From contig SVLO01000002.1 of NCBI GenBank assembly GCA_015067885.1, forward strand, positions 36,606 through 100,605: a stretch of DNA of 64,000 bases, written 5' to 3'. Position numbers and translations under genes: made by a program. Shown here in pieces: positions 1 through 64,000 of this stretch; within the stretch, counting starts at the first letter, position 1, and each line of letters starts with the position of its first letter. The notes beneath the pieces are model-generated. The model had not been told where the DNA came from. It worked only from the letters and a program-made list of their open reading frames with translations, and made no database searches. The stretch is from Oscillospiraceae bacterium. GTDB lineage: Bacteria > Bacillota > Clostridia > Oscillospirales > Oscillospiraceae.

Positions 1-321
1 TACAAACACAGCGATGCCATCTACACCCCCGACCGCGCCGACTCCCTGCCCTATCTGGAGCAATTGCTGGACGACGTGATGTATTTCGAGCTGCTGCGGG
101 ACGACGAATTCGACTCCGAGGGCGATTACATCTCCCTCACCGCCCCGGAGATGTTCGACTACCTCTCCTTCGACTTCTTTACCGACCCGGGGCAGCAGCA
201 CGTCATCCGAATCCGGCGTACCGACATGGACCTTGAGCCATTCTATTATGCAGCCTCAAAGGATGGGGACTACTTCCCTGCCGGCCAGGTGGTGGCCCAT
301 TGGCTGGAGTCCCTCGCATAA
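1..321 (+). CDS. Hypothetical protein, C-terminal fragment (5'-partial)
   Basis: Frame 1 is open from base 1 (YKHSDAIYTPDRADSL...) to TAA at 319-321 and has coding-like GC3 bias. No family recognised. Confidence 0.7.
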   Translation, partial: YKHSDAIYTPDRADSLPYLEQLLDDVMYFELLRDDEFDSEGDYISLTAPEMFDYLSFDFFTDPGQQHVIRIRRTDMDLEPFYYAASKDGDYFPAGQVVAHWLESLA

Positions 322-335
322 CCTTTGGCCTCTGC

Positions 336-360
336 GCAGGGCCCGATGCCCCCATCGGGC
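336..360 (+). repeat. Degenerate GTAG-type REP hairpin
   Basis: GCAGG-GCCCGATG-CCCC-CATCGGGC has the same layout as the GTAGGGG-hairpin REPs at 42316 and 47344. Confidence 0.4.
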
Positions 361-374
361 TGTGTCTGATAAAC

Positions 375-406
375 AAAAAGCACCGTGGCATTGCCACGGT
401 GCTTTT
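375..406. terminator. Bidirectional intrinsic terminator
   Basis: AAAAAGCACCGTGGCA-T-TGCCACGGTGCTTTT between convergent genes. Confidence 0.85.
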
Positions 407-417
407 CTCTGTTTCGA

Positions 418-1446
418 TTAGCGCTGGATACGGCCGGAGCCGTCGCCGCCGGCCAGCTTTTCCACCTCGGCCACGGTGACCATGTTGTAGTCGCCCTCGA
501 TGGAGTGCTTCAGGGCGGAGGCCGCCACGGCGAACTCCACCGCCGCCTGGGTATCCTTACCGGTGAGGATGGAGTAGATCAGGCCGCCGCCAAAGCTGTC
601 GCCGCCGCCCACACGGTCGATGATGTGCAGGTCGTACTTCTTGGAGAAGCAGTACTTGTCCTCGGCCACGTTGTAGAGCATGGCGCTCCAGCCGTTGTCG
701 AAGGCGGAGCGGGACTCACGCAGGGTGATGGCGACCATCTCAAAGCCAAACTTGTCCGCCAGCTGACGGGCCACGGACTTGTAGCCCTCGTGGTTGATCT
801 GACCGCCGTAGATGTCGGTGGCCTCGGCCTCGATGCCGAAGACGTCCTTGGCATCTTCCTCGTTGGAGATGCACACGTCCACGTACTGGCACAGGTCGGT
901 CATAGCTTCACGGGCCTGGTCCCGGGTCCACAGCTTGCCCCGGTAGTTCAGGTCGCAGGAGATCTTGACGCCACGGGCCTTGGCGGCCTTGCAGGCGTTG
1001 CGGCAGATGTCCACCACGTTGGGACCCAGGGCGGGAGAGATGCCGGTGAAGTGGAACCAGTCGGCACCGTCGAAGATCTTATCCCAATCGAACTCGTCGG
1101 CGCAGGCCTTCTGAATGGCGGAGTTGGCGCGGTCGTAGATACACACGCTGCCCCGCTGGGAGGCGCCCTTCTCGTTGAAGTAAATACCCACACGCTCGCC
1201 GCCCCGGACGATGAGGGAGGTATCCACGCCGTAGCGGCGCAGGCTGTTCACCGCCGCCTGACCGATGGCGTGGGCGGGCAGTTTGGTGACGAAAGCGGCA
1301 TCCATGCCGTAGTTGGCCAGGGACACGGCCACGTTGGCCTCGCCGCCGCCGAAGGTGAATTCCACGTGGTCGCACTGGACGAACCGCTCGTAGTTATAGG
1401 GCTGCAGGCGGAGCATCAGCTCGCCAAAGGTAACGATTCTGCTCAT
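418..1446 (-). CDS. kdgK: 2-keto-3-deoxygluconate kinase (PfkB family)
   Basis: GGGEANVAVSLA and DRVGGGDSF PfkB motifs; overlaps the end of eda. Confidence 0.92.
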   Translation of the reverse strand: MSRIVTFGELMLRLQPYNYERFVQCDHVEFTFGGGEANVAVSLANYGMDAAFVTKLPAHAIGQAAVNSLRRYGVDTSLIVRGGERVGIYFNEKGASQRGSVCIYDRANSAIQKACADEFDWDKIFDGADWFHFTGISPALGPNVVDICRNACKAAKARGVKISCDLNYRGKLWTRDQAREAMTDLCQYVDVCISNEEDAKDVFGIEAEATDIYGGQINHEGYKSVARQLADKFGFEMVAITLRESRSAFDNGWSAMLYNVAEDKYCFSKKYDLHIIDRVGGGDSFGGGLIYSILTGKDTQAAVEFAVAASALKHSIEGDYNMVTVAEVEKLAGGDGSGRIQR

Positions 1447-2087
1447 TTTGCGCGTGCCTCCTTCACAATTTCAACGGATTGCTTGCACAGCTCGGTGATC
1501 TCGTCCCATTTGCCGTTCTCGATGAGGTCGGCGGTGACCATGTAGGAGCCGCCGCAGGCGCAGATGACGGGAGAGGAGCTGTACTCCTTCAAATTCTTCA
1601 AAGAAATGCCGCCGGTGGGCATCACCTTGAACATGGGGAAAGGGGCGGCCATGGCCTTGATCTTGGCCAGACCGCCGGACTGCTCGGCGGGGAAGAACTT
1701 CAGCACTTCAAGGCCAAACTTCAGCGCCGCATGGTAATCGGTGGGGGTGGTGCAGCCGGGATAGATGGCAATGCCCTTTTCCACGCAGTAGGCCACGATC
1801 TCGGGGTCAAAGCCGGGGGTGACGATGAACTCGGCACCGGCGGCCATGGCCAGGTCCACGTGCTGGGTGGTGGTAACGGTGCCGGCACCGCACAGGATCT
1901 CGGGACAGGCCGCTTTCATCAGACGGATGGCGGTGTCCGCACCGGCGGCACGGAAGGTCACCTCCGCAATGGGTACGCCGCCGGCACACAGGGCCTTTGC
2001 CAGGGGCGCGGCATCCCGCTCCGGATCGGTCAGCTTGATTACCGGCACGATGCCGATTTCGGAAACACGCTTGTTCAGTTCATTCAT
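1443..2087 (-). CDS. eda: KDPG/KHG aldolase
   Basis: EVTFRA, GAGTV, FIVTPG, LKFFPA and MPTGGI motifs; start moved to ATG 2087 after RBS AGGAGA. Confidence 0.93.
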   Translation of the reverse strand: MNELNKRVSEIGIVPVIKLTDPERDAAPLAKALCAGGVPIAEVTFRAAGADTAIRLMKAACPEILCGAGTVTTTQHVDLAMAAGAEFIVTPGFDPEIVAYCVEKGIAIYPGCTTPTDYHAALKFGLEVLKFFPAEQSGGLAKIKAMAAPFPMFKVMPTGGISLKNLKEYSSSPVICACGGSYMVTADLIENGKWDEITELCKQSVEIVKEARAK

Positions 2088-2221
2088 ATCGGTTTCTCCT
2101 TTTTTCGCCAGTTTGGCAGTGTCTATGTATTCAGTATAAGACTCTCTTTTCTCAATAGCAATTGCTTTTTTCGCTTGACACATTGCAATTCTTGCGGCAA
2201 TATTAATTTGAGGTGCTTTTT

Positions 2222-3079
2222 ATGAAAGAACGGACCCATAATTTCGACCCGCGGCAGGATATGGCCACCCCGGATTTTGAGGTGTTTCATTATCACAACA
2301 GCCATCCCGCCGACGTTGAATTACACCATCACGACTTCTATATGGTCTATTACTTCCTTGGGGACAAGACCCGGTTTCAGGTCAATGGCCGCATCTACCA
2401 CCTGCAGGCCGGTGATCTGCTGCTCATCGCGCCCACGGAGTTTCACCGCCCCATCCCCGACCCCAAATCCCAAAGCGTCGAGCGTATCGTACTGTGGATC
2501 AGCAAGGGGTTTTTAGCCTCCTTCCCCTCTGACCGCGTATCCCTGACCCAATGCTTCGACAGCTCCCTGCCCGGTCACACCTGTCTGCTGCGCCCCTCCA
2601 CCGCGCAGCGGGCCAACCTGACCCAATGGCTGGGCGAGCTGCTGCGAGAGGTCCACAAGCAGGATTTCGGCTCCGATTTGTACTGTCGGGGCATATTGCT
2701 GCAGCTGATGACGGTCCTCAACCGCCTTGCCCTGCGCGCCACACCCCAAAATGATGCGCAGGATTCCGTCTCTTTGGCCGCCAGGGTGCTGGACTATATC
2801 AACGAGCATTATAACGAACCCATGTCTTTGGACAGCCTTGCCCAGCAGTTTTTTGTCAGCAAGTATCACCTCTCTCACGAATTCAGCACCGTGGTGGGTA
2901 CCAGCGTGTACCGCTGTATCATGCTCAAACGGCTGCACATGGCCAAGCAGATGCTGTCCTCCGGCATGGCCCCCGGGGCGGTGTACGGTAACTGCGGCTT
3001 CAGCGATTACGCCAACTTCTTCCGGGCCTTCAAATCCCAATATGGCGTCAGTCCCAGTGACTGCGTGGAAAAAGCATAA
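2222..3079 (+). CDS. AraC-family transcriptional regulator (cupin + HTH)
   Basis: N-terminal HHHDFY cupin; C-terminal SKYHLSHEF...CGFSDYANFFRAFK; divergent from eda-kdgK; RBS GAGGTG. Confidence 0.92.
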   Translation: MKERTHNFDPRQDMATPDFEVFHYHNSHPADVELHHHDFYMVYYFLGDKTRFQVNGRIYHLQAGDLLLIAPTEFHRPIPDPKSQSVERIVLWISKGFLASFPSDRVSLTQCFDSSLPGHTCLLRPSTAQRANLTQWLGELLREVHKQDFGSDLYCRGILLQLMTVLNRLALRATPQNDAQDSVSLAARVLDYINEHYNEPMSLDSLAQQFFVSKYHLSHEFSTVVGTSVYRCIMLKRLHMAKQMLSSGMAPGAVYGNCGFSDYANFFRAFKSQYGVSPSDCVEKA

Positions 3080-3080
3080 C

Positions 3081-3115
3081 AAAAACCGGAGTGGATACAA
3101 CCACTCCGGTTTTTT
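3081..3115. terminator. Bidirectional intrinsic terminator
   Basis: AAAAACCGGAGTGG-ATACAA-CCACTCCGGTTTTTT. Confidence 0.85.
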
Positions 3116-3118
3116 ATG

Positions 3119-3904
3119 TCAGCTTTCCGCGTAACGGGACAGGAATTGCCGGGTACGCTCCTGTTTGGGGTTGTCGATGACCTCTTTGGCGTCGCCCTGC
3201 TCCACGATGACGCCGCCGTCCATAAAAACGACCTGGTCGGCCACGTCCCGGGCGAAGGCCATTTCGTGGGTGACGATGATCATGGTGGTCTTTTGGTCGG
3301 CCAGGGATCGGATGACCTTCAGCACCTCGCCGGTCAGCTCCGGGTCCAGGGCTGAGGTAGGCTCGTCAAAGCAGAGGATATCGGGGTGCAGCGCCAAAGC
3401 CCGGGCAATGGCCACCCGCTGCTGCTGTCCGCCGGACAACTGGTGGGGATAGTGGTCGGCCCGGTCGGCAAGGCCCATGCGCTCCAGCAGCGCCTTGCCC
3501 TCGTCCTCGATCTCCTGCAGGATGCAATTTCGGTTCTGCTTGTAGTCCGCCCGCTCCTTGGCCAGCAGCTTCACCGCCAGGGTCACATTCTCCAGGGCGG
3601 TATACTGCGGGAAGAGGTTAAAGGACTGGAACACCATGCCGAAGTGCAGGCGCTTTTTGCGCAGCTCGCGCTCCTTTTGGGTGGCGGGGTCGGCGGCGTC
3701 GAAGATGACCTTGCCCTCCACGCTGATACTGCCCTGATTAGGTGTCTCCAAAAAGTTCAGGCAGCGCAGCAGGGTGGTCTTGCCGCTGCCGGAGGAGCCG
3801 ATAATGGCCAAAGCCTGGCCCCGCTCCAGCTCGAAGCTGATGTCCTCCAGCACCCGGGTGGCTCCGAAATGCTTTTCAATGTTACGTACTTCCAAAATCG
3901 CCAT
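3119..3904 (-). CDS. Polar amino-acid ABC transporter ATP-binding protein
   Basis: GSSGSGKT, LSGGQQQRVAIARAL and DEPTSALDPEL motifs. Confidence 0.95.
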   Translation of the reverse strand: MAILEVRNIEKHFGATRVLEDISFELERGQALAIIGSSGSGKTTLLRCLNFLETPNQGSISVEGKVIFDAADPATQKERELRKKRLHFGMVFQSFNLFPQYTALENVTLAVKLLAKERADYKQNRNCILQEIEDEGKALLERMGLADRADHYPHQLSGGQQQRVAIARALALHPDILCFDEPTSALDPELTGEVLKVIRSLADQKTTMIIVTHEMAFARDVADQVVFMDGGVIVEQGDAKEVIDNPKQERTRQFLSRYAES

Positions 3905-3916
3905 TTCGCCACCCCC

Positions 3917-4648
3917 TTATCTGAAATAATCCATCTTGCGCTCCAGCCAGCCGAACAGCAGGGTCAGCGCGCCCACGAACAGCAGGAAGAACAGGCCCGT
4001 GGAGAACAGGGGCCAAATCAAGCCCTTGCTGGTGTACTCGTTGGCCATCATGATGATCTCTTTATTGGCGATGATACGAGCCAGGGAGGTATCTTTCACC
4101 AGGGTAATGATCTCGTTGCCCATGGGCGGGATGATCCGTTTGACCAACTGCAGCAGGGTGACCTTGAAGAAGATCTGGGTCTTGGTCATGCCCAGCACCT
4201 CGCCGGCCTCGTACTGTCCTTTGGGGATGGCGTCAATGCCGCCGCGGTAGATCTCGGAAAAATAGCAGGCGTAGTTGATAACAAAGGCCACTGCCGCGCC
4301 GCTGAAGCGGCCAAACATGGGCAGGTCCCAGCCGTATTTGACATTCAGAATACCCGGCACGAAAAAGAACACGATGACCTGCAGCATCAGCGGGGTTCCC
4401 CGAATGACCCACACAAAGGTCTTGACCAGCCAGGCCAAAGGCTTGAACCTACTGCGGCAGCCAAGGCAGATCACCAGTCCCAGCGGAATGGCGAAGAGCA
4501 GGGTGACGAAAAACAGCTCGCAGTTAAGTAAAAAAGCCTCGCACAGGCGCCCGAGGATCACCATTATTTCCGAGTTCGCAAGCCAATCTCCCGCGCCCGC
4601 AAACCAGCTTGTCAGCAAATCGATCCAGCGACCAAGCGTTTCAACCAT
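3917..4648 (-). CDS. Polar amino-acid ABC transporter permease
   Basis: RGTPLMLQ, EIYRGGI..IPKGQYEA and LVKDTSL motifs. Confidence 0.93.
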   Translation of the reverse strand: MVETLGRWIDLLTSWFAGAGDWLANSEIMVILGRLCEAFLLNCELFFVTLLFAIPLGLVICLGCRSRFKPLAWLVKTFVWVIRGTPLMLQVIVFFFVPGILNVKYGWDLPMFGRFSGAAVAFVINYACYFSEIYRGGIDAIPKGQYEAGEVLGMTKTQIFFKVTLLQLVKRIIPPMGNEIITLVKDTSLARIIANKEIIMMANEYTSKGLIWPLFSTGLFFLLFVGALTLLFGWLERKMDYFR

Positions 4649-4672
4649 GTAAACACCTCAAAACACACACCA

Positions 4673-4700
4673 TGGGACAGCGGCAAAGGCCGCTGTCCCA
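4673..4700. other. Intercistronic stem-loop between SBP and permease genes
   Basis: TGGGACAGCGGC-AAAG-GCCGCTGTCCCA, 12-bp stem; probable mRNA-stability or partial-termination element. Confidence 0.6.
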
Positions 4701-4734
4701 AGTGCAACAAAGTCTTAATAAATTCGGCTCAGCC

Positions 4735-5511
4735 TTACTCGGCCAGAGTCAGGCTGTACTTTTCAGCCAGGGCGGCCATGGTGCCGTCGGCAATCAGAGC
4801 CTCGAAAGCGGCGTTGGTGGCGGCGGCGGCGTCACTGCCCTTGCGGAAGGCAACACCGTAGAACTCCTCGGCCAGCTGGTCCTTGATGGCCAGGTTGGCG
4901 TAATCGGTACCCTCACCGATCATGGCGTTGGCCAGGGTGATGTCCAGCACGGCGGCGTCGCAGGTGCCGGCGGCGACCTCCATCAGGCAGTCGGTCTGCA
5001 CGGTCTTGGGGATGTAGTTGGCCTGCTTCAGACCCTCATCAGCCTCGATGGTGGACTGACCGGCGGAGCCCTGCTCGGCGCAAACGTTCTTGCCGGCCAG
5101 GTCGGTGGTGTTGTTGTACTCCTTGTCAGCCAGCATCACGACCACCTGGGCGTTGACCACGTAGGGGTTGGTGATCTCCATGTTGGCCTGGCGCTCCTCG
5201 GTGATGGTCATGCCGTTCCAAACGCAGTCGATGCTGCCGGCGTTCAGCTCCACTTCCTTGGTGTCCCAGTTGATCTCCACAAACTTGGGGGTGACACCCA
5301 GCTTCTTGCACACAGCGATGGCCAGCTCGGTATCAAAACCGGTAAAGATACCATTCTCGTCGGTGTAGTTCATAGGCTCGTACACGGTGTAGCCGATGAC
5401 CATCTCGCCCTTGGCCTTGATGGCTTCCATATCGCTGGCGCTCTCGCCGCCACAGGCAACCAGAGCCAGGCTCATGGCAACAGCCATGATAAACGCAACA
5501 ATCTTCTTCAT
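4735..5511 (-). CDS. Amino-acid ABC transporter substrate-binding lipoprotein
   Basis: MKKIVAF...LALVAC lipobox; GFDTELA, WNGMTITEER family-3 SBP motifs; RBS GGAGG. Confidence 0.93.
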   Translation of the reverse strand: MKKIVAFIMAVAMSLALVACGGESASDMEAIKAKGEMVIGYTVYEPMNYTDENGIFTGFDTELAIAVCKKLGVTPKFVEINWDTKEVELNAGSIDCVWNGMTITEERQANMEITNPYVVNAQVVVMLADKEYNNTTDLAGKNVCAEQGSAGQSTIEADEGLKQANYIPKTVQTDCLMEVAAGTCDAAVLDITLANAMIGEGTDYANLAIKDQLAEEFYGVAFRKGSDAAAATNAAFEALIADGTMAALAEKYSLTLAE

Positions 5512-5582
5512 GATAAGTAACCTCCAAAATCTACTGCTTGTTTTTCTGCGTTCGGGAGGGGGTCGCCCTCCCGACACTTTCG

Positions 5583-5612
5583 CATTTTAGCATGCTAAAT
5601 CGCTGTTGTAAA
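5583..5612 (-). promoter_or_regulatory. SigA-type promoter overlapped by a palindromic operator
   Basis: TTTACA(5607-5612)-N17-TAAAAT(5584-5589) with extended TG; perfect palindrome TTTAGCATGCTAAA at 5586-5599. Confidence 0.6.
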
Positions 5613-5694
5613 GATGTTTTTTCAATTTTCACTTTCTTTGTGGCTTTTCCACAATTGCAACACGGTTTTCCACAACATTTTTCATTGACCACAC

Positions 5695-5731
5695 AAACAA
5701 AATGGGCGTCCGATCGTTCGGACGCCCGTTT
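5695..5731 (-). terminator. Intrinsic terminator of the SASP gene
   Basis: GGGCGTCCGA-N4-TCGGACGCCC (5704-5727) followed by a U-rich tract on the minus strand. Confidence 0.8.
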
Positions 5732-5749
5732 CGTTCCCAAAGATTGGTG

Positions 5750-5953
5750 TTAGGTCAGACCGTTCTCGTAGGCCTGGATCATCTTCTTGACCATCTGGCC
5801 GCCGACGGAGCCGGCCTGCTTGCTGGTCAGATCGCCGTTGTAGCCCTGCTTCAGGTTGACGCCCACCTCGTTGGCGGCCTCCATCTTGAACTTGTTCATG
5901 GCCTCGCGGGCGTTGGGAACGACCAGCTTGTTGCTGTTGTTGCTGTTAGACAT
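5750..5953 (-). CDS. Alpha/beta-type small acid-soluble spore protein
   Basis: KFKMEAANEVGV...GDLTSKQAGSVGGQMVKKMI signature. Confidence 0.95.
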   Translation of the reverse strand: MSNSNNSNKLVVPNAREAMNKFKMEAANEVGVNLKQGYNGDLTSKQAGSVGGQMVKKMIQAYENGLT

Positions 5954-6000
5954 GACAGTTTCTCCTCACTTCATTTTTCTTCGGACGGAACATCCGACCA

Positions 6001-6029
6001 TAGCATTGCCCACAGCTTGCATCCTATGC
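6001..6029 (-). promoter_or_regulatory. Candidate SigG promoter for the SASP gene
   Basis: GCATA-N17-AATGCTA on the minus strand fits the forespore SigG pattern expected for SASP genes. Confidence 0.5.
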
Positions 6030-6125
6030 GGCCGACCCATTTCCTTTTTCTGCTCATCTTCCATTGTTTGGCGTATGTACGCCGGTTTTATTTGCACACC
6101 ATATAGAAATAAAGGAGGTTTTTCT

Positions 6126-7094
6126 ATGTGTACCGCGCTTTCTCTCACCGCCGGCGGCCATTTGTTCGGCCGCACGCTGGATTTGGAACATTCCTACGGC
6201 GAGGCGGTGGTCATCGCCCCCCGCCGGTTCCCCCTTCGCTTTTGCTGCCAGTCAACGCAGGCCCGCCACCACGCCATCATCGGCGTGGCCCATATCCGGG
6301 ACGGCACCCCGCTCTACTATGACGCCGTCAACGAACACGGTCTTGCCATCGCGGCCCTGAATTTTCCGCACAGCGCCGTCTATGGCACCACCGAGGGTGA
6401 AAACTGGCTGGCCCCCTACGAGGTCATCCCATTTCTGCTGGGTCGCTGCACCACGGCGCAGCAGGCCGCGGTGCTGCTGGGCGGTCTGTGCATTGCCCGG
6501 CACGCCTTCAGCGCCGATTTGCCCTGCACCCCACTGCACTGGCTGCTGGCCGACGGGCAGGACTGCTTTGTGGCCGAGCCGCGTCAGGACGGCGTGCGCA
6601 TCTACCGCAACCCGGTACGGGTGCTGACCAACGAGCCTCCCTTCCCCCGACAGTTGGAGCGCTTGAACGATTATCTCAATCTCTCCGCGCTCCCGGCGGA
6701 AAATCGGTTCTCCGCCGGGCTGAATTTAACCCCCTGCAGCCGTGGCATGGGGGCTATGGGTCTGCCGGGGGACTTTTCCTCCCAGTCCCGCTTCGTCCGG
6801 GCGGCCTTCGTCAGCCAAAATGCCCGCAGCTATCACACCGCCGACCGGGGTGTGGCCCGGTTCTTTCAGCTCATGGCCTGCCTTACGGTACCCCGGGGCA
6901 GCGTGCGTCTGCCCACCGGGGACGTGGAAACCATCTACACCTCCTGCTGCGACGCCGCCCAGGGGATCTACTACTATACCTGTGCCGAAAACCCATCTCT
7001 TTCCGCCGTGGCGCTTCATCGGGCGGATCTGGAGTGGCACACGCTCTTCACACATCCACTGTCCCTTCCTCTGAATATTCAGTGGCAGAATTAA
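6126..7094 (+). CDS. Choloylglycine hydrolase / penicillin V acylase family Ntn hydrolase
   Basis: M-C-T start (N-terminal nucleophile Cys), GRTLD, DAVNEHGL, LTNEP, LPGDFSSQSRFVRA; RBS AAGGAGG. Confidence 0.9.
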   Translation: MCTALSLTAGGHLFGRTLDLEHSYGEAVVIAPRRFPLRFCCQSTQARHHAIIGVAHIRDGTPLYYDAVNEHGLAIAALNFPHSAVYGTTEGENWLAPYEVIPFLLGRCTTAQQAAVLLGGLCIARHAFSADLPCTPLHWLLADGQDCFVAEPRQDGVRIYRNPVRVLTNEPPFPRQLERLNDYLNLSALPAENRFSAGLNLTPCSRGMGAMGLPGDFSSQSRFVRAAFVSQNARSYHTADRGVARFFQLMACLTVPRGSVRLPTGDVETIYTSCCDAAQGIYYYTCAENPSLSAVALHRADLEWHTLFTHPLSLPLNIQWQN

Positions 7095-7692
7095 GGGGTC
7101 CCTGCTCGGCATCCATGGTCATGACGGACACCTCGAAGGCGGTGCGCAACTCCTCCCGGTCCTCCAGCCGTTTGGTGTAGACCCGGCTTTGCAACCGTCC
7201 CTCCAGCACCACCGAAGCCCCCACGTCAAGCCGGGCGCAGCGATAGGCCAGCGCGCCCCAGGAGATACAGGGCAGGTAATCCGCCCGCCCGTAAGGACGA
7301 TTGACCGCCAGCATCATGTCGCAGATGTCCCGCCCCAAAGGCGTGCGTCGGAAGGTGGGCTGCTTGCACAGCACCCCCGCAAGCTCCAGACGATTTTCGT
7401 CCGGCCCCGGCTCCCTGCGCAGCTGTCGGGCAAAGGCAGTGATGACAAGGCGGTTTTTCACCGCCGTGTGGTCGTTAAAGGAGCGCACCTGCCCCTGCAC
7501 CGTTACCTCGTCCCCCTCCTCCACCGGACACAGCCGCAGCAGCCGTTCTCCAACCACCACATTCAGGCGGTCCTCGGCGCCGGACAGCCGACGCACCCGC
7601 AGGGGAAATATGTAAAACTCCTCACCATGGTTGCTGTGGGACACCCGCGGCGACAGCGCCAGGCGGCCATGCAGCACAATTTCATTTTTCAT
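7048..7692 (-). CDS. Single-stranded DNA-binding protein, clostridial two-OB-fold type
   Basis: RRLSGAED, RRTPLGRDICD, AVNRPYGRADYLPCISWG and EGRLQSRVY motifs. Confidence 0.85.
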   Translation of the reverse strand: MKNEIVLHGRLALSPRVSHSNHGEEFYIFPLRVRRLSGAEDRLNVVVGERLLRLCPVEEGDEVTVQGQVRSFNDHTAVKNRLVITAFARQLRREPGPDENRLELAGVLCKQPTFRRTPLGRDICDMMLAVNRPYGRADYLPCISWGALAYRCARLDVGASVVLEGRLQSRVYTKRLEDREELRTAFEVSVMTMDAEQGPLNSATEYSEEGTVDV

Positions 7693-7723
7693 CCGGCCAC
7701 GCTCCTATCGTTCAAGTGATAGG

Positions 7724-7752
7724 AGTATATGCCGCCCCCATGTCAAATATGA
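7724..7752 (-). promoter_or_regulatory. Candidate SigE promoter
   Basis: TCATATT-N14-CATATACT on the minus strand upstream of the SSB-like gene. Confidence 0.6.
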
Positions 7753-7785
7753 AAGCACCCCGTTCCGCCGGAACGGGGTGCTTTT
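7752..7785 (-). terminator. Intrinsic terminator after the sensor kinase
   Basis: AAAGCACCCCGTTCC-GCC-GGAACGGGGTGCTTTT. Confidence 0.8.
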
Positions 7786-7789
7786 CTCC

Positions 7790-9220
7790 TTACGCCAGCG
7801 TCAGTGTGAAGGTGAACTCGGTCACCCCATCCTCGCTGGTCACTGTCACAGTTTCTTTCATATTGCCCAATATGGTCTTGACGATGTAGAGTCCCAGCCC
7901 CACTCCGTCCCGGTCCCGACTGCGGGAGTGGTCTGCCTTGTGGAACCGGTCAAAGAGCAGCGGTAATTCCTCCGGCGGGATGGTCTGTCCCAAATTGCGC
8001 ACGGAAATGTACGCCTTTGCGTCCCGAGTGGCGATCTTTATGGTTATGTCACTGCCCGCCGCGGCAAACTTGGCCGCATTGTCCAGCAGATTATAACACA
8101 CCTGCGTCACCCCATCCGGGTCGCCCCAGACCATGACCGGCTGCTCCGGAATGTCCGTCTGCACGTCCAGACCGGCAGCGCTGATGTTGCCCTCCAGGCT
8201 GACCAGCACCCGCAGCATGACCTCGCTGATGTCGAAGCGCTCCTGCGCCAGTGTCTTTTCCTCCATGGCCCGCAGTCGGGACAGATCCAGCATCTTCCGC
8301 ACAAGGCGGGACAGCCGCCGGGTCTCCGACGCAATGACCTGCAGGGACTCCCGCTCCCGCTCCGCCGGAATGGTGCCGTCCAAAATACCGTCGGCAAAGC
8401 CCGCAATGGTGGTCATAGGGGTTTTCAGCTCGTGGGATACGTTGGCGATAAACTCGTTGCGCTGACTTTCCGTCTTCTCCAGGGAGCCGGCCATGCTGTT
8501 AAACGCCTCAGCCAGCGCCCCCACCTCGTCCCGGCGCCGTTCATAGCCGCGGATCCGGACGGAAAAGTCGCCGTGGCCAAATCTGCGGGCCGCCTCGGCG
8601 ATCTCGTTGAGGGGTCGGGTCTGTCGCGCCGCGCTGACGGAGCTTGCCACCACAGAAATAAACAGCACCGCCACCGCAGTGAAGAAAAAGATGTTGGACA
8701 TGGCCCGCCACAACTGTGACACGCCCCCGGCCCCGGCAGATACCAACACCAAACCCCGGGTGATTTCCGCGCCGCCCGCCTGCGCCTTTATGGGTACCGC
8801 CGCCAAAAAACGGCTTTCCGGATAGAGTCCCTCCAAATTCGTCATTCCGGTGTAGGCACCCCGCTCCGACACATGACGCAGCAGCGTGTCGGGTACGCTG
8901 CGGACATAGCGATAGGGTTTGGGCGTACCATCGGTGGCATAAACCACCCGGCCATCGGTTTCGCACAGAATGACGTGCGCCTCGGAAATCTGCGCCAGGG
9001 AGGCCACATACAGCTTGAAAAAGCCGTCCCTTACGTTGCCCTGCTCCAAATACGCACCGGCAAATTCAGAAATGTACTGCGCGTTGTGGAGTACGGAGTC
9101 CTTCTTCTCCTGAATGATGTACCGATAGGACAACATGGTAAACAGCGTGGACAACAGGGAGAAGGACAGAAACACAATACCCAAAATCAGGGCAAGCTGT
9201 CGTCTGTAAAATGTTTTCAG
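7790..9220 (-). CDS. HAMP-domain sensor histidine kinase (probable CTG start)
   Basis: Two TM segments, HAMP, SHELKTP, NLLDNA, GVGLGLYI. Strong RBS AAAGGAGG precedes in-frame CTG at 9220; the ORF track start is TTG 9184. Confidence 0.9.
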   Translation of the reverse strand: MKTFYRRQLALILGIVFLSFSLLSTLFTMLSYRYIIQEKKDSVLHNAQYISEFAGAYLEQGNVRDGFFKLYVASLAQISEAHVILCETDGRVVYATDGTPKPYRYVRSVPDTLLRHVSERGAYTGMTNLEGLYPESRFLAAVPIKAQAGGAEITRGLVLVSAGAGGVSQLWRAMSNIFFFTAVAVLFISVVASSVSAARQTRPLNEIAEAARRFGHGDFSVRIRGYERRRDEVGALAEAFNSMAGSLEKTESQRNEFIANVSHELKTPMTTIAGFADGILDGTIPAERERESLQVIASETRRLSRLVRKMLDLSRLRAMEEKTLAQERFDISEVMLRVLVSLEGNISAAGLDVQTDIPEQPVMVWGDPDGVTQVCYNLLDNAAKFAAAGSDITIKIATRDAKAYISVRNLGQTIPPEELPLLFDRFHKADHSRSRDRDGVGLGLYIVKTILGNMKETVTVTSEDGVTEFTFTLTLA

Positions 9221-9249
9221 GGTTCCCCCTCCTTTCCGCTGACGTTCCG

Positions 9250-9939
9250 TCAGTCGGTGGTCACTTCAAATTTATAGCCTACGCCCCACACGGTTTTCAA
9301 ATTCCACCGTTCCGACACGCCCTCCAGCTTTTCCCGCAGACGCTTGATATGCACGTCCACCGTGCGGCTGTCGCCAAAGTAGTCAAAGCCCCACACCTCG
9401 TCCAGCAGCTGGTTGCGGGTAAACACCCGGTTGGGGGCGGAGGCCAGGTGGAACAGCAGTTCCAGCTCCTTGGGCGGAGTATCCACCCGCTGCCCCTTCA
9501 CTGTCAGCTCATAGGAGTCCAGGTTGATGGTCAGGTTGTCAAAGCTGAGCTTCTTCTCCCCCGTTTCCTCATCCGGACAGCTGCGGCGCAGCACCGCGTG
9601 GATGCGGGCCAGCACCTCTTTCATCTCGAAGGGCTTTACAATGTAATCGTCCGCCCCCCGCTCCAGGCCGGAGACCCGATCCTCCACCTCACCCTTGGCG
9701 GTGAGCATAATGACCGGGGTTTCCCCCGCCTGACGGATGTTTTCCAGCACTGTCCAGCCGTCCATAACGGGCAGCATAATGTCCAGCAGCACGAGATCCG
9801 GATGATAAGTACTAAACAGCTCCACACCGGTCCCGCCGTCCTTGGCCACACTGGTGTTGAACCCTTCCTTTTCCAGGTAGAGCTGCAGAAGCTGGGCAAT
9901 ATTGCTGTCATCCTCGATAATCAGCACAGTTCGCGCCAT
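9250..9939 (-). CDS. OmpR-family response regulator
   Basis: LIIEDD, LLDIMLP, MLTAK, GADDYIVKPF, TVDVHIKRLREK, TVWGVGYK. Confidence 0.95.
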   Translation of the reverse strand: MARTVLIIEDDSNIAQLLQLYLEKEGFNTSVAKDGGTGVELFSTYHPDLVLLDIMLPVMDGWTVLENIRQAGETPVIMLTAKGEVEDRVSGLERGADDYIVKPFEMKEVLARIHAVLRRSCPDEETGEKKLSFDNLTINLDSYELTVKGQRVDTPPKELELLFHLASAPNRVFTRNQLLDEVWGFDYFGDSRTVDVHIKRLREKLEGVSERWNLKTVWGVGYKFEVTTD

Positions 9940-10090
9940 TGCGTACACCGTCCTTTTTCCACATGATTTGGTTCTATTATACCCAAAAGCCACACCTTTG
10001 GGTGAATAATCTGTAAATTAGCCGGTCCGACTTTTCATCCATTATCCCATTTCCCGCCCTGTGCGTCAAGAAACGCCGCCGGAAACGGCG

Positions 10091-10810
10091 TTACCTGACG
10101 CAGCGGTACACCTGCCCGGCCTCTCCGGCCCGTCCTTTCAACTGCAGTAGCTGCTCCACAGTGACAAACCGCCATCCCTGATTTTGCAAGCAGTCCACCA
10201 CCTGCAGCGCCGCCTGAACGGATTGGGGGTAAATATCATGCAGCAGCACGATGTCCCCATCCCGCACCCGTGCCACAATATGCTCCACCACCCGTTGGGT
10301 GTTGCCGTCCCGCCAGTCCTCCGGGTCCACCGACCACAGCACTACCGGTCCGTCCGCCCAGCGCAGGGTGTTATCGTCCATGATGCCGTAGGGCGGACGC
10401 AGCCACAATTCCCGCTCGCCCACCAGAGGGTACAGCGCCCGGCGCAAACCCTCCACCTGCCGGTCAAACTCCGCCCGGGCCAGGCCGTTGACCTGCACAT
10501 GGTCCAGTGTATGCACTCCGATCTGATGCCCCTCGGCGGCCATGCGTCCCACCAGCTCCGGGGCCAGCTCCACCTGACAGCCCACCAAAAAGAAGGTGGC
10601 CTTGGCCCCCCGCGCCTGCAGCCCATCCAGCAAGACCGCCGTATGCTGCGGGTGCGGCCCATCATCAAAAGTCAGGGCAATCAGCTTTTCCCCCTCCGGC
10701 ACCTCCAAATGCAGGTCGGAGGAGCTTTCCTCCCCCGCGGGGCGCAGCAGCAGCGCCCACATCACCGCAACACTCAACACCACCGCCATTACACCACCCA
10801 AGCGCCGCAC
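10091..10810 (-). CDS. Polysaccharide deacetylase (CE4/NodB) with N-terminal membrane anchor
   Basis: ALTFDDGP, HTLDH, RPPYG, WSVDPEDW and LLHD motifs. Confidence 0.93.
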   Translation of the reverse strand: MRRLGGVMAVVLSVAVMWALLLRPAGEESSSDLHLEVPEGEKLIALTFDDGPHPQHTAVLLDGLQARGAKATFFLVGCQVELAPELVGRMAAEGHQIGVHTLDHVQVNGLARAEFDRQVEGLRRALYPLVGERELWLRPPYGIMDDNTLRWADGPVVLWSVDPEDWRDGNTQRVVEHIVARVRDGDIVLLHDIYPQSVQAALQVVDCLQNQGWRFVTVEQLLQLKGRAGEAGQVYRCVR

Positions 10811-10890
10811 CGCTCCTTCACCTCGATCTGTCGCATTTGTTGACAGTATGTGCAGTTATCGCTCCTTCGCGTGGTGTAAATTTTTCTATA

Positions 10891-10931
10891 AAAAACCTGC
10901 TGCCAACCCATTCATGGTGGCAACAGGTTTT
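10891..10931 (-). terminator. Intrinsic terminator
   Basis: AAAAACCTGCTGCCA...TGGCAACAGGTTTTT. Confidence 0.7.
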
Positions 10932-11269
10932 TACTCCGTTTGGCTCTCCTGCCCGGCGGACACGGAAGCATCCGGCGGCGCCGGGTCGGTGATTTCCTCC
11001 TGAGTGGGCTGGGATACATCCGGCTCCTGAGGTGCGGGAGGCAGGATCTCCACCACCACATCGCTGACATCGGGGGCGGGTACCGGCTCGCTGTTCAGAA
11101 AGGGCAGATTCAAATGTACGCCGTCCGCGCTGTAGTAGATGTACCGCTGCCCCAACAGCAGCACCAGTGCCATCAGCACCACAAGAACCGCCAATACGCA
11201 CACAAATCCAAGCAGCACCTTTTGCGTCGCGGTCCGCCCGCGGTAGCCGTTATAGTGACCTCGCTCCAT
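10931..11269 (-). CDS. Small single-TM membrane protein with a Pro/Glu-rich tail
   Basis: RBS GGGGGAGG; one hydrophobic helix, YIYYSADGVHLNLPFL, then a low-complexity linker. Confidence 0.75.
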   Translation of the reverse strand: MERGHYNGYRGRTATQKVLLGFVCVLAVLVVLMALVLLLGQRYIYYSADGVHLNLPFLNSEPVPAPDVSDVVVEILPPAPQEPDVSQPTQEEITDPAPPDASVSAGQESQTE

Positions 11270-11385
11270 GTCCTCCCCCCGTTCCGTTTTTTCTCTCTAG
11301 TTATAATACCGCCGACATATTCTGTCAATACGTCGGCGGTAAAAGTTCTCAAATCGTTCATTTTTTCACGATTTCAGCGTTTTTT

Positions 11386-12120
11386 TCAAATAACCAGGCC
11401 GCCATTGGGCTGCAGCACCTGGCCGGTGACAAAGCTGCCCTCCTCCCCGGCAAGAAACAGGATGCTCCGGGCCGCGTCCTCCGGCGCGCCCAATTGCTGC
11501 AGGGGCGTTTCCTGTCGCAACTGCTCCAGGCTCTCCCCATCCAGATGGGCATTCATGTCGGTGGCAATAAAGCCGGGCGCCACGCAATTGACCCGGACGC
11601 CTGAGGGACCCAGTTCCTTGGCAAGGGCTTTCGTCATAGCGATCACCGCCCCCTTGGCAGCGGAATAGGCCACCTCACAGGAGCCGCCCGTCACCCCCCA
11701 CATGGAGGACAGGGTGACAATGCTGCCCGACTTCTGCCGGACAAAATAGGGTGTTGCCGCCCGCAGGGTATAGAACGTGCCGTCCACGTTGACGGCAAAC
11801 ATCTGCCGCCACTGGTGGTCGGTGGTGTCGGTCATCAACTGTTGGGGCAGGGCGATCCCCGCGCTGCACACCAGCGCGTCCAAACCGCCCAGGGCGGCCA
11901 CAGCCTGCTCTACCAAAGCCGAGGCCTGCTCCGGATGGGAAACGTCCGCCTGAATGGCACAGGCATTTGCGCCCAAGGCTTTCATCTGCTCTACCACAGT
12001 ATGCGCCGCCGTCGCGTTGGTATGATAACCAATAGCCACATTCCAGCCTTTTTGCGCAAACAGCAGCGCCGCTGCCGCGCCAATTCCCCGGGAACCTCCG
12101 GTGATAAGCACCTTACTCAT
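11386..12120 (-). CDS. SDR oxidoreductase, FabG/YmfI-like
   Basis: TGGSRGIG; SSMWGVTGGSCEVAYSAAKG resembles the YmfI (EF-P 5-aminopentanone reductase) subfamily. Confidence 0.85.
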   Translation of the reverse strand: MSKVLITGGSRGIGAAAALLFAQKGWNVAIGYHTNATAAHTVVEQMKALGANACAIQADVSHPEQASALVEQAVAALGGLDALVCSAGIALPQQLMTDTTDHQWRQMFAVNVDGTFYTLRAATPYFVRQKSGSIVTLSSMWGVTGGSCEVAYSAAKGAVIAMTKALAKELGPSGVRVNCVAPGFIATDMNAHLDGESLEQLRQETPLQQLGAPEDAARSILFLAGEEGSFVTGQVLQPNGGLVI

Positions 12121-12947
12121 TCCAACCCCTCCAATGCCGCGCGGGCCGCCGCCCCGAGGGCCGCTTCGTCCAGCGTTTCATCGGCAAAATGCTCCAGGGC
12201 GAACACACCCTGCCATATCAGCATACCAAGTCCGTTGGAATTTTGCAACCCCAGTCGCTCCGCCCGCTCCAGCAGGGCGGTCTTGCGGGGACTGTAGATA
12301 AGGTCGTACACCCCGGCATGGGCGGGTAAACACTCCAAAAAGGACAGGTCCTCGAACTGCCCCGCCACCCCGGTCATGCCAAGATTGGTGCAGTTGACCA
12401 CCAAATCGCTTTTGGCGGCATATTCCGAAAGGGTCTGTGCGGAAAAATCACAGGCCGTCGCCCCAAATTCGGCGCACAGCTTTTCCGCCCGCTCCACGGT
12501 GCGGTTGGCAACCACCGTTTCCGCCCCTGCTTCCACCAGCTTATGCACCACCGCCCGGGCCGCGCCGCCGGCGCCCAGCACCAGCACGTCCTTGCCCGCG
12601 GGGCCCATGCCCGCCTCCACCAACGCCCGCAAAAACCCGCGCCCGTCGGTGTTGTATCCATAGGCCACGCCGCCCCGGATGGCGACGGTATTCACCGCCC
12701 CCAGTTGACGGGCCTCACGGTCCAACTCGTCCACCAGGGGGACCAGGTTTTCCTTATGTGGCATGGTGGCATTGAACCCCCCATACCCCTCCGCCTTGGC
12801 CCGGGCAAGCCACCGGGCGGTTTCCGCCCCCGCCACCCGGCAGGCGCCGTATGCAAAGTCCAGCCCCGCCGCGGCGATCATGGCGTTTTGAATGACCGGG
12901 GACAGGGAGTGATCAATGGGGTCCCCGATAACACAAAGCTTTTTCAT
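12117..12947 (-). CDS. aroE: Shikimate dehydrogenase
   Basis: HSLSP, NATMPHK, GAVNT, NTDG and GAGGAA motifs. Confidence 0.95.
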   Translation of the reverse strand: MKKLCVIGDPIDHSLSPVIQNAMIAAAGLDFAYGACRVAGAETARWLARAKAEGYGGFNATMPHKENLVPLVDELDREARQLGAVNTVAIRGGVAYGYNTDGRGFLRALVEAGMGPAGKDVLVLGAGGAARAVVHKLVEAGAETVVANRTVERAEKLCAEFGATACDFSAQTLSEYAAKSDLVVNCTNLGMTGVAGQFEDLSFLECLPAHAGVYDLIYSPRKTALLERAERLGLQNSNGLGMLIWQGVFALEHFADETLDEAALGAAARAALEGLE

Positions 12948-13378
12948 CCCCGTCCACCCTTCAAAAAGTGGTCCATGGCCATGGTGTACCCCGCAAAACC
13001 GTGGCCATAGAGCTGGCCCACGCAGGCCGGGGCGGTGACGGAGATGGCCCGGAAGCTCTCCCGGCTGTCAATGTCGGAAATATGCACCTCATAGGCCGGC
13101 ACATCCACCGCCTTCAGCGCGTCCAGAATGGCGTAGCTGTAGTGGGTGTACGCCCCGGGGTTGATGACGATAGCATCGTACACCCCATCGGCGGCGTGGA
13201 TGGCGTCGATGATGGCCCCCTCGTGGTTGGACTGGAAGCAATCGGCGCAGCTGCCGTTGGCAGCGGCATACTCACACACCAGGTTGCACAAATCCTCATA
13301 GGTTCCCTTGCCGTAGATGTCCGGCTCCCGCTTGCCCAGCAGGTTCAGGTTGGGGCCGTTGATGATCAAAAACTTCAT
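12944..13378 (-). CDS. aroQ: Type II 3-dehydroquinate dehydratase
   Basis: NGPNLNLLGKREPDIYG, QSNHEG, NPGAYTHYS and EVHIS motifs. Confidence 0.96.
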   Translation of the reverse strand: MKFLIINGPNLNLLGKREPDIYGKGTYEDLCNLVCEYAAANGSCADCFQSNHEGAIIDAIHAADGVYDAIVINPGAYTHYSYAILDALKAVDVPAYEVHISDIDSRESFRAISVTAPACVGQLYGHGFAGYTMAMDHFLKGGRG

Positions 13379-13881
13379 GTTTCACACTCCTGTGCGTACA
13401 GGGCGGCGATCTGTTCCGCCGCCTGCTGCGCTGTTTGGGTGTCCGTAATGGTATGGTGGGCATATTTGCGGTACAGGTGGATGCGCTGGTCATAGAGCTG
13501 ATACAGCCGGTCCGTATCTGCCCCCACCAGGGGTCGGCCGGACATATCCTGCCCGGCGATATCCGCCACCGGCCGGTCCCGGAAAAAGACGATGCCCGTG
13601 GCAGACAGGGCCTGCATATTCTCCTCCCGCAGCACCATGCCGCCACCGGTGGCGATGATGGTCCCCTCCATGGCGGCGGCGGTTTGGGCCGCGGCGCGCT
13701 CCATGTCCCGGAAAGCGCCCTCGCCAAATTGCTCAAAAATCTGCGGGATTGTCATGCCACGCGCCTGCTCCACCATGGCGTCGGTGTCCACAAGGGGCAT
13801 ATCCAGCATATCGCACAGCAACCGGCCCACGGCGCTTTTGCCGCAGCCGGGCATACCGATGAGTACGATGTTTTTCCTCAT
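13375..13881 (-). CDS. aroK: Shikimate kinase
   Basis: GMPGCGKS, FGEGAFRDME, ATGGG and RPL motifs. Confidence 0.95.
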   Translation of the reverse strand: MRKNIVLIGMPGCGKSAVGRLLCDMLDMPLVDTDAMVEQARGMTIPQIFEQFGEGAFRDMERAAAQTAAAMEGTIIATGGGMVLREENMQALSATGIVFFRDRPVADIAGQDMSGRPLVGADTDRLYQLYDQRIHLYRKYAHHTITDTQTAQQAAEQIAALYAQECET

Positions 13882-13888
13882 AGCGCCC

Positions 13889-15043
13889 TCACAGATTGGC
13901 CACAAAGTTGCCCAGCACCCGGAACCGGGCCGCGGTCTGGGACAGCTCGTGGAGAATTCCGTCCATCTCCGGGGCGTTCAGGTTGCCGGCAAACTCCAAA
14001 AAGAACATATACTCCCAGGTGTGGCCGGGCATGGGCCGGGACTCCAGCTTGGTCATATTCAGGCCGTTGACGGCGAAAATGCTCATAATACGGTGCAGAC
14101 TGCCCGCCTCGTGAGGCAGGGAAAACACGGTGCTGATCTTATCCGCCCCCGGCCGCAGCTCCATCACCGGGCTGACCACCACAAAGCGGGTGGTGTTGTC
14201 TGCGTTGTGGTTGGTACCGCGGACCAAAATTTCCAGACCGTACAGCTCCGCCGCCCGCTCCGAGCAGATGGCCGCCTTGGTAACGTCCCCGGTCTGGGCC
14301 ACGTACTGCCCCGCCCCCGCCGTGTCGGCGCAGGGCACCTGCACCCAATGGGGGCGGGTGTTGAGGAAGTGGTCGGACTGGAACAGTCCCTGCTCGTGGG
14401 AGTAGACGTGGGTAATGGTATCAAGGCTGGCCCCCTGGGGCGCCATCAGGCAATGCTCTACCCTCACCGTGGTCTCCCCCACGATGTAGCAGTCGTACTC
14501 GCTCATCAGGTCGTAGACCTGCCGAATGGCGCCGCTGGTGCTGTTCTCAATGGGCAGCACAGCGTAGTCCGCCCGCCCGTCCTTCAGCGCCCGGAACACG
14601 TCCTCAAACTGTTCCAGCCCAACGTTTTCCGATGTATCACCGAAAAAGTTGATGCAGGCCATCTCGCTGTACGCTCCCGCCACCCCCTGGTAGGCTACCC
14701 GGGGGTTGGCGATGGGCGTGCGGGCCGTCGCCATAGCCTTTCTGCAGCGGTCATAGTCGGGGTCGCCGCCCCCTTCGTCGATCAGCTTGCGCTGACGGCG
14801 GCGGCTGATGGCCATAAGGTTTTCAAACATGGCGGTCAGGTCGGCGCTCATGGCCGCATCCCGGGCAAGGGCGGCCTTTTGAGCCAGCACCTCCTGTTCC
14901 CGGCGGCTGTCCAGCACGGCCATGCCCCGCTGCAGCTTGTACTGTCCCACCTTATCCACCACCGCCATGCGCTGCTGGAACAGGTCGGCCAACTGTCGGT
15001 CAATGGCGTCGATCTCTTCCCGATATTGCTTCAATCCGTCCAT
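13889..15043 (-). CDS. pheA: Chorismate mutase / prephenate dehydratase
   Basis: N-terminal AroQ CM domain; PIENS, NTTRF and ACT ESRP motifs. Confidence 0.95.
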   Translation of the reverse strand: MDGLKQYREEIDAIDRQLADLFQQRMAVVDKVGQYKLQRGMAVLDSRREQEVLAQKAALARDAAMSADLTAMFENLMAISRRRQRKLIDEGGGDPDYDRCRKAMATARTPIANPRVAYQGVAGAYSEMACINFFGDTSENVGLEQFEDVFRALKDGRADYAVLPIENSTSGAIRQVYDLMSEYDCYIVGETTVRVEHCLMAPQGASLDTITHVYSHEQGLFQSDHFLNTRPHWVQVPCADTAGAGQYVAQTGDVTKAAICSERAAELYGLEILVRGTNHNADNTTRFVVVSPVMELRPGADKISTVFSLPHEAGSLHRIMSIFAVNGLNMTKLESRPMPGHTWEYMFFLEFAGNLNAPEMDGILHELSQTAARFRVLGNFVANL

Positions 15044-15060
15044 TTGGACACCTTCTTTAC

Positions 15061-16107
15061 TCAAATACCCAGCAATTCGCAGGCGGCCAGGGCTGCCGCC
15101 GCCTCGATCACAGGCACGGCCCGATGGACCACGCAGGGGTCGTGGCGGCCCTTCAGCTCCAGCTCGGCGTTCTCCATCTTCTCCATGTCTACCGTAAACT
15201 GGGTGCGGGCGATGGAGGGGGTGGGCCGCATGGTCACCTCAAAGGTCAGGGGCATACCGTTGGTAATGCCGCCGTTGATGCCGCCGGCGCAGTTCTGCTC
15301 GGCCTTGACGGTGCCGTCATCATCCACGTAGAGGGGGTCGTTCGCCTCCGACCCGCGCATAAGGGCGAAGGCCGCCCCGGCGCCGAAGCCAACGGCCTTG
15401 ACCGCAGGCACGGCGAAGAGATACCGGGCAAAGATGCCCTCGGCGTTGTCCCACATATCCGGGCCGCCAAGGCCTACGGGCAGGCCGAACACGCCGCACT
15501 CAATGCTGCCGCCCACGCTGTCCCGTTCCTCTTTCGCCTCCAAAATGGCGGCCTTCATTTCCTCCCCGGCCCCGTCGTCCAGCACGGGGAAATCCTTGTC
15601 CGCCACCGCCTGCAAAGAGGTCAAATCCTCCATGGCGGCGTCAGAAATGCCGTAAATACCGCTAATATGGGCGCCCACGAACACGCCCCTTTGGGCCAAA
15701 AGCTGCTTGGCCACCGCCCCGGCAAAGACCAGGGGTGCCGTCAGCCGCCCGGAGAAGTGTCCTCCGCCCCGATAGTCGTTGCAGCCGTTGTAGCGCACGT
15801 GGGCGGGCCAGTCGGCGTGGCCGGGCCGGGCCAGGTTTTTGGTGGCCTCATAGTCCCCGGAGCGGGTATCGGCGTTGTCAATGGTAGCGCACAGGGGGGC
15901 GCCGGTGGTCCTTCCTTCAAACACGCCGGAGAGAATTTTGATCTCGTCCCCCTCCCGCCGTGGGGTGGACAGGCCGTCCCCCTTGGGTCGGCGGCGGTCC
16001 ATCTCTTTGGCCACCGCCTGCATATCCAGCTCCAATCCCGCGGGAACACCCTCCAGCACCACGCCGATGGCCGGGCCGTGGGACTCGCCAAAGATGGTAT
16101 ATTTCAT
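15061..16107 (-). CDS. aroC: Chorismate synthase
   Basis: FGESHG, RPGHAD, RGGGHFSGR, GGINGGITNG and GRHDPC motifs. Confidence 0.96.
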   Translation of the reverse strand: MKYTIFGESHGPAIGVVLEGVPAGLELDMQAVAKEMDRRRPKGDGLSTPRREGDEIKILSGVFEGRTTGAPLCATIDNADTRSGDYEATKNLARPGHADWPAHVRYNGCNDYRGGGHFSGRLTAPLVFAGAVAKQLLAQRGVFVGAHISGIYGISDAAMEDLTSLQAVADKDFPVLDDGAGEEMKAAILEAKEERDSVGGSIECGVFGLPVGLGGPDMWDNAEGIFARYLFAVPAVKAVGFGAGAAFALMRGSEANDPLYVDDDGTVKAEQNCAGGINGGITNGMPLTFEVTMRPTPSIARTQFTVDMEKMENAELELKGRHDPCVVHRAVPVIEAAAALAACELLGI

Positions 16108-16108
16108 C

Positions 16109-17338
16109 TCAAACCGCTCCTTCCACGATTTGTCCGCCCAGCAGGCGGTAGTCCCGCCAAAAGGCGGGATAGGACTTGTTCACGCACTCCGCCCCAAGCA
16201 CCGCCACCGGCTGTTGGCAGCGGGTGGCCGCCACCGCCGCCATCATGGCAATGCGGTGGTCGTTGTGGCTGTCAATGGTCACGCCGCCCACAAGGGCCGC
16301 CTTGCCCACGACGGTCAGACTGTCCGCCCCCTCGGTCACGTCCGCGCCCATGGCGTTCAGCACGGCGGCCACAGCGGTCAGCCGGTCGCTCTCCTTAATG
16401 CGCAGCCGGGCGGCGTTGACGATTTGGGTCGTACCCTGTCGCACCGCCGCCATGGCGGCCAGCGCCGGAACAAGGTCGGGACACTGGGACACGTCGATTT
16501 CCACGTGGCCGGGTCGCCCGAGTTGCTCGTAACAACCGGCAACTGCCTTGTCCCCCTGGGTGGAGTGGGCGTCCATACCCAAAATCTCCACCTCGCCGCC
16601 CAGAGCGCGGGCGGCGTACCAAAAGGCCGCCTGGGACCAGTCCCCCTCCACCGTCACGGCGGCGGGGCGATAGGTCTGATCGCCGGGGACAAGCAGGGTC
16701 TGCTCCCCCTCCCAGCGGGCGGTCACGCCGAACTGTCCCAGGGCGTCCAGGGTCATATCCACGTAAGCCCGGCTCTCCAGCGGGGTTGTAATGACAATAC
16801 GGCTGTCCCCCTCCAGCAGGGGCAGGGCGTAGAGCAATCCGGTAATAAATTGGCTGGACACGTCACCGGGCAGAGGGTAGTCCCCGGGGGTCAAACGACC
16901 CTCCAGCCCCGCTTTGTCCTCATAGCGGGCGTAGTAAATGTCTTTCGTTTCGAAGATGTCGAAATAGGGCTTCAAGGGCCGCTCCATCAGCCGCCCGTGG
17001 CCGGTGAAGCTGCCGCCCCCCGCCACCGCAAGGGCGATGGGGATGAGAAAGCGCAGGGTGGACCCGCTCTCTCCGCAGTCGAAAAACAGCGGCTTCCCGC
17101 CGTCAAAGCCGCCGCCCCGGCCCACTACGTGCAGGCCGTCTTCCTCCTGCCACACCCGGGCGCCGAGGACACGGATACAGGCGGTGGTGGCCTCGATATC
17201 CTTGGACGGGGACAGGTTCCTGATGACACTCTCCCCCTGAGCCAGCGCCGCCGCCAGCAGCAGACGATGTCCCTGGGACTTGGAGGTGGGTGGCATAACA
17301 GTTCCGGCCAACTTGCCCGGTGTGATGGTCACGTTCAT
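16109..17338 (-). CDS. aroA: EPSP synthase
   Basis: SKSQGHR, CGESGSTLRF, SSQFITG, LRIKESDR and DHRIAM motifs. Confidence 0.96.
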   Translation of the reverse strand: MNVTITPGKLAGTVMPPTSKSQGHRLLLAAALAQGESVIRNLSPSKDIEATTACIRVLGARVWQEEDGLHVVGRGGGFDGGKPLFFDCGESGSTLRFLIPIALAVAGGGSFTGHGRLMERPLKPYFDIFETKDIYYARYEDKAGLEGRLTPGDYPLPGDVSSQFITGLLYALPLLEGDSRIVITTPLESRAYVDMTLDALGQFGVTARWEGEQTLLVPGDQTYRPAAVTVEGDWSQAAFWYAARALGGEVEILGMDAHSTQGDKAVAGCYEQLGRPGHVEIDVSQCPDLVPALAAMAAVRQGTTQIVNAARLRIKESDRLTAVAAVLNAMGADVTEGADSLTVVGKAALVGGVTIDSHNDHRIAMMAAVAATRCQQPVAVLGAECVNKSYPAFWRDYRLLGGQIVEGAV

Positions 17339-18426
17339 ACCTTCACCTGCCGCTCATGCAGCACTTCCAGCCGGGCCAGCAGGTCGGCCATGGCCATTTC
17401 CTCCGTGCGGGCGCTGCCCACGGACTCCAACAGTACCACCCGGATACCGCCGTCCCCCCGCTTTTTGTCCCTGCACACCGCGCGCTCCATCACGTCCCGG
17501 GGGCAGGGGATGTGGTGGGGCAGTTCAAATTGCGTCAGCAGCGCGGCGATCTCGTCCTCCACGCTCTCCGGGGTGACTCCCAGCGCCGCGCCCAGCCTGG
17601 CGGCCCACAGCATACCCACCGCCACCGCCTGGCCGTGGGTCCATTTCTCATAGTTCCCGGCCACCTCGAAGGCGTGGCCGATGGTGTGGCCGAAGTTCAG
17701 CAGCATACGCAGGCCGCTCTCCCGCTCGTCGGTACCCACGATGTCTGCCTTGATGGCGCAGCAGGTGTACAGCACCTGCTCAATGCGCTCCATGACCCCG
17801 GCACGGCTGCCGCAATCGTTCAGCAGACGGAAGAATTCCCCATCCCGGATGCAGCCGTACTTGATGACCTCCGCCATGCCGTCGGAGAAAATGCGGTCGG
17901 ACAGGGTGTTCAGGCAGTTGGGGTCCATCAGCACCAGCTTGGGCTGCCAAAAGGCGCCCGCCAAATTCTTGCCCGCGGGCAGGTCAATGGCGGTCTTGCC
18001 CCCCACGGAGGAGTCCACCTGGGCCAGCAGAGTGGTGGGAATTTGCACTAGATCCACTCCGCGCAGCACCGTGGCCGCGGCAAAACCGGCCAGGTCGCCC
18101 ACCACGCCGCCGCCCAGGGCCACCACGGCATCGGTGCGGCTCAGGCCGAAGTCCAGCATTTCGCCGTACAGCCGGCCCAGCATTTCAAGGCTCTTGGAAC
18201 TCTCCCCGGCGGGGACCACGATGCCATGCACCGCAAACCCGGCGGCGGTCAGGCTCCGCTCCACCCGCTGAAAATACAGGGGCGCCACATTGCTGTCGGT
18301 GACCACCGCAAGGCGGCGCGCCCGGGGGCAGACCGTGCGGATATGCTCCCCCGCCCGGTCCATCAGGCCCGACTGGATATGAATGTTATATTCCCGGCCC
18401 GGCAGGGCCACGGTCAGGGTTTTCAT
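17335..18426 (-). CDS. aroB: 3-dehydroquinate synthase
   Basis: GGGVVGDLAGF, PTTLLAQVDSSVGGK and LNFGHTIGHA motifs. Confidence 0.96.
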   Translation of the reverse strand: MKTLTVALPGREYNIHIQSGLMDRAGEHIRTVCPRARRLAVVTDSNVAPLYFQRVERSLTAAGFAVHGIVVPAGESSKSLEMLGRLYGEMLDFGLSRTDAVVALGGGVVGDLAGFAAATVLRGVDLVQIPTTLLAQVDSSVGGKTAIDLPAGKNLAGAFWQPKLVLMDPNCLNTLSDRIFSDGMAEVIKYGCIRDGEFFRLLNDCGSRAGVMERIEQVLYTCCAIKADIVGTDERESGLRMLLNFGHTIGHAFEVAGNYEKWTHGQAVAVGMLWAARLGAALGVTPESVEDEIAALLTQFELPHHIPCPRDVMERAVCRDKKRGDGGIRVVLLESVGSARTEEMAMADLLARLEVLHERQVKV

Positions 18427-18436
18427 GGCAAACACC

Positions 18437-19459
18437 TTACCTCACAAAGGTTTTCCCCATCAGCTCCACCAGGGCGGCGGACTTGCCCATCAGGTGGGCG
18501 AACTGCTCCGGGGTCAGGGACTGCTGTCCGTCGCACTTGGCGTGGGCGGGGTCGTTGTGTACCTCGATGATCAGGCCGTCGGCACCGGCGGCGATGGCAG
18601 ACATGGCCAGGGGTTCCACCAGCCAGTGGTAGCCGCCGGCGTGGGAGGGGTCCACCACCACGGGCAGGTGGCTCATGCGCTTGAGCATGGGGATGGCAGA
18701 CACGTCGAAGGTGTTGCGGGTGGCGGTTTCAAAGGTGCGCACGCCCCGCTCACACAAAATCACGTTCTCGTTGCCCTCCGCCATAATGTACTCGGCGGAC
18801 ATGACCCACTCCTCATAGGTGTTGGACAGACCCCGCTTGAGCAGCACAGGCTTGGACATCTTACCCACCTCTTTCAGCAGGTCGAAGTTCTGCATATTCC
18901 GGGCGCCCACCTGCACCAGGTCCACCTTTTCCTCAAAGACCTCGCAGTACTTGGGACTCATGATCTCGGTGACCACGGGCAGGCCGGTGTCCTGATGGGC
19001 CTCCAGCAGCAGCTCCAGCCCGTCCAGGCCCATACCCTGGAAGGAGTAGGGGGAGGTGCGGGGCTTGAAGGCGCCGCCCCGGAGCATGGCCGCGCCGGCG
19101 GACTTCACGTCCCGGGCCACCTGAATGATCTGCTCCTCGCTCTCCACGGAGCAGGGGCCGGCCACCACGGTAAAGCTGTCGCCGCCCACGGGAACCCCGG
19201 CGGCGGTGACGATGCTGTCCTCGGGGTGGAACTTGCGGTTGGCCTTCTTATACGGCTCCTGCACGCGCATGACGCGCTCCACGCCGGGGATCATTTCCAG
19301 CTTGTGCATATCCAGATGGGCGGTGTCGCCCACCAGACCCAAAATGGAGCAGCCCACGCCGTGGGTGATGCCCACCTGCACCTGTTCCTGCTGCTCCAGG
19401 CGAATGACAAGCTCGTGGATATCCTCCTGGGGCGTACCCGGTTTCATGATTATGACCAT
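18437..19459 (-). CDS. aroF: DAHP synthase type I-beta with N-terminal ferredoxin-like regulatory domain
   Basis: AGPCSVES, RGGAFKPRTSPYSFQG, GARNMQN, LKRG and DPSH motifs. Confidence 0.95.
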   Translation of the reverse strand: MVIIMKPGTPQEDIHELVIRLEQQEQVQVGITHGVGCSILGLVGDTAHLDMHKLEMIPGVERVMRVQEPYKKANRKFHPEDSIVTAAGVPVGGDSFTVVAGPCSVESEEQIIQVARDVKSAGAAMLRGGAFKPRTSPYSFQGMGLDGLELLLEAHQDTGLPVVTEIMSPKYCEVFEEKVDLVQVGARNMQNFDLLKEVGKMSKPVLLKRGLSNTYEEWVMSAEYIMAEGNENVILCERGVRTFETATRNTFDVSAIPMLKRMSHLPVVVDPSHAGGYHWLVEPLAMSAIAAGADGLIIEVHNDPAHAKCDGQQSLTPEQFAHLMGKSAALVELMGKTFVR

Positions 19460-19492
19460 ACAAATATCATCCTTTCCTTGTGTCCGTCAGGA

Positions 19493-19532
19493 CAAACAAA
19501 AGGGCGCTCATTGATGAACTCAATGAGCGCCC
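19493..19532 (-). terminator. Attenuator terminator in the aro operon leader
   Basis: 13-bp perfect stem GGGCGCTCATTGA-GTTCA-TCAATGAGCGCCC followed by TTTTGTTTG, lying between the promoter and aroF. Confidence 0.9.
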
Positions 19533-19572
19533 AAATCTACTTTGGTACTGCTATCCCACCTGTGCGGGCCAC

Positions 19573-19677
19573 TCATCCGTTCATCGTTTTGTCCATGCCA
19601 AAAAAGCCGGCGCCCATAAATCGAGCCCAGCCAAACGCAAAATACACGGATGCAGTTGTGACGGTGTTGTGACGCAT
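19573..19677 (-). CDS. Aromatic-rich leader peptide (34 aa) MRHNTVTTASVYFAFGWARFMGAGFFGMDKTMNG
   Basis: Hand-translated; RBS GAGGTG 7 nt before ATG; 5 Phe, 1 Tyr and 1 Trp within codons 12-26; below the ORF-track size cutoff. Confidence 0.8.
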   Translation of the reverse strand: MRHNTVTTASVYFAFGWARFMGAGFFGMDKTMNG

Positions 19678-19707
19678 ATTTGCACACCTCACAGAAAATA
19701 TGGCCTT

Positions 19708-19736
19708 ATTATACTCTCATCCAAACAGAATTGCAA
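19708..19736 (-). promoter_or_regulatory. SigA promoter of the aro operon
   Basis: TTGCAA(19731-19736)-N17-TATAAT(19708-19713). Confidence 0.8.
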
Positions 19737-19747
19737 CTATTAAAACG

Positions 19748-19767
19748 CGATTTTTCGCGTTAAAGTG
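19748..19767. promoter_or_regulatory. Candidate TrpR/YerC-family operator
   Basis: Minus strand CACTTTAACGCGAAAAATCG; resembles the sites at 5583-5602 and 28186-28205. Confidence 0.45.
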
Positions 19768-19787
19768 AAAAAGTTTTTTATTTACTC

Positions 19788-19816
19788 TTGACAAACAATC
19801 AAAAACGCGTTACACT
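19788..19816 (+). promoter_or_regulatory. SigA promoter of the thiamine transport operon
   Basis: TTGACA-N17-TACACT. Confidence 0.75.
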
Positions 19817-19827
19817 TGCCAGCACAA

Positions 19828-19910
19828 TGGGGAGTCCGAATTGACGGGCTGAGAGTCGGATGTTTTCCGAGACCCTTTAACCTGATCTGGATCATGCCAG
19901 CGTAGGGAAC
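19828..19910 (+). ncRNA. TPP riboswitch aptamer
   Basis: GGGGAGTC...GGGCTGAGAG...GACCCTTTAACCTGATCTGGATCATGCCAGCGTAGGGAA hallmark segments, upstream of thiamine genes. Confidence 0.96.
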
Positions 19911-19959
19911 ATATATTTGCGTTGTTGTATTCTGCCTATAACGACCGCAGATCTGTTTT

Positions 19960-19996
19960 GTGCCTTCGCCGGGATGTCCGGCGAGGGCACTTTTTT
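19960..19996 (+). terminator. Riboswitch expression-platform terminator
   Basis: GTGCCTTCGCCGG-GATGT-CCGGCGAGGGCAC-TTTTTT. Confidence 0.85.
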
Positions 19997-20015
19997 CATA
20001 CAGGAGGAACAACAA

Positions 20016-20315
20016 ATGAAAGCAAGCGTTGCCATTCAAACTCTGCCGGCTGCCCCAAACGACGAGGAACTGGTCCGTATCGTGGACGAGGTCATCGCCT
20101 ACATCAAAAGCACAGGCCTGAACTACTACGTAGGGCCGTGCGAGACCGCCATTGAGGGGGACGACTACGACCAGCTCATGGACGTGGTGAAACAATGCCA
20201 GCACGTGGCCATCCGGGCCGGCGCCCCCAGCGTCAGCGCCTACATCAAGGTCACTTATAAACCGGAAGGCGAGGTCCTGACCATTGACAAAAAAGTTACC
20301 AAGCATCACCAATAA
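20016..20315 (+). CDS. Thiamine/HMP-binding protein (MTH1187/YkoF-like)
   Basis: VDEVIAYIKSTGLNYYVGPCETAIEG; RBS AGGAGG; first gene after the TPP riboswitch. Confidence 0.88.
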   Translation: MKASVAIQTLPAAPNDEELVRIVDEVIAYIKSTGLNYYVGPCETAIEGDDYDQLMDVVKQCQHVAIRAGAPSVSAYIKVTYKPEGEVLTIDKKVTKHHQ

Positions 20316-21063
20316 ACTGCCCGCTTTGGCCGCAGTAACCATTCTTTTGCTTTTGTGGCAGGCGGTGTGCGGCACAAATCTTGTCCCGGCCTATATGCTC
20401 CCCTCCCCGGTGGACGTACTGCGGGCCTTTTGGGCCGAGCGCGCCCTGCTATGGGAAAACGCCCTGATCACCCTGCAGGAGGCCTTTATCGGCCTGGGGC
20501 TGGGCGTCCTTTTGGGACTCACCTTTGCCACGGTCATGGACGCCATCCCCCTGCTGCGCCGGGCGGTCTATCCCATTTTACTTCTCACCCAGACCGTACC
20601 CACCGTGGCCATCGCCCCCCTGCTGGTACTGTGGCTGGGCTACGGCCTGCTGCCCAAGATCGTTCTCATCGTCCTGACCACCTTTTTCCCCGTGACTGTG
20701 GGCCTGCTTGACGGCTTCGCCGCCGCCGACCCGGACGCGGTCAACCTGCTGCGCTCCATGGGTGCCGGAAGATGGCAGATATTCCGGTACATCAAATTCC
20801 CCGGCGCGCTGGGCCAGTTCTTTTCCGGCCTGCGCATTGCCGCGGCTTACTGCGTGGTGGGTGCCGTCATCAGCGAGTGGCTGGGCGGCTTCGGCGGCCT
20901 GGGCGTGTATATGACCCGGGTGAAAAAGGCCTTTGCCTTTGACAAGATGTTCGCCGTCATCCTTCTCATCAGCGCCGTTTCTTTGGCGCTGATGGCGCTG
21001 GTGGACGTGGCCGGTCGGCTGTGCATGCCCTGGCAGCGAACTTCGGAAACAAACAACAAATAA
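20284..21063 (+). CDS. ABC transporter permease (ThiX/TauC type)
   Basis: LPSP, QTVPTVAIAP, LLRSMGA and GAVISEWLGG motifs; TTG start. Confidence 0.9.
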   Translation: MTKKLPSITNKLPALAAVTILLLLWQAVCGTNLVPAYMLPSPVDVLRAFWAERALLWENALITLQEAFIGLGLGVLLGLTFATVMDAIPLLRRAVYPILLLTQTVPTVAIAPLLVLWLGYGLLPKIVLIVLTTFFPVTVGLLDGFAAADPDAVNLLRSMGAGRWQIFRYIKFPGALGQFFSGLRIAAAYCVVGAVISEWLGGFGGLGVYMTRVKKAFAFDKMFAVILLISAVSLALMALVDVAGRLCMPWQRTSETNNK

Positions 21064-21080
21064 GATAAGGAGTCTTTACT

Positions 21081-22085
21081 ATGAAACACAAATTCCGTTG
21101 GCTTGCCGGCCTGCTGGCTGGTATCCTCGCCCTTTCCCTGTGCGCCTGTTCCGCCCCCGCAAGCGACGAACCCACCCTTGAAAAAATCACCTTCGTGCTG
21201 GACTGGACCCCCAACACCAACCACACCGGCCTGTACGTGGCCCTTGCCAAGGGCTGGTTCGAGCAGGCGGGGCTGGAGGTGGAGGTGGTGCAGCCCCCCG
21301 CCGACGGGGCGGAGGTGCTGGTGGCCTCGGGCAAGGCCCAGTTCGGCGTGTCCTTTCAGGACTCTATGGCTCCGGCCCTGAGCGGCACCTCTCCCCTGCC
21401 CATCACGGCGGTGGCGGCGGTCATTCAGCACAACACCTCCGGCATCATCTCCCGGGCCGGGGAGGGTATGCACACCCCCGCCGGTCTTGCCGGGCATAAG
21501 TACGCCACCTGGGATTCCCCGGTGGAGAAAGCCACCATCGCCCACGTCATGGCCGCCGACGGCGGCGACTTTGACACCGTGGAGCTGATCCCCTCCACCG
21601 TCACCGACGAGGTGTCCGCCCTGGAGAGCCGCAGCGTGGACGCCATTTGGGTCTTTTACGCCTGGGCGGGTATCGCCTGTCAGACCGCCGATTTGGACAC
21701 GGACTATTTCGCCTTTGCGGATATGGACCCGGTCTTTGACTTCTACACCCCGGTCATCATCGCCGGCAACGACTTCCTCTCCCAAAAGCCGGACACCGCC
21801 CGGGCCTTCCTGTCCGCCCTGGCACAGGGCTATGAATTCGCCGCCGAGCATCCCGACGGGGCCGCCGAAATTTTGATGGACGCCGCCCCCGAGCTGCGCG
21901 CCAACGAGGCCTTGGTCCGGGCCAGCCAGCAGTATCTGGCCGACCGCTACACCGCCGAGGCCGCCCGCTGGGGCGAGTTTGACCCCGATCGCTGGGCCGC
22001 CTACTACAACTGGCTGGACCGGGAGGGTCTAGTGGCGGAGCTTGACCCCAACACCGGCTTCACCAACGACTTTTTGCCCGGCTGA
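21081..22085 (+). CDS. NMT1/THI5-like substrate-binding lipoprotein (ThiY type)
   Basis: LSLCAC lipobox; LDWTPNTNHTGLYVA motif. Confidence 0.92.
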   Translation: MKHKFRWLAGLLAGILALSLCACSAPASDEPTLEKITFVLDWTPNTNHTGLYVALAKGWFEQAGLEVEVVQPPADGAEVLVASGKAQFGVSFQDSMAPALSGTSPLPITAVAAVIQHNTSGIISRAGEGMHTPAGLAGHKYATWDSPVEKATIAHVMAADGGDFDTVELIPSTVTDEVSALESRSVDAIWVFYAWAGIACQTADLDTDYFAFADMDPVFDFYTPVIIAGNDFLSQKPDTARAFLSALAQGYEFAAEHPDGAAEILMDAAPELRANEALVRASQQYLADRYTAEAARWGEFDPDRWAAYYNWLDREGLVAELDPNTGFTNDFLPG

Positions 22086-22819
22086 TGGCGCTGCTGGACG
22101 TACGCTCGGTCAGCAAAGCCTTTGGTGACCGCCCGGTTTTGGCCGGGGTGGACCTGACCGTGGAACCCGGTGAGTTGGTGTGCCTGCTGGGTATCAGCGG
22201 CGGCGGAAAGACCACTTTGTTCCACATCATCTCCGGCCTGCTGACCCCCGACGATGGCCGGGTCCTGCTGGAGGGCGAGGACGTCACCGGCCAGCCCGGC
22301 CGGGTGAGCTATATGCTGCAAAAGGACCTGCTGCTGCCCTACCGCAGGGTGCTGGACAACGTGATTTTGCCCCTGCTGCTGCAGGGGGTGAAGCGGGACG
22401 AGGCCCGGGCCCGGGCGCAGGAACTGTTTGCCACCTTCGGTCTGGAGGGTACCCAGCAGCTCTACCCCGCCCAGCTCTCCGGCGGTATGCGCCAGCGGGC
22501 GGCCCTGCTGCGCACCTACCTGTTCTCCCGCAAGCTGGTGCTGCTGGACGAGCCATTCTCCGCCCTGGACGCCCTGACCAAATCCGCCATGCACCGCTGG
22601 TATTTGGACGTGATGGAGCGCCTGCCCGTGTCCACCCTGTTCATCACCCACGATGTGGACGAGGCCATCTTGCTCTCTGACCGGATCTGTCTGCTGTCCG
22701 GTACCCCGGGGCGCATCACTCACCAAATTACCGTTCCCCACCCCCGTCCACGGGACAAGGAGTTCGCCCTGTCCCAAGAGTTTTTGGACTGCAAGCGGCA
22801 TATCCTTAGCCTGCTGTAA
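22085..22819 (+). CDS. ABC transporter ATPase (ThiZ/TauB type)
   Basis: GISGGGKT, LSGGMRQR, LLDEPFSALD and THDVDEA motifs. Confidence 0.93.
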   Translation: MALLDVRSVSKAFGDRPVLAGVDLTVEPGELVCLLGISGGGKTTLFHIISGLLTPDDGRVLLEGEDVTGQPGRVSYMLQKDLLLPYRRVLDNVILPLLLQGVKRDEARARAQELFATFGLEGTQQLYPAQLSGGMRQRAALLRTYLFSRKLVLLDEPFSALDALTKSAMHRWYLDVMERLPVSTLFITHDVDEAILLSDRICLLSGTPGRITHQITVPHPRPRDKEFALSQEFLDCKRHILSLL

Positions 22820-22823
22820 GCGC

Positions 22824-22860
22824 AAAAACGGCTGTCACCGGATGGTGACAGCCGTTTTTT
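22824..22860. terminator. Bidirectional intrinsic terminator
   Basis: AAAAACGGCTGTCACC-GGAT-GGTGACAGCCGTTTTTT. Confidence 0.88.
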
Positions 22861-24118
22861 AATTTTCGTATGGCAGCCCCGACAAATACCGCCGGGCCAA
22901 ATCGAAGGCGTGATGGGCAGTCTGGGTGCGCAACCGCTCCCGCATGGGGCGATTGCCCAATTGTAAGGGGCGCACGTAGCTCCCCTCCGGCGTGGCAATG
23001 GCCACGAAAGCCGTCCCCACCTCGTTGCCCCGGTCGTCCCGGTCGGGTCCGGCCACGCCGGTGCTGGCAAGGGCCACGTCACAGCCCAGCAGCCGCCGGA
23101 CGCCCTGCGCCATAGCCTCGGCCACGGGGGCGGACACCGCGCCGTACCGGTCCAGCAGTTCCTGCCCCACGCCCAGCACCTCGTGCTTGACCTCGTTGGT
23201 GTAGGACACCACGCCGCCCCGGAACACCCGGGACACCCCGGGCAGGTCGGTCAGCCGCTTGGCCATCAGGCCGCCGGTAATGCTCTCCGCTGTGCCGATT
23301 GTCAGGTGTTTCTCTTCCAGCAGGGACTGCACCACCTGCTCCAGGCTGGCCACGTCCACGCCGTATACCATGCTGCCGAACAACCCCTTGATCTGCTCCA
23401 CCACGGGCAGCAGCAGCGCCTGGGCCTGCGCGTCCGTGTCCGCCTTGGCGGTGACCCGCAGCTCGCACTCCCCCTCCTTGGCGTAGGGGGCCAGGGTGGG
23501 GTTGGTCATGGTGTTCATCTGCTCTCGCAGCACCGCCTCCATGGCCGACTCCCCGATGCCGAACAGCTTCAGGGTGTGGGAGGCGATGACCCCCTCGGAC
23601 AAGCTCTGCAGATAGGGTACCGCCCGATAGCGGAACATGGGGGTACACTCGCTGGGCGGGCCGGGCAGCATGATGACGTGGACGCCATCCACCTCAAAGG
23701 CGCAGCCGGGGGCGGTACCCCAGTCGTTTTCCAGCACCACGCACCCCTGGGGCAGCATGGCCTGCTGGAGATTGCTCTCCGGCATCTGCCGCCCGGTGCG
23801 GGCGAAATAGGCGCGGATACGCTCTGCCGACGGCTCATGGAACACCAGCTTTTTGCCAAAGGCCTCGGCCAGCACGTTCTTGGTCAGATCGTCGCAGGTG
23901 GGACCAAGACCTCCGGTGGTGATAATGACGTCGGCCCGGCTGCGGGCCAGCTCCACCGCCTGTTTGGCCCGGCCGGGGTTATCCCCCACCACCGTGTGCC
24001 AGTAGACGTTCAGCCCCAGCTCGCTCAGCCCCCGGGACAGCATCTGCGCATCCGTGTTGGCAATGCTGCCCAGCAGCAGCTCCGTCCCCACAGACAAAAT
24101 TTCCACCTTGTGTGACAT
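22859..24118 (-). CDS. cinA: Competence/damage-inducible protein A (MocF-like + PncC domains)
   Basis: VGTELLLG, TGGLGPTCDDLT, GTAPG, AESITGG and TGVAGP motifs. Confidence 0.95.
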   Translation of the reverse strand: MSHKVEILSVGTELLLGSIANTDAQMLSRGLSELGLNVYWHTVVGDNPGRAKQAVELARSRADVIITTGGLGPTCDDLTKNVLAEAFGKKLVFHEPSAERIRAYFARTGRQMPESNLQQAMLPQGCVVLENDWGTAPGCAFEVDGVHVIMLPGPPSECTPMFRYRAVPYLQSLSEGVIASHTLKLFGIGESAMEAVLREQMNTMTNPTLAPYAKEGECELRVTAKADTDAQAQALLLPVVEQIKGLFGSMVYGVDVASLEQVVQSLLEEKHLTIGTAESITGGLMAKRLTDLPGVSRVFRGGVVSYTNEVKHEVLGVGQELLDRYGAVSAPVAEAMAQGVRRLLGCDVALASTGVAGPDRDDRGNEVGTAFVAIATPEGSYVRPLQLGNRPMRERLRTQTAHHAFDLARRYLSGLPYEN

Positions 24119-24122
24119 GGTA

Positions 24123-24815
24123 TCACTCCAAACCCAAAATGGCGGGCAATTCCTTCAAGTTGCGGATATCATAGTCCACCCGGAACCCCGCCGGCACCGG
24201 CTCGGCCTTGGGGTTGTACCAACAGCACAGGATGCCGGCGTTGTTGCCGCCCCGGATGTCGCTGGTCAGGGAGTCCCCCACGATCAGCACTTCTCCGGGC
24301 GCAAACTGCCCAATTTTCTCAAAAACAGCGTCAAAAAAGCCCTTATTCGGCTTTTCAATGCCGATAACGTCAGAAATGAACACGTCGTCCAACAGCAAAT
24401 CAAGACCGGAATTTTTCAGCTTGCCCCGCTGGGCCACCAGGGTGCCGTTGGTGACGGCATACTGCCGCACCTTGCCCCGCAGGCGCTCCACCAGCTCCTT
24501 GCCGTTGTCATTGAAAACCACCGTTTCGCCCAGCCGCACCTGATACTCGGCGTTGAAGTCGTCCACGCAGGCGGTGTCCAGGCCGTAGGCGGCAAAAAAC
24601 TCCTCGAACCGGCCTCGCAGCACCTGCTGCTTGGTCAGCTCACCCAGCTCCAGCCGCTTCCAGTACCGGGCATTGATGGCGGAATAATGGGCCAGCATCT
24701 CGTCGGTCAGCTTACCCAAACCAAACTTCTCAAAGCAGGCACCGATGGCCGCCCGCTCTGCCAGCTTGAAGGACAGCAAAGTGCCGTCAATGTCCCACAA
24801 AACTACCTTTATCAT
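24123..24815 (-). CDS. HAD-family nucleotidase, YjjG-like
   Basis: WDIDGTL, VTNG, EKP and GDSLTSDI motifs. Confidence 0.9.
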   Translation of the reverse strand: MIKVVLWDIDGTLLSFKLAERAAIGACFEKFGLGKLTDEMLAHYSAINARYWKRLELGELTKQQVLRGRFEEFFAAYGLDTACVDDFNAEYQVRLGETVVFNDNGKELVERLRGKVRQYAVTNGTLVAQRGKLKNSGLDLLLDDVFISDVIGIEKPNKGFFDAVFEKIGQFAPGEVLIVGDSLTSDIRGGNNAGILCCWYNPKAEPVPAGFRVDYDIRNLKELPAILGLE

Positions 24816-24816
24816 A

Positions 24817-25986
24817 TTACACCTGCACCCGCTCGATGCCGTCCACAGCCTCGGCTACCAGCGCCTCGATATCCAGGCTCTGCTCGGCGTACTCCACCTC
24901 GCTCAGGGTGGGGCGCAGCCGGGGGTGCCGGGGGGTAAAGACGGTGCAGCAGTCCTCATAAGGCAGGATAGAGGTGTCGTAGGTGCCGATCTTGCGGGAG
25001 ATCTGCACGATCTCCTCCTTGTCCATACCCACACAGGGGCGCAGGATGGGCAGGTCGGGCACCACCGCGCCGGTACAGGCCAGGGCCTCCATGGTCTGGC
25101 TGGCCACCTGACCCAGGCACTCGCCGGTGACCAGGGCCTTGGCGCCGCAGCGCTTTGCCACCTCCCGGGAAATGCGCATCATGAACCGGCGCATGACGAT
25201 GGTGAACAGCTCCTCGGGGCAACTGCGGCGCAGTTCCTCCTGAATTTTGGTAAAGGGCACTACGTGGACCACCATGTGGCCGCAGTAGGGGGTAAGCTGC
25301 CTGGCCAGGTCCAGCACCTTTTCCTTTGCCTCCGGCGAGGTGTAGGGGTAGGAGAAGAAATGCACCATGTCCAGGGCCACGCCCCGCTTTGCGATCATGT
25401 AGCTGGACACCGGGGAGTCGATGCCGCCGGACAGCAGGGACACAGCCCGGCCGTTGACCCCCACGGGCAGGCCGCCGGCGCCGGGTTCGGCATCGGCATG
25501 GACGTAGGCGGCGTAGTCCCGGACCTCCACGTGGACGGTCAGCTCCGGGTCGTGAACGTCTACCGCAAGGTTGTCGTACGCCTCGTGCAGTTCGCCGCCC
25601 ACGTACTGGCTGAGCTGGATGGAGTTCATGGGGAAGGTCTTGTCCGCCCGCTTGGTCTCCACCTTGAAGGTGCGGGCCGTGCGCAACTTGTCGTCCAAAA
25701 ACTCCTTGGCGCAGGTCAGAATGGCGTCCTTATCCTTCTCGCAGGGGCGGGCCAGGGACACGCCCACGATGCCGAACACATGCCGGATGGCCTCGAAGGC
25801 CCCGCGCACGTCGCAGGTGTCGTCCTTGGGCTCCACGTAGGTGGTGGACTGGCGGGTGTAGACCCGGAACTGCCCGAAGGGGTGCAGGCGGCGGTGGAGG
25901 TTGGCGTGGAGCTTGTCTTCGAAGCTGCGGCGGTTCAGGCCCTTGAGTACCATCTCGCCCAGCTTGAGCAAAATCATTTCCTTCAT
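24817..25986 (-). CDS. thiI: tRNA 4-thiouridine synthase
   Basis: THUMP domain, PP-loop LLSGGIDSPV, GQVASQT and EDCC motifs. Confidence 0.96.
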   Translation of the reverse strand: MKEMILLKLGEMVLKGLNRRSFEDKLHANLHRRLHPFGQFRVYTRQSTTYVEPKDDTCDVRGAFEAIRHVFGIVGVSLARPCEKDKDAILTCAKEFLDDKLRTARTFKVETKRADKTFPMNSIQLSQYVGGELHEAYDNLAVDVHDPELTVHVEVRDYAAYVHADAEPGAGGLPVGVNGRAVSLLSGGIDSPVSSYMIAKRGVALDMVHFFSYPYTSPEAKEKVLDLARQLTPYCGHMVVHVVPFTKIQEELRRSCPEELFTIVMRRFMMRISREVAKRCGAKALVTGECLGQVASQTMEALACTGAVVPDLPILRPCVGMDKEEIVQISRKIGTYDTSILPYEDCCTVFTPRHPRLRPTLSEVEYAEQSLDIEALVAEAVDGIERVQV

Positions 25987-26126
25987 ACGTTCGGTTCCTT
26001 TCCGAAGTGAATTTATCCTTTATATTATATCCAAAGCCGTCCCCCCTGTCCAGTACCAACCGGCGTACTTTCCTCTTGCGTTTGTCGGAAAAAGGGAGTA
26101 GAATAGTCGCCATCGAGGTGATACCA

Positions 26127-26837
26127 ATGAACCGCAAAACCCTGGCGGCGGCCTTTCCCCCCACCGTACCGGTGCTGATGGGCTACATCGCCATCGGCAT
26201 GGCCTTCGGCCTGATGCTGCAATCCATCGGCTACGGACCTGTGTGGGCCGCGTTTATGAGCCTGACCATCTACGCCGGCTCCGGCCAGTATTTGGGCGTG
26301 TCCCTGCTGGCCATGGGTGCCGGTCTGGCCGAGGTGGCCTTTCTGACCTTTATCATCAACTTCCGCCACTTGGTGTACGGTCTGTCCCTGCTGGAAAAGT
26401 TCCACGGCATGGGGCCGCGGAAGCTGTACATGATGTTCTCCCTGACCGACGAAACTTACGCCCTGCTCAGCAGCGCCGAAGCGCCCCAGGGCATCGACCC
26501 CCACGATTTCTACTTCACCATCGCCCTGCTGAACCACAGCTACTGGATCGCCGGCTCTGTGCTGGGCAGTGTGGTAGGTCAACTGCTGGGCTTCGACACC
26601 ACCGGCGTGGACTTCGCCATGACCGCCCTGTTCATCGTCATCGCCGTCAGCCAGTGGCGCGCCTATTCCAGGCATCTGCCCGCCCTGCTGGGCGGCGCGG
26701 TTACCCTTGTGTCCCTGCTGCTGGTGGGCAAGGAAAATATGCTGTTGCCCGCCCTGGGTGTCATCGTACTGGTACTGGTGCTGGCCCGTCCCAAGCTGGA
26801 GTCCCACCCCGCCGCGAAAGGAGCTGATGCCAAATGA
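26127..26837 (+). CDS. azlC: AzlC-family branched-chain amino-acid exporter
   Basis: YAGSGQ, NFRHLVYG and LTDETYA motifs. Confidence 0.9.
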   Translation: MNRKTLAAAFPPTVPVLMGYIAIGMAFGLMLQSIGYGPVWAAFMSLTIYAGSGQYLGVSLLAMGAGLAEVAFLTFIINFRHLVYGLSLLEKFHGMGPRKLYMMFSLTDETYALLSSAEAPQGIDPHDFYFTIALLNHSYWIAGSVLGSVVGQLLGFDTTGVDFAMTALFIVIAVSQWRAYSRHLPALLGGAVTLVSLLLVGKENMLLPALGVIVLVLVLARPKLESHPAAKGADAK

Positions 26838-27244
26838 CCGACCTCGCCCTCACCCCCGGTCAGGCCGCCCTGTCCATTTTGGTCATGGCCGCGGTCACCT
26901 TTCTGACCCGGGCGCTGCCCTTTCTTCTCTTTGACCACGGCGACCGCCCCCCCCGCATCATCCTCTATCTGGGCAGCGTGCTGCCCCCCGCCATCATTAC
27001 CATGCTCATCGTCTACTGCCTGAAGGACGTCACCTTTGCCGGCCCCTTCTCCGCCCCCAATCCGGATGGCGGCATCTTCGGCGGCTGGCTCTCCGTCCTG
27101 TTGGCCAGCCTGACCGCCCTGGGTCTGCACACATGGAAACGCAACGACCTGCTTTCCATTTTTGGTGCGACCATCCTGTATATGCTGCTGATTCGGCTGG
27201 ACTTGGCCGCTGTCAGCGCGTGGTTCCAAGGTATTTTCGCATAA
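26834..27244 (+). CDS. azlD: AzlD-family membrane protein
   Basis: TRALPF, YLGSVLPPA and LIVYCLK motifs; overlaps azlC stop. Confidence 0.88.
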   Translation: MTDLALTPGQAALSILVMAAVTFLTRALPFLLFDHGDRPPRIILYLGSVLPPAIITMLIVYCLKDVTFAGPFSAPNPDGGIFGGWLSVLLASLTALGLHTWKRNDLLSIFGATILYMLLIRLDLAAVSAWFQGIFA

Positions 27245-27247
27245 GAC

Positions 27248-27283
27248 AAACGCGGTGCTTCCGTTGGAAGCACCGCGTTTTTT
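27248..27283. terminator. Bidirectional intrinsic terminator
   Basis: AAACGCGGTGCTTCC-GTT-GGAAGCACCGCGTTTTTT. Confidence 0.88.
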
Positions 27284-28142
27284 ATGCTTGCACCTCTTGT
27301 TCGTGCCGGTTCATCTGCCGTTTGCGGCTTGCCGACCACTCCAGCTTCTCGGCCAGTGCCTTCCGGTCCCCGGAACGCAGCACCTGCCGATAGGCGTTGA
27401 TATTCTGCTCCAGCCGCTCCAGCGCCTGGTCCAGTTGCGGCGCATTGAGAGAGAACAACTGCGTCCACAGGGGTACGTCCAGCGCCGCCACCCGGGTACA
27501 TCCCCGGAAGGAGTCCCCCTCAAAGCCCATAAATTCAAACAGCTTGGGGTCGTCGCACACGGACACGGCAATGACGTGCATCATTTGGCTGGTGTAGGCG
27601 ATGATGGCATCGTGCTGCTCCGGGGTGGTCCGGACCACGTCCCGGCACCCCATATAGACCGCCATGCGTTCCAGCAGGGCAACTTTGTCCGGGTCGCTGC
27701 TCTCATCGGGGACCATGATGTAGTGGGCGCCACGGAACATATCCTTCAGGGCGTTCTGCACACCGGAAAACTCCGTACCCGCCATGGGGTGTCCGCCGAT
27801 GAAATCCACCTCCGGGGGCAGCACCCGGGCCGCCCGGACGATGGCGGTCTTTACGCCGCACACGTCGGTGACCAGGGCGCCGGGCTTGAAGCCGTCCCTG
27901 TGCCGCTGCAGAAAATCCACGATCCCCTGCGGGTGCAGGCACAGAAACACAACCTCCGCCTGGGCGATGGCCCCGGCCGCGTCGTCTGTCACCCGATCGG
28001 CCACGTGATGCTCCGCGGCAAAGCGCAGGGTGGGCTGGCTGACGTCCACGCCCACGATCTCATAATCCTCAAACCCCTGCAGCGCCATGGCTATGGAGCC
28101 GCCGATCAGTCCCAGGCCCACGATCGCAATCTGTTTTGACAT
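27282..28142 (-). CDS. tyrA: Prephenate dehydrogenase
   Basis: VGLGLIGGS, TDVCGVK, GGHPMAG and HDAIIAYTSQ motifs; RBS spacing favours ATG 28142. Confidence 0.93.
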   Translation of the reverse strand: MSKQIAIVGLGLIGGSIAMALQGFEDYEIVGVDVSQPTLRFAAEHHVADRVTDDAAGAIAQAEVVFLCLHPQGIVDFLQRHRDGFKPGALVTDVCGVKTAIVRAARVLPPEVDFIGGHPMAGTEFSGVQNALKDMFRGAHYIMVPDESSDPDKVALLERMAVYMGCRDVVRTTPEQHDAIIAYTSQMMHVIAVSVCDDPKLFEFMGFEGDSFRGCTRVAALDVPLWTQLFSLNAPQLDQALERLEQNINAYRQVLRSGDRKALAEKLEWSASRKRQMNRHEQEVQA

Positions 28143-28177
28143 ACCGCTCATCCTCTCTGCAAAACACTCTCTTTGGA

Positions 28178-28207
28178 CACTTTAACACTTTCAATCAGTA
28201 AAGTCAA
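28178..28207 (-). promoter_or_regulatory. tyrA SigA promoter with embedded TrpR/YerC-type operator
   Basis: TTGACT-N17-TAAAGT (extended TG); CACTTTCAATCAGTAAAGTC at 28186-28205 plus an extra half-site CACTTTAA 8 bp away. Confidence 0.65.
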
Positions 28208-28232
28208 TGGTTTTTCTCCCGTTTATTCGGCG

Positions 28233-28260
28233 GAATATTTGTCCACAATAAGCATATACT
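28233..28260 (+). promoter_or_regulatory. Candidate SigE promoter of yaaL-bofA
   Basis: GAATATT-N13-CATATACT; bofA is a known mother-cell SigE gene in Bacillus. Confidence 0.45.
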
Positions 28261-28293
28261 TACAACGACACCAAGGAAGGGAGGCCCCCCTCT

Positions 28294-28533
28294 ATGCCAG
28301 AACCTCTGCGTTTGTTCTCCTTTGGCCGGCGGCCCAAGGTCCAATCCGCCGAACGGCAGGAGCTGCTGCAATCCCTCGCCGCCACCCGGGTGCAAATCAC
28401 CCAGGCCTACTGTGGCTTTGACAGCGCCCAGGACCCGGATCTGGTGGAGTCCTTCGTCTACGAGATCAACGCCCTGCAGTCCCGTTACAGCTATCTGCTG
28501 CGGCGCATCAAGGAGTTGGAGGTCGCTCCATGA
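28294..28533 (+). CDS. yaaL: YaaL/DUF2508 family protein
   Basis: DPDLVESFVYEINALQSRYSYLLRRIK; directly upstream of bofA. Confidence 0.85.
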   Translation: MPEPLRLFSFGRRPKVQSAERQELLQSLAATRVQITQAYCGFDSAQDPDLVESFVYEINALQSRYSYLLRRIKELEVAP

Positions 28534-28787
28534 CCGCCCCCGCCCTTTGGCTGGGTGGCGGGGTGGCCCTGCTTGGGCTGCTGCTTTTGCTGCGCCGTCC
28601 GTTGGGGCATCTCCTCCGGCTTGGCGGACGCAGTCTGTTGTCCCTGGCCGCTCTGACCGCCCTTGGACAAATTGCGCCTCTTGCCGCCATACTGCCCGGC
28701 GCCAACCTTGTCAACGCGCTGGTGATGGGAGTTTTGGGTCTGCCCGGTTTCGGGCTTCTCTTGATGATGCAGTGGGTGCTGACTTGA
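28530..28787 (+). CDS. bofA: Pro-sigmaK processing inhibitor BofA family protein
   Basis: Small hydrophobic protein with GANLVNALVMGVLGLPG. Confidence 0.8.
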   Translation: MTAPALWLGGGVALLGLLLLLRRPLGHLLRLGGRSLLSLAALTALGQIAPLAAILPGANLVNALVMGVLGLPGFGLLLMMQWVLT

Positions 28788-28805
28788 CTCCGCCACGTGT
28801 TCTGC

Positions 28806-28843
28806 CGCGCCCCCGAAAAACGCCTCCCCTTTAACGGGAAGGC
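28806..28843 (+). repeat. Degenerate REP-like remnant
   Basis: GCGCCCCCGAAAAACGCCTCCCCTTTAACGGGAAGGC resembles GCGCCCGAAAAAACCTTCCCCTTGAGGGGAAGG at 46052 and 47642. Confidence 0.45.
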
Positions 28844-28864
28844 TGCTCACAGACCTGGCCCAAC

Positions 28865-28901
28865 AAAAAATCCGCACCGTCTCTCGACGGTGCGGATTTT
28901 T
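28865..28901. terminator. Bidirectional intrinsic terminator
   Basis: AAAAAATCCGCACCGTC-TCTC-GACGGTGCGGATTTTT. Confidence 0.88.
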
Positions 28902-28932
28902 ATTGCTTGGTTGTGTCGGAGATGAAAGAGGA

Positions 28933-31900
28933 TTACACCTCGTACATCTTCTCCATACGCTGCAGCTTCTCGTAACGGGCCTTGGCAGCCTCCTCGGACT
29001 GAGCGAACAGCTCGGTGGCACGCTCGGGGAAGGAGCGGGTCAGAGCGGAGTAGCGGGCCTCGTTCATCAGGAACTCCTGATAGCCGCCGGCGGGAGCCTT
29101 GCTGTCCAGAGTGAAGGGGTTCTTGCCCTCGGCCTTCAGAGCGGGGTTGAAGCGGAACATATTCCAGTAGCCGCACTCCACAGCCTTCTTCATCTCGGAC
29201 TGGCAGTTGATCATGCCGCCCTTGATGGAGTGCATCTCACAGGGAGCGTAGGCGATGATGATGGAGGGGCCGGGATAAGCCTCGGCCTCGGCAATGGCCT
29301 TCAGGGTCTGAGCCATGTTGGCGCCCATGGCGATCTGGGCCACGTAGACGTAGCCGTAGCTCATGGCGATCTCGGACAGGGACTTCTTGGCGATCTCCTT
29401 ACCGGCAGCGGCGAACTGAGCCACCTGACCGATGTTGGAGGCCTTGGAAGCCTGACCGCCGGTGTTGGAGTAGACCTCGGTATCGAAGACGAAGACGTTC
29501 ACGTCCTCGCCGGAGGCCAGCACGTGGTCCAGGCCACCGAAACCGATGTCGTAGGCCCAGCCGTCGCCGCCCAGGATCCACACGGACTTCTTGGCCAGGT
29601 ACTCCTTGTTGGCCAGAACCTCGGGGGCGGTGGGGCAGCCGGCAGCGGCGGCCTTCTCCAGCTCCACGACCAGGGCGTCGGAAGCGGCGCCGTTGGCCTG
29701 GCCATCGTTCAGGGTGTTCAGGTAAGCCTCGGCAGCGGCCTTGAACTCGGCGGAAGCCTTGTCGCTGGCGGCCATCTCCTTGACCAGCTCGACCATACGC
29801 TCACGGATGGCCTTCTGACCCAGGTACATACCCAGACCATGCTCGGCGTTATCCTCGAACAGGGAGTTGGCCCAAGCGGGACCCTTGCCCTCGGCGTTGG
29901 TGGTGTAGGGAGAGGTAGCAGCGGGGCCGCCCCAGATGGAGGAACAGCCGGTGGCGTTGGTGATGTACATACGGTCGCCGAAGAGCTGAGTCAGCAGGCG
30001 GGCGTAAGCGGTCTCGGCACAGCCGGCGCAGGAGCCGGAAAACTCCAGCAGAGGAGTCTTGAACTGGCTGCCCTTGACGGTGTTGTCGGCCACGTCGGCC
30101 TTAACGGTGACGTTGGCAACGGTGTAGTCGAAGGCCTCCTGCTGAGCCTTCTGCTCCTCCAGGGGCTTCATGACCAGGGACTTGGTGGGGCAGACGCCGA
30201 CGCAGACGCCACAGCCCATACAATCCAGGGGGGACACGGACAGGGTGTAGGTGTAAACGCCCTTGCCCTTGCCGGCCTTGACGGGGGCGCTCTTCAGCAC
30301 GGCGGGGGCGCCGGCCAGCTCGGCCTCGTTCATGGTGTAGGGACGGATGGTGGCGTGGGGGCAGACGAAGGAACACTGGTTACACTGGATACAGGTCTCG
30401 GGGTTCCACTCGGGCACGGCCACGGCAACGCCGCGCTTCTCGTAGGCGGAAGCGCCCTGCTCGAAGGTACCGTCGGCGTGATCGACGAAGGCGGAAACGG
30501 GCAGCACGTCGCCGTCCATCTTGGCCACGGGCATCAGGATGTTGCCAACCATCTTGACCAGCTCGTCCTTGCCCTCCAGCTTGGCAGCCTCGGCGGTGTC
30601 AACGGCGTTGGCCCACTCGGCGGGAACGTTGATCTTCTTGAAGGCGGTGGCGCCGGCCTCGATGGCCTTGTGGTTCATCTCCACCACGTCCATACCCTTC
30701 TTGGAGTAGGACTTGGTGGCGGCGTCCTTCATGTACTGGATCGCCTCAGCCTCGGGCATGACCTTGGCCAGGGCGAAGAAGGCAGACTGCAGAATGGTGT
30801 TGGTGCGCTTGCCCATGCCGATCTCCAGAGCCAGGTCGATGGCGTTGATGGTGTACAACTGCACGTTGTTCTGGGCGATGTAGCGCTTGGCGGAGGCGGA
30901 CAGGTGGTGAGCCAGCTCCTCCTCGGTCCACTGGCAGTTGATCATAAAGACGCCGCCGGGCTTCACGTCACGGACGATGGGGAAGTCCTTGGTGATGTAG
31001 GAGGGGTTGTGGCAGGCCACGAAGTCGGCCTTGTTGATGTAGTAGGGGGCGCGGATAGCCTTGTCGCCGAAGCGCAGGTGGCTGATGGTCACGCCGCCGG
31101 TCTTCTTGGAGTCGTACTGGAAGTAAGCCTGCACGTACTTGTCGGTGTGGTCGCCGATGATCTTGATGGAGTTCTTGTTGGCGCCAACGGTACCGTCGCC
31201 GCCCAGACCCCAGAACTTGCACTCGATGGTGCCTTCCGCGGCGGTGTTGGGGGCGGGCTTCTCCTCCAGGGACAGGTTGGTCACGTCGTCCACGATACCC
31301 AGGGTGAACTGACGCTTGGGCTGGGCCTTGTTCAGCTCCTCATACACAGCGAAGACGCTGGCGGGGGGAGTGTCCTTGGAACCCAGGCCGTAACGGCCGC
31401 CGATGACGGTCTTGTCGGTGATGCCGGCCTCAGCCAGGGCGGTGATGACGTCCAGGTACAAAGGCTCACCCAGGGCGCCGGGCTCCTTGGTGCGGTCCAG
31501 GACAGCGATCTTCTTGGCGGTGGCGGGGATGGCGGCGATCAGCTTGTCGGCGCGGAAGGGGCGGTACAGACGGACCTTGACCAGGCCGACCTTCTCGCCG
31601 TTGGCGTTCATGTAGTCGACAACTTCCTCGGCCACGTCGCAGAAGGAACCCATGCAGATGATGACGCGGTCAGCGTCGGCGGCACCGTAGTAGTTGAACA
31701 GCTGATAGTCGGTGCCCAGCTTGGCGTTGACCTTGGCCATGTACTCCTCCACGATCCCGGGAACGGCCTCGTAGTACTTGTTGCAGGCCTCGCGGTTCTG
31801 GAAGAAGATGTCACCGTTCTGGTGAGAGCCGCGCATGACGGGATGCTCGGGGTTCAGGGCGCGCTTGCGGAAGGCCTCGACCGCCTCCATGTTGCACATT

Positions 31901-32478
31901 TCCTTCAGGTCCTCGTAATCCCACACGGCGACCTTCTGGATCTCGTGAGAGGTGCGGAAGCCGTCAAAGAAGTTCAGGAAGGGAACGCGGCTGTCGATGG
32001 AGGCCAGGTGGGCCACGGGAGCCAGGTCCATGACTTCCTGCACGTTGGACTCGGCCAGCATGGCAAAGCCGGTCTGGCGGCAGGCCAGAACGTCGGAGTG
32101 GTCACCGAAGATGTTCAGCGCGTGGCTGGCCACGGTACGGGCGGACACGTGGAACACGCAGGGCAGCAGCTCGCCGGCGATCTTGTACATATTGGGGATC
32201 ATCAGCAGCAGACCCTGAGAAGCGGTGTAGGTGGTGGTCATAGCACCGGCGTTCAGAGAGCCGTGTACGGTACCGGCGGCACCGGCCTCGGACTGCATCT
32301 CGACGACCTTGACGGTGGTGCCGAAGATGTTCTTCTGACCCAACGCGGCCCACTGATCCACGTAGTCGGCCATGGGGCTGGACGGAGTGATGGGGAAGAT
32401 GCCCGCCACTTCAGTAAACGCGTAGCTGACGTATGCAGCGGCGTTGTTACCGTCCATGGTTTTGAATTTTCTTGCCAT
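28933..32478 (-). CDS. nifJ: Pyruvate:ferredoxin (flavodoxin) oxidoreductase
   Basis: FPITPSS, MQSEAGAAG, two CxxCxxCxxxCP clusters, GDGWAYDIG; strongly optimised codon usage. Confidence 0.98.
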   Translation of the reverse strand: MARKFKTMDGNNAAAYVSYAFTEVAGIFPITPSSPMADYVDQWAALGQKNIFGTTVKVVEMQSEAGAAGTVHGSLNAGAMTTTYTASQGLLLMIPNMYKIAGELLPCVFHVSARTVASHALNIFGDHSDVLACRQTGFAMLAESNVQEVMDLAPVAHLASIDSRVPFLNFFDGFRTSHEIQKVAVWDYEDLKEMCNMEAVEAFRKRALNPEHPVMRGSHQNGDIFFQNREACNKYYEAVPGIVEEYMAKVNAKLGTDYQLFNYYGAADADRVIICMGSFCDVAEEVVDYMNANGEKVGLVKVRLYRPFRADKLIAAIPATAKKIAVLDRTKEPGALGEPLYLDVITALAEAGITDKTVIGGRYGLGSKDTPPASVFAVYEELNKAQPKRQFTLGIVDDVTNLSLEEKPAPNTAAEGTIECKFWGLGGDGTVGANKNSIKIIGDHTDKYVQAYFQYDSKKTGGVTISHLRFGDKAIRAPYYINKADFVACHNPSYITKDFPIVRDVKPGGVFMINCQWTEEELAHHLSASAKRYIAQNNVQLYTINAIDLALEIGMGKRTNTILQSAFFALAKVMPEAEAIQYMKDAATKSYSKKGMDVVEMNHKAIEAGATAFKKINVPAEWANAVDTAEAAKLEGKDELVKMVGNILMPVAKMDGDVLPVSAFVDHADGTFEQGASAYEKRGVAVAVPEWNPETCIQCNQCSFVCPHATIRPYTMNEAELAGAPAVLKSAPVKAGKGKGVYTYTLSVSPLDCMGCGVCVGVCPTKSLVMKPLEEQKAQQEAFDYTVANVTVKADVADNTVKGSQFKTPLLEFSGSCAGCAETAYARLLTQLFGDRMYITNATGCSSIWGGPAATSPYTTNAEGKGPAWANSLFEDNAEHGLGMYLGQKAIRERMVELVKEMAASDKASAEFKAAAEAYLNTLNDGQANGAASDALVVELEKAAAAGCPTAPEVLANKEYLAKKSVWILGGDGWAYDIGFGGLDHVLASGEDVNVFVFDTEVYSNTGGQASKASNIGQVAQFAAAGKEIAKKSLSEIAMSYGYVYVAQIAMGANMAQTLKAIAEAEAYPGPSIIIAYAPCEMHSIKGGMINCQSEMKKAVECGYWNMFRFNPALKAEGKNPFTLDSKAPAGGYQEFLMNEARYSALTRSFPERATELFAQSEEAAKARYEKLQRMEKMYEV

Positions 32479-32645
32479 AGATATCCCTGCTTTCTTTCGT
32501 TTTTTGGGGTGCCGGAACGCACTCCTGTTTATTTGCTCGCTCCGCAGCGCCCGCGTGCATGGGAACTATGTCCGAACGCACGCTAGCCGCTTCCCCCGGA
32601 ACCGGGTGAAGCGGTGGCAGCACGGTGTTGAACTTTACGTTTGTT

Positions 32646-32674
32646 AGTCTATCACTTTTCGGTATGTTTGTAAA
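32646..32674 (-). promoter_or_regulatory. SigA promoter of nifJ
   Basis: TTTACA-N17-TAGACT with extended TG. Confidence 0.55.
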
Positions 32675-32788
32675 TGTCCTTTTTCCCTTTTTTCTTAACA
32701 AAATTGCCTATTTTTCCGGCCGCCCATTGCTATTTTTGCCAAGTAGGTCTAAAATAGGAAATCATAACGCATTTGAGGGGGGACGATC

Positions 32789-34306
32789 ATGGTCTGCAAC
32801 ATCCGTTCACTGGGTCTGACCGGTATTTCCGGCTATGAGGTAGCCGTGGAATGTGACCTGTCCGGCGGTCTGCCGGCCTTTACAGTGGTGGGCCTGCCCG
32901 ACGCCGCCGTGAACGAGGCGCGGGAGCGTGTCCGTGCCGCCATCAAAAACTGTTCCTTCTCCTTCCCCGTCAGCCGCATCACCGTCAACCTGGCCCCCGC
33001 CCACGTAAAAAAGGTGGGTACCCTGTACGACCTGCCCATGCTGGTGGGCATCCTGTGCGCCGGCGGTCAGCTGCGGCTGTGGGACTCCGACTGCGCCTTC
33101 ATCGGCGAGCTGTCCCTGTCCGGCAAGCTGCGCCCCGCCGCGGGTATGCTGCCCATGGCCCTGGCCGCCAAGCAGGCCGGCATCAAAACCCTGTACGTCC
33201 CGGCAGACAACGCGGCGGAGGCCACCCTGGCCCAGGGGCCGGACATCATCCCCGTCACCGACGTGAGCCAGCTCATCGCCCACCTGCGGGGTGAGGCGCC
33301 CATTCCCCCCGCCCCCCTGTGGTCCTGCTCCGTCAGTGACACGCCCGAACCCGATTTTTCCGAGGTCAAGGGTCAGGAGAACGTCAAGCGCGCCCTTGAG
33401 ATCGCCGCCGCCGGCAGCCATAACGTCCTTTTGGTCGGCCCTCCCGGCTCCGGCAAGTCCATGCTGGCCAAGCGTTTGGGTTCCATTCTGCCCGCCATGA
33501 CCCGGCAGGAGTCCCTGCAGGCCACCCAAATTCATTCCGTCCTGGGCCTGACCACGCCGGAGGCGCCCCTCATCACCCGCCGTCCCTTCCGCTCCCCCCA
33601 CCACACCGTGTCCACCATGGGCATGGCCGGCGGCGGCAGCAACCCCCGGCCCGGCGAAATCTCCCTGGCCCACCACGGCGTGCTGTTTTTGGACGAGCTG
33701 CCCGAGTTTTCCAAGGAAGTGCTGGAGGTCCTGCGCCAGCCTTTGGAGGATGGCCAGGTCACCATCTCCCGGGCCTCCGGCTCGGCCAGCTATCCCAGCC
33801 GTTTCATGCTGGTGTGTGCCATGAACCCCTGCAAATGCGGCTGGTACGGCCACCCCTCGGGCCGCTGCAAATGCTCGGAAAACGACGTGACCCGCTATCT
33901 GTCCCGGCTGTCCGGCCCCCTGCTGGACCGCATCGATTTGTTTGTGGAGGTCTCCTCGCTGGAATACGACGAATTGGCCCACCGGGCCACAGCGGAGCCG
34001 TCCTTCGCCATCCGCGCCCGGGTAGATGCCGCCCGCAGGCGGCAAAACGCCCGGACGCAGGGGGACAGACCCCTGTGCAACGCCTATTTGGAACAAAAGG
34101 AACTGGACGCCTGCTGTCAGTTGAACGAGGCCTGTCAGTCCCTCATGCGCGGCGCCTTTGACCGGCTGGGTCTGACCGCCCGTGGCTACGACCGTATCCG
34201 CCGCCTGGCCCGCACCATTGCCGACCTGGACGGTAGCGAGGATATTCAGCCCCACCACTTGGCCGAAGCCCTGCAGTACCGTCCCCCGGCCTACCTGAAA
34301 AAGTAA
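32789..34306 (+). CDS. comM: YifB/ComM Mg-chelatase-like AAA+ ATPase
   Basis: VGLPDAAVNEARERVR, GPPGSGKS, RPFRSPHH, FLDELPEF and SGPLLDRID motifs. Confidence 0.93.
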   Translation: MVCNIRSLGLTGISGYEVAVECDLSGGLPAFTVVGLPDAAVNEARERVRAAIKNCSFSFPVSRITVNLAPAHVKKVGTLYDLPMLVGILCAGGQLRLWDSDCAFIGELSLSGKLRPAAGMLPMALAAKQAGIKTLYVPADNAAEATLAQGPDIIPVTDVSQLIAHLRGEAPIPPAPLWSCSVSDTPEPDFSEVKGQENVKRALEIAAAGSHNVLLVGPPGSGKSMLAKRLGSILPAMTRQESLQATQIHSVLGLTTPEAPLITRRPFRSPHHTVSTMGMAGGGSNPRPGEISLAHHGVLFLDELPEFSKEVLEVLRQPLEDGQVTISRASGSASYPSRFMLVCAMNPCKCGWYGHPSGRCKCSENDVTRYLSRLSGPLLDRIDLFVEVSSLEYDELAHRATAEPSFAIRARVDAARRRQNARTQGDRPLCNAYLEQKELDACCQLNEACQSLMRGAFDRLGLTARGYDRIRRLARTIADLDGSEDIQPHHLAEALQYRPPAYLKK

Positions 34307-34343
34307 AACAAGGTCCCCGAAGCTGCGCTTCGGGGACCTTGTT
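34307..34343. terminator. Bidirectional intrinsic terminator
   Basis: AACAAGGTCCCCGAAG-CTGCG-CTTCGGGGACCTTGTT. Confidence 0.85.
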
Positions 34344-34348
34344 GCGTT

Positions 34349-35209
34349 TTACTCCACAGGCTCCGTCGCCTGCCGGGCCGGGTCGCCGGTTCGGGTCAGA
34401 CCGCCGGTCAACGTATCCAGCCGATAGGTTCCCGTGTCCGTTTCCACCTGCCACACAGGGGTCAGGCGCATGGTTCCCGTCCCTTCGGAGCTGATGCTGT
34501 AGGCCTGCGTAATGCCCGTTATGGCATTGTACACGTCGCCCATGTCATTCAGCCCATTGTACAGGCGCATCAGCGCGGTGGCCACCGTAATGGGATCTCC
34601 ACCCGTCTGCTCCGCCTGCCCAAGCAGTCGGCGGCCGCCGGAAACGGACCATTCGCCCTGCTGCGTATAGGTCACTGTGGCCTGACAGTCCAGCAGGGGC
34701 GCCCCATCCAGCGTCTGCTGAAGCAGGATGACCTCCTGTCCGTCCTCCCTGCGGCTTTCCACCACGCGGCTTTCCACATCCATCCGGGCCAGCAGGGCCA
34801 CTGCCCGCTCCTGCGCCCGTTCATTTTCTGCCAGCGGCGGCTCCCCGGTCAGGTGTGCGCTGTACTGGCCGGTGCTGTGTACCTGCAGCCAGCCGGCGTC
34901 GCCGGTGTAGCGGTACACCTCGCCGCCCTTGGCCTGCATATCCACCTCGTCCCCAAGCAGAGCGCGGGCCTGTAGCAGTTCCGCCTTCAGGTCCCGCTCC
35001 GCCGTCCGCGGCGCCAGTTCCATTTTGGCGGGTACGATTTGCTCGTCCAGCTTCACACCGCCGTTTTTAATTACCTCCACCGCGGCGTGTCTGGCCTGTT
35101 CCCGGTTGCGGACATCCTGCACGCGCCGTCCGCCGGACAGTATCAGCAAAAACAGGTTCAGCAGCACCAAGATCACGATGACGATGTTCTTTAGCTTGGA
35201 AACCTCCAT
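34349..35209 (-). CDS. YycI-like two-component accessory protein
   Basis: SKLKNIVIVILVLLNLFLL N-terminus and C-terminal LTPVW; fourth gene of the RR-HK operon. Confidence 0.75.
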   Translation of the reverse strand: MEVSKLKNIVIVILVLLNLFLLILSGGRRVQDVRNREQARHAAVEVIKNGGVKLDEQIVPAKMELAPRTAERDLKAELLQARALLGDEVDMQAKGGEVYRYTGDAGWLQVHSTGQYSAHLTGEPPLAENERAQERAVALLARMDVESRVVESRREDGQEVILLQQTLDGAPLLDCQATVTYTQQGEWSVSGGRRLLGQAEQTGGDPITVATALMRLYNGLNDMGDVYNAITGITQAYSISSEGTGTMRLTPVWQVETDTGTYRLDTLTGGLTRTGDPARQATEPVE

Positions 35210-35230
35210 GCCCGCACCCCCTTCATTCGT

Positions 35231-36502
35231 TTATTCTTCCGCCATCCAGCCGGCACGCACACTGTCGCCGCCGTCCAGATAGCTCAGCAGCAGGCCGCTG
35301 CCCGCCTGTCCCATCTGCCCCAGGGCTGCCGCCGCCTGAGGCTGCGGCAGAAGCAAAGTGGTCTTTTCCGTAAGCTGATAGCCCCGCAGAAAAATCTCGT
35401 ACTGGGCAACACCGTGTTGGTCCACCAGCACGTGGGCGCACCAGCCCCGGTCGCCTACCTGCACCGGAACGGCATTGAGTACATAGCCAAACTCCACGTG
35501 CCAGCCGTCAGCCTCCCGCCGCGCGTCCCGCAGGTAAACCGCCGTGCCGCCCCAGGTCTCCGTAGCGCCGCACACCAGCTCCCGGGCGGTCTCCACCGCG
35601 CGGTACTCCTCCGGCTCCCCCTCCGTTCCGGCCAGGGGATAGCGCTGCTCCTCTCCCGCCCGCTCATAGTTGAGCCAGCCGCCGTCGGAGATGGTCAGGG
35701 TATCGTTTCCGCTGCGGGCCCGCTGCCCCTCCGGCGTTTGGTAAATGGTCGTGATGCCCGGGGAAAAAGCCAATGTCTGCAGCAGCGGGTCAAGCTCCTG
35801 CTCCCCTGCCAGCGGATTGACCGCGACGTACTCCTCCGGCACAGGCGTGCGCTCCAAAATCAGGGTTTGGGGCGCCAGCATATCGTAGTCCCGGTCGGCC
35901 ACCGCAAACCCGGCCCCATTGGGGACCGCCTGGGCCAGCACCGACTCCAGATACTCCGTCGATACGCTCTCCACCTCACAGCTGTAGCAGCTTTGGTCGT
36001 TCAGATAGTAATACAGGCGCACCTGCCCCTGCTCGGCACACAGCAAAAGCTGTCGCGCGCTGCCGATCAGGTTGGGGTTACCCACCCCGCCCAGCCAGCG
36101 GCACAGCACCTGCATGGGTACGTTGCCCTGCAGCTCCAGCCACGCGCTGCCCGGCGCGGTCAGTGCCTTACGCCATTGGTCCGGCTCCACCGCTTCCGCC
36201 CGACCTGCCCCGGCCATGGCCTCGCCCAGCACGGGCAGCAGGGGCCGGAACAACTCGTTGACGGCGGCGGAGCTGTATCGCGCGCCGCACACGCCGCCGG
36301 TATTTGTCACCGCCACCGCCATGGGCAGGGTCACCTGCCCGGCCGTGGGCGCGGGCATCTGCTGCACCGCGCCGGTCTGTTCCTCCCCTTGGGAAAGGTT
36401 ACCAAACAGCCGACTGTCAACCAGCAGCCATCCGGCCGTACACAGCAGCAATACAATGAGCAGGTTTTTCGCCCACTCCCGAATTCGCGTTTTCTTACTC
36501 AT
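35231..36502 (-). CDS. YycH-like two-component accessory protein
   Basis: EWAKNLLIVLL single TM helix then a large extracytoplasmic domain; directly follows the kinase. Confidence 0.7.
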   Translation of the reverse strand: MSKKTRIREWAKNLLIVLLLCTAGWLLVDSRLFGNLSQGEEQTGAVQQMPAPTAGQVTLPMAVAVTNTGGVCGARYSSAAVNELFRPLLPVLGEAMAGAGRAEAVEPDQWRKALTAPGSAWLELQGNVPMQVLCRWLGGVGNPNLIGSARQLLLCAEQGQVRLYYYLNDQSCYSCEVESVSTEYLESVLAQAVPNGAGFAVADRDYDMLAPQTLILERTPVPEEYVAVNPLAGEQELDPLLQTLAFSPGITTIYQTPEGQRARSGNDTLTISDGGWLNYERAGEEQRYPLAGTEGEPEEYRAVETARELVCGATETWGGTAVYLRDARREADGWHVEFGYVLNAVPVQVGDRGWCAHVLVDQHGVAQYEIFLRGYQLTEKTTLLLPQPQAAAALGQMGQAGSGLLLSYLDGGDSVRAGWMAEE

Positions 36503-38273
36503 GGCCCGGTCCCTCAACATTCAGCTCCATGCGCAGGGTCAGGCCGGGTTCCTCCTTGTCCACCGTGGTCAGCAAACCCCGGTGCCGGTCAATGATCTCC
36601 TTGGCAATGGACAGGCCAAGGCCGGTGCCGCCGGATTCCCGGGAGCGGGCCTTGTCCACCCGGTAGAACCGTTCGAAGATGCGGGCCCGGTCCTCCTTGG
36701 GGATGCCGATGCCGTTGTCCGCCACCTCCATCCAAACCCGGTCGTCCACCCGGCCGGCACGAATGGCGATGTGGCCGCCGTTGGGGGTGTACTTGATGGA
36801 GTTGGACACAATGTTCATCATCACCTGCAGGATACGCTCCCGGTCGGCCACGATCTCGGGCAGACCCGGCTCCAGCTCCAGGGCGATGGTGTGGTCGTGG
36901 CGCTGCGCCTCAAGATACACCGCGTTGTACATATCGTTGATGGCTCCGGTGAAGGAGAATTTGCCCAGTTTCAGCTCGTTGTGGCCGGAGTCGAACCGGG
37001 ACAGGGTAAGCAGATCCTGCACGATGTGGGTCATGCGGTCACTTTCGTTGAGAATGACCCCCAAAAACTTCTGCTCAGTCTTGGGGGGCAGGTCGCCCAC
37101 GTTTTCCGCCAGGGTCTCCGCGTAGCTGCGGATATTGGTCAGGGGGGTGCGCAGCTCGTGGGACACGTTGGCCACGAACTCCCGGCGCATCTCCTCGTTC
37201 TTGCGCTGCTCGGTCACGTCATGGATCACCACCAGGGCGCCGGTCTGATTTTCCCGGTCAAAGGGGGCCAGCAACAGCTCCATATAGCGCCCCTCGCGCT
37301 CCCGCTCCCCTTCCAGGTAGTCCGGGGCGGACAGCACGCTGTCAAGGTCGGCCAAATCACCGAACAGTTCCTCGTACGTGGTTTCCGGCCCGATCTCGCA
37401 GTGGAGCATACCCGCCGCCGCGGGGTTGGAGTGGATGACCTGACCCTCGCCGTCAAAGGCCACCACGCCGTCGGTCATGTGCAGGAACAGGGTGTCCAGC
37501 TTGTTTCGCTCGTTTTCCACCTGTCGCAGGGTATCCTCAAGCTGGCCGGCCATGTCGTTGAAGGTGTTGGTCAGCACGCCGATCTCATCCTGGGAGGTGA
37601 CCTCGATTTTATGGGAAAAGTCGCCGTCTGCCACCCGCTCGGCACCGTCGGTCAGCCGCCGGATGGAGGTAACCATGGTCTTGGACAGCAGGAAGGACAG
37701 CAGGATGGAGATGATCAGGCCGAAGACCAGCGCCTCCACGATCAGGGTGAACAGCTGGCTGTTGAGCATATCGACCGTGTTCCGGTCGTCCCGGATGTAA
37801 ACGATGTAGTGTTCGCCTCCCCGGTCAATGGGGATGGCCACGTCCATGTAGTCCGCGGCCAAATTGCTCTCATCCCCCACCTGGGAGCGGTCCTCAATGA
37901 CCTGCATCAGGTTGCGGGTAAATTCCAGCTTCGGCCCATACTCGTCATCGGTGCCGGCCAGATACCGACCGCTGGCATCCAAAATGTAGTAGTTGCGACC
38001 ACTGCCGTTTACACCCATGGCGCCGGCATAGGCACTAAGCACCTGGTCCAGCATCTCCACGCCGGTAGCTTCCCCGGTCAGCTCGGCCGGGGTTTGGGTG
38101 GTCATGTCGTAATACACGTCCCGGTCGCTGAACACCGTATTCACCTGGGCGTAAAAGTCCTTCAGGTAAAAGGCCACCACCGAATTCATCAGGAACGCCC
38201 CCACCACCGTCATCAGGGACAGGATGAGCAGCATCATGATCATAACCAGCTTCATGTGCAGACTGCGCAGCAC
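36495..38273 (-). CDS. walK: WalK-like sensor kinase (HAMP, PAS, HisKA, HATPase)
   Basis: HMTDGVVA PAS, FVANVSHELRTPLT, FYRVDKARSRESGGTGLGL; walRK-yycHI-like gene order. Confidence 0.75.
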   Translation of the reverse strand: MLRSLHMKLVMIMMLLILSLMTVVGAFLMNSVVAFYLKDFYAQVNTVFSDRDVYYDMTTQTPAELTGEATGVEMLDQVLSAYAGAMGVNGSGRNYYILDASGRYLAGTDDEYGPKLEFTRNLMQVIEDRSQVGDESNLAADYMDVAIPIDRGGEHYIVYIRDDRNTVDMLNSQLFTLIVEALVFGLIISILLSFLLSKTMVTSIRRLTDGAERVADGDFSHKIEVTSQDEIGVLTNTFNDMAGQLEDTLRQVENERNKLDTLFLHMTDGVVAFDGEGQVIHSNPAAAGMLHCEIGPETTYEELFGDLADLDSVLSAPDYLEGEREREGRYMELLLAPFDRENQTGALVVIHDVTEQRKNEEMRREFVANVSHELRTPLTNIRSYAETLAENVGDLPPKTEQKFLGVILNESDRMTHIVQDLLTLSRFDSGHNELKLGKFSFTGAINDMYNAVYLEAQRHDHTIALELEPGLPEIVADRERILQVMMNIVSNSIKYTPNGGHIAIRAGRVDDRVWMEVADNGIGIPKEDRARIFERFYRVDKARSRESGGTGLGLSIAKEIIDRHRGLLTTVDKEEPGLTLRMELNVEGPGHE

Positions 38274-38323
38274 GGGGACTCGCCCCCTTTCTTTTTCTGT
38301 CCGGCACCGCTGCCGGGCAGGTT

Positions 38324-39025
38324 TTAAGCGTTAAACAGGTAGCCAAGACCCCGGCGGGTCACAATAAAGGCCGGATTGGCGGGGTCGTCCTCCAGCTTTT
38401 CGCGCAGGCGGCGCACTGCCACGTCCACGCCGCGCACATCGCCCACGTAGCCGTCGTAGTTCCACACGTTTTCCATCAGCGCCTCCCGGGAGAAGGCCTT
38501 GCCCGGCTGGGCCGCCAGATAGCGCACCAGGTCATACTCCCGCTGGGTCAGTTCCAGGGCCATGCCGTCCTTTTCCACCACGGCGCGATCGGTGTCGATG
38601 GTAATGCGGCCGAACATCATGCGTTTGCCGTCGGTCTGCTCCGGCCCCGGAGCGGGCATACCCGCCCGGCGGATATTGGCCCGGACCCGAGCCAGCAGCT
38701 CCGCCATGGCAAAGGGCTTGGTGATATAGTCATCGGCGCCCAGCTCCAGACCCATGACCTTGTCCGCCTCTTCCTCCCGGGCGGTGAGCATGATGATGGG
38801 TATGGAGTTGCCGTCGGCCCGCAGGCGGCGGCACACCTCAAACCCATCCATTTGGGGCAGCATCAGGTCCAGCAGCATCAGGTCGGGATTCTGCTCCCGG
38901 GCCAGTTGCAGGCCGGTCTGTCCGTCATAGGCCTCGATGGTGTTGTAGCCCTCCCGCTCCAGCCGGAAGGACAGGATATCCACGATATTGGTTTCGTCTT
39001 CCACGATCAGAATGGTCTTTCCCAT
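38324..39025 (-). CDS. walR: WalR-like response regulator
   Basis: LLDLMLP, GLELGADDYITKPF, VDVAVRRLREKLEDDP and TRRGLGY motifs. Confidence 0.75.
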   Translation of the reverse strand: MGKTILIVEDETNIVDILSFRLEREGYNTIEAYDGQTGLQLAREQNPDLMLLDLMLPQMDGFEVCRRLRADGNSIPIIMLTAREEEADKVMGLELGADDYITKPFAMAELLARVRANIRRAGMPAPGPEQTDGKRMMFGRITIDTDRAVVEKDGMALELTQREYDLVRYLAAQPGKAFSREALMENVWNYDGYVGDVRGVDVAVRRLREKLEDDPANPAFIVTRRGLGYLFNA

Positions 39026-39051
39026 GGTCAAACGCCCCTTTTCGTTTTTTA

Positions 39052-39588
39052 TCACAGGCCCAGCAGGACCTTGGTCTTCAATGTGGCCACAACGGTCTTG
39101 CCGTCCTGAATTTCCCCGGACATGACCCGCTCCACTAATTCGGTAAAGGGCAGGTACTCGATCTCCAAAAATTCGTCCTCGTCGGGATGGACGGGTACCC
39201 GGGTGCAGGCCCGGCCCAAATATATGTGCAGCTTTTCGGTGCAGAAACCGGGGGACACGTAGATGTGGCCCAGGTCGGTCATCTCCCCGGGGACAAGGCC
39301 CACTTCCTCCCCCAGCTCCCGCTCGGCGGCGGACCGGGGTTCCTCCCCATACTCCAGCTTGCCCGCAGGCAGCTCCAGCATAGTTCGGCCCAGGGGGTAG
39401 CGAAACTGGCGCACCACGGGTACCGTGCCGTCGTCCAGCAGGGCCAGCACGCACACGCCGCCGGGGTGTCCCACCACCTCGCGAAGGGCCGTCGCGCCGT
39501 CGGGCAGTTCCACCGTATCCACCGTCAGCTTGACGATTTTTCCCTCAAATTCCGTCCGGCTGGACAGGGTCTTTTCAGTCAGTTCCAT
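39052..39588 (-). CDS. nudF: NUDIX hydrolase, ADP-ribose pyrophosphatase-like
   Basis: VRQFRYP, ELPAGKLE...AERELGEEVG and SPGF motifs. Confidence 0.88.
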   Translation of the reverse strand: MELTEKTLSSRTEFEGKIVKLTVDTVELPDGATALREVVGHPGGVCVLALLDDGTVPVVRQFRYPLGRTMLELPAGKLEYGEEPRSAAERELGEEVGLVPGEMTDLGHIYVSPGFCTEKLHIYLGRACTRVPVHPDEDEFLEIEYLPFTELVERVMSGEIQDGKTVVATLKTKVLLGL

Positions 39589-39794
39589 ATATACATCCTC
39601 CGTACCGTGTTCGGTGATCCATTTGCACCGGACTTTCTGTATCGGTATATTATATCACAGTCCCTGCCGTTTGCCAAGAAAATGCCCCTGGCTTTCCCTC
39701 AATTTTTATCCGCCCGCACTGTCGGCTCCGGCTTTACTTTCCCCGCCTTGTGTGGTACAATCTTCAACACATAAGCAAACAGGAGGACTTTTAT

Positions 39795-40373
39795 ATGTCC
39801 CACCACTTTTTCGCCATGCTGTCCCGCATGAAATACATCAATCGCTGGGGCCTGATGCGCAACACCGTTGCCGAGAACATTCAGGAACATTCCCACCAGG
39901 TGGCCGTGCTGGCCCACGCCCTGGCCGTCATCCAAAACCGCTTCTTCGGCGGGCAGATCGACCCGGGTCAGGTGGCCGTGGCCGCCCTGTACCACGATGC
40001 CGGCGAAATACTGACCGGCGATATGCCCACCCCCATCAAGTACGACAACCCGGACATCCGGGCCGCCTACAAACAGGTGGAGTCCATGGCGGAGCAAAAG
40101 CTGCTGTCCATGCTGCCGGAGGAATTGCGCGCCGACTTCGACGACGCGGTCACCATCCCCGACCCAGAGGTCCACGCCCTGGTCAAGGCCGCGGACAAGC
40201 TGTCCGCCTACCTCAAATGCGTGGAGGAGGTCAAGGCCGGCAACGCCGAGTTCCGACTGGCCAAGGAACAGACCTTCGCCGCCCTGAACCGCAACCCCAT
40301 CCCCGCCCTGAAGTACTTTATGGACCACTTCCTGCCCGGCTTCGAGCTGACTTTGGATGAGCTGAACGGGTAA
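39795..40373 (+). CDS. yfbR: HD-domain 5'-deoxynucleotidase, YfbR-like
   Basis: RWGLMRN, ENIQEHS, YHD, TGDMPTPIKY and KAADKLSA motifs. Confidence 0.92.
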   Translation: MSHHFFAMLSRMKYINRWGLMRNTVAENIQEHSHQVAVLAHALAVIQNRFFGGQIDPGQVAVAALYHDAGEILTGDMPTPIKYDNPDIRAAYKQVESMAEQKLLSMLPEELRADFDDAVTIPDPEVHALVKAADKLSAYLKCVEEVKAGNAEFRLAKEQTFAALNRNPIPALKYFMDHFLPGFELTLDELNG

Positions 40374-40420
40374 TATCTCATATCTCTTAGGAGCAACCAA
40401 ACAGAAAAGGAGTTTTTCAC

Positions 40421-40690
40421 ATGAAGGCAATCGTAACCGTCATCGGCAAGGACCAGGTGGGCATCATCGCCGCCGTCTGCTCCCTGCTGGCCGAACACAG
40501 CATCAACATCCTGGACATCACCCAGACCGTACTGCAGGACTATTTTACCATGGTCATGCTGGTGGACACCTCCGCCTGCTCCCTGCCCATCGGTGATATG
40601 TCCGACCTGCTGGCCAAGGCCGGCGAGAAGCGCGGCCTGTCCATCCGTATCCAGCGGGAGGATATTTTCAACGCCATGCATCGCATCTGA
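40421..40690 (+). CDS. ACT-domain protein (UPF0237)
   Basis: MKAIVTVIGKDQVGIIA...EDIFNAMHRI. Confidence 0.92.
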   Translation: MKAIVTVIGKDQVGIIAAVCSLLAEHSINILDITQTVLQDYFTMVMLVDTSACSLPIGDMSDLLAKAGEKRGLSIRIQREDIFNAMHRI

Positions 40691-40696
40691 TAAATA

Positions 40697-40878
40697 AGCT
40701 CCCCCTCGGGGGCTGCATAGCCGTTGGCGGCTTTGCCGCCTTACGGATATGGCGTACCCCTTGCGGGTTGAAGCTGTCAGCCGCAAGGCTGACTGATGAG
40801 GGGGCAATCATCGGACCGCGACCGTAAATCGCCCCCTCATCCGCCCCTGCGCGCCACCTTCCCCCCCAAAGGGAAGGT
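40697..40878. repeat. REP-like palindromic cluster A with a nested ~57-nt insert
   Basis: AAGCTGTCAGCCGCAAGGCTGACTGATGAGGGGGCA unit followed by an inverted partner CCCCTCATCC...CCTTCCCC..GGGAAGG. Confidence 0.8.
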
Positions 40879-40901
40879 CTTCAAAATAAGGAGTGAACAC
40901 C

Positions 40902-42260
40902 ATGCTCAACCAGCACGAAATTCTGCAGACCATCCGAATGATCGACCAGCAGCACCTGGACGTGCGCACCATCACCATGGGCATCAGCCTGCTGTCCTGC
41001 GCCCACAGTGAGGTCAAGGTGGCCTGCGACAACGTTTACGACAAAATCACCCGGGACGCGGAAAAGCTCGTTGCCACCGGCGAGGCCATCGAAAAGGAAT
41101 TCGGCATCCCCATCGTCAACAAGCGCATCTCCGTCACCCCCATCTCCCTGGTGGCTGCCGCCAGCCACACGGACAGCTACGCCCCCTTCGCCCAGGCTAT
41201 GGACCGGGCGGCAAAGACCTGCGGCGTCAACTTCATCGGCGGCTTCTCCGCCCTGGTGCAAAAGGGCATGACCGAGGCCGACCGCACCCTCATCCACTCC
41301 ATTCCCGAGGCACTGTCCACCACCGATATCGTCTGCGGCAGTGTCAACGTAGGTTCCACCAAGGCGGGTATCGACATGGACGCCGTGGCCCTCATGGGCC
41401 GCACCATCAAGGACCTGGCCGACCGCACCGCGGACACCCAGGGCTTCGGCTGCGCCAAGCTGGTGGTGTTCTGCAACGCGGTGGAGGATAACCCCTTCAT
41501 GGCCGGCGCCTTCCACGGCGTTGGCGAGGGGGAGCGGGTCATCAACGTGGGCGTTTCCGGCCCCGGCGTGGTGTCCCACGCCCTGCAGGGCGTGAAGGGC
41601 CAGCCCTTCGACGTGGTGGCCGAGACCGTGAAAAAGACCGCCTTCCGCATTACCCGCATGGGTCAGTTGGTGGCCCAGGAGGCCAGCCGTCGGCTGGACG
41701 TCCCCTTCGGCATTGTGGACCTGTCCCTGGCCCCCACCCCCGCCGTGGGCGACAGCGTGGCCCGGATCTTGGAGGAAATGGGTCTGGAGACCTGCGGCAT
41801 CCACGGCACCACCGCCGCCCTGGCCCTGCTGAACGACGCCGTCAAAAAGGGCGGCGTCATGGCCTCCTCCCACGTGGGCGGCCTGTCCGGCGCCTTCATC
41901 CCCGTCAGCGAGGACGAGGGTATGATCGCCGCCGCCAGCTCCGGCATCCTCACCCTGGACAAGCTGGAGGCCATGACCTGCGTGTGTTCCGTGGGTCTTG
42001 ATATGATCGCCGTCCCCGGCGACACCAGCGCCGAGACCATCTCCGCCATCATCGCCGACGAGGCGGCCATCGGCATGGTCAACTCCAAGACCACCGCCGT
42101 GCGCATCATCCCCGCCCCCGGCTGCAAGGTGGGCGACAGCGTGGAGTTCGGCGGCCTGCTTGGCTCCGCCCCTGTCATGCCCGTCCACCCCGGCTCCAGT
42201 GCCGACTTCATCGCCCGTGGCGGCCGCATCCCCGCCCCCATGCAGAGTTTGAAGAACTAA
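40902..42260 (+). CDS. DUF711 / UPF0210 (PFL-like) family protein
   Basis: [29 protein letters not shown] and CVCSVGLDM motifs; usual partner of the ACT protein. Confidence 0.93.
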
Positions 42261-42268
42261 AAATGATC

Positions 42269-42490
42269 CGGGTCGTCGGGGACGCCGGCCCCTACGAAAT
42301 ATCCGAGGTGCTGACGTAGGGGCGCACATTGTGCGCCCGCTCACAGCTGCACTGCGGACCTGCCCCCTCATCAGTCAGCCTTGCGGCTGACAGCTTCTAC
42401 CCCCAGGGTGAAGCCTTTAGGCGCGTAGGGGCGGCCTGTGGCCGCCCGAAAAAGCCTTCCACATCGGGTAGGGCGGGGCTTGCCCCCGAC
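42269..42490. repeat. REP/REPIN mosaic cluster B
   Basis: GTAG-hairpin units at 42269-42295 (minus), 42316-42339, 42425-42448 and 42468-42488, plus a CCCCTCATCAGTCA unit at 42361-42415. Confidence 0.85.
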
Positions 42491-42541
42491 ACCCCCAAAG
42501 TTTTTCTCCCCGCACACCCAAAGGTCAAAGGAGCTATCCCC

Positions 42542-43093
42542 ATGTACATCGACCCCAACATCTACACCGGCCGCCCCGGGGACACGCGTACCCCGGCGGA
42601 GGAGGCCATCTACGACAAGCTGGACGAGCTGTCCACCCCCTATATCCGTGTGGACCACGACCACGCCGACACCATGGAGGACTGCCTGCTCATCGAAGAT
42701 AAACTGGGCGCCGCCATCTGCAAGAACCTGTTCCTCTGCAACCGTCAGCAGACCCAGTTCTACCTGCTGCTGATGCGGGGGGACAAGCCCTTCAAGACCA
42801 AGTTCCTCTCCGCCCAGCTTGGCTGCGCCCGGCTGTCCTTCGCCGACGAGGGACACATGGCCCACCTGCTGCACACCGTCCCCGGCTCCGTCTCCGCCCT
42901 GGAGCTGCTGTTCGACACCGAACATCAGGTCCAGCTTGTCATTGACAAGCCGCTGTTGGAGGACGAATTTATCAGCGCCCACCCGGGCCTGTCCCGCTCC
43001 ACCCTGCGCCTGACCCGGGCGGACCTGCTGAACTTCACCGCCTCCACCGGCCACGAACCCATTATCGTGGACCTGCCGGTGGAGGACGCCTGA
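42542..43093 (+). CDS. YbaK/ProX-family aminoacyl-tRNA editing protein
   Basis: CKNLFLCNR, ARLSFA, PGSVS and HP motifs; RBS AAAGGAG. Confidence 0.88.
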   Translation: MYIDPNIYTGRPGDTRTPAEEAIYDKLDELSTPYIRVDHDHADTMEDCLLIEDKLGAAICKNLFLCNRQQTQFYLLLMRGDKPFKTKFLSAQLGCARLSFADEGHMAHLLHTVPGSVSALELLFDTEHQVQLVIDKPLLEDEFISAHPGLSRSTLRLTRADLLNFTASTGHEPIIVDLPVEDA

Positions 43094-43098
43094 CCCTC

Positions 43099-43134
43099 AA
43101 CCCCCTGTGTTTCAACGAAAATACAGGGGGTTTT
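43099..43134 (+). terminator. Intrinsic terminator
   Basis: AACCCCCTGTGTTT...AAATACAGGGGGTTTT. Confidence 0.75.
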
Positions 43135-43144
43135 CGTTGAACCG

Positions 43145-43173
43145 TTGACAAAATCTGTGTATACATATAATAT
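43145..43173 (+). promoter_or_regulatory. SigA promoter of the lipoprotein gene
   Basis: TTGACA-N17-TAATAT (an alternative TATAAT lies at N15). Confidence 0.6.
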
Positions 43174-43211
43174 GATAATCAGCGTTTCCTCATCGAAAGG
43201 AGAGAAAAAGA

Positions 43212-45131
43212 ATGAAAAAGTTTTTATCCCTGCTGCTGGCAGCCGCGACCACAGCAACCCTGCTGGTGGGCTGCGGTAAAGAGCCTGTGGCGCCTCCCAT
43301 GCCTGACGTTATTCCCGACATCAACGACTTTATGGTGGTCGAAAAAGTCGGCACCATAAACGGTGTGGATGATGTTTTTGCCACCGATGCCGGTCTGAGA
43401 AGCCACGACTATGACTCCGGCAAATACGGTGTCCTGTCCCACGAGGGTCTGCACAACACCGGCTATATCTACGAAATGGCCGATAGTCTCTCCCTCGCCC
43501 GCTTTTACAAAGTAGCCACCACCAAACCCACCAGCGCCACCTCTGCCACCGCCCAAAACTGCTACGGTCTGATCGACAGCACCGGCCGTCAGATCATTCC
43601 CGAGTGTTACGCAGACTTCCTCTCCACCGGCAGCAGCCGCTTTATTGTCGCGGTCACCGCCACTGTTTACACCACCGTATCCGATGATAACACAGTCTAT
43701 ACGACCTACTTCGGCAACGAAAAGAGTATGTTCCAGGGCGAGTGGTGCGTGTACGACACCACCACCGGCCTTATCGTCCCCGGCGTCACCGGCACCACCA
43801 AGCTCACCCCCAGAGGCACTTGGGACGGCAATTACCTCAGTTACAAGCAGGGCGACCGCTATGTGGTTGTAGACGCCTTGGGCAACCTCGCCTCCAACGA
43901 GGGGCGGGACTACTTCGTCGACGGCTCCTACGCCGTGGAGGGCAAGGTCGGTGAGATGTTCGACCAAAAGGGCAACCGGCTCTTCTCCTACGACCTCACC
44001 GGTTTTATCCCCGAAGAAATGAGCCTGGACAGACAGTACTATATCGCCAAAAAACGCTTGGACGGCACCACCTATTACGCCGTCATGGACAAGACCGGCG
44101 CCATTGTTTCTGCCCAGTTCACCAGCTACATCTCTTTGGAGGGAAATCTGATTAAGTGCGACGATGCCGTTTATACCTTCGCCGGCCAAAAAATCGCAGA
44201 GGGTGAATATTATCTCTTTGTGGACGATGTCATCGGTCAGTATTACCTTTTGAAAGGTCATGGCGGCGCCGTCAAAGACACCTTCCAAATCATGGATAAG
44301 GACGGCAACCTGTACCTGACCGGCGTGGATGACGACAAACACTCCGCCAACAGCACCTTCGACGTCTACGCCACCAAGGACGACGGCGAAACTTACGTCT
44401 ACTGCTACAAGGATAAGGACTACACCATTAAAGACGGCTCCTATTTTGCCCCCTGGGTGGTCAAATGCGAGGCCGCCAACTTCCGCTATGACCTGGTGGA
44501 CACCCTCAGCGGCGACACCCTGTTGTCCGGCTACAAGAGCTATAGCCACATCATGAAGGACGAGTACTCTTACTACGTATACGCCGAATATGACGGCGGC
44601 ACTGATGTTTACCTGATTCTGCCCAACTCCAAGATCGCTGAAATGCGTGCCAAGCGGGACGCCCTGCTGGACGAGCTGATCGACGCCTTCCAGGCCGAGG
44701 GTATCACCGTCGACATCAATAAGGAAACCGGCGAGATGGCCATGGACGCCTCCGTCCTGTTCGGCGGCGACTCCGCCGTCCTCACCGATGCCGGCAAGGA
44801 CTTCCTCAACCGCTTTATCAAGGTCTATACCCAGGTGGCCTTCTCCGATAAGTACAAGGGCTTTATCTCCAAGACCCTGGTGGAGGGCCACACCGCCCCC
44901 ACCGGCGCCTCCCTGGCCGACAGTATGCCCCTGTCCGAGGAGCGTGCCGCCAACGTCATGAACTACTGTCTGTCCGGCGAGACCGGCGTGGACGTGTCCA
45001 AGATCCAGGGTACGCTGGAGGCCGTCGGCTACGGCAACGCCTACCCCATCCTGGACGCCAACGGCCAGGTCAACATGGCCGCCTCCCGCCGCGTGTCCTT
45101 CAAGTTCCTGGTGTCCGTCAACTTCCTGTAA
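43212..45131 (+). CDS. Lipoprotein with WG-like beta repeats and C-terminal OmpA/MotB-like domain
   Basis: LLVGC lipobox; YGLIDSTGRQIIP and AVMDKTG repeats; VLF...VEGHT...LSEERA...GYG...SRRVSF. Confidence 0.85.
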   Translation: MKKFLSLLLAAATTATLLVGCGKEPVAPPMPDVIPDINDFMVVEKVGTINGVDDVFATDAGLRSHDYDSGKYGVLSHEGLHNTGYIYEMADSLSLARFYKVATTKPTSATSATAQNCYGLIDSTGRQIIPECYADFLSTGSSRFIVAVTATVYTTVSDDNTVYTTYFGNEKSMFQGEWCVYDTTTGLIVPGVTGTTKLTPRGTWDGNYLSYKQGDRYVVVDALGNLASNEGRDYFVDGSYAVEGKVGEMFDQKGNRLFSYDLTGFIPEEMSLDRQYYIAKKRLDGTTYYAVMDKTGAIVSAQFTSYISLEGNLIKCDDAVYTFAGQKIAEGEYYLFVDDVIGQYYLLKGHGGAVKDTFQIMDKDGNLYLTGVDDDKHSANSTFDVYATKDDGETYVYCYKDKDYTIKDGSYFAPWVVKCEAANFRYDLVDTLSGDTLLSGYKSYSHIMKDEYSYYVYAEYDGGTDVYLILPNSKIAEMRAKRDALLDELIDAFQAEGITVDINKETGEMAMDASVLFGGDSAVLTDAGKDFLNRFIKVYTQVAFSDKYKGFISKTLVEGHTAPTGASLADSMPLSEERAANVMNYCLSGETGVDVSKIQGTLEAVGYGNAYPILDANGQVNMAASRRVSFKFLVSVNFL

Positions 45132-45154
45132 GCCGCGCCCCCACAACAGCAACA

Positions 45155-45192
45155 AACCCCGGTGTTCCAAACGGAACACCGGGGTTCTTTTT
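45155..45192. terminator. Bidirectional intrinsic terminator
   Basis: AACCCCGGTGTTCC-AAAC-GGAACACCGGGGTTCTTTTT. Confidence 0.85.
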
Positions 45193-45198
45193 GTCTGT

Positions 45199-45894
45199 TT
45201 ACGCCCTGCGGATAATACCCATAGGGGTACACTCGCCGCCCTGGCCCAGGGGGTTGTCGCCCAAAATCTGCTCCAAGGGCTGCTTTTTCAGCGCCTTGCT
45301 GGACCAGCCCAAAATGTTGGCGCCCAGGTCGTTGATGTCCACGATGGCCACCTCGTTGCCCAGATGGGCGGCCAGCTCCTTGGCCACCTTGGCGGGCGCG
45401 GCGGGAGCCAGCACCACGCAGTGGTCGTAGGGCGGAATGGTGCCGTGGGTGGGGCCGTCAATGCCCCGGGCCTTGGGTCCGGCCACGACGTAGAACCAGC
45501 CCTTCTGCCCCAGCAGCTTGCCGATGACGGAGCAGACCGCAGCGAACAGGATCCGCACCACGCCGCATTCCCGCAGGGCCATCTCCATGGTCTCGGGGAT
45601 GCCCAGGCCGATGCCATGAGGGGTCTTGGTCACGTGGTTGCTCAGCTTGACCGCCAGCTTGCGGGGCTTGATGTCCTCCATGAAGATGGCGCGGCTCTGG
45701 GTGCAGGCCACCGCCTTCTCCGAGATGAACAGCACGTCCCCCTCCTGCAGATGGGGCCGGGCGTACTGGTCCACGATGTCCTTCATGTCGTGCTCGTTGG
45801 TGATAAGGCACGTCTTAATGGGCAGGCGCAGCCAGTCCACGCCGTCCACCGTGCGCACGGCCTGCTTGCCGGGATTGCTTTGCAGTTCGCTCAT
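45199..45894 (-). CDS. CofE-like (F420-0:gamma-glutamyl ligase family) protein
   Basis: GDVLFISEKAVACTQSR, IVDINDLG and DNPLGQGGECTPMGIIR motifs; RBS GGAGG before ATG 45894. Confidence 0.8.
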   Translation of the reverse strand: MSELQSNPGKQAVRTVDGVDWLRLPIKTCLITNEHDMKDIVDQYARPHLQEGDVLFISEKAVACTQSRAIFMEDIKPRKLAVKLSNHVTKTPHGIGLGIPETMEMALRECGVVRILFAAVCSVIGKLLGQKGWFYVVAGPKARGIDGPTHGTIPPYDHCVVLAPAAPAKVAKELAAHLGNEVAIVDINDLGANILGWSSKALKKQPLEQILGDNPLGQGGECTPMGIIRRA

Positions 45895-45930
45895 GATTTT
45901 TTCCTCCGTATTTTCTTTATATATCTTCAA

Positions 45931-46192
45931 CAGCCCCTTGTGTAAAGGGGGCTGTCGGCGCAGCCGACTGGGGGATCGTCCGATTCCGTTGCAACCCCTC
46001 CGACCTCGCTCCGCTCGGCCACCTCCCCTTACACAGGGGAGGCTTTGGGGTGCGCCCGAAAAAACCTTCCCCTTGAGGGGAAGGGGGACCGCGGAGCGGT
46101 GGATGAGGTGGCGATAAGGAGACGTCTGCCGCAAACCTGCCCCCTCATCAGTCACGGCTTCGCCGTGCCAGCTTCCCCCCGAGGGGAAGGCT
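45931..46192. repeat. REP-like mosaic cluster C
   Basis: Four stacked hairpin units; 45932-46084 is duplicated at 47521-47674. Confidence 0.88.
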
Positions 46193-46196
46193 TTAT

Positions 46197-47222
46197 TCAC
46201 CCATTGGCCGTGACGATATTCGCCATCTCGTCGGTCACGGGTGTTTCATAGGGATTGAGCAGGTCGTTGATGTCCCGCAGGGTCTGCTCCCGGTCCAGCT
46301 CATAGCACCACTTGTAGCCGTTGTGGGTGGCGTCGCCCCGGCCGGACAGAGTCCGGGTGTCCACATTGCCCATGTCCAGGTACAGGGCCTGTCCGGCGAA
46401 GTACAGCACCTCGCTGGCGGTCAGGTCGGTCTGCACGTTGTCCATGCACACGTCCAAAAGGGGCTTGATCTTGCCCAAACTGCCCCAGGACAACACCTTG
46501 TCCAGCACCGCGCGGATCAGCGCCTGCTGGGTGTCGGCGCGGCCGGTGTCGGAGTAGCCGGTCATGTCGTTGTTGTGGCGGAAGCGCACCACCTCCAGCG
46601 CCTGCTGGCCGTTCAGGTGCTGCACGCCCTTTTTATAGTGGATGGACAGATCCTGCGCCGGGTCGTCGTAGTCCATGTCCACCGGCACGTCAAATTCCAC
46701 GCCCCCTACGGCATCCACCAGCTCTACAAAGGCCTTGATGTCCACCTTTATATAATAGTCGATGGGGATACCCAGCAGATGGCTGACCTCCTGCCGGACC
46801 CGGTCCACGTTTCCGTTGCCGTAGGCGCCATTGATCTTGGGGTAGTTGCTCCAATCCCGCTCCACAATGGTATCCCGGGGGATGGAAACCATGCCGATTT
46901 TTTGGTTTTCCACGTCGTAGGTGGCCACCATCAGGGTGTCCGCGTTGCCGTTGCCGTCGTCGGTACCCATGAGCAGGAAGGTGTAGCACAGGTCCCGGCG
47001 CTCCGGCTCGTCGGCCAGCTCCTCCATGTAGGAGGAGTCACCTCCGTTCTCCGGCAGAGAGGGCGCCTTGGGCGCGGGGACAAACAGCTTCCACAGCAGG
47101 AAAGCCGCCACGATCAGGGCGGACAACACTACAGCCACAAGATAGACGCCCTTCACAAACCGCACCAGCGGGCTTGCCCGCCGCCGCCGGCGAACCGGCT
47201 GCTGCACTCTGTGTCCTGCCAT
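46197..47222 (-). CDS. LCP (LytR-CpsA-Psr) family cell-wall polymer ligase
   Basis: FLLMGTD, ADTLMV, SIPRDT, KINGAY, VDAVGGV, VRFRH and DTGR..TQQ motifs. Confidence 0.93.
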   Translation of the reverse strand: MAGHRVQQPVRRRRRASPLVRFVKGVYLVAVVLSALIVAAFLLWKLFVPAPKAPSLPENGGDSSYMEELADEPERRDLCYTFLLMGTDDGNGNADTLMVATYDVENQKIGMVSIPRDTIVERDWSNYPKINGAYGNGNVDRVRQEVSHLLGIPIDYYIKVDIKAFVELVDAVGGVEFDVPVDMDYDDPAQDLSIHYKKGVQHLNGQQALEVVRFRHNNDMTGYSDTGRADTQQALIRAVLDKVLSWGSLGKIKPLLDVCMDNVQTDLTASEVLYFAGQALYLDMGNVDTRTLSGRGDATHNGYKWCYELDREQTLRDINDLLNPYETPVTDEMANIVTANG

Positions 47223-47255
47223 GCATTTGTCCCCCCTTTGTTGATAAATTTATTT

Positions 47256-47674
47256 GTATGGGCGCACATTGTGCGCCCGAAAAAACCTTCCACATCGGGT
47301 AGGGCGGGGGCGCCGGCCCCTACGGAATACCTGAAATACTTGCGTAGGGGCGCACATTGTGCGCCCGCCCATTTTCGGGCCGCCCGCCATTTTTCGCAAT
47401 ACACCATCAGTATATCCCTTTTGCTCCCCCGGGGCAAGGGGTTGTGGAATAAGTTTACAAATTATTTTGTGGGCGGGCCGGGTCGTCCCGCCCCACGGAA
47501 AAACCCTCCCCCCTCGTGAAAGCCCCCCTTATGTAAAGGGGGCTGTCGGCGCAGCCGACGGGGGATTGTCCGGTCCCGTTGCAACCCCTCCGACCTCGCT
47601 CCGCTCGGCCACCTCCCCTTACACAGGGGAGGCTTTGGGGTGCGCCCGAAAAAACCTTCCCCTTGAGGGGAAGG
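47256..47674. repeat. REP/REPIN mosaic cluster D surrounding the LCP promoter
   Basis: GTAG units at 47256-47279, 47299-47323, 47344-47367 and 47469-47496; ~150-bp unit at 47521-47674. Confidence 0.88.
47409..47437 (-). promoter_or_regulatory. Candidate SigA promoter of LCP-cofE-like
   Basis: TTGCCC-N17-TATACT. Confidence 0.5.
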
Positions 47675-47677
47675 TAT

Positions 47678-47714
47678 AAAAAACCCGGGGCGCACCGGAT
47701 GGTGCGCCCCGGGT
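47678..47714 (-). terminator. Terminator of the S-layer gene
   Basis: ACCCGGGGCGCACC-N4-GGTGCGCCCCGGGT followed by a T tract on the minus strand. Confidence 0.85.
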
Positions 47715-47772
47715 ATGGGGTCTATGCGATTTGGGTTTTTGCGGTTTGGGTCACGCGTGCAGCGGTTGGAAA

Positions 47773-50700
47773 TCAGCCGTTGTAGGTGTAGGTATCGCCG
47801 GTCAGCTTGGCAGTGGTGTCGCTCGCCGTCAGCGCCTTCAAGGCGTCACGGACGGAAGCACCGCTGGTCAGGCTACCGATAGTACCATGGTGGACATGGT
47901 TGCTGCCCTGGGTCATGGTCAGCATCAGATAGCCGATCTTGGCATTGCCGGTGATCTCCAGGTAGCACAGCTCGCTGGTGCCGCCCGCATCGGGACGGAC
48001 GTTCACAGCTGCGTTGCTACCGACGAAGGTACCGCCGCTAATCTTAACACCGGCGTGACGGAACCAGCTTTGGCCGGTGGTAAAGGTACCGCCGGTGATG
48101 ACCACATCCATAGAGTAGCCGCCGATGGCGCCGCAGGCATTGGTATTTGCCGTGCCGCTGATGGTACCGCCGCTGATGTTCAGCTTCACGCGATTGCTGT
48201 TAACCCAGGCCTCAGCAGAGCAGATGGCGCCGCCCTTGTTGGCGGAGCCGCTGATGACGCCGCCCTCAATGTTGATGGTGACGCCGGTGTGCTTGGCGTA
48301 GATGGCGCCGCCGTAAGCGGTAGCGGTGTTGCCGGTGATGGCGCCGCCCTTGATGGTAACGGTGTTGGTGCCCTGAGCGGTCACGCCGCCGCCGTTGCGG
48401 CCGGTGTTGCCGGAGATCTCGCCGCCGGTCATAGTGAAGACAGCGGCATTGGTCAAGGCAACGGCGCCGCCGCGGTCATTGTTACCCTCGTACTTGTAGC
48501 CGGTCAGCTTGCCGCCCTCCAGGGTGAAGGAACCGCTGGTGACGTAGAACATACCGTAGACACCACCGTCGGTGTTGGTGATGCCCTTGATAGCGCCGGA
48601 CACATAGTCGGTACCGGGGGTACCGGTGGCGGTGGTGTCCTTGACGGTCAGATTGCCCTGAACCTCAACCGCAGGAGCGGTGGCGGTGGTGATATCGTAA
48701 CCGTTCAGGTCGATGGTGACGCTGGTGCCGGAAGAAATCTTCAGGGCACCGGTCAGGGTCACGTTGCCGGTCAGGTAGTACTTACCGGCGGCCAGGGTAC
48801 CGGTCAGGGTGGTCAGAGGCACGCTCTTACCGGCGCTGAAGGAGGTGACGACCACCTTGGTGCCGTACACGGTGAAGTTGATGTCGTTGGCAGCCAGCTT
48901 GGTCTCGATGTCGCTGGTGGTCACGCCGAAGTCGTTGTCCACCACGGTGTAGCCAGCAGGCAGGTCAGCGATGGTGGCGCGGACAAAGCTCTCGCCCTCC
49001 ACGAAGCTGGCGGTGACGGTGACGTCAGCGGCAGGCATGGTGAAGGTGTAAACGTGAGCATCGGTCACGCCGGGGGTGCCGGTCAGGGTGGCAGTCGCGC
49101 CGGTGACGGCCAGGCCGGTGACAGCGTAGCCGTCCTCGGGGGTGACGGTCACAGTAACGACGGTACCGGCAGTGGCCTTGTCGGCATCGGCGTCGTTGAT
49201 CACGGTACCCTCGGTGGCAGCGGTGGTGGTGATGACGTAGGGATGAGCGCCGAACTTCACTTCCACAACCACGTCCTCGGCGGGCATGGTGAAGGTGAAC
49301 ACGCCGTCGGCCAGGGTATCGCCGTTGACCTTGATGTAGTTCAGCTCCATACCGGCCGCGGTATCGGGGGTGGCGGTGATGGTAACGGTTTCGCCCATCT
49401 TGGCGCTGTCGGAGGACAGCTCGACCTGGCCGCCGCCGTCCACAATGTTATAGTCGACGCTGTAGGACTTCAGGGCGAACTCGGCGGTGACACGGTTGAT
49501 CTCGCCGTTCACCACGAAGGTGTTGCCCTCGATGGCCTGGCCGTTGACCAGGATCTTGCTGACCTCATAGCCGGTGGCGGGGGTGGCAGTGACGGTGACG
49601 GTTTCGCCCACCTCGGCGGTGGCGGGAGTCACGCTGACGGTGCCGTTGTCGGGCTGCACAACCAGGATGTCCAGACCGCTGCCGGCGGCGTAGGAGTAGA
49701 CCTTGCCGCTGACGCTGACGGTGGCGTCGGTGATGATAACGGTGTCGTCACGGGTCATCTGGATCATAGCGCCCTCGGTCAGGTTGGCGATGCTGACGTT
49801 CACGGTGGAGTCAGCCACCATGCCGTACATGACGGGGTTGCCGCTGATGTAAGCGGTGGTGTTACGCATCCAGTTGCTCTCCGTGCTGGCGGCGCCGGCC
49901 AGGGTCAGGCCGCCGTCGATGTAGCCACCGGTCATGGTGAAGGTAACGATGGACTGGGTGTAGATGTTGCTGGCACGAGCGGCAGCGTTGCGGAGGATCT
50001 CGCCGCCGTTGATGGTGATAGCAGTGCCGTTCAGACTGTCGCTGGTGCCGATAGCGCCGCCACGGCCGGCCGCGGAGTTGTCAGAGATCTCGCCGCCGTT
50101 CATGGTGAAGCTGGCGTCCTTCTTGCTCAGCCAAACAGCGCCGCCGTAGATGTCGGCCTTGGTGTTGTAGTGGCCGGTCAGGGTACCGCCGTTCATGACC
50201 ACGGAACCGCCGTCGATCTTGATCATGGCGTTGGCAGCCTCGATACCCTCGATGGTACCGCCGGTAGCGCTGTCCATGATGGTCAGGGTGGTGCCGGTGG
50301 GAACGGTGAAGTAGGGAGCGCCGGTGCCGTTCAGGGTCTGGCCATTCAGGTCGATGGTCCAGTTGCCGGCGACGGTGATGCCGGTGCCCACGCTGGTCTC
50401 GCCGGTCAGCTTGACGAAGCCGTCGGTGAAGTTGGCGGCGGTCAGGGTGCCGGAAACGGTGGCGCCCTTCACGCACTGGGTGACGACCAGCTTATCGCCG
50501 GCGGTCAGGTTGTACAGCTTGGCCACGAAGGTGTAGCCGTTGTTGGCCAGGTCAACCAGGTCGGCCAGGTCGGCGACAGCGGCATCGGTCAGGTTGGTGA
50601 CGGCGATGGCGGCGTCGATGCCGGCCAGGTCGGCGACGTCGGTGATGGTGGTGCCGGCGTTGTAGTCGGTGACGACCATCAGCACGCGGCTGCCGTTCAT

Positions 50701-53700
50701 AGCATAGACATTGTAGATGATGCACATCTCGTTCTGCTTGGCGGCCAGGTTGTCCAGGGTGATGCCGGCGTCGGTGGTGTCGACCACGGAGTCGAACTCG
50801 GCGGTCTGCACGGCGCGGTCGGCGGTGCTCTGGTCAGCCTTGGTCTGGTCGCCGGCGCCCATGACCATCAGCAGGTTCTTCTCGCCGGCGGACAGGATCT
50901 GATACTCGACCACGTCGTAGTTGGCAAAGCCCTCGGTGGTGTTCAGATCCTCCAGGCCGGTGACGTTGAACAGGGCGTCATAGGCAGGCACGTCGCTGTC
51001 GGAGCCGAAGGCCACGTAAGCGGTGGTGTCCAGATCGGAAGCGGCACGCAGGCTGACGCTGCCGTTGCTGCCGGTCTCCAGGTAGTAGAAGCCGGGCTTG
51101 GGAGCGGTCACGCCGGTGGGCAGCTCGATAACCTCGCCGGTGGCGTGGATCTCGCCGGTGACGACGCTGACCTCAGTGGCGGCGAAGTCGTAGGCGTAGA
51201 CCAGGTTGTCGATACCGAAGTCGCGGTTGTTATAGACCTCGACGAAGATGGTAACGATCTTGGCGGGGCTGTAGGTGTGGCACATGTCCATCTCGATATT
51301 GACCCAGGGCATGCTGTCCTTCAGGGCCCAAATCTGATCCAGGCTGGTGATGCGGGCCACGCCGTCCTTGGAAACCTGCTCGTCGGTGCGGGGGTCAATG
51401 ACCTTCACGCCGGAGCAGGAGCTGCTGATGATGGAACCGCTGAGGTCGAACCACACGGTGCTGCCGTTGTAGGCGGTGGGAGCCTTGTCATAGACAACGG
51501 ACTCGTGGTAGCGGCCGTCCTCGCTGTGATCGCGCTGCTCGAACCTGGTCTCGGTGGTAGAGGCGCCGACCTTGATGGGCGTACCCTCGCCGTCCACGGC
51601 CAGCTTGTAGATCTCCTCATCGGCGTCGTAGCCGACGGAGTAGAAGCCAACGGGGATGGAGTCGATGTCCTTGGACAGGGTGATCTCCTTGGCCTCGCCG
51701 GTGATGGCGTCGTGCACCTCGTACACGTTGCCGATGGCGTCGGTGCCGGAGGGAGTGGTGTGGTCCTTGTCCACGTAGATCATGGTGGCGTTCAGGCCCT
51801 GATCCACGGCCATGGGGAAGACCATAGCCTCGATGTTGTTGGTACCGTTGCTCTGGCGGGTGAACAGAGCCTTGAAAGGCACGTTCTTGGCGAACTTGAT
51901 GGTGGCGGTACCGGTCTGGACGTTGGTCTCCAGGGGGTAGTCCTGAGTGGCAGTACCCTCAACAATGACAAACTTGGTAGCCTTGTGGTTGTAGCAGTAC
52001 ACGCCGGACTCCAGGGTGCCGTTGTTGGCAAACTGGCTGGCCATGCCGTACTCGTACTTGCCACCCTCCTCCCAGTCAGCACCGGTGGCGCCGTAGCTGG
52101 TGATGGTGTAGACGTAGGTGGCAGTGGGGTCATCAGCGTTGTAGGCGGTGGGGAAGCCGACCAGGTTCTTCAGGCCGTACTCCTTGGTCTCCTTGCTGCT
52201 GACGTTGTCCTCGACAGAGTAGAAGGTGCCGTCCTCGGTGATGGTCTTGGTACCGTACTCGGTGCCGGCGGCGGTCTTGATGCCGATGGGGACCATGGCC
52301 TCGTTACCGGTCATGTCGATACCACGGGCGAAGTACCAGGTACTCTCGTTGCCGTAGCTGTCCTTCTCCTTGCGCTCCAGCACGCCCAGCACGTAGAAGG
52401 TGTTGGCCATGTCGAAGGCGCCACCCTCAACGACCTCGAAGCAAACGAAGTTGCCGGCGGGATCCAGGTAGAAGGTGTAGGTCTGTCTGTAGTTAAAGCT
52501 GCTGACGTCGCTCAGCGCGGCAACACCCAGGGTGTTGGAAATGGAACCGGAGGCAGTGGACTGGATGTACTCCTTGCTGCCGTCCAGGGTAACGACCTTG
52601 CGGCCTTCCTTGTTGGTGTCGATCTTGGTCACGCTGCCGGTAACTTCCTCCAGCTTGGTCAGAACGTAAACGTTCTGCATCTGGTAGTAGACAACGTAAT
52701 CGTCCTTGGCAACGCCGTCGTACTCGACGACCTGGTCGTCCTCGGCGGTGTTGGACAGGGACATGGAACCCACCAGGATCTGCTCATTCTCGGCGGTGGT
52801 GTCCACGTAGCCGACCTTGGCAGCGGTGTAGGCTCTGGGGGCGATGTAGCCGCACAGCTCACCGGTCTCGATGTCGATGGCGTAGGTGCCGGCGGGAGCG
52901 GAGGTGTTGGCTACATAGCCGTCGATAGCCTGACCGGCAGTGACGTAGCCGTCGCCGCTGGTGGCCACGACGCCGCCCATGGGCAGGTCGTACTTGCTGC
53001 CGAAGGCAGCCTTATACTCCTTGGCGGTGTCGGCAGTCTCGGCCAGGGTGATGTACTCGGCCGCCTCGGACACGGCATAGGTCTTGCCGGGATCCTTCTC
53101 GGTCTTGTACTCCTCCTCGTACCAGACGGTGACCTTGTGGCCGACCACGGAAGCGTCGGTAACAACGTCAAACTTGACGGTAGCAACGGGGTCCCAGTTC
53201 ACGGTGACCTCGGTGTACTTCTCGCCGGTGGCCTGGTTGGCAGTGATGAAGCCCTCGACCTTCTTCAGGTCATAGACCTTGTTGGCCAGAGAGTCGCGAC
53301 CCTCCAGAGGCTCGACCGTGCCGCCGACCTTGTCGGCGTACTTCTGAGCGTCCTTGTAGGAGTCGAAGGTCATCTTGGTGTCGGCATCGCCGCCGGTGAC
53401 ATACCAGCCGTTGTCGTCGGTGGCAGTCCAGTTCAGGCCGTTCAGGGCGATGACGGCCAGCTCCTCACGGGTCAGGGCGACGTTGGTGCCGGGCATGGGC
53501 TTGAGGTCCTCGAACAGGTCCTCTTCCTCAGCCTTGGCCATGACGGTGTTGGGCCAGGTGCCCATACCGGCATCGATCTTCAGGGCGTTCAGGATCATGG
53601 TGGCCGCCTCGGCGGTGGTCACCTGGTTGCCGGGCTTAAAGGTGCCGTCGCCGTAACCGGCAACGATGCCCAGAGTGGCACACCAGTTGATGTAGCCCTC

Positions 53701-54048
53701 GGCCCAGCCGCCCTCGAAATAGGCGGTGTCGATAAACTCACCATTGCCCTTGAAGCTGTCGGCATTGATGTCGCCGCCGTACAGCATCTTGACAATGATG
53801 GTAGCCATCTGGGCACGGGTAACGGTGCCCTTAGGCATGAATTTGCCGTCTGCGCCGGCAAACAGGCCGATACCGCCGGTGATGGCAACCGCTTGCATAT
53901 AGTCAGAGTTGATCTCGGCAGCGTCGGTGAAGTTGCTGGTAACCGTGGTGGTGGTCTCGTCAGCGGCGGCAACGGGAGCGATAGCAACCATGCTCACCAT
54001 CATGACAAGGGCCAGAACCAGGCTAAAAGCGCGCTTCAGGTTTCTCAT
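47773..54048 (-). CDS. S-layer homology (SLH) protein, 2091 aa, with C-terminal beta-helix and Ig-like repeat modules
   Basis: Signal peptide MRNLKRAFSLVLA; three SLH repeats (VTRAQMA, VTTAEAA, LTREELA); GGAI/GGxIS repeats; three VTVTATP..GY repeats; RBS AAGGAGG. Confidence 0.92.
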   Translation of the reverse strand: MRNLKRAFSLVLALVMMVSMVAIAPVAAADETTTTVTSNFTDAAEINSDYMQAVAITGGIGLFAGADGKFMPKGTVTRAQMATIIVKMLYGGDINADSFKGNGEFIDTAYFEGGWAEGYINWCATLGIVAGYGDGTFKPGNQVTTAEAATMILNALKIDAGMGTWPNTVMAKAEEEDLFEDLKPMPGTNVALTREELAVIALNGLNWTATDDNGWYVTGGDADTKMTFDSYKDAQKYADKVGGTVEPLEGRDSLANKVYDLKKVEGFITANQATGEKYTEVTVNWDPVATVKFDVVTDASVVGHKVTVWYEEEYKTEKDPGKTYAVSEAAEYITLAETADTAKEYKAAFGSKYDLPMGGVVATSGDGYVTAGQAIDGYVANTSAPAGTYAIDIETGELCGYIAPRAYTAAKVGYVDTTAENEQILVGSMSLSNTAEDDQVVEYDGVAKDDYVVYYQMQNVYVLTKLEEVTGSVTKIDTNKEGRKVVTLDGSKEYIQSTASGSISNTLGVAALSDVSSFNYRQTYTFYLDPAGNFVCFEVVEGGAFDMANTFYVLGVLERKEKDSYGNESTWYFARGIDMTGNEAMVPIGIKTAAGTEYGTKTITEDGTFYSVEDNVSSKETKEYGLKNLVGFPTAYNADDPTATYVYTITSYGATGADWEEGGKYEYGMASQFANNGTLESGVYCYNHKATKFVIVEGTATQDYPLETNVQTGTATIKFAKNVPFKALFTRQSNGTNNIEAMVFPMAVDQGLNATMIYVDKDHTTPSGTDAIGNVYEVHDAITGEAKEITLSKDIDSIPVGFYSVGYDADEEIYKLAVDGEGTPIKVGASTTETRFEQRDHSEDGRYHESVVYDKAPTAYNGSTVWFDLSGSIISSSCSGVKVIDPRTDEQVSKDGVARITSLDQIWALKDSMPWVNIEMDMCHTYSPAKIVTIFVEVYNNRDFGIDNLVYAYDFAATEVSVVTGEIHATGEVIELPTGVTAPKPGFYYLETGSNGSVSLRAASDLDTTAYVAFGSDSDVPAYDALFNVTGLEDLNTTEGFANYDVVEYQILSAGEKNLLMVMGAGDQTKADQSTADRAVQTAEFDSVVDTTDAGITLDNLAAKQNEMCIIYNVYAMNGSRVLMVVTDYNAGTTITDVADLAGIDAAIAVTNLTDAAVADLADLVDLANNGYTFVAKLYNLTAGDKLVVTQCVKGATVSGTLTAANFTDGFVKLTGETSVGTGITVAGNWTIDLNGQTLNGTGAPYFTVPTGTTLTIMDSATGGTIEGIEAANAMIKIDGGSVVMNGGTLTGHYNTKADIYGGAVWLSKKDASFTMNGGEISDNSAAGRGGAIGTSDSLNGTAITINGGEILRNAAARASNIYTQSIVTFTMTGGYIDGGLTLAGAASTESNWMRNTTAYISGNPVMYGMVADSTVNVSIANLTEGAMIQMTRDDTVIITDATVSVSGKVYSYAAGSGLDILVVQPDNGTVSVTPATAEVGETVTVTATPATGYEVSKILVNGQAIEGNTFVVNGEINRVTAEFALKSYSVDYNIVDGGGQVELSSDSAKMGETVTITATPDTAAGMELNYIKVNGDTLADGVFTFTMPAEDVVVEVKFGAHPYVITTTAATEGTVINDADADKATAGTVVTVTVTPEDGYAVTGLAVTGATATLTGTPGVTDAHVYTFTMPAADVTVTASFVEGESFVRATIADLPAGYTVVDNDFGVTTSDIETKLAANDINFTVYGTKVVVTSFSAGKSVPLTTLTGTLAAGKYYLTGNVTLTGALKISSGTSVTIDLNGYDITTATAPAVEVQGNLTVKDTTATGTPGTDYVSGAIKGITNTDGGVYGMFYVTSGSFTLEGGKLTGYKYEGNNDRGGAVALTNAAVFTMTGGEISGNTGRNGGGVTAQGTNTVTIKGGAITGNTATAYGGAIYAKHTGVTINIEGGVISGSANKGGAICSAEAWVNSNRVKLNISGGTISGTANTNACGAIGGYSMDVVITGGTFTTGQSWFRHAGVKISGGTFVGSNAAVNVRPDAGGTSELCYLEITGNAKIGYLMLTMTQGSNHVHHGTIGSLTSGASVRDALKALTASDTTAKLTGDTYTYNG

Positions 54049-54240
54049 GTGTTTTTCCTCCTTAAAATAAATTTTGGTGAACGCGTTGATCCGTTCTTTG
54101 GAACCTGCGCCTGCGCTGCAGCCCTGCATACGCAGGCCACGTCCCAAAGGGAACAGCGCGTTCCGAATTACGGATCAGATGAAATCCCCTCTCCTTTCCG
54201 ATTTATGTAAACCGGCGCCCAAAGGAGAACAAATTCCATC
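54049..54240 (-). promoter_or_regulatory. Highly structured ~190-nt 5' UTR of the S-layer gene
   Basis: Long 5' hairpin (54178-54240) and nested helices with crossing pairings. Confidence 0.6.
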
Positions 54241-54243
54241 GTC

Positions 54244-54272
54244 ATTATACAATTTCCCCCTTGCTTTTGCAA
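54244..54272 (-). promoter_or_regulatory. SigA promoter of the S-layer gene
   Basis: TTGCAA-N17-TATAAT. Confidence 0.8.
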
Positions 54273-54350
54273 CCTATTTTTGCAAGTTTATTCAGGTTTT
54301 TTCTGCCTTAGCCGGGGTGAAGCTCGCGCGCCGCTCGGGTCACCCGTTAC

Positions 54351-54389
54351 AAAAAGAACGCGCCCGCACAGGCAAGTGCGGGCGCGTTC
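54351..54389 (-). terminator. Terminator of the lipid kinase gene
   Basis: GAACGCGCCCGCAC-N6-GTGCGGGCGCGTTC followed by TTTTT on the minus strand. Confidence 0.85.
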
Positions 54390-54393
54390 GGAT

Positions 54394-55284
54394 TTATTTT
54401 CCTTTCACAACGTTCAGCGCGTGGGGGCAGCATTGCAGTTTGCTGACGGCGTAGGTGCCGCCGTACTCCCCATCAGTGGTCCAGGCGATGGGTTCGTCCG
54501 CGGTGATGGTCACCGCCCCGGTTTGGAAGGTAACGACCGCCGGGGTGTCCATGGGGGTGTTGCTTGCAATGGCCTGCAGCGCGGCGGCAATGTCGGTCAC
54601 TTTCACGTTTTTGCGGACCAGCAGCACCTCAAACAGGCCGTCGTCCAGCACCACCTGTCGGCTGGGCAGGGCCTTCACCCCACCCACGGAGTAGGTATTG
54701 CACACCATACCGTACAGGAATTCGTCCTCCAAAACCTGCCCGTCATGCTCCACTCGCAGCCGATGGGGGGACAGGTTTGCCAGTTGGCCCAGGCCGTTGA
54801 GCAGATAGGCCAAGTGGCCAAAGGCGTTTTTCAGCTCCTGCGGGGTATCGTAGGCCACGTCGGTAAACGCGCCAAAGGCCGCCACGTAGATGAAATTCCG
54901 GTCGTTCAGCCGGCCCACATCCATGGGTACCGGCACGCCCTCGGCCGCGATTTGGGCCGCCTGTGCCGGCTTGGTGGGCAGGCGCAGGTTGTAGGCACAG
55001 TCGTTGGTGGATCCGGCGGGCAGAAATGCCAGCGCAGGCGGATCGGACAGCTCCATCATGCCGGCCACCGTTTCGCTCAGGGTGCCGTCGCCGCCGGCGC
55101 AGACGATCCGGTCAAACCCGCCGCCCAGCTCCCGGGCCATGCGGGCCGCGTCCCCCTTGCTTTGGGTGGGATAGGCCGTGACCAGCCACCCGGCTCGGGT
55201 AAAGGTGTCCAGCAAACCGGGCAGGCGCTGCCGGACCTGCCCCCGTCCGGAGGCAGGGTTATATATGAACAACAGTTTTTTCAT
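54394..55284 (-). CDS. Diacylglycerol/lipid kinase family (YegS/Rv2252/BmrU)
   Basis: YNPASG, AGGDGTLSE, PAGSTND, DDGLFE and DGE motifs. Confidence 0.93.
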   Translation of the reverse strand: MKKLLFIYNPASGRGQVRQRLPGLLDTFTRAGWLVTAYPTQSKGDAARMARELGGGFDRIVCAGGDGTLSETVAGMMELSDPPALAFLPAGSTNDCAYNLRLPTKPAQAAQIAAEGVPVPMDVGRLNDRNFIYVAAFGAFTDVAYDTPQELKNAFGHLAYLLNGLGQLANLSPHRLRVEHDGQVLEDEFLYGMVCNTYSVGGVKALPSRQVVLDDGLFEVLLVRKNVKVTDIAAALQAIASNTPMDTPAVVTFQTGAVTITADEPIAWTTDGEYGGTYAVSKLQCCPHALNVVKGK

Positions 55285-55396
55285 GCCCACTCCTCCTTCA
55301 GGGTGTCGGACCGACTTTCCTTATCCATTATATCTCTCTTCGCCGTAAAAACAAGTCAAGTCTGTCGAAATTTACAAAATTTTCATCTTCCTGCAT

Positions 55397-55432
55397 AAAA
55401 AGCACCCCCGGCGGCCGAAGCCGCCGGGGGTG
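55397..55432 (-). terminator. Terminator of the giant protein gene
   Basis: CACCCCCGGCGGC-N4-GCCGCCGGGGGTG followed by CTTTTT on the minus strand. Confidence 0.85.
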
Positions 55433-55467
55433 TAGTTGCTATGGATCAGGGATTGCTTGCAGTCGGA

Positions 55468-58400
55468 TTAGTGCAGGCTGTTGTAAGCAGAGGTACCGAA
55501 CTGCATCAGACGCATAGCCAGGACAGAGTCCGCGCTGGTGGCGTCCTTGCTGATGGTGTTGTAGGCGTAGGTGGCGATGGAGTACACGCAGTAGGTGCCC
55601 TCAATGACGTTGTCATTGGCATCGTACACCTGGACGGTCACCTGGGTGAACACGTCGGCGGTAGCCAGCGTATCAACAACGACCAGGTGGGTCGCCAGAC
55701 CGCTCAGGGTATTCTCCTTGAACTCGATCCGGTTCTCAACAGAGTTGCCGTTGTGATCGGTGTAGGTGGCCACAGCATAGGAAGCGGTGGGTACGTCAAC
55801 CTTGACGTAGTTCAGGTTCATCTCAACCACGCTCTCCAGCGTCAGGTTCTTACCACAGCGCAGGCCGGAGGTGTTCACGAAGCCGTTCTGGGTCAGAGTG
55901 TCGTCCAGCACCAGCTCGGGAGTGGCCAGAGCCTGCTGGGCCTCGGTCAGATTGGCGTTGGCCAGATCGCTGACACCGTAGTTGAACTTGTTCTGGGCCG
56001 CAGCACCGTAGTTCAGCATGTCAACCAGCATGGTCTTCTCTTCCGCGCCGATGTTCTTGGTAAAGCGGTTGGTGGCATAGTCACGGATGGAGTAGCGATC
56101 CAGGCGGGACACCTGCTCACCGGCGTCGTTGTAGATGGCAACCCACACGCTGTCGCTCATCTGCTTGGCAGCCAGGCCGGAGAAGGTAATGACGTAGTAG
56201 GGCGCATTCTGAACGTTCTGCGTCTTGCACTCGGCCAGCTCGACGATGGTCACAACGGGATCAACGCCGGCAGCGGCATTGCTGCGGATGATCTTGGCGT
56301 AAGAGCCTTCCATGGCATCGATCTCAGTCTTGGGCACCAGGAAGTTGATGGACAGACTGCTGTTCAGAGCCAGGTTACGACCCACGCGGAGAGCGACGGT
56401 GTAGTCGTCAGCCTCGGTCAGCACGCCGCCGTCCACGTAGACGGTCTTCAGCACGCCGCGGACAGCGGAGGTGCTGGTGGCGATGGTGGTGGGCTGGCCA
56501 CCGGTGGTCTTGCCGTTGTAGGCGGTAGCAACCGCGTACTCAGCGATCAGGGAAGCCTCGGTGTCGTTCCAGCCGTAATCGGTGGTGTTGGTGACGTCCA
56601 CGTTCCAAACCTTGCTGTAGATGTCCATCTCGGCCTCGTCAGCCCAGGTGGCGTACACGGTCATGTAGTCGCTATCGTTCAGGAAGATCAGGTCGGGGCT
56701 GGCGGAAGCGCCGTTGGCAACGCCGGTGGCGGTCCAGGTCAGACCCAGATCGGTGGACACGTACAGAACGCCGGTAGAGGTCAGAGCGAAGGTGTTGGCG
56801 CCAACCTCAACGAAGGCGGCATCGGCAATGGCGTCCTCCAGCTCGACGGAGCTGACAACAGCGCCGGCGGTGGAGATCTTCACAGCCTTGGTGGTGGTGT
56901 CGGCAACAGACAGGATCAGGTTGCCGTCGGACAGAGCGGTCAGACCGTAAGCCATGGGGGCGTCAGCGATCTTGACAGCCTCGGTCCAGGTAACACCGTC
57001 GGTGGAGGAGGTCAGGTAGACACCGCCGTTGTAGATGGTGTTCTGCTCGTCGCTGTACAGCTTGACGTCGAAGGTCATGTACAGGGTGGTACCAACCAGA
57101 GCCAGCTGAGGAGCCTGAGGATCGGCCTGGATGTAGTAGGTGCCGTTCAGGTTCGCATAGCGGTCAGTCAGCACGATACCGGCGTTCTCTTCCAGCCACA
57201 GCTCGTCGATCTCGGAAACGGCCTGGCCGTCCTTGTAGATGACGATCTTACCGGCACCGGTAGAGGCGTACTTCTCGTTGGTGGCAACCTGGCCAACCTC
57301 GGTGACGTTCTCGTACACGGCGACGTAAGAGCCGGCGGCGTCGGGGTTGAACTGCTTGTTGGCAGTGCCGTTGCCGTAAGCGGGCACGGTGTCGGTGTAA
57401 CCGCAAGCGGTCTCGACAGCAGCCAGCAGGGTGGCAACGTTGGCCTCGGTAGCCTCGAACTCGTCGTTCAGGTGCACGTTGGTGTCGCTGTCAGCGTCGA
57501 ACATGGCGGCCATGTCGGCAGCAGTCAGCGCGGTCAGATCGGTCTCGGGGAACAGGGTCTTGTAAACGGTCAGACCGGCAATCATGCGACCGGCGCTGCG
57601 GCTCAGGTGGAAGCCGTCGCGGGTCAGATAGCTGTCAGTGTAGTTCTGACGCATGGTCTGGATGGCGATGCCGATGGGGAACCAACCGTCGAAGGCAAAG
57701 CGGGCGTCGTCGCCGGCGATGAACTCGTCGGTGTTGCGCAGGATGGCATCGTACATGGCCTCCTGGCTGCCGCCGAACTGGGTCAGGTAGCTGCTGGAAG
57801 CGACCCACTGGCCGCCCTGCTCGACGGACTCGGGAGCGTCGGGGTTGACCTGAGTGCTCCAGGAGCGGTTGTCAACGGCCCAGGTCTGGCTCCACAGGAT
57901 CTCGGCGTCGGGCTGGACATCAGCGATGTAGTCCATCAGGAAGTCGATATCGCTGTTATAGGTGCCCTCGAAGCCGACGTACTCAACGCCGGGCTGCAGG
58001 ACCACGTAATCCCAGCTCTTGCTCTCCATGACGGTGGGGATGTCCACGTAGCCGTCGAAGCCGGTGCAGGTGTACAGACCGTCGTCAACGCGGTCACGGC
58101 TGTCGCCGATGACACCGTCGCCGTTCAGGTCGGTGTTGCGCAGGGACTCGGCCAGGGACTGGGCGTGCCAGCGGATGTTCTGGCTGCCCACGTACAGATA
58201 AGCAGCGTCCAGCTCGTTGCCGAAGTAGCCGCCGATCTTGGCCAGGTAGGTGGTGGTGTCGCCGGCAAAGCTGTTGCCCACGAACAGGATGCTCTTGACG
58301 TCGCCGGCAAAGCGATACAGACGATAGGTGTAGTTAACGGTGGTGTCGTCCTCGGCAATGGTCAGGGGGGCATTGGTATCGGTAGCGATACGGGCGCCGG

Positions 58401-61400
58401 TGGTCAGGTTGCCGATGGTGGTGGTGCTGTTGGTGGCGTTCAGCAGCGAGATCACGGGAGCGCCGCTGATGGTGGCGACCACGTTGGCAGAGCTCTTGCT
58501 CAGGCACAACTGCTTGTAGGTACCGCCGGTGATGGTGGCGTTACCGCCGCGGATCTCGGCATTGTACACGGGGTTGGCCTGAGGCACCAGGGTCAGAGCG
58601 CCCTCGGCATCCTGGATGTAAGCAGCGCCGATGTTGGCGGTGCCGCCCAGGGTGACCATAGCGGGATCGAACATATACATGTTGGCGCCGCGATAGCCGC
58701 TGCCGGTGCAGACGTTGTCCTTGATGGTACCGCCGGTCATGGTGAAGGTGACACCGGAACCGGTCACGTCGCCGGAGGAAACGCCGGCGCCACGACGGGC
58801 GTAGTTACCGGAGATCTCACCGCCGGTCATGGTCATAACAGCGTTCGTGCCCAGGTAGACCGCGCTGTAGCTCACGTCGCCGGTGGTGGCGTGGCCGGTC
58901 AGGGTACCGCCCTGCAGCTCGAACTCGCCGTTGACCAGGATCATAGCGGCAGTAGCCTCGGTCAGACCCACGATCTTACCGCCGCCCTCGCTGTCGGTAA
59001 CGATCAGCTTGACGTCGGCGCCGACGGTGATGTAAGGAGCAGCGTTACCGGTCAGAGTATAACCGGCCAGGTCCAGAGTGTAGGTACCGGCAGCGGTCAG
59101 GCTCACACCTGCGCCGGCGCTGGTATCCTCGGTCAGGGTAACGGTACCGCCGGCCACGAAGCTGTCAGCGAAGCCCAGATCGGCCGCGCAGACGTAGTCG
59201 CGGTCGTTGGTGGTGGAAACGGTCTCGTCGCCCTCGGGAACGGTGACCAGGCCAGTGGCAGCGGTGCGGATCTTGGCGCCGCTGGTCAGGGCGGTGATGG
59301 TCATGGTAGCGTTGATCTCGCCGATGACGGGATTGCCGCTGACGGTGGTGGTGTAGTTGGTGGCCTGGATGCCGTAGATGTTACCACCGGTGATGGTCAG
59401 GGTGGAGCCCAGGTCGGTGGCGGAGTTGCCGCGCAGCCAGACGTTGCCGGAACCCTTGCCGCCGTCGGCCTCGCCCTTCAGAGCGGTGCCGATGGTGCCG
59501 CCGGAGATGGTAATGTTGGCGGTGTAGGCGTAAATGTTGCCGCCGTAACCGGAACCGGAGCAGATGTTGCCCTCGAAGTTGGCAGTACCGCCGATGTTCA
59601 GAACGGGACGGCCGGTGGTCACCACGTTCTCGCCGGTGCCGATGGCGCCGCCGCGCTGGGAGCTGTTGCCGGTGAAGGTACCGCCGGTGATGTTGGTGGT
59701 GGAATCCTTCAGGATCAGCAGAGCGCCGCCGTAACGGGTGGCGGTGTTGCCGGTGATGGTACCGCCGCTGATGGTGACGGAGCCCTTGTTGACAATGGCA
59801 CCACCGTCGTTGGTAGCAGTGTTGTTGCTGATGGTACCGCCGCTGATGGTGACGGTGGCCGCGCCGTTCATGCCGATGGCGCCGCCGTCAACACCGGTGT
59901 TGCCGGTGATGGTACCGTCGGTCATGTTGAAGGTGGTGCCGGCAGCCATATAAATGGGGCCGTAGGAACCGGTAGCGGCGTTGCCGGAGATCTCGCCGCC
60001 GCTCATGTTGACGACAGCACCGGCGCCGTTGATACGGATGGCAGCGCCGTAGCCGGCGTTGGCACCGGTCAGCTTACCGCCCTCCATGTTGAAGGTGGTG
60101 TCGGCAGCCAGGAAGATCATACCGCCGGCCGCGCCAGCGCGGTTCCAGCCGGTGATCTCGCCGCCCTGCAGGGTGAAGGTGCCGCCCTGGATGGAAACGG
60201 CAGGAGTGCCAGCGGACTCGCCGCTGACGATCTTACCGCCGCCAACGCTGTCCAGGATGGTCAGGCTGCCGGTGCCGTACACGGCGAAGGCGCCGCCGCC
60301 CTCGGCAGCGTTCAGGGTCTGACCGGCCAGGTCGATGACCACGTTAACGTCCTCGACGTTCAGCACGCCGGTCAGGGTATGGGTAGCCTCCAGCACGTAC
60401 TCGCCGGCGGCGACGGAGCCGCTGGTGGGCAGAGTACCGTCCGCCACGACCTCGGTGAAGGTAGCGGTGACCTGGACGGAAGCGGCAGGCATGGTGAAGG
60501 TGGTACCCTGGATAGCCTCGCCGTTGACCAGGATAGCGGTCAGCTCGTAGCCCTCGTCAGCCTCGGCGGTGACGGTGATGGTCTCGCCCTCGGCAGCGTT
60601 GTTCTTGTCAACGCTGACAGAACCGCCGGCAGGCTCGATCACGACCACGTCGTAGGTCGCGATAGCCTCCTCCTCGAAGGTAGCAGTGACCTCGTGGTTG
60701 CCGGTGATGGTGAAGGTGGCACCGGCAATGGCCTTGCCATCCACGTAGAAGGTGCCGATCACGTAACCCTCGGCAGGCTCGGCGTTGATGGTAACGGAAG
60801 TGCCGTACACACCCTCGGCGGGATCCACGGAAATGGCGCCGTTCTCCACCTCACCCACGGTGACGGTGTAAACGGTAGCGGGATCGCGCCAGGCGTAGGT
60901 GTAGACGCCGTCAGCGTCGGGGCCGGACATAACGACGGTTTCGTCCATCCGGCTGGCGCCCAGCTCCAGCTTGGTGGTGATAGCAGCACCCTCGGTCAGG
61001 TCATTGATGGTGACGGGGGTGTAAGTGCTGCTGTTCAGAGTGATGTCCTCAACCGTAGCAGAGCCGGAGATGTTGATGGAGCCGTAGGGGTAGCCCTCGA
61101 CACCCTCGACCTCGGCGCTGGCCCGGTCATACAGAGCGCCCACGGTGGCGGTGCCGCCAACGGTGATGTGGGTGAACTGGCCGTAGATCTCTTCCTTGAC
61201 GAAGGCAGCGCCGGCGCAGGTGTTGCCGCTGACGTTGGCGTTGCCGGCGATGGTCAGGTAAGAGGGATTGGCATCGGTACCAACGATGGTCATGATAGCG
61301 CCGCCGCTGGTGTTGTTGCCGGTGATGGAGCCGCCGGTGATGGTGACGTTGATGCCACCGCCGCCGCTGTGGCAGCGGATCACGCAGTTGCTGGCGCACT

Positions 61401-64000
61401 CAGCGCCGGTGATGGTACCACCGGTCATGGTGAAGGTGGAGTCGGGGTACATATTCAGCATACCGCCGGCGCCGTAAGTGCCGCCGTTCACGCGGGTCCA
61501 GCCGTTCAGCTCGCCGCCCTCCAGCACGAGGGTGCCGGTGATGCTGATGCCGCCGTGACCGGCAGCAGTGTTCTTGAACTGGACCTTACCGCCGCCAACG
61601 CTGTCCTTGATGGTCAGCTTGCCTTCGGCCGTGATGTTGAAGTAGGCACCGTCCACGTCGGGCATAGAGATGGTCCTGCCCGCCAGGTCGATGGTAACGT
61701 CGGACTTGATGGTCAGGGTGTTGGTCAGCACGTGGTCAGCGGCCAGGGTGTACTCGCCGGCATCCACGGTGCCGCTGGTGGGCAGGGACACGTCAACCGC
61801 CTTGAAGGTAGCGGTGACCACGTTGTCGCCGGCCACGATCAGGAAGTTGGTGCCGTCGATGGCCTCGCCGTTGACCAAAATGGCCTCCAGCTCATAACCC
61901 TCGGCGGGAGTGGCGGTAACGGTGACCTCGGTGCCGGCCACGCCCTCGGCGGGCTCGACGGTCACGGTGCCGTTATCCACGGTGCCGATCTCGACGGGAT
62001 ACACGATGGTGGCGGGGTCGAGCCAGGTGTAGACGTACTTGCTGTCGGCGTCGGGGCCGGACACCTCCACGGTGTCGTCGATCTGGCTGCCGCTCAGCTT
62101 GGCCAGCATCTTGATCTCGGCGCCGTCGGTCAGCTCGGTGACGGTGACAGGGGTACGGGCGCCGGCGGACCAGCGCACGCCGGACACCACGGGGGCGCCG
62201 GTGATGGCGATGGAGCTGTAGGGGTAGCCGTCAACGCCCTCGGTCTCCACGTCGCCGTCGTTGTAGAGGTAGCCGACGGTAGCGGTGCCGCTGATGGTGA
62301 TGTCGGCATTCTTGAACTGCAGCTCGTGGTTGGAGGAGGTGTAAGCCGCCTCGTTGATGGTGTTACCGCTGATGTTGGCGGTGCCGCCGATGGTGACGGT
62401 GGCGGGGTTGGCACCGGTAGCGGTGGTCAGGCCGATGATGTTGCTGCCGGTGTCGTTGCCGGTGATGGTGCCGCCGGTGATGGTCAGGGTCTGGCCGCCG
62501 CCGGCAGAACGGATGACGGAAGCGCCGGTAGCGTCACAATCGGTGATCAGACCGCCGGTCATGATGAAGGTGGAGCCTTCGTACATGTAGATACAGCCGC
62601 CCGCGCCGGCACGCTGCCAGCCGTTCAGCTCGCCGCCCTCCAGCACGAAGACAGCCTCGGTGCTGGCGTTGCCGATGCCGATGGCGGGGGAACCGCCGGT
62701 GGTGGTCTTGAACTGGACCACGCCGCCGCCCACGCTGTCCTTGATGGTCAGCTTACCGTTGACGGTGATGTACTGAGCATCCCTGTCGGGCATGGAGATG
62801 GTGTTACCAGCCAGGTCGATAACGACCTCGGTACCGGCAGCGATGGTCAGGGTGTTGGTCAGAACCAGATCGCTCTCCAGAGTGTACTCACCGGCAGCAA
62901 CGGTGCCGCTGGTGGGAACAGTGGGCTTCTGGTAGGTGCAGAGTCTGCCTTCGGTAGCAACGGTGCCGTCCTTCTGCAGGACACCGGCGGTGCCCCAAGC
63001 AGCAAAGTACACGCTGGCACCCTCGGTCAGATCGCCAATGGAGGCGACCTTGGTGTCGGCAGAAATGCTCAGGCTTTCAATCACAGGATTGCCGGTGATG
63101 GCGAAAGTAGGGCCATCGGTACCGGCACCGACGTTTGCAGAGGTGAAGGTGCCAATCTCGCCGCCGCTGACGGTGACGCTGCCGCCACGCCAGTAGATTC
63201 GGTCAATCTCACCGCCGCTGATGGTAACGTCGCCGGTGTGGCTGTAGATACCGTCATAGGCGCCGGTGCCGCTCTCGGCGATGGTGCCGCCGGTGATGGT
63301 CAGCTTGTTGGCAGTGCCCTCGCCCATACAGACGTTGCTGCCACGGCTGGCGGTGTTCGCCTTGATGATACCGCCGTTGATGTTGACAACGTTGTCCTTG
63401 GTATCGGCGTGCACGCCGCCGCCGTAGTTGCTGGCGGTGTTACCATAGATGGCGCCGCCGTTAATGTTGGCAGTAGCAGTGTTGGTAATGAACACGCCGC
63501 CGCCACGGTAAGCGGAGTTGTTGCTGATTTCGCCGCCGTTGATGTTGACAATGGAGGCGCCCAGCGCAGCCACTGCGCCGCCGCGATTCTTGCTACCGGT
63601 ATGCTTGTAGCCGGTCAGCTTGCCGTCCTCCAGAGTGAAGGTGCCGCCGCTGACAAAAATCATACCGTAGTTGTCGTCGCTGGCATTCTCGGTACCCACG
63701 ATAGCGCCGGCCACGTAGTCGGTGCCGGGGGTGCCGGTGGCGGTGGAGTCGGTGATAGTCAACTTACCACCGACGTCGAAGAAGGGGTAGGCCGTACCGG
63801 TAATGTCGTTACCGGCCAAGTCAATGACGACCTCGGTGTTCTTCGCAATGGTCACTTTCCCGGTCAGAGCCAGGTCGCCGGACAGGACATACTCGCCGGC
63901 AGCCAGAGTACCCTCTGTCTGGGTCAGTTCGACCGCTTCTGCTGCGAAGACAGGCAGAGCGGTGGCCGGGATGAAGCTGATGAGCATTGCCATGCAGCAC
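55468..64000 (-). CDS. Giant secreted modular protein (>2840 aa, 5'-partial): 5 beta-helix modules, 3 Ig-like repeats, SGNH/DUF4886-like domain, Asp-box region, duplicated C-terminal domain
   Basis: Frame stays open to the window edge and ends a signal peptide (LPVFA-AE); ILFVGNSF...WDYVVLQ...DGFHL; STDGVTW and STDLGLTW; MLNYGAAAQ. Confidence 0.9.
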   Translation of the reverse strand, partial: CCMAMLISFIPATALPVFAAEAVELTQTEGTLAAGEYVLSGDLALTGKVTIAKNTEVVIDLAGNDITGTAYPFFDVGGKLTITDSTATGTPGTDYVAGAIVGTENASDDNYGMIFVSGGTFTLEDGKLTGYKHTGSKNRGGAVAALGASIVNINGGEISNNSAYRGGGVFITNTATANINGGAIYGNTASNYGGGVHADTKDNVVNINGGIIKANTASRGSNVCMGEGTANKLTITGGTIAESGTGAYDGIYSHTGDVTISGGEIDRIYWRGGSVTVSGGEIGTFTSANVGAGTDGPTFAITGNPVIESLSISADTKVASIGDLTEGASVYFAAWGTAGVLQKDGTVATEGRLCTYQKPTVPTSGTVAAGEYTLESDLVLTNTLTIAAGTEVVIDLAGNTISMPDRDAQYITVNGKLTIKDSVGGGVVQFKTTTGGSPAIGIGNASTEAVFVLEGGELNGWQRAGAGGCIYMYEGSTFIMTGGLITDCDATGASVIRSAGGGQTLTITGGTITGNDTGSNIIGLTTATGANPATVTIGGTANISGNTINEAAYTSSNHELQFKNADITISGTATVGYLYNDGDVETEGVDGYPYSSIAITGAPVVSGVRWSAGARTPVTVTELTDGAEIKMLAKLSGSQIDDTVEVSGPDADSKYVYTWLDPATIVYPVEIGTVDNGTVTVEPAEGVAGTEVTVTATPAEGYELEAILVNGEAIDGTNFLIVAGDNVVTATFKAVDVSLPTSGTVDAGEYTLAADHVLTNTLTIKSDVTIDLAGRTISMPDVDGAYFNITAEGKLTIKDSVGGGKVQFKNTAAGHGGISITGTLVLEGGELNGWTRVNGGTYGAGGMLNMYPDSTFTMTGGTITGAECASNCVIRCHSGGGGINVTITGGSITGNNTSGGAIMTIVGTDANPSYLTIAGNANVSGNTCAGAAFVKEEIYGQFTHITVGGTATVGALYDRASAEVEGVEGYPYGSINISGSATVEDITLNSSTYTPVTINDLTEGAAITTKLELGASRMDETVVMSGPDADGVYTYAWRDPATVYTVTVGEVENGAISVDPAEGVYGTSVTINAEPAEGYVIGTFYVDGKAIAGATFTITGNHEVTATFEEEAIATYDVVVIEPAGGSVSVDKNNAAEGETITVTAEADEGYELTAILVNGEAIQGTTFTMPAASVQVTATFTEVVADGTLPTSGSVAAGEYVLEATHTLTGVLNVEDVNVVIDLAGQTLNAAEGGGAFAVYGTGSLTILDSVGGGKIVSGESAGTPAVSIQGGTFTLQGGEITGWNRAGAAGGMIFLAADTTFNMEGGKLTGANAGYGAAIRINGAGAVVNMSGGEISGNAATGSYGPIYMAAGTTFNMTDGTITGNTGVDGGAIGMNGAATVTISGGTISNNTATNDGGAIVNKGSVTISGGTITGNTATRYGGALLILKDSTTNITGGTFTGNSSQRGGAIGTGENVVTTGRPVLNIGGTANFEGNICSGSGYGGNIYAYTANITISGGTIGTALKGEADGGKGSGNVWLRGNSATDLGSTLTITGGNIYGIQATNYTTTVSGNPVIGEINATMTITALTSGAKIRTAATGLVTVPEGDETVSTTNDRDYVCAADLGFADSFVAGGTVTLTEDTSAGAGVSLTAAGTYTLDLAGYTLTGNAAPYITVGADVKLIVTDSEGGGKIVGLTEATAAMILVNGEFELQGGTLTGHATTGDVSYSAVYLGTNAVMTMTGGEISGNYARRGAGVSSGDVTGSGVTFTMTGGTIKDNVCTGSGYRGANMYMFDPAMVTLGGTANIGAAYIQDAEGALTLVPQANPVYNAEIRGGNATITGGTYKQLCLSKSSANVVATISGAPVISLLNATNSTTTIGNLTTGARIATDTNAPLTIAEDDTTVNYTYRLYRFAGDVKSILFVGNSFAGDTTTYLAKIGGYFGNELDAAYLYVGSQNIRWHAQSLAESLRNTDLNGDGVIGDSRDRVDDGLYTCTGFDGYVDIPTVMESKSWDYVVLQPGVEYVGFEGTYNSDIDFLMDYIADVQPDAEILWSQTWAVDNRSWSTQVNPDAPESVEQGGQWVASSSYLTQFGGSQEAMYDAILRNTDEFIAGDDARFAFDGWFPIGIAIQTMRQNYTDSYLTRDGFHLSRSAGRMIAGLTVYKTLFPETDLTALTAADMAAMFDADSDTNVHLNDEFEATEANVATLLAAVETACGYTDTVPAYGNGTANKQFNPDAAGSYVAVYENVTEVGQVATNEKYASTGAGKIVIYKDGQAVSEIDELWLEENAGIVLTDRYANLNGTYYIQADPQAPQLALVGTTLYMTFDVKLYSDEQNTIYNGGVYLTSSTDGVTWTEAVKIADAPMAYGLTALSDGNLILSVADTTTKAVKISTAGAVVSSVELEDAIADAAFVEVGANTFALTSTGVLYVSTDLGLTWTATGVANGASASPDLIFLNDSDYMTVYATWADEAEMDIYSKVWNVDVTNTTDYGWNDTEASLIAEYAVATAYNGKTTGGQPTTIATSTSAVRGVLKTVYVDGGVLTEADDYTVALRVGRNLALNSSLSINFLVPKTEIDAMEGSYAKIIRSNAAAGVDPVVTIVELAECKTQNVQNAPYYVITFSGLAAKQMSDSVWVAIYNDAGEQVSRLDRYSIRDYATNRFTKNIGAEEKTMLVDMLNYGAAAQNKFNYGVSDLANANLTEAQQALATPELVLDDTLTQNGFVNTSGLRCGKNLTLESVVEMNLNYVKVDVPTASYAVATYTDHNGNSVENRIEFKENTLSGLATHLVVVDTLATADVFTQVTVQVYDANDNVIEGTYCVYSIATYAYNTISKDATSADSVLAMRLMQFGTSAYNSLH

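Follow-up and report, generated by a model that had tools for sequence, protein, structure and literature searches.

What controls the eight-gene operon aroF-aroB-aroA-aroC-pheA-aroK-aroQ-aroE, which occupies the minus strand of the window, the 64,000-nucleotide stretch of Oscillospiraceae DNA analyzed here? Clostridia are thought to control their amino-acid genes mainly via T-boxes and repressors. The initial annotation of this DNA read the region upstream of aroF as a ribosome-stalling attenuator, and this reading is supported by the relatives of the leader, by covariation of its helices, and by the lack of a T-box in Rfam scans of the region. Judged from its sequence, the leader most likely controls the shikimate/Phe operon as a ribosome-mediated (leader-peptide) transcription attenuator. 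The features concerned, all given in window positions, are as follows.

19708..19736, minus strand: sigma-70-type promoter, with the -35 box TTGCAA at 19736-19731, a 17-nt spacer, and the -10 box TATAAT at 19713-19708
19685..19690, minus strand: Shine-Dalgarno (SD) sequence GAGGTG of the leader, 7 nt 5′ of the ATG at 19677
19657..19693, minus strand: helix P0 of the minimum-free-energy fold, formed by UGUGAGG of the SD region and ..UCACA of codons 5-7; its loop contains the start codon
19573..19677, minus strand: leader ORF of 34 codons plus UGA, the latter at 19575-19573
19638..19652, minus strand: 5′ strand of P1 as folded (region 1, the anti-antiterminator), covering codons 9-13 and including Y12 and F13
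19605..19632, minus strand: P2 hairpin within the ORF, GGCUGGGCUC paired with GGGC-G-CCGGCU around the loop GAUUUAU, then a U-run at 19605-19600
19574..19591, minus strand: 3′ strand of P1 as folded, CAAAACGAUGAACGGAUG, overlapping the antiterminator strand and the stop codon
19565..19586, minus strand: 5′ strand of the antiterminator (region 2), with its partner at 19532-19512 and the leader stop codon inside
19493..19532, minus strand: intrinsic terminator, with a 13-bp stem (19532-19520/19514-19502), the 5-nt loop GUUCA, and a U-tract at 19501-19493
12117..19459, minus strand: operon aroF-aroB-aroA-aroC-pheA-aroK-aroQ-aroE, all genes above or near the curated NCBIfam cut-offs
11386-12120, minus strand: SDR-family gene, with a 4-nt overlap with the aroE stop

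The succession of promoter, RBS, 34-codon ORF, 13-bp terminator, and aroF had been described previously and was recovered by direct reading of the minus strand, with aroF starting at 19459. The promoter was read directly and was also picked up by a consensus scan, with 10 of 12 matches; the TTGCAATT of the promoter region is identical in all four same-genus sequences aligned, and transcription would start approximately 7 nt past the -10 box. Seven of the 34 leader codons are aromatic (Y12, F13, F15, W17, F20, F25, and F26), all five Phe codons being TTT, and the Arg-Phe pair R19-F20 is encoded by CGA-UUU at 19623-19618. The terminator hairpin (19532-19502) has a folding energy of -25.6 kcal/mol (z -8.4) and is followed by UUUUGUUUG. 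The helix CAUCCGU/ACGGAUG, originally proposed as a "protector" and here named P1, belongs to the minimum-energy fold, and the proposed antiterminator exists in a longer form, pairing 19586-19565 with 19532-19512. Two elements were absent from that first description, namely P0, which engages the SD with codons 5-7, and the P2 hairpin with its U-run inside the ORF.

The gene identities proposed for the operon agree with the NCBIfam assignments, among which pheA is a chorismate mutase/prephenate dehydratase. Its eight genes abut or overlap by 1-17 nt, and the SDR gene may constitute a ninth gene of the attenuated operon. In NCBIfam, the SDR gene scores best against the EF-P 5-aminopentanone reductase YmfI, reaching 245 bits where the cut-off is 238, and FabG-like models score nearly as high.

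With respect to known RNA regulators, the initial annotation had noted no T-box motif, and the Rfam scans agree: a cmscan of 19400-19830 at E up to 10 returned no T-box or other relevant family, only chance miRNA/snoRNA matches on the terminator hairpin, while the T-box model (RF00230) yields 13 matches elsewhere in the same genome, six of them above the gathering score. A scan of the whole window at the gathering threshold reported the TPP riboswitch alone. Likewise, none of the models in Rfam 15, Pfam, or NCBIfam, among them Phe_leader (RF01859), Trp_leader (RF00513), and the leu/phe leader (RF01743), matches the leader family, and the leader peptide itself has no Pfam or NCBIfam match at E up to 10. 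The TPP riboswitch (59 bits, above gathering) lies at 19818-19990 on the plus strand, divergent from the aro leader, with a terminator-like hairpin at 19960-19990. It is followed at 20284-22819 on the same strand by a taurine/sulfonate (SsuA-like) ABC transporter comprising a permease, a binding protein, and an ATPase, which probably serves thiamine-precursor uptake and is ordinary-looking.

The question of whether this leader is a singular arrangement was answered by its relatives. A DNA search located three homologous leaders in the genus, one of which precedes aroA instead of aroF, and a four-peptide profile run in six frames against 300 family genomes gave dozens of clear matches across many genera, which were genuine at 30 of 30 fetched loci and at 20 weaker ones. 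An exact degenerate DNA core pattern, searched in one genome per species (185,579 species), identified 95 loci. According to the record titles, 94 of these belong to Flavonifractor, Intestinimonas, Pseudoflavonifractor, Lawsonibacter, Faecousia, Enterenecus, other Oscillospiraceae, or unclassified Clostridiales. The match in Halalkalibacter oceani was rejected as a leader: this 36-nt site on the minus strand is a plain hairpin plus U-run with no uORF, a chance terminator. It is the lone non-Clostridia match and shows that the P2 element alone resembles an intrinsic terminator. With a broader peptide profile, the leader turned up in 13 of the 26 family genomes drawn with the order, in 17 of the 112 from the window's own genus, and in none of 375 genomes of 29 sister families.

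Altogether, 111 distinct leaders were collected, all from the family Oscillospiraceae, with Flavonifractor plautii ATCC 29863 and Intestinimonas massiliensis among the carriers. The gene that follows is aroF in 107 cases, aroA in one, and an aroK-aroE fusion in one, the remaining two leaders being located at contig ends, so that the family is associated exclusively with shikimate genes. An additional, divergent copy in front of an aroK-aroE fusion was found in another same-genus genome. Given its placement before aroA or the fused aroK-aroE in some genomes of the genus, the leader has moved between shikimate transcription units, and it is tied to the shikimate pathway rather than to aroF alone. 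All counts reported for these leaders are descriptive and non-independent, because the sequences are related and the pattern-found loci were selected with a pattern that contains the core. One genome carries two leader-aroF-aroB loci, and their AroF proteins share 72% and 86% identity with that of the window; the duplication is either real or the product of a mixed metagenome bin. Outside the family, most of the aroF loci examined from other Oscillospirales families have unrelated aromatic-rich uORFs and terminator-like hairpins upstream, with at least two recurring peptide types, one with the ending ..G.YFS.G.(L/F)CC.. and the other containing ..YFYFSFSF..YYGKA... These sequences suggest that several leader families serve aroF across the Oscillospirales; the phenomenon would thus be widespread in the order, with the Oscillospiraceae leader as one well-defined subfamily.

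Comparison of the relatives revealed a consistent signature of translation. The homologous ORFs span 25-49 codons over the 111 distinct loci, and in all 111 an SD and an ATG are present and in frame, with length changes occurring in frame only. When SD-ATG candidates were picked blind to frame in the 111 relatives, 114 fell in the leader frame and only 4 and 2 in the other two. The distances from the ATG to the CGA codon (42, 45, 48, 51, 54, and 57 nt) are all divisible by three, and around codon 14 there are codon-sized insertions and one deletion, while the linker between the ORF and the terminator is frame-neutral (34/30/29). A second small ORF, running from AUGs on the antiterminator strand to a conserved UGA in the terminator arm, was considered and rejected, its frames being random (34/30/29).

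This reading frame is also enriched in codons for the end products of the pathway. Aromatic codons account for approximately 26% of the leader and for 21% of its variable N-terminal part, compared with 5.1% in AroF. The ratio of TTT to TTC is 443:95 in the leaders versus 256:596 in aroF, and that of TAT to TAC is 109:31 versus 228:393. The sole Phe and Tyr tRNAs found in the genome have the anticodons GAA and GTA, so the leader prefers codons that are read by wobble. At three positions, Phe and Tyr codons (TTT/TAT) swap almost exclusively with each other. The proposal that one leader could integrate all three end products is supported in part: Phe is the dominant codon among the leader aromatics and is freely exchanged with Tyr at three sites, but there is a single Trp codon, UGG, which lies in the P2 stem and gives way to a Gln, Arg, Tyr, or Val codon in some members. 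Trp sensing is for this reason the least secure part of the three-product proposal.

The conserved aromatic-rich uORF and the covarying, mutually exclusive helices that the initial annotation had suggested seeking in relatives were both found, the former in 111 leaders and the latter for terminator, antiterminator, and anti-antiterminator alike, with pairing above the slid and shuffled controls. Folding and duplex searches were run on all leaders, and pair counts were made on an 83-sequence MAFFT alignment against slid partners and 500 shuffles. In these 83 sequences, the structure of the terminator state is paired in 80.6% of cells, compared with 38-49% for slid partners, and that of the antiterminator state in 80.7% (75-84% for the antiterminator strand), compared with 31-50%. 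None of the 500 shuffles reached the observed value for four of five measures, and one of 500 did so for the fifth. The terminator, present in every relative examined, is paired in 94.6% of cells, with 10 of its 14 pairs changed on both sides.

The partner of the antiterminator strand comprises the 5′ arm of the terminator, its loop, and the first bases of its 3′ arm. In the window, this duplex has an energy of -27.4 kcal/mol (z -5.3 against shuffles), and the folded domain reaches -30.3 kcal/mol (z -4.5); across the leaders, the duplex averages -20.8 kcal/mol with a median z of -3.0, and its 5′ half covaries with the terminator loop in relatives. P1 joins codons 9-15, among them the F/Y run, to a strand made up of the final sense codons, the stop codon, and the GGAUG that comes next. 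Its energy is modestly better than that of shuffles (median z -1.6), it displays compensatory changes (UUCUUC/AAGAGG, UUGCG/GCAAAG, and CCCGCUG/CAGCGGG), and in 96% of the 111 leaders at least 4 nt of its 3′ strand are shared with the 5′ end of the antiterminator. P2, at -14.3 kcal/mol in the window, covers codons 16-25 (17-26 in the family alignment); it is paired in 93% of cells in the 83 sequences, with fully compensated stems in some, for example CCUAUGCCC/GGGCAUGGG. The 3′ strand of P2 was also considered as an alternative antiterminator and set aside: it is complementary to the terminator arm in the window, and inspection by eye showed that this complementarity is not kept with other terminator sequences. 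P0 occurs as GUGAGG/CCUCAC in most relatives and in compensated variants such as UUUGAGG/CCUCAAA, with 60% of cells paired in the MAFFT alignment; the support that these sequences lend to P0 is moderate.

The leader thus contains an ORF with its own RBS and end-product codons, a terminator, a mutually exclusive antiterminator, a 1:2 helix, and a stop codon in a position to occlude region 2. Translation of the ORF, ribosome stalling, polymerase pausing, and a response to amino acids are what this arrangement would predict. A look-up of RNA sequencing runs listed none containing this DNA. Briefly, three helices would compete in the nascent RNA, P1, the antiterminator, and the terminator, with bases common to P1 and the antiterminator and others common to the antiterminator and the terminator. 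When Phe-, Tyr-, or Trp-tRNA is scarce, a ribosome stalled on the aromatic codons (11-27) would hold P1 open, leaving the antiterminator free to form and allowing read-through to aroF. When supply is good, the ribosome would proceed to the stop codon and cover the antiterminator strand, so that the terminator forms; if the leader is not translated at all, P1 would sequester the start of the antiterminator, again with termination as the outcome. P2 and its U-run are probably a pause signal for RNA polymerase and would hold the polymerase until the ribosome arrives, thereby synchronizing the two.

In 91% of the 111 leaders, the modelled footprint of a ribosome at the stop codon masks 4 nt or more of the antiterminator strand; in the other approximately 9%, the stop codon is too distant from that strand for simple occlusion. 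In the full-length leader, the terminator is favored almost everywhere when the footprint is masked at each aromatic codon or at the stop. Since the terminator is thermodynamically ahead wherever the ribosome sits, the switch would have to be kinetic, and in most members a transcript truncated before the 3′ arm of the terminator folds in agreement with the model. P0 counts against the attenuator reading, as it would impede translation of the leader.

The conservation of the leader at the nucleotide level exceeds the need of the attenuator model, the stems accounting for most of it, and two other explanations draw on this excess. The Arg codon is CGA in all 33 leaders found by the profile and in each member that was checked, despite CGA making up only 4.7% of the operon's Arg codons. 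Also fixed in the profile-found leaders are GGC (33/33), ACA (31/31), GCA (27/27), and CTC (27/27), as is ACU; ACA, ACU, GCA, and CUC are rare in the operon yet fixed here. Such invariance, together with the constant CGAUUU of the P2 loop, for which inspection found no pairing partner, and the resemblance of P1 enclosing P2 to a small aptamer, would suit an RNA that binds a ligand or a protein, acting as a riboswitch-like aptamer or as the target of an attenuation protein; binding would stabilize P1 and thereby favor termination, and the ORF would be incidental or secondary. An incidental ORF, however, would hardly be expected to keep an SD and an ATG universally and in frame, to tolerate indels only in frame upstream of a frame-neutral linker, or to maintain its aromatic enrichment in the variable N-terminal part. 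Moreover, the position of the stop codon follows that of the antiterminator strand, the junction 3′ of P2 is free to vary except at its Phe/Tyr codons, and no Rfam family matches; we therefore hold an RNA of this kind to be most unlikely. The same constancy could reflect a stall programmed at one site instead of a simple shortage of aromatic tRNA, with the ribosome either arrested by the nascent peptide ...GWARF(M/T)GxG(F/Y)F or slowed at CGA-UUU as a built-in slow-decoding site. Across genera R-F is invariant and G-W-A-R-F-x-G-x-G-x-F nearly so, and CGA is rare in the genome. UUU would be read by G-U wobble, and CGA can be decoded by an inosine (ACG) tRNA. No tRNA-Arg with the anticodon TCG was found in this 87% complete MAG, so that CGA is presumably read by the latter and slow decoding becomes conceivable; at that degree of completeness the tRNA could be missing from the assembly. 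Against a programmed stall, a pure peptide constraint would allow synonymous codons, of which there are none at the key positions, and the majority of the conserved residues fall within P1 and P2, whose covarying stems explain them. This explanation is accordingly given a low probability.

A further possibility is that the leader reports general translation capacity or transcription-translation coupling, or that the product of the ORF is a small hydrophobic peptide with a separate function. P2 with its U-run does look like a pause or a weak terminator that a close ribosome would suppress, and the peptide is both hydrophobic and conserved; however, the leader occurs only with shikimate-pathway genes, in three gene contexts, its aromatic codons show a fivefold enrichment, with exchanges limited to Phe and Tyr, its C-terminal length is variable, and the peptide has no protein-family match, which makes this the least probable of the alternatives, with very little in our estimate left to it. 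A different proposal supplements the attenuator instead of replacing it: CGA-UUU in the P2 loop and the near-invariant GWARF..G.G.F peptide might form a purpose-built stall site, or an RNA/nascent-peptide sensor, layered on the classical mechanism. CGA would then be held as an I-A wobble pair in the P site with the wobble-read UUU in the A site, and P2 plus the U-run would act as a coupling checkpoint passing only polymerases with a ribosome close behind. We regard this addition as unlikely, if less so than the alternatives above.

With leader-peptide attenuation retained as the preferred reading, an abundant gut lineage, including the cultured Flavonifractor plautii, Intestinimonas, and Pseudoflavonifractor, appears from its sequences to possess a textbook attenuator layout for its whole shikimate/Phe operon. 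The mechanism is textbook and known principles are unchanged; the RNA family is uncatalogued. What is new, as read from these sequences, is the SD-sequestering helix, the nested hairpin with a U-tract inside the ORF, and the invariant rare CGA-UUU pair in its loop. Because Rfam 15, Pfam, and NCBIfam lack the family, its uORFs and terminators stand unannotated in thousands of gut genomes, an omission that a covariance model would remedy. Three covarying, densely arranged helices, together with a nested pause-like hairpin and an invariant rare-codon pair, also make the leader a compact system in which to study how transcription and translation are coupled in anaerobic Firmicutes.

Among known systems, the leu/phe leader of Lactococcus (Rfam RF01743) is a leader-peptide attenuator in another branch of the Firmicutes. 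His leaders have been predicted in the Bacillus cereus group, Peptostreptococcaceae, and Erysipelotrichales (PMC2965389, PMC9413887). Like the Oscillospiraceae leader, these Firmicutes His and leu/phe leaders represent classical attenuation in place of T-boxes in scattered lineages, but they concern other amino acids and operons and are unrelated in sequence.

The initial annotation had also noted that it knew of no description of such a leader in this lineage. This stands for the Oscillospiraceae, for which a literature search found no publication describing the leader family; the kind of leader, by contrast, is known, its nearest functional analogues being aroR-aroF (PMC11802643) and the uORFC-13-1 motif (PMC8632094). 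In Corynebacterium glutamicum, the aroR leader peptide precedes aroF, and transcription was shown experimentally to increase upon ribosome stalling under Phe limitation (Neshat et al. 2014, summarized in PMC11802643). As in the Oscillospiraceae, a short ORF with aromatic codons (Phe-Tyr-Phe) stands before a DAHP synthase operon (PMC11802643). The system differs in belonging to another phylum, in lacking sequence likeness, and in having three regulatory codons compared with 7-9 over approximately 16 codons here; Tyr was without effect there, and neither a nested hairpin nor an SD-sequestering helix is described for it. The uORFC-13-1 motif was predicted solely before aroF, with 24 representatives from Acholeplasma and environmental sequences (Brewer et al. 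2021, PMC8632094). It shares with the Oscillospiraceae leader a predicted uORF, a promoter, an RBS, a Phe-coding U-run, an extra base-paired element, and an adjacent terminator (PMC8632094). It differs, as far as a comparison by description allows, in containing "at least one" Phe codon, and the window region has no Rfam 15 match.

The regulatory logic is that of the enterobacterial pheL-pheA and trpL-trpEDCBA leaders, with the same 1:2, 2:3, and 3:4 pairing scheme, control codons in region 1, and a stop codon that blocks region 2; pheA is, moreover, among the genes regulated here, as it is in pheL-pheA. The Rfam models of these leaders (RF01859 and RF00513) do not match the present one, and its host is a member of the Clostridia, which otherwise rely on T-boxes, 13 being found in this genome. 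Finally, whereas pheL and trpL each sense one amino acid and govern a terminal branch, the Oscillospiraceae leader mixes Phe, Tyr, and Trp codons and is placed to govern the common pathway together with pheA.
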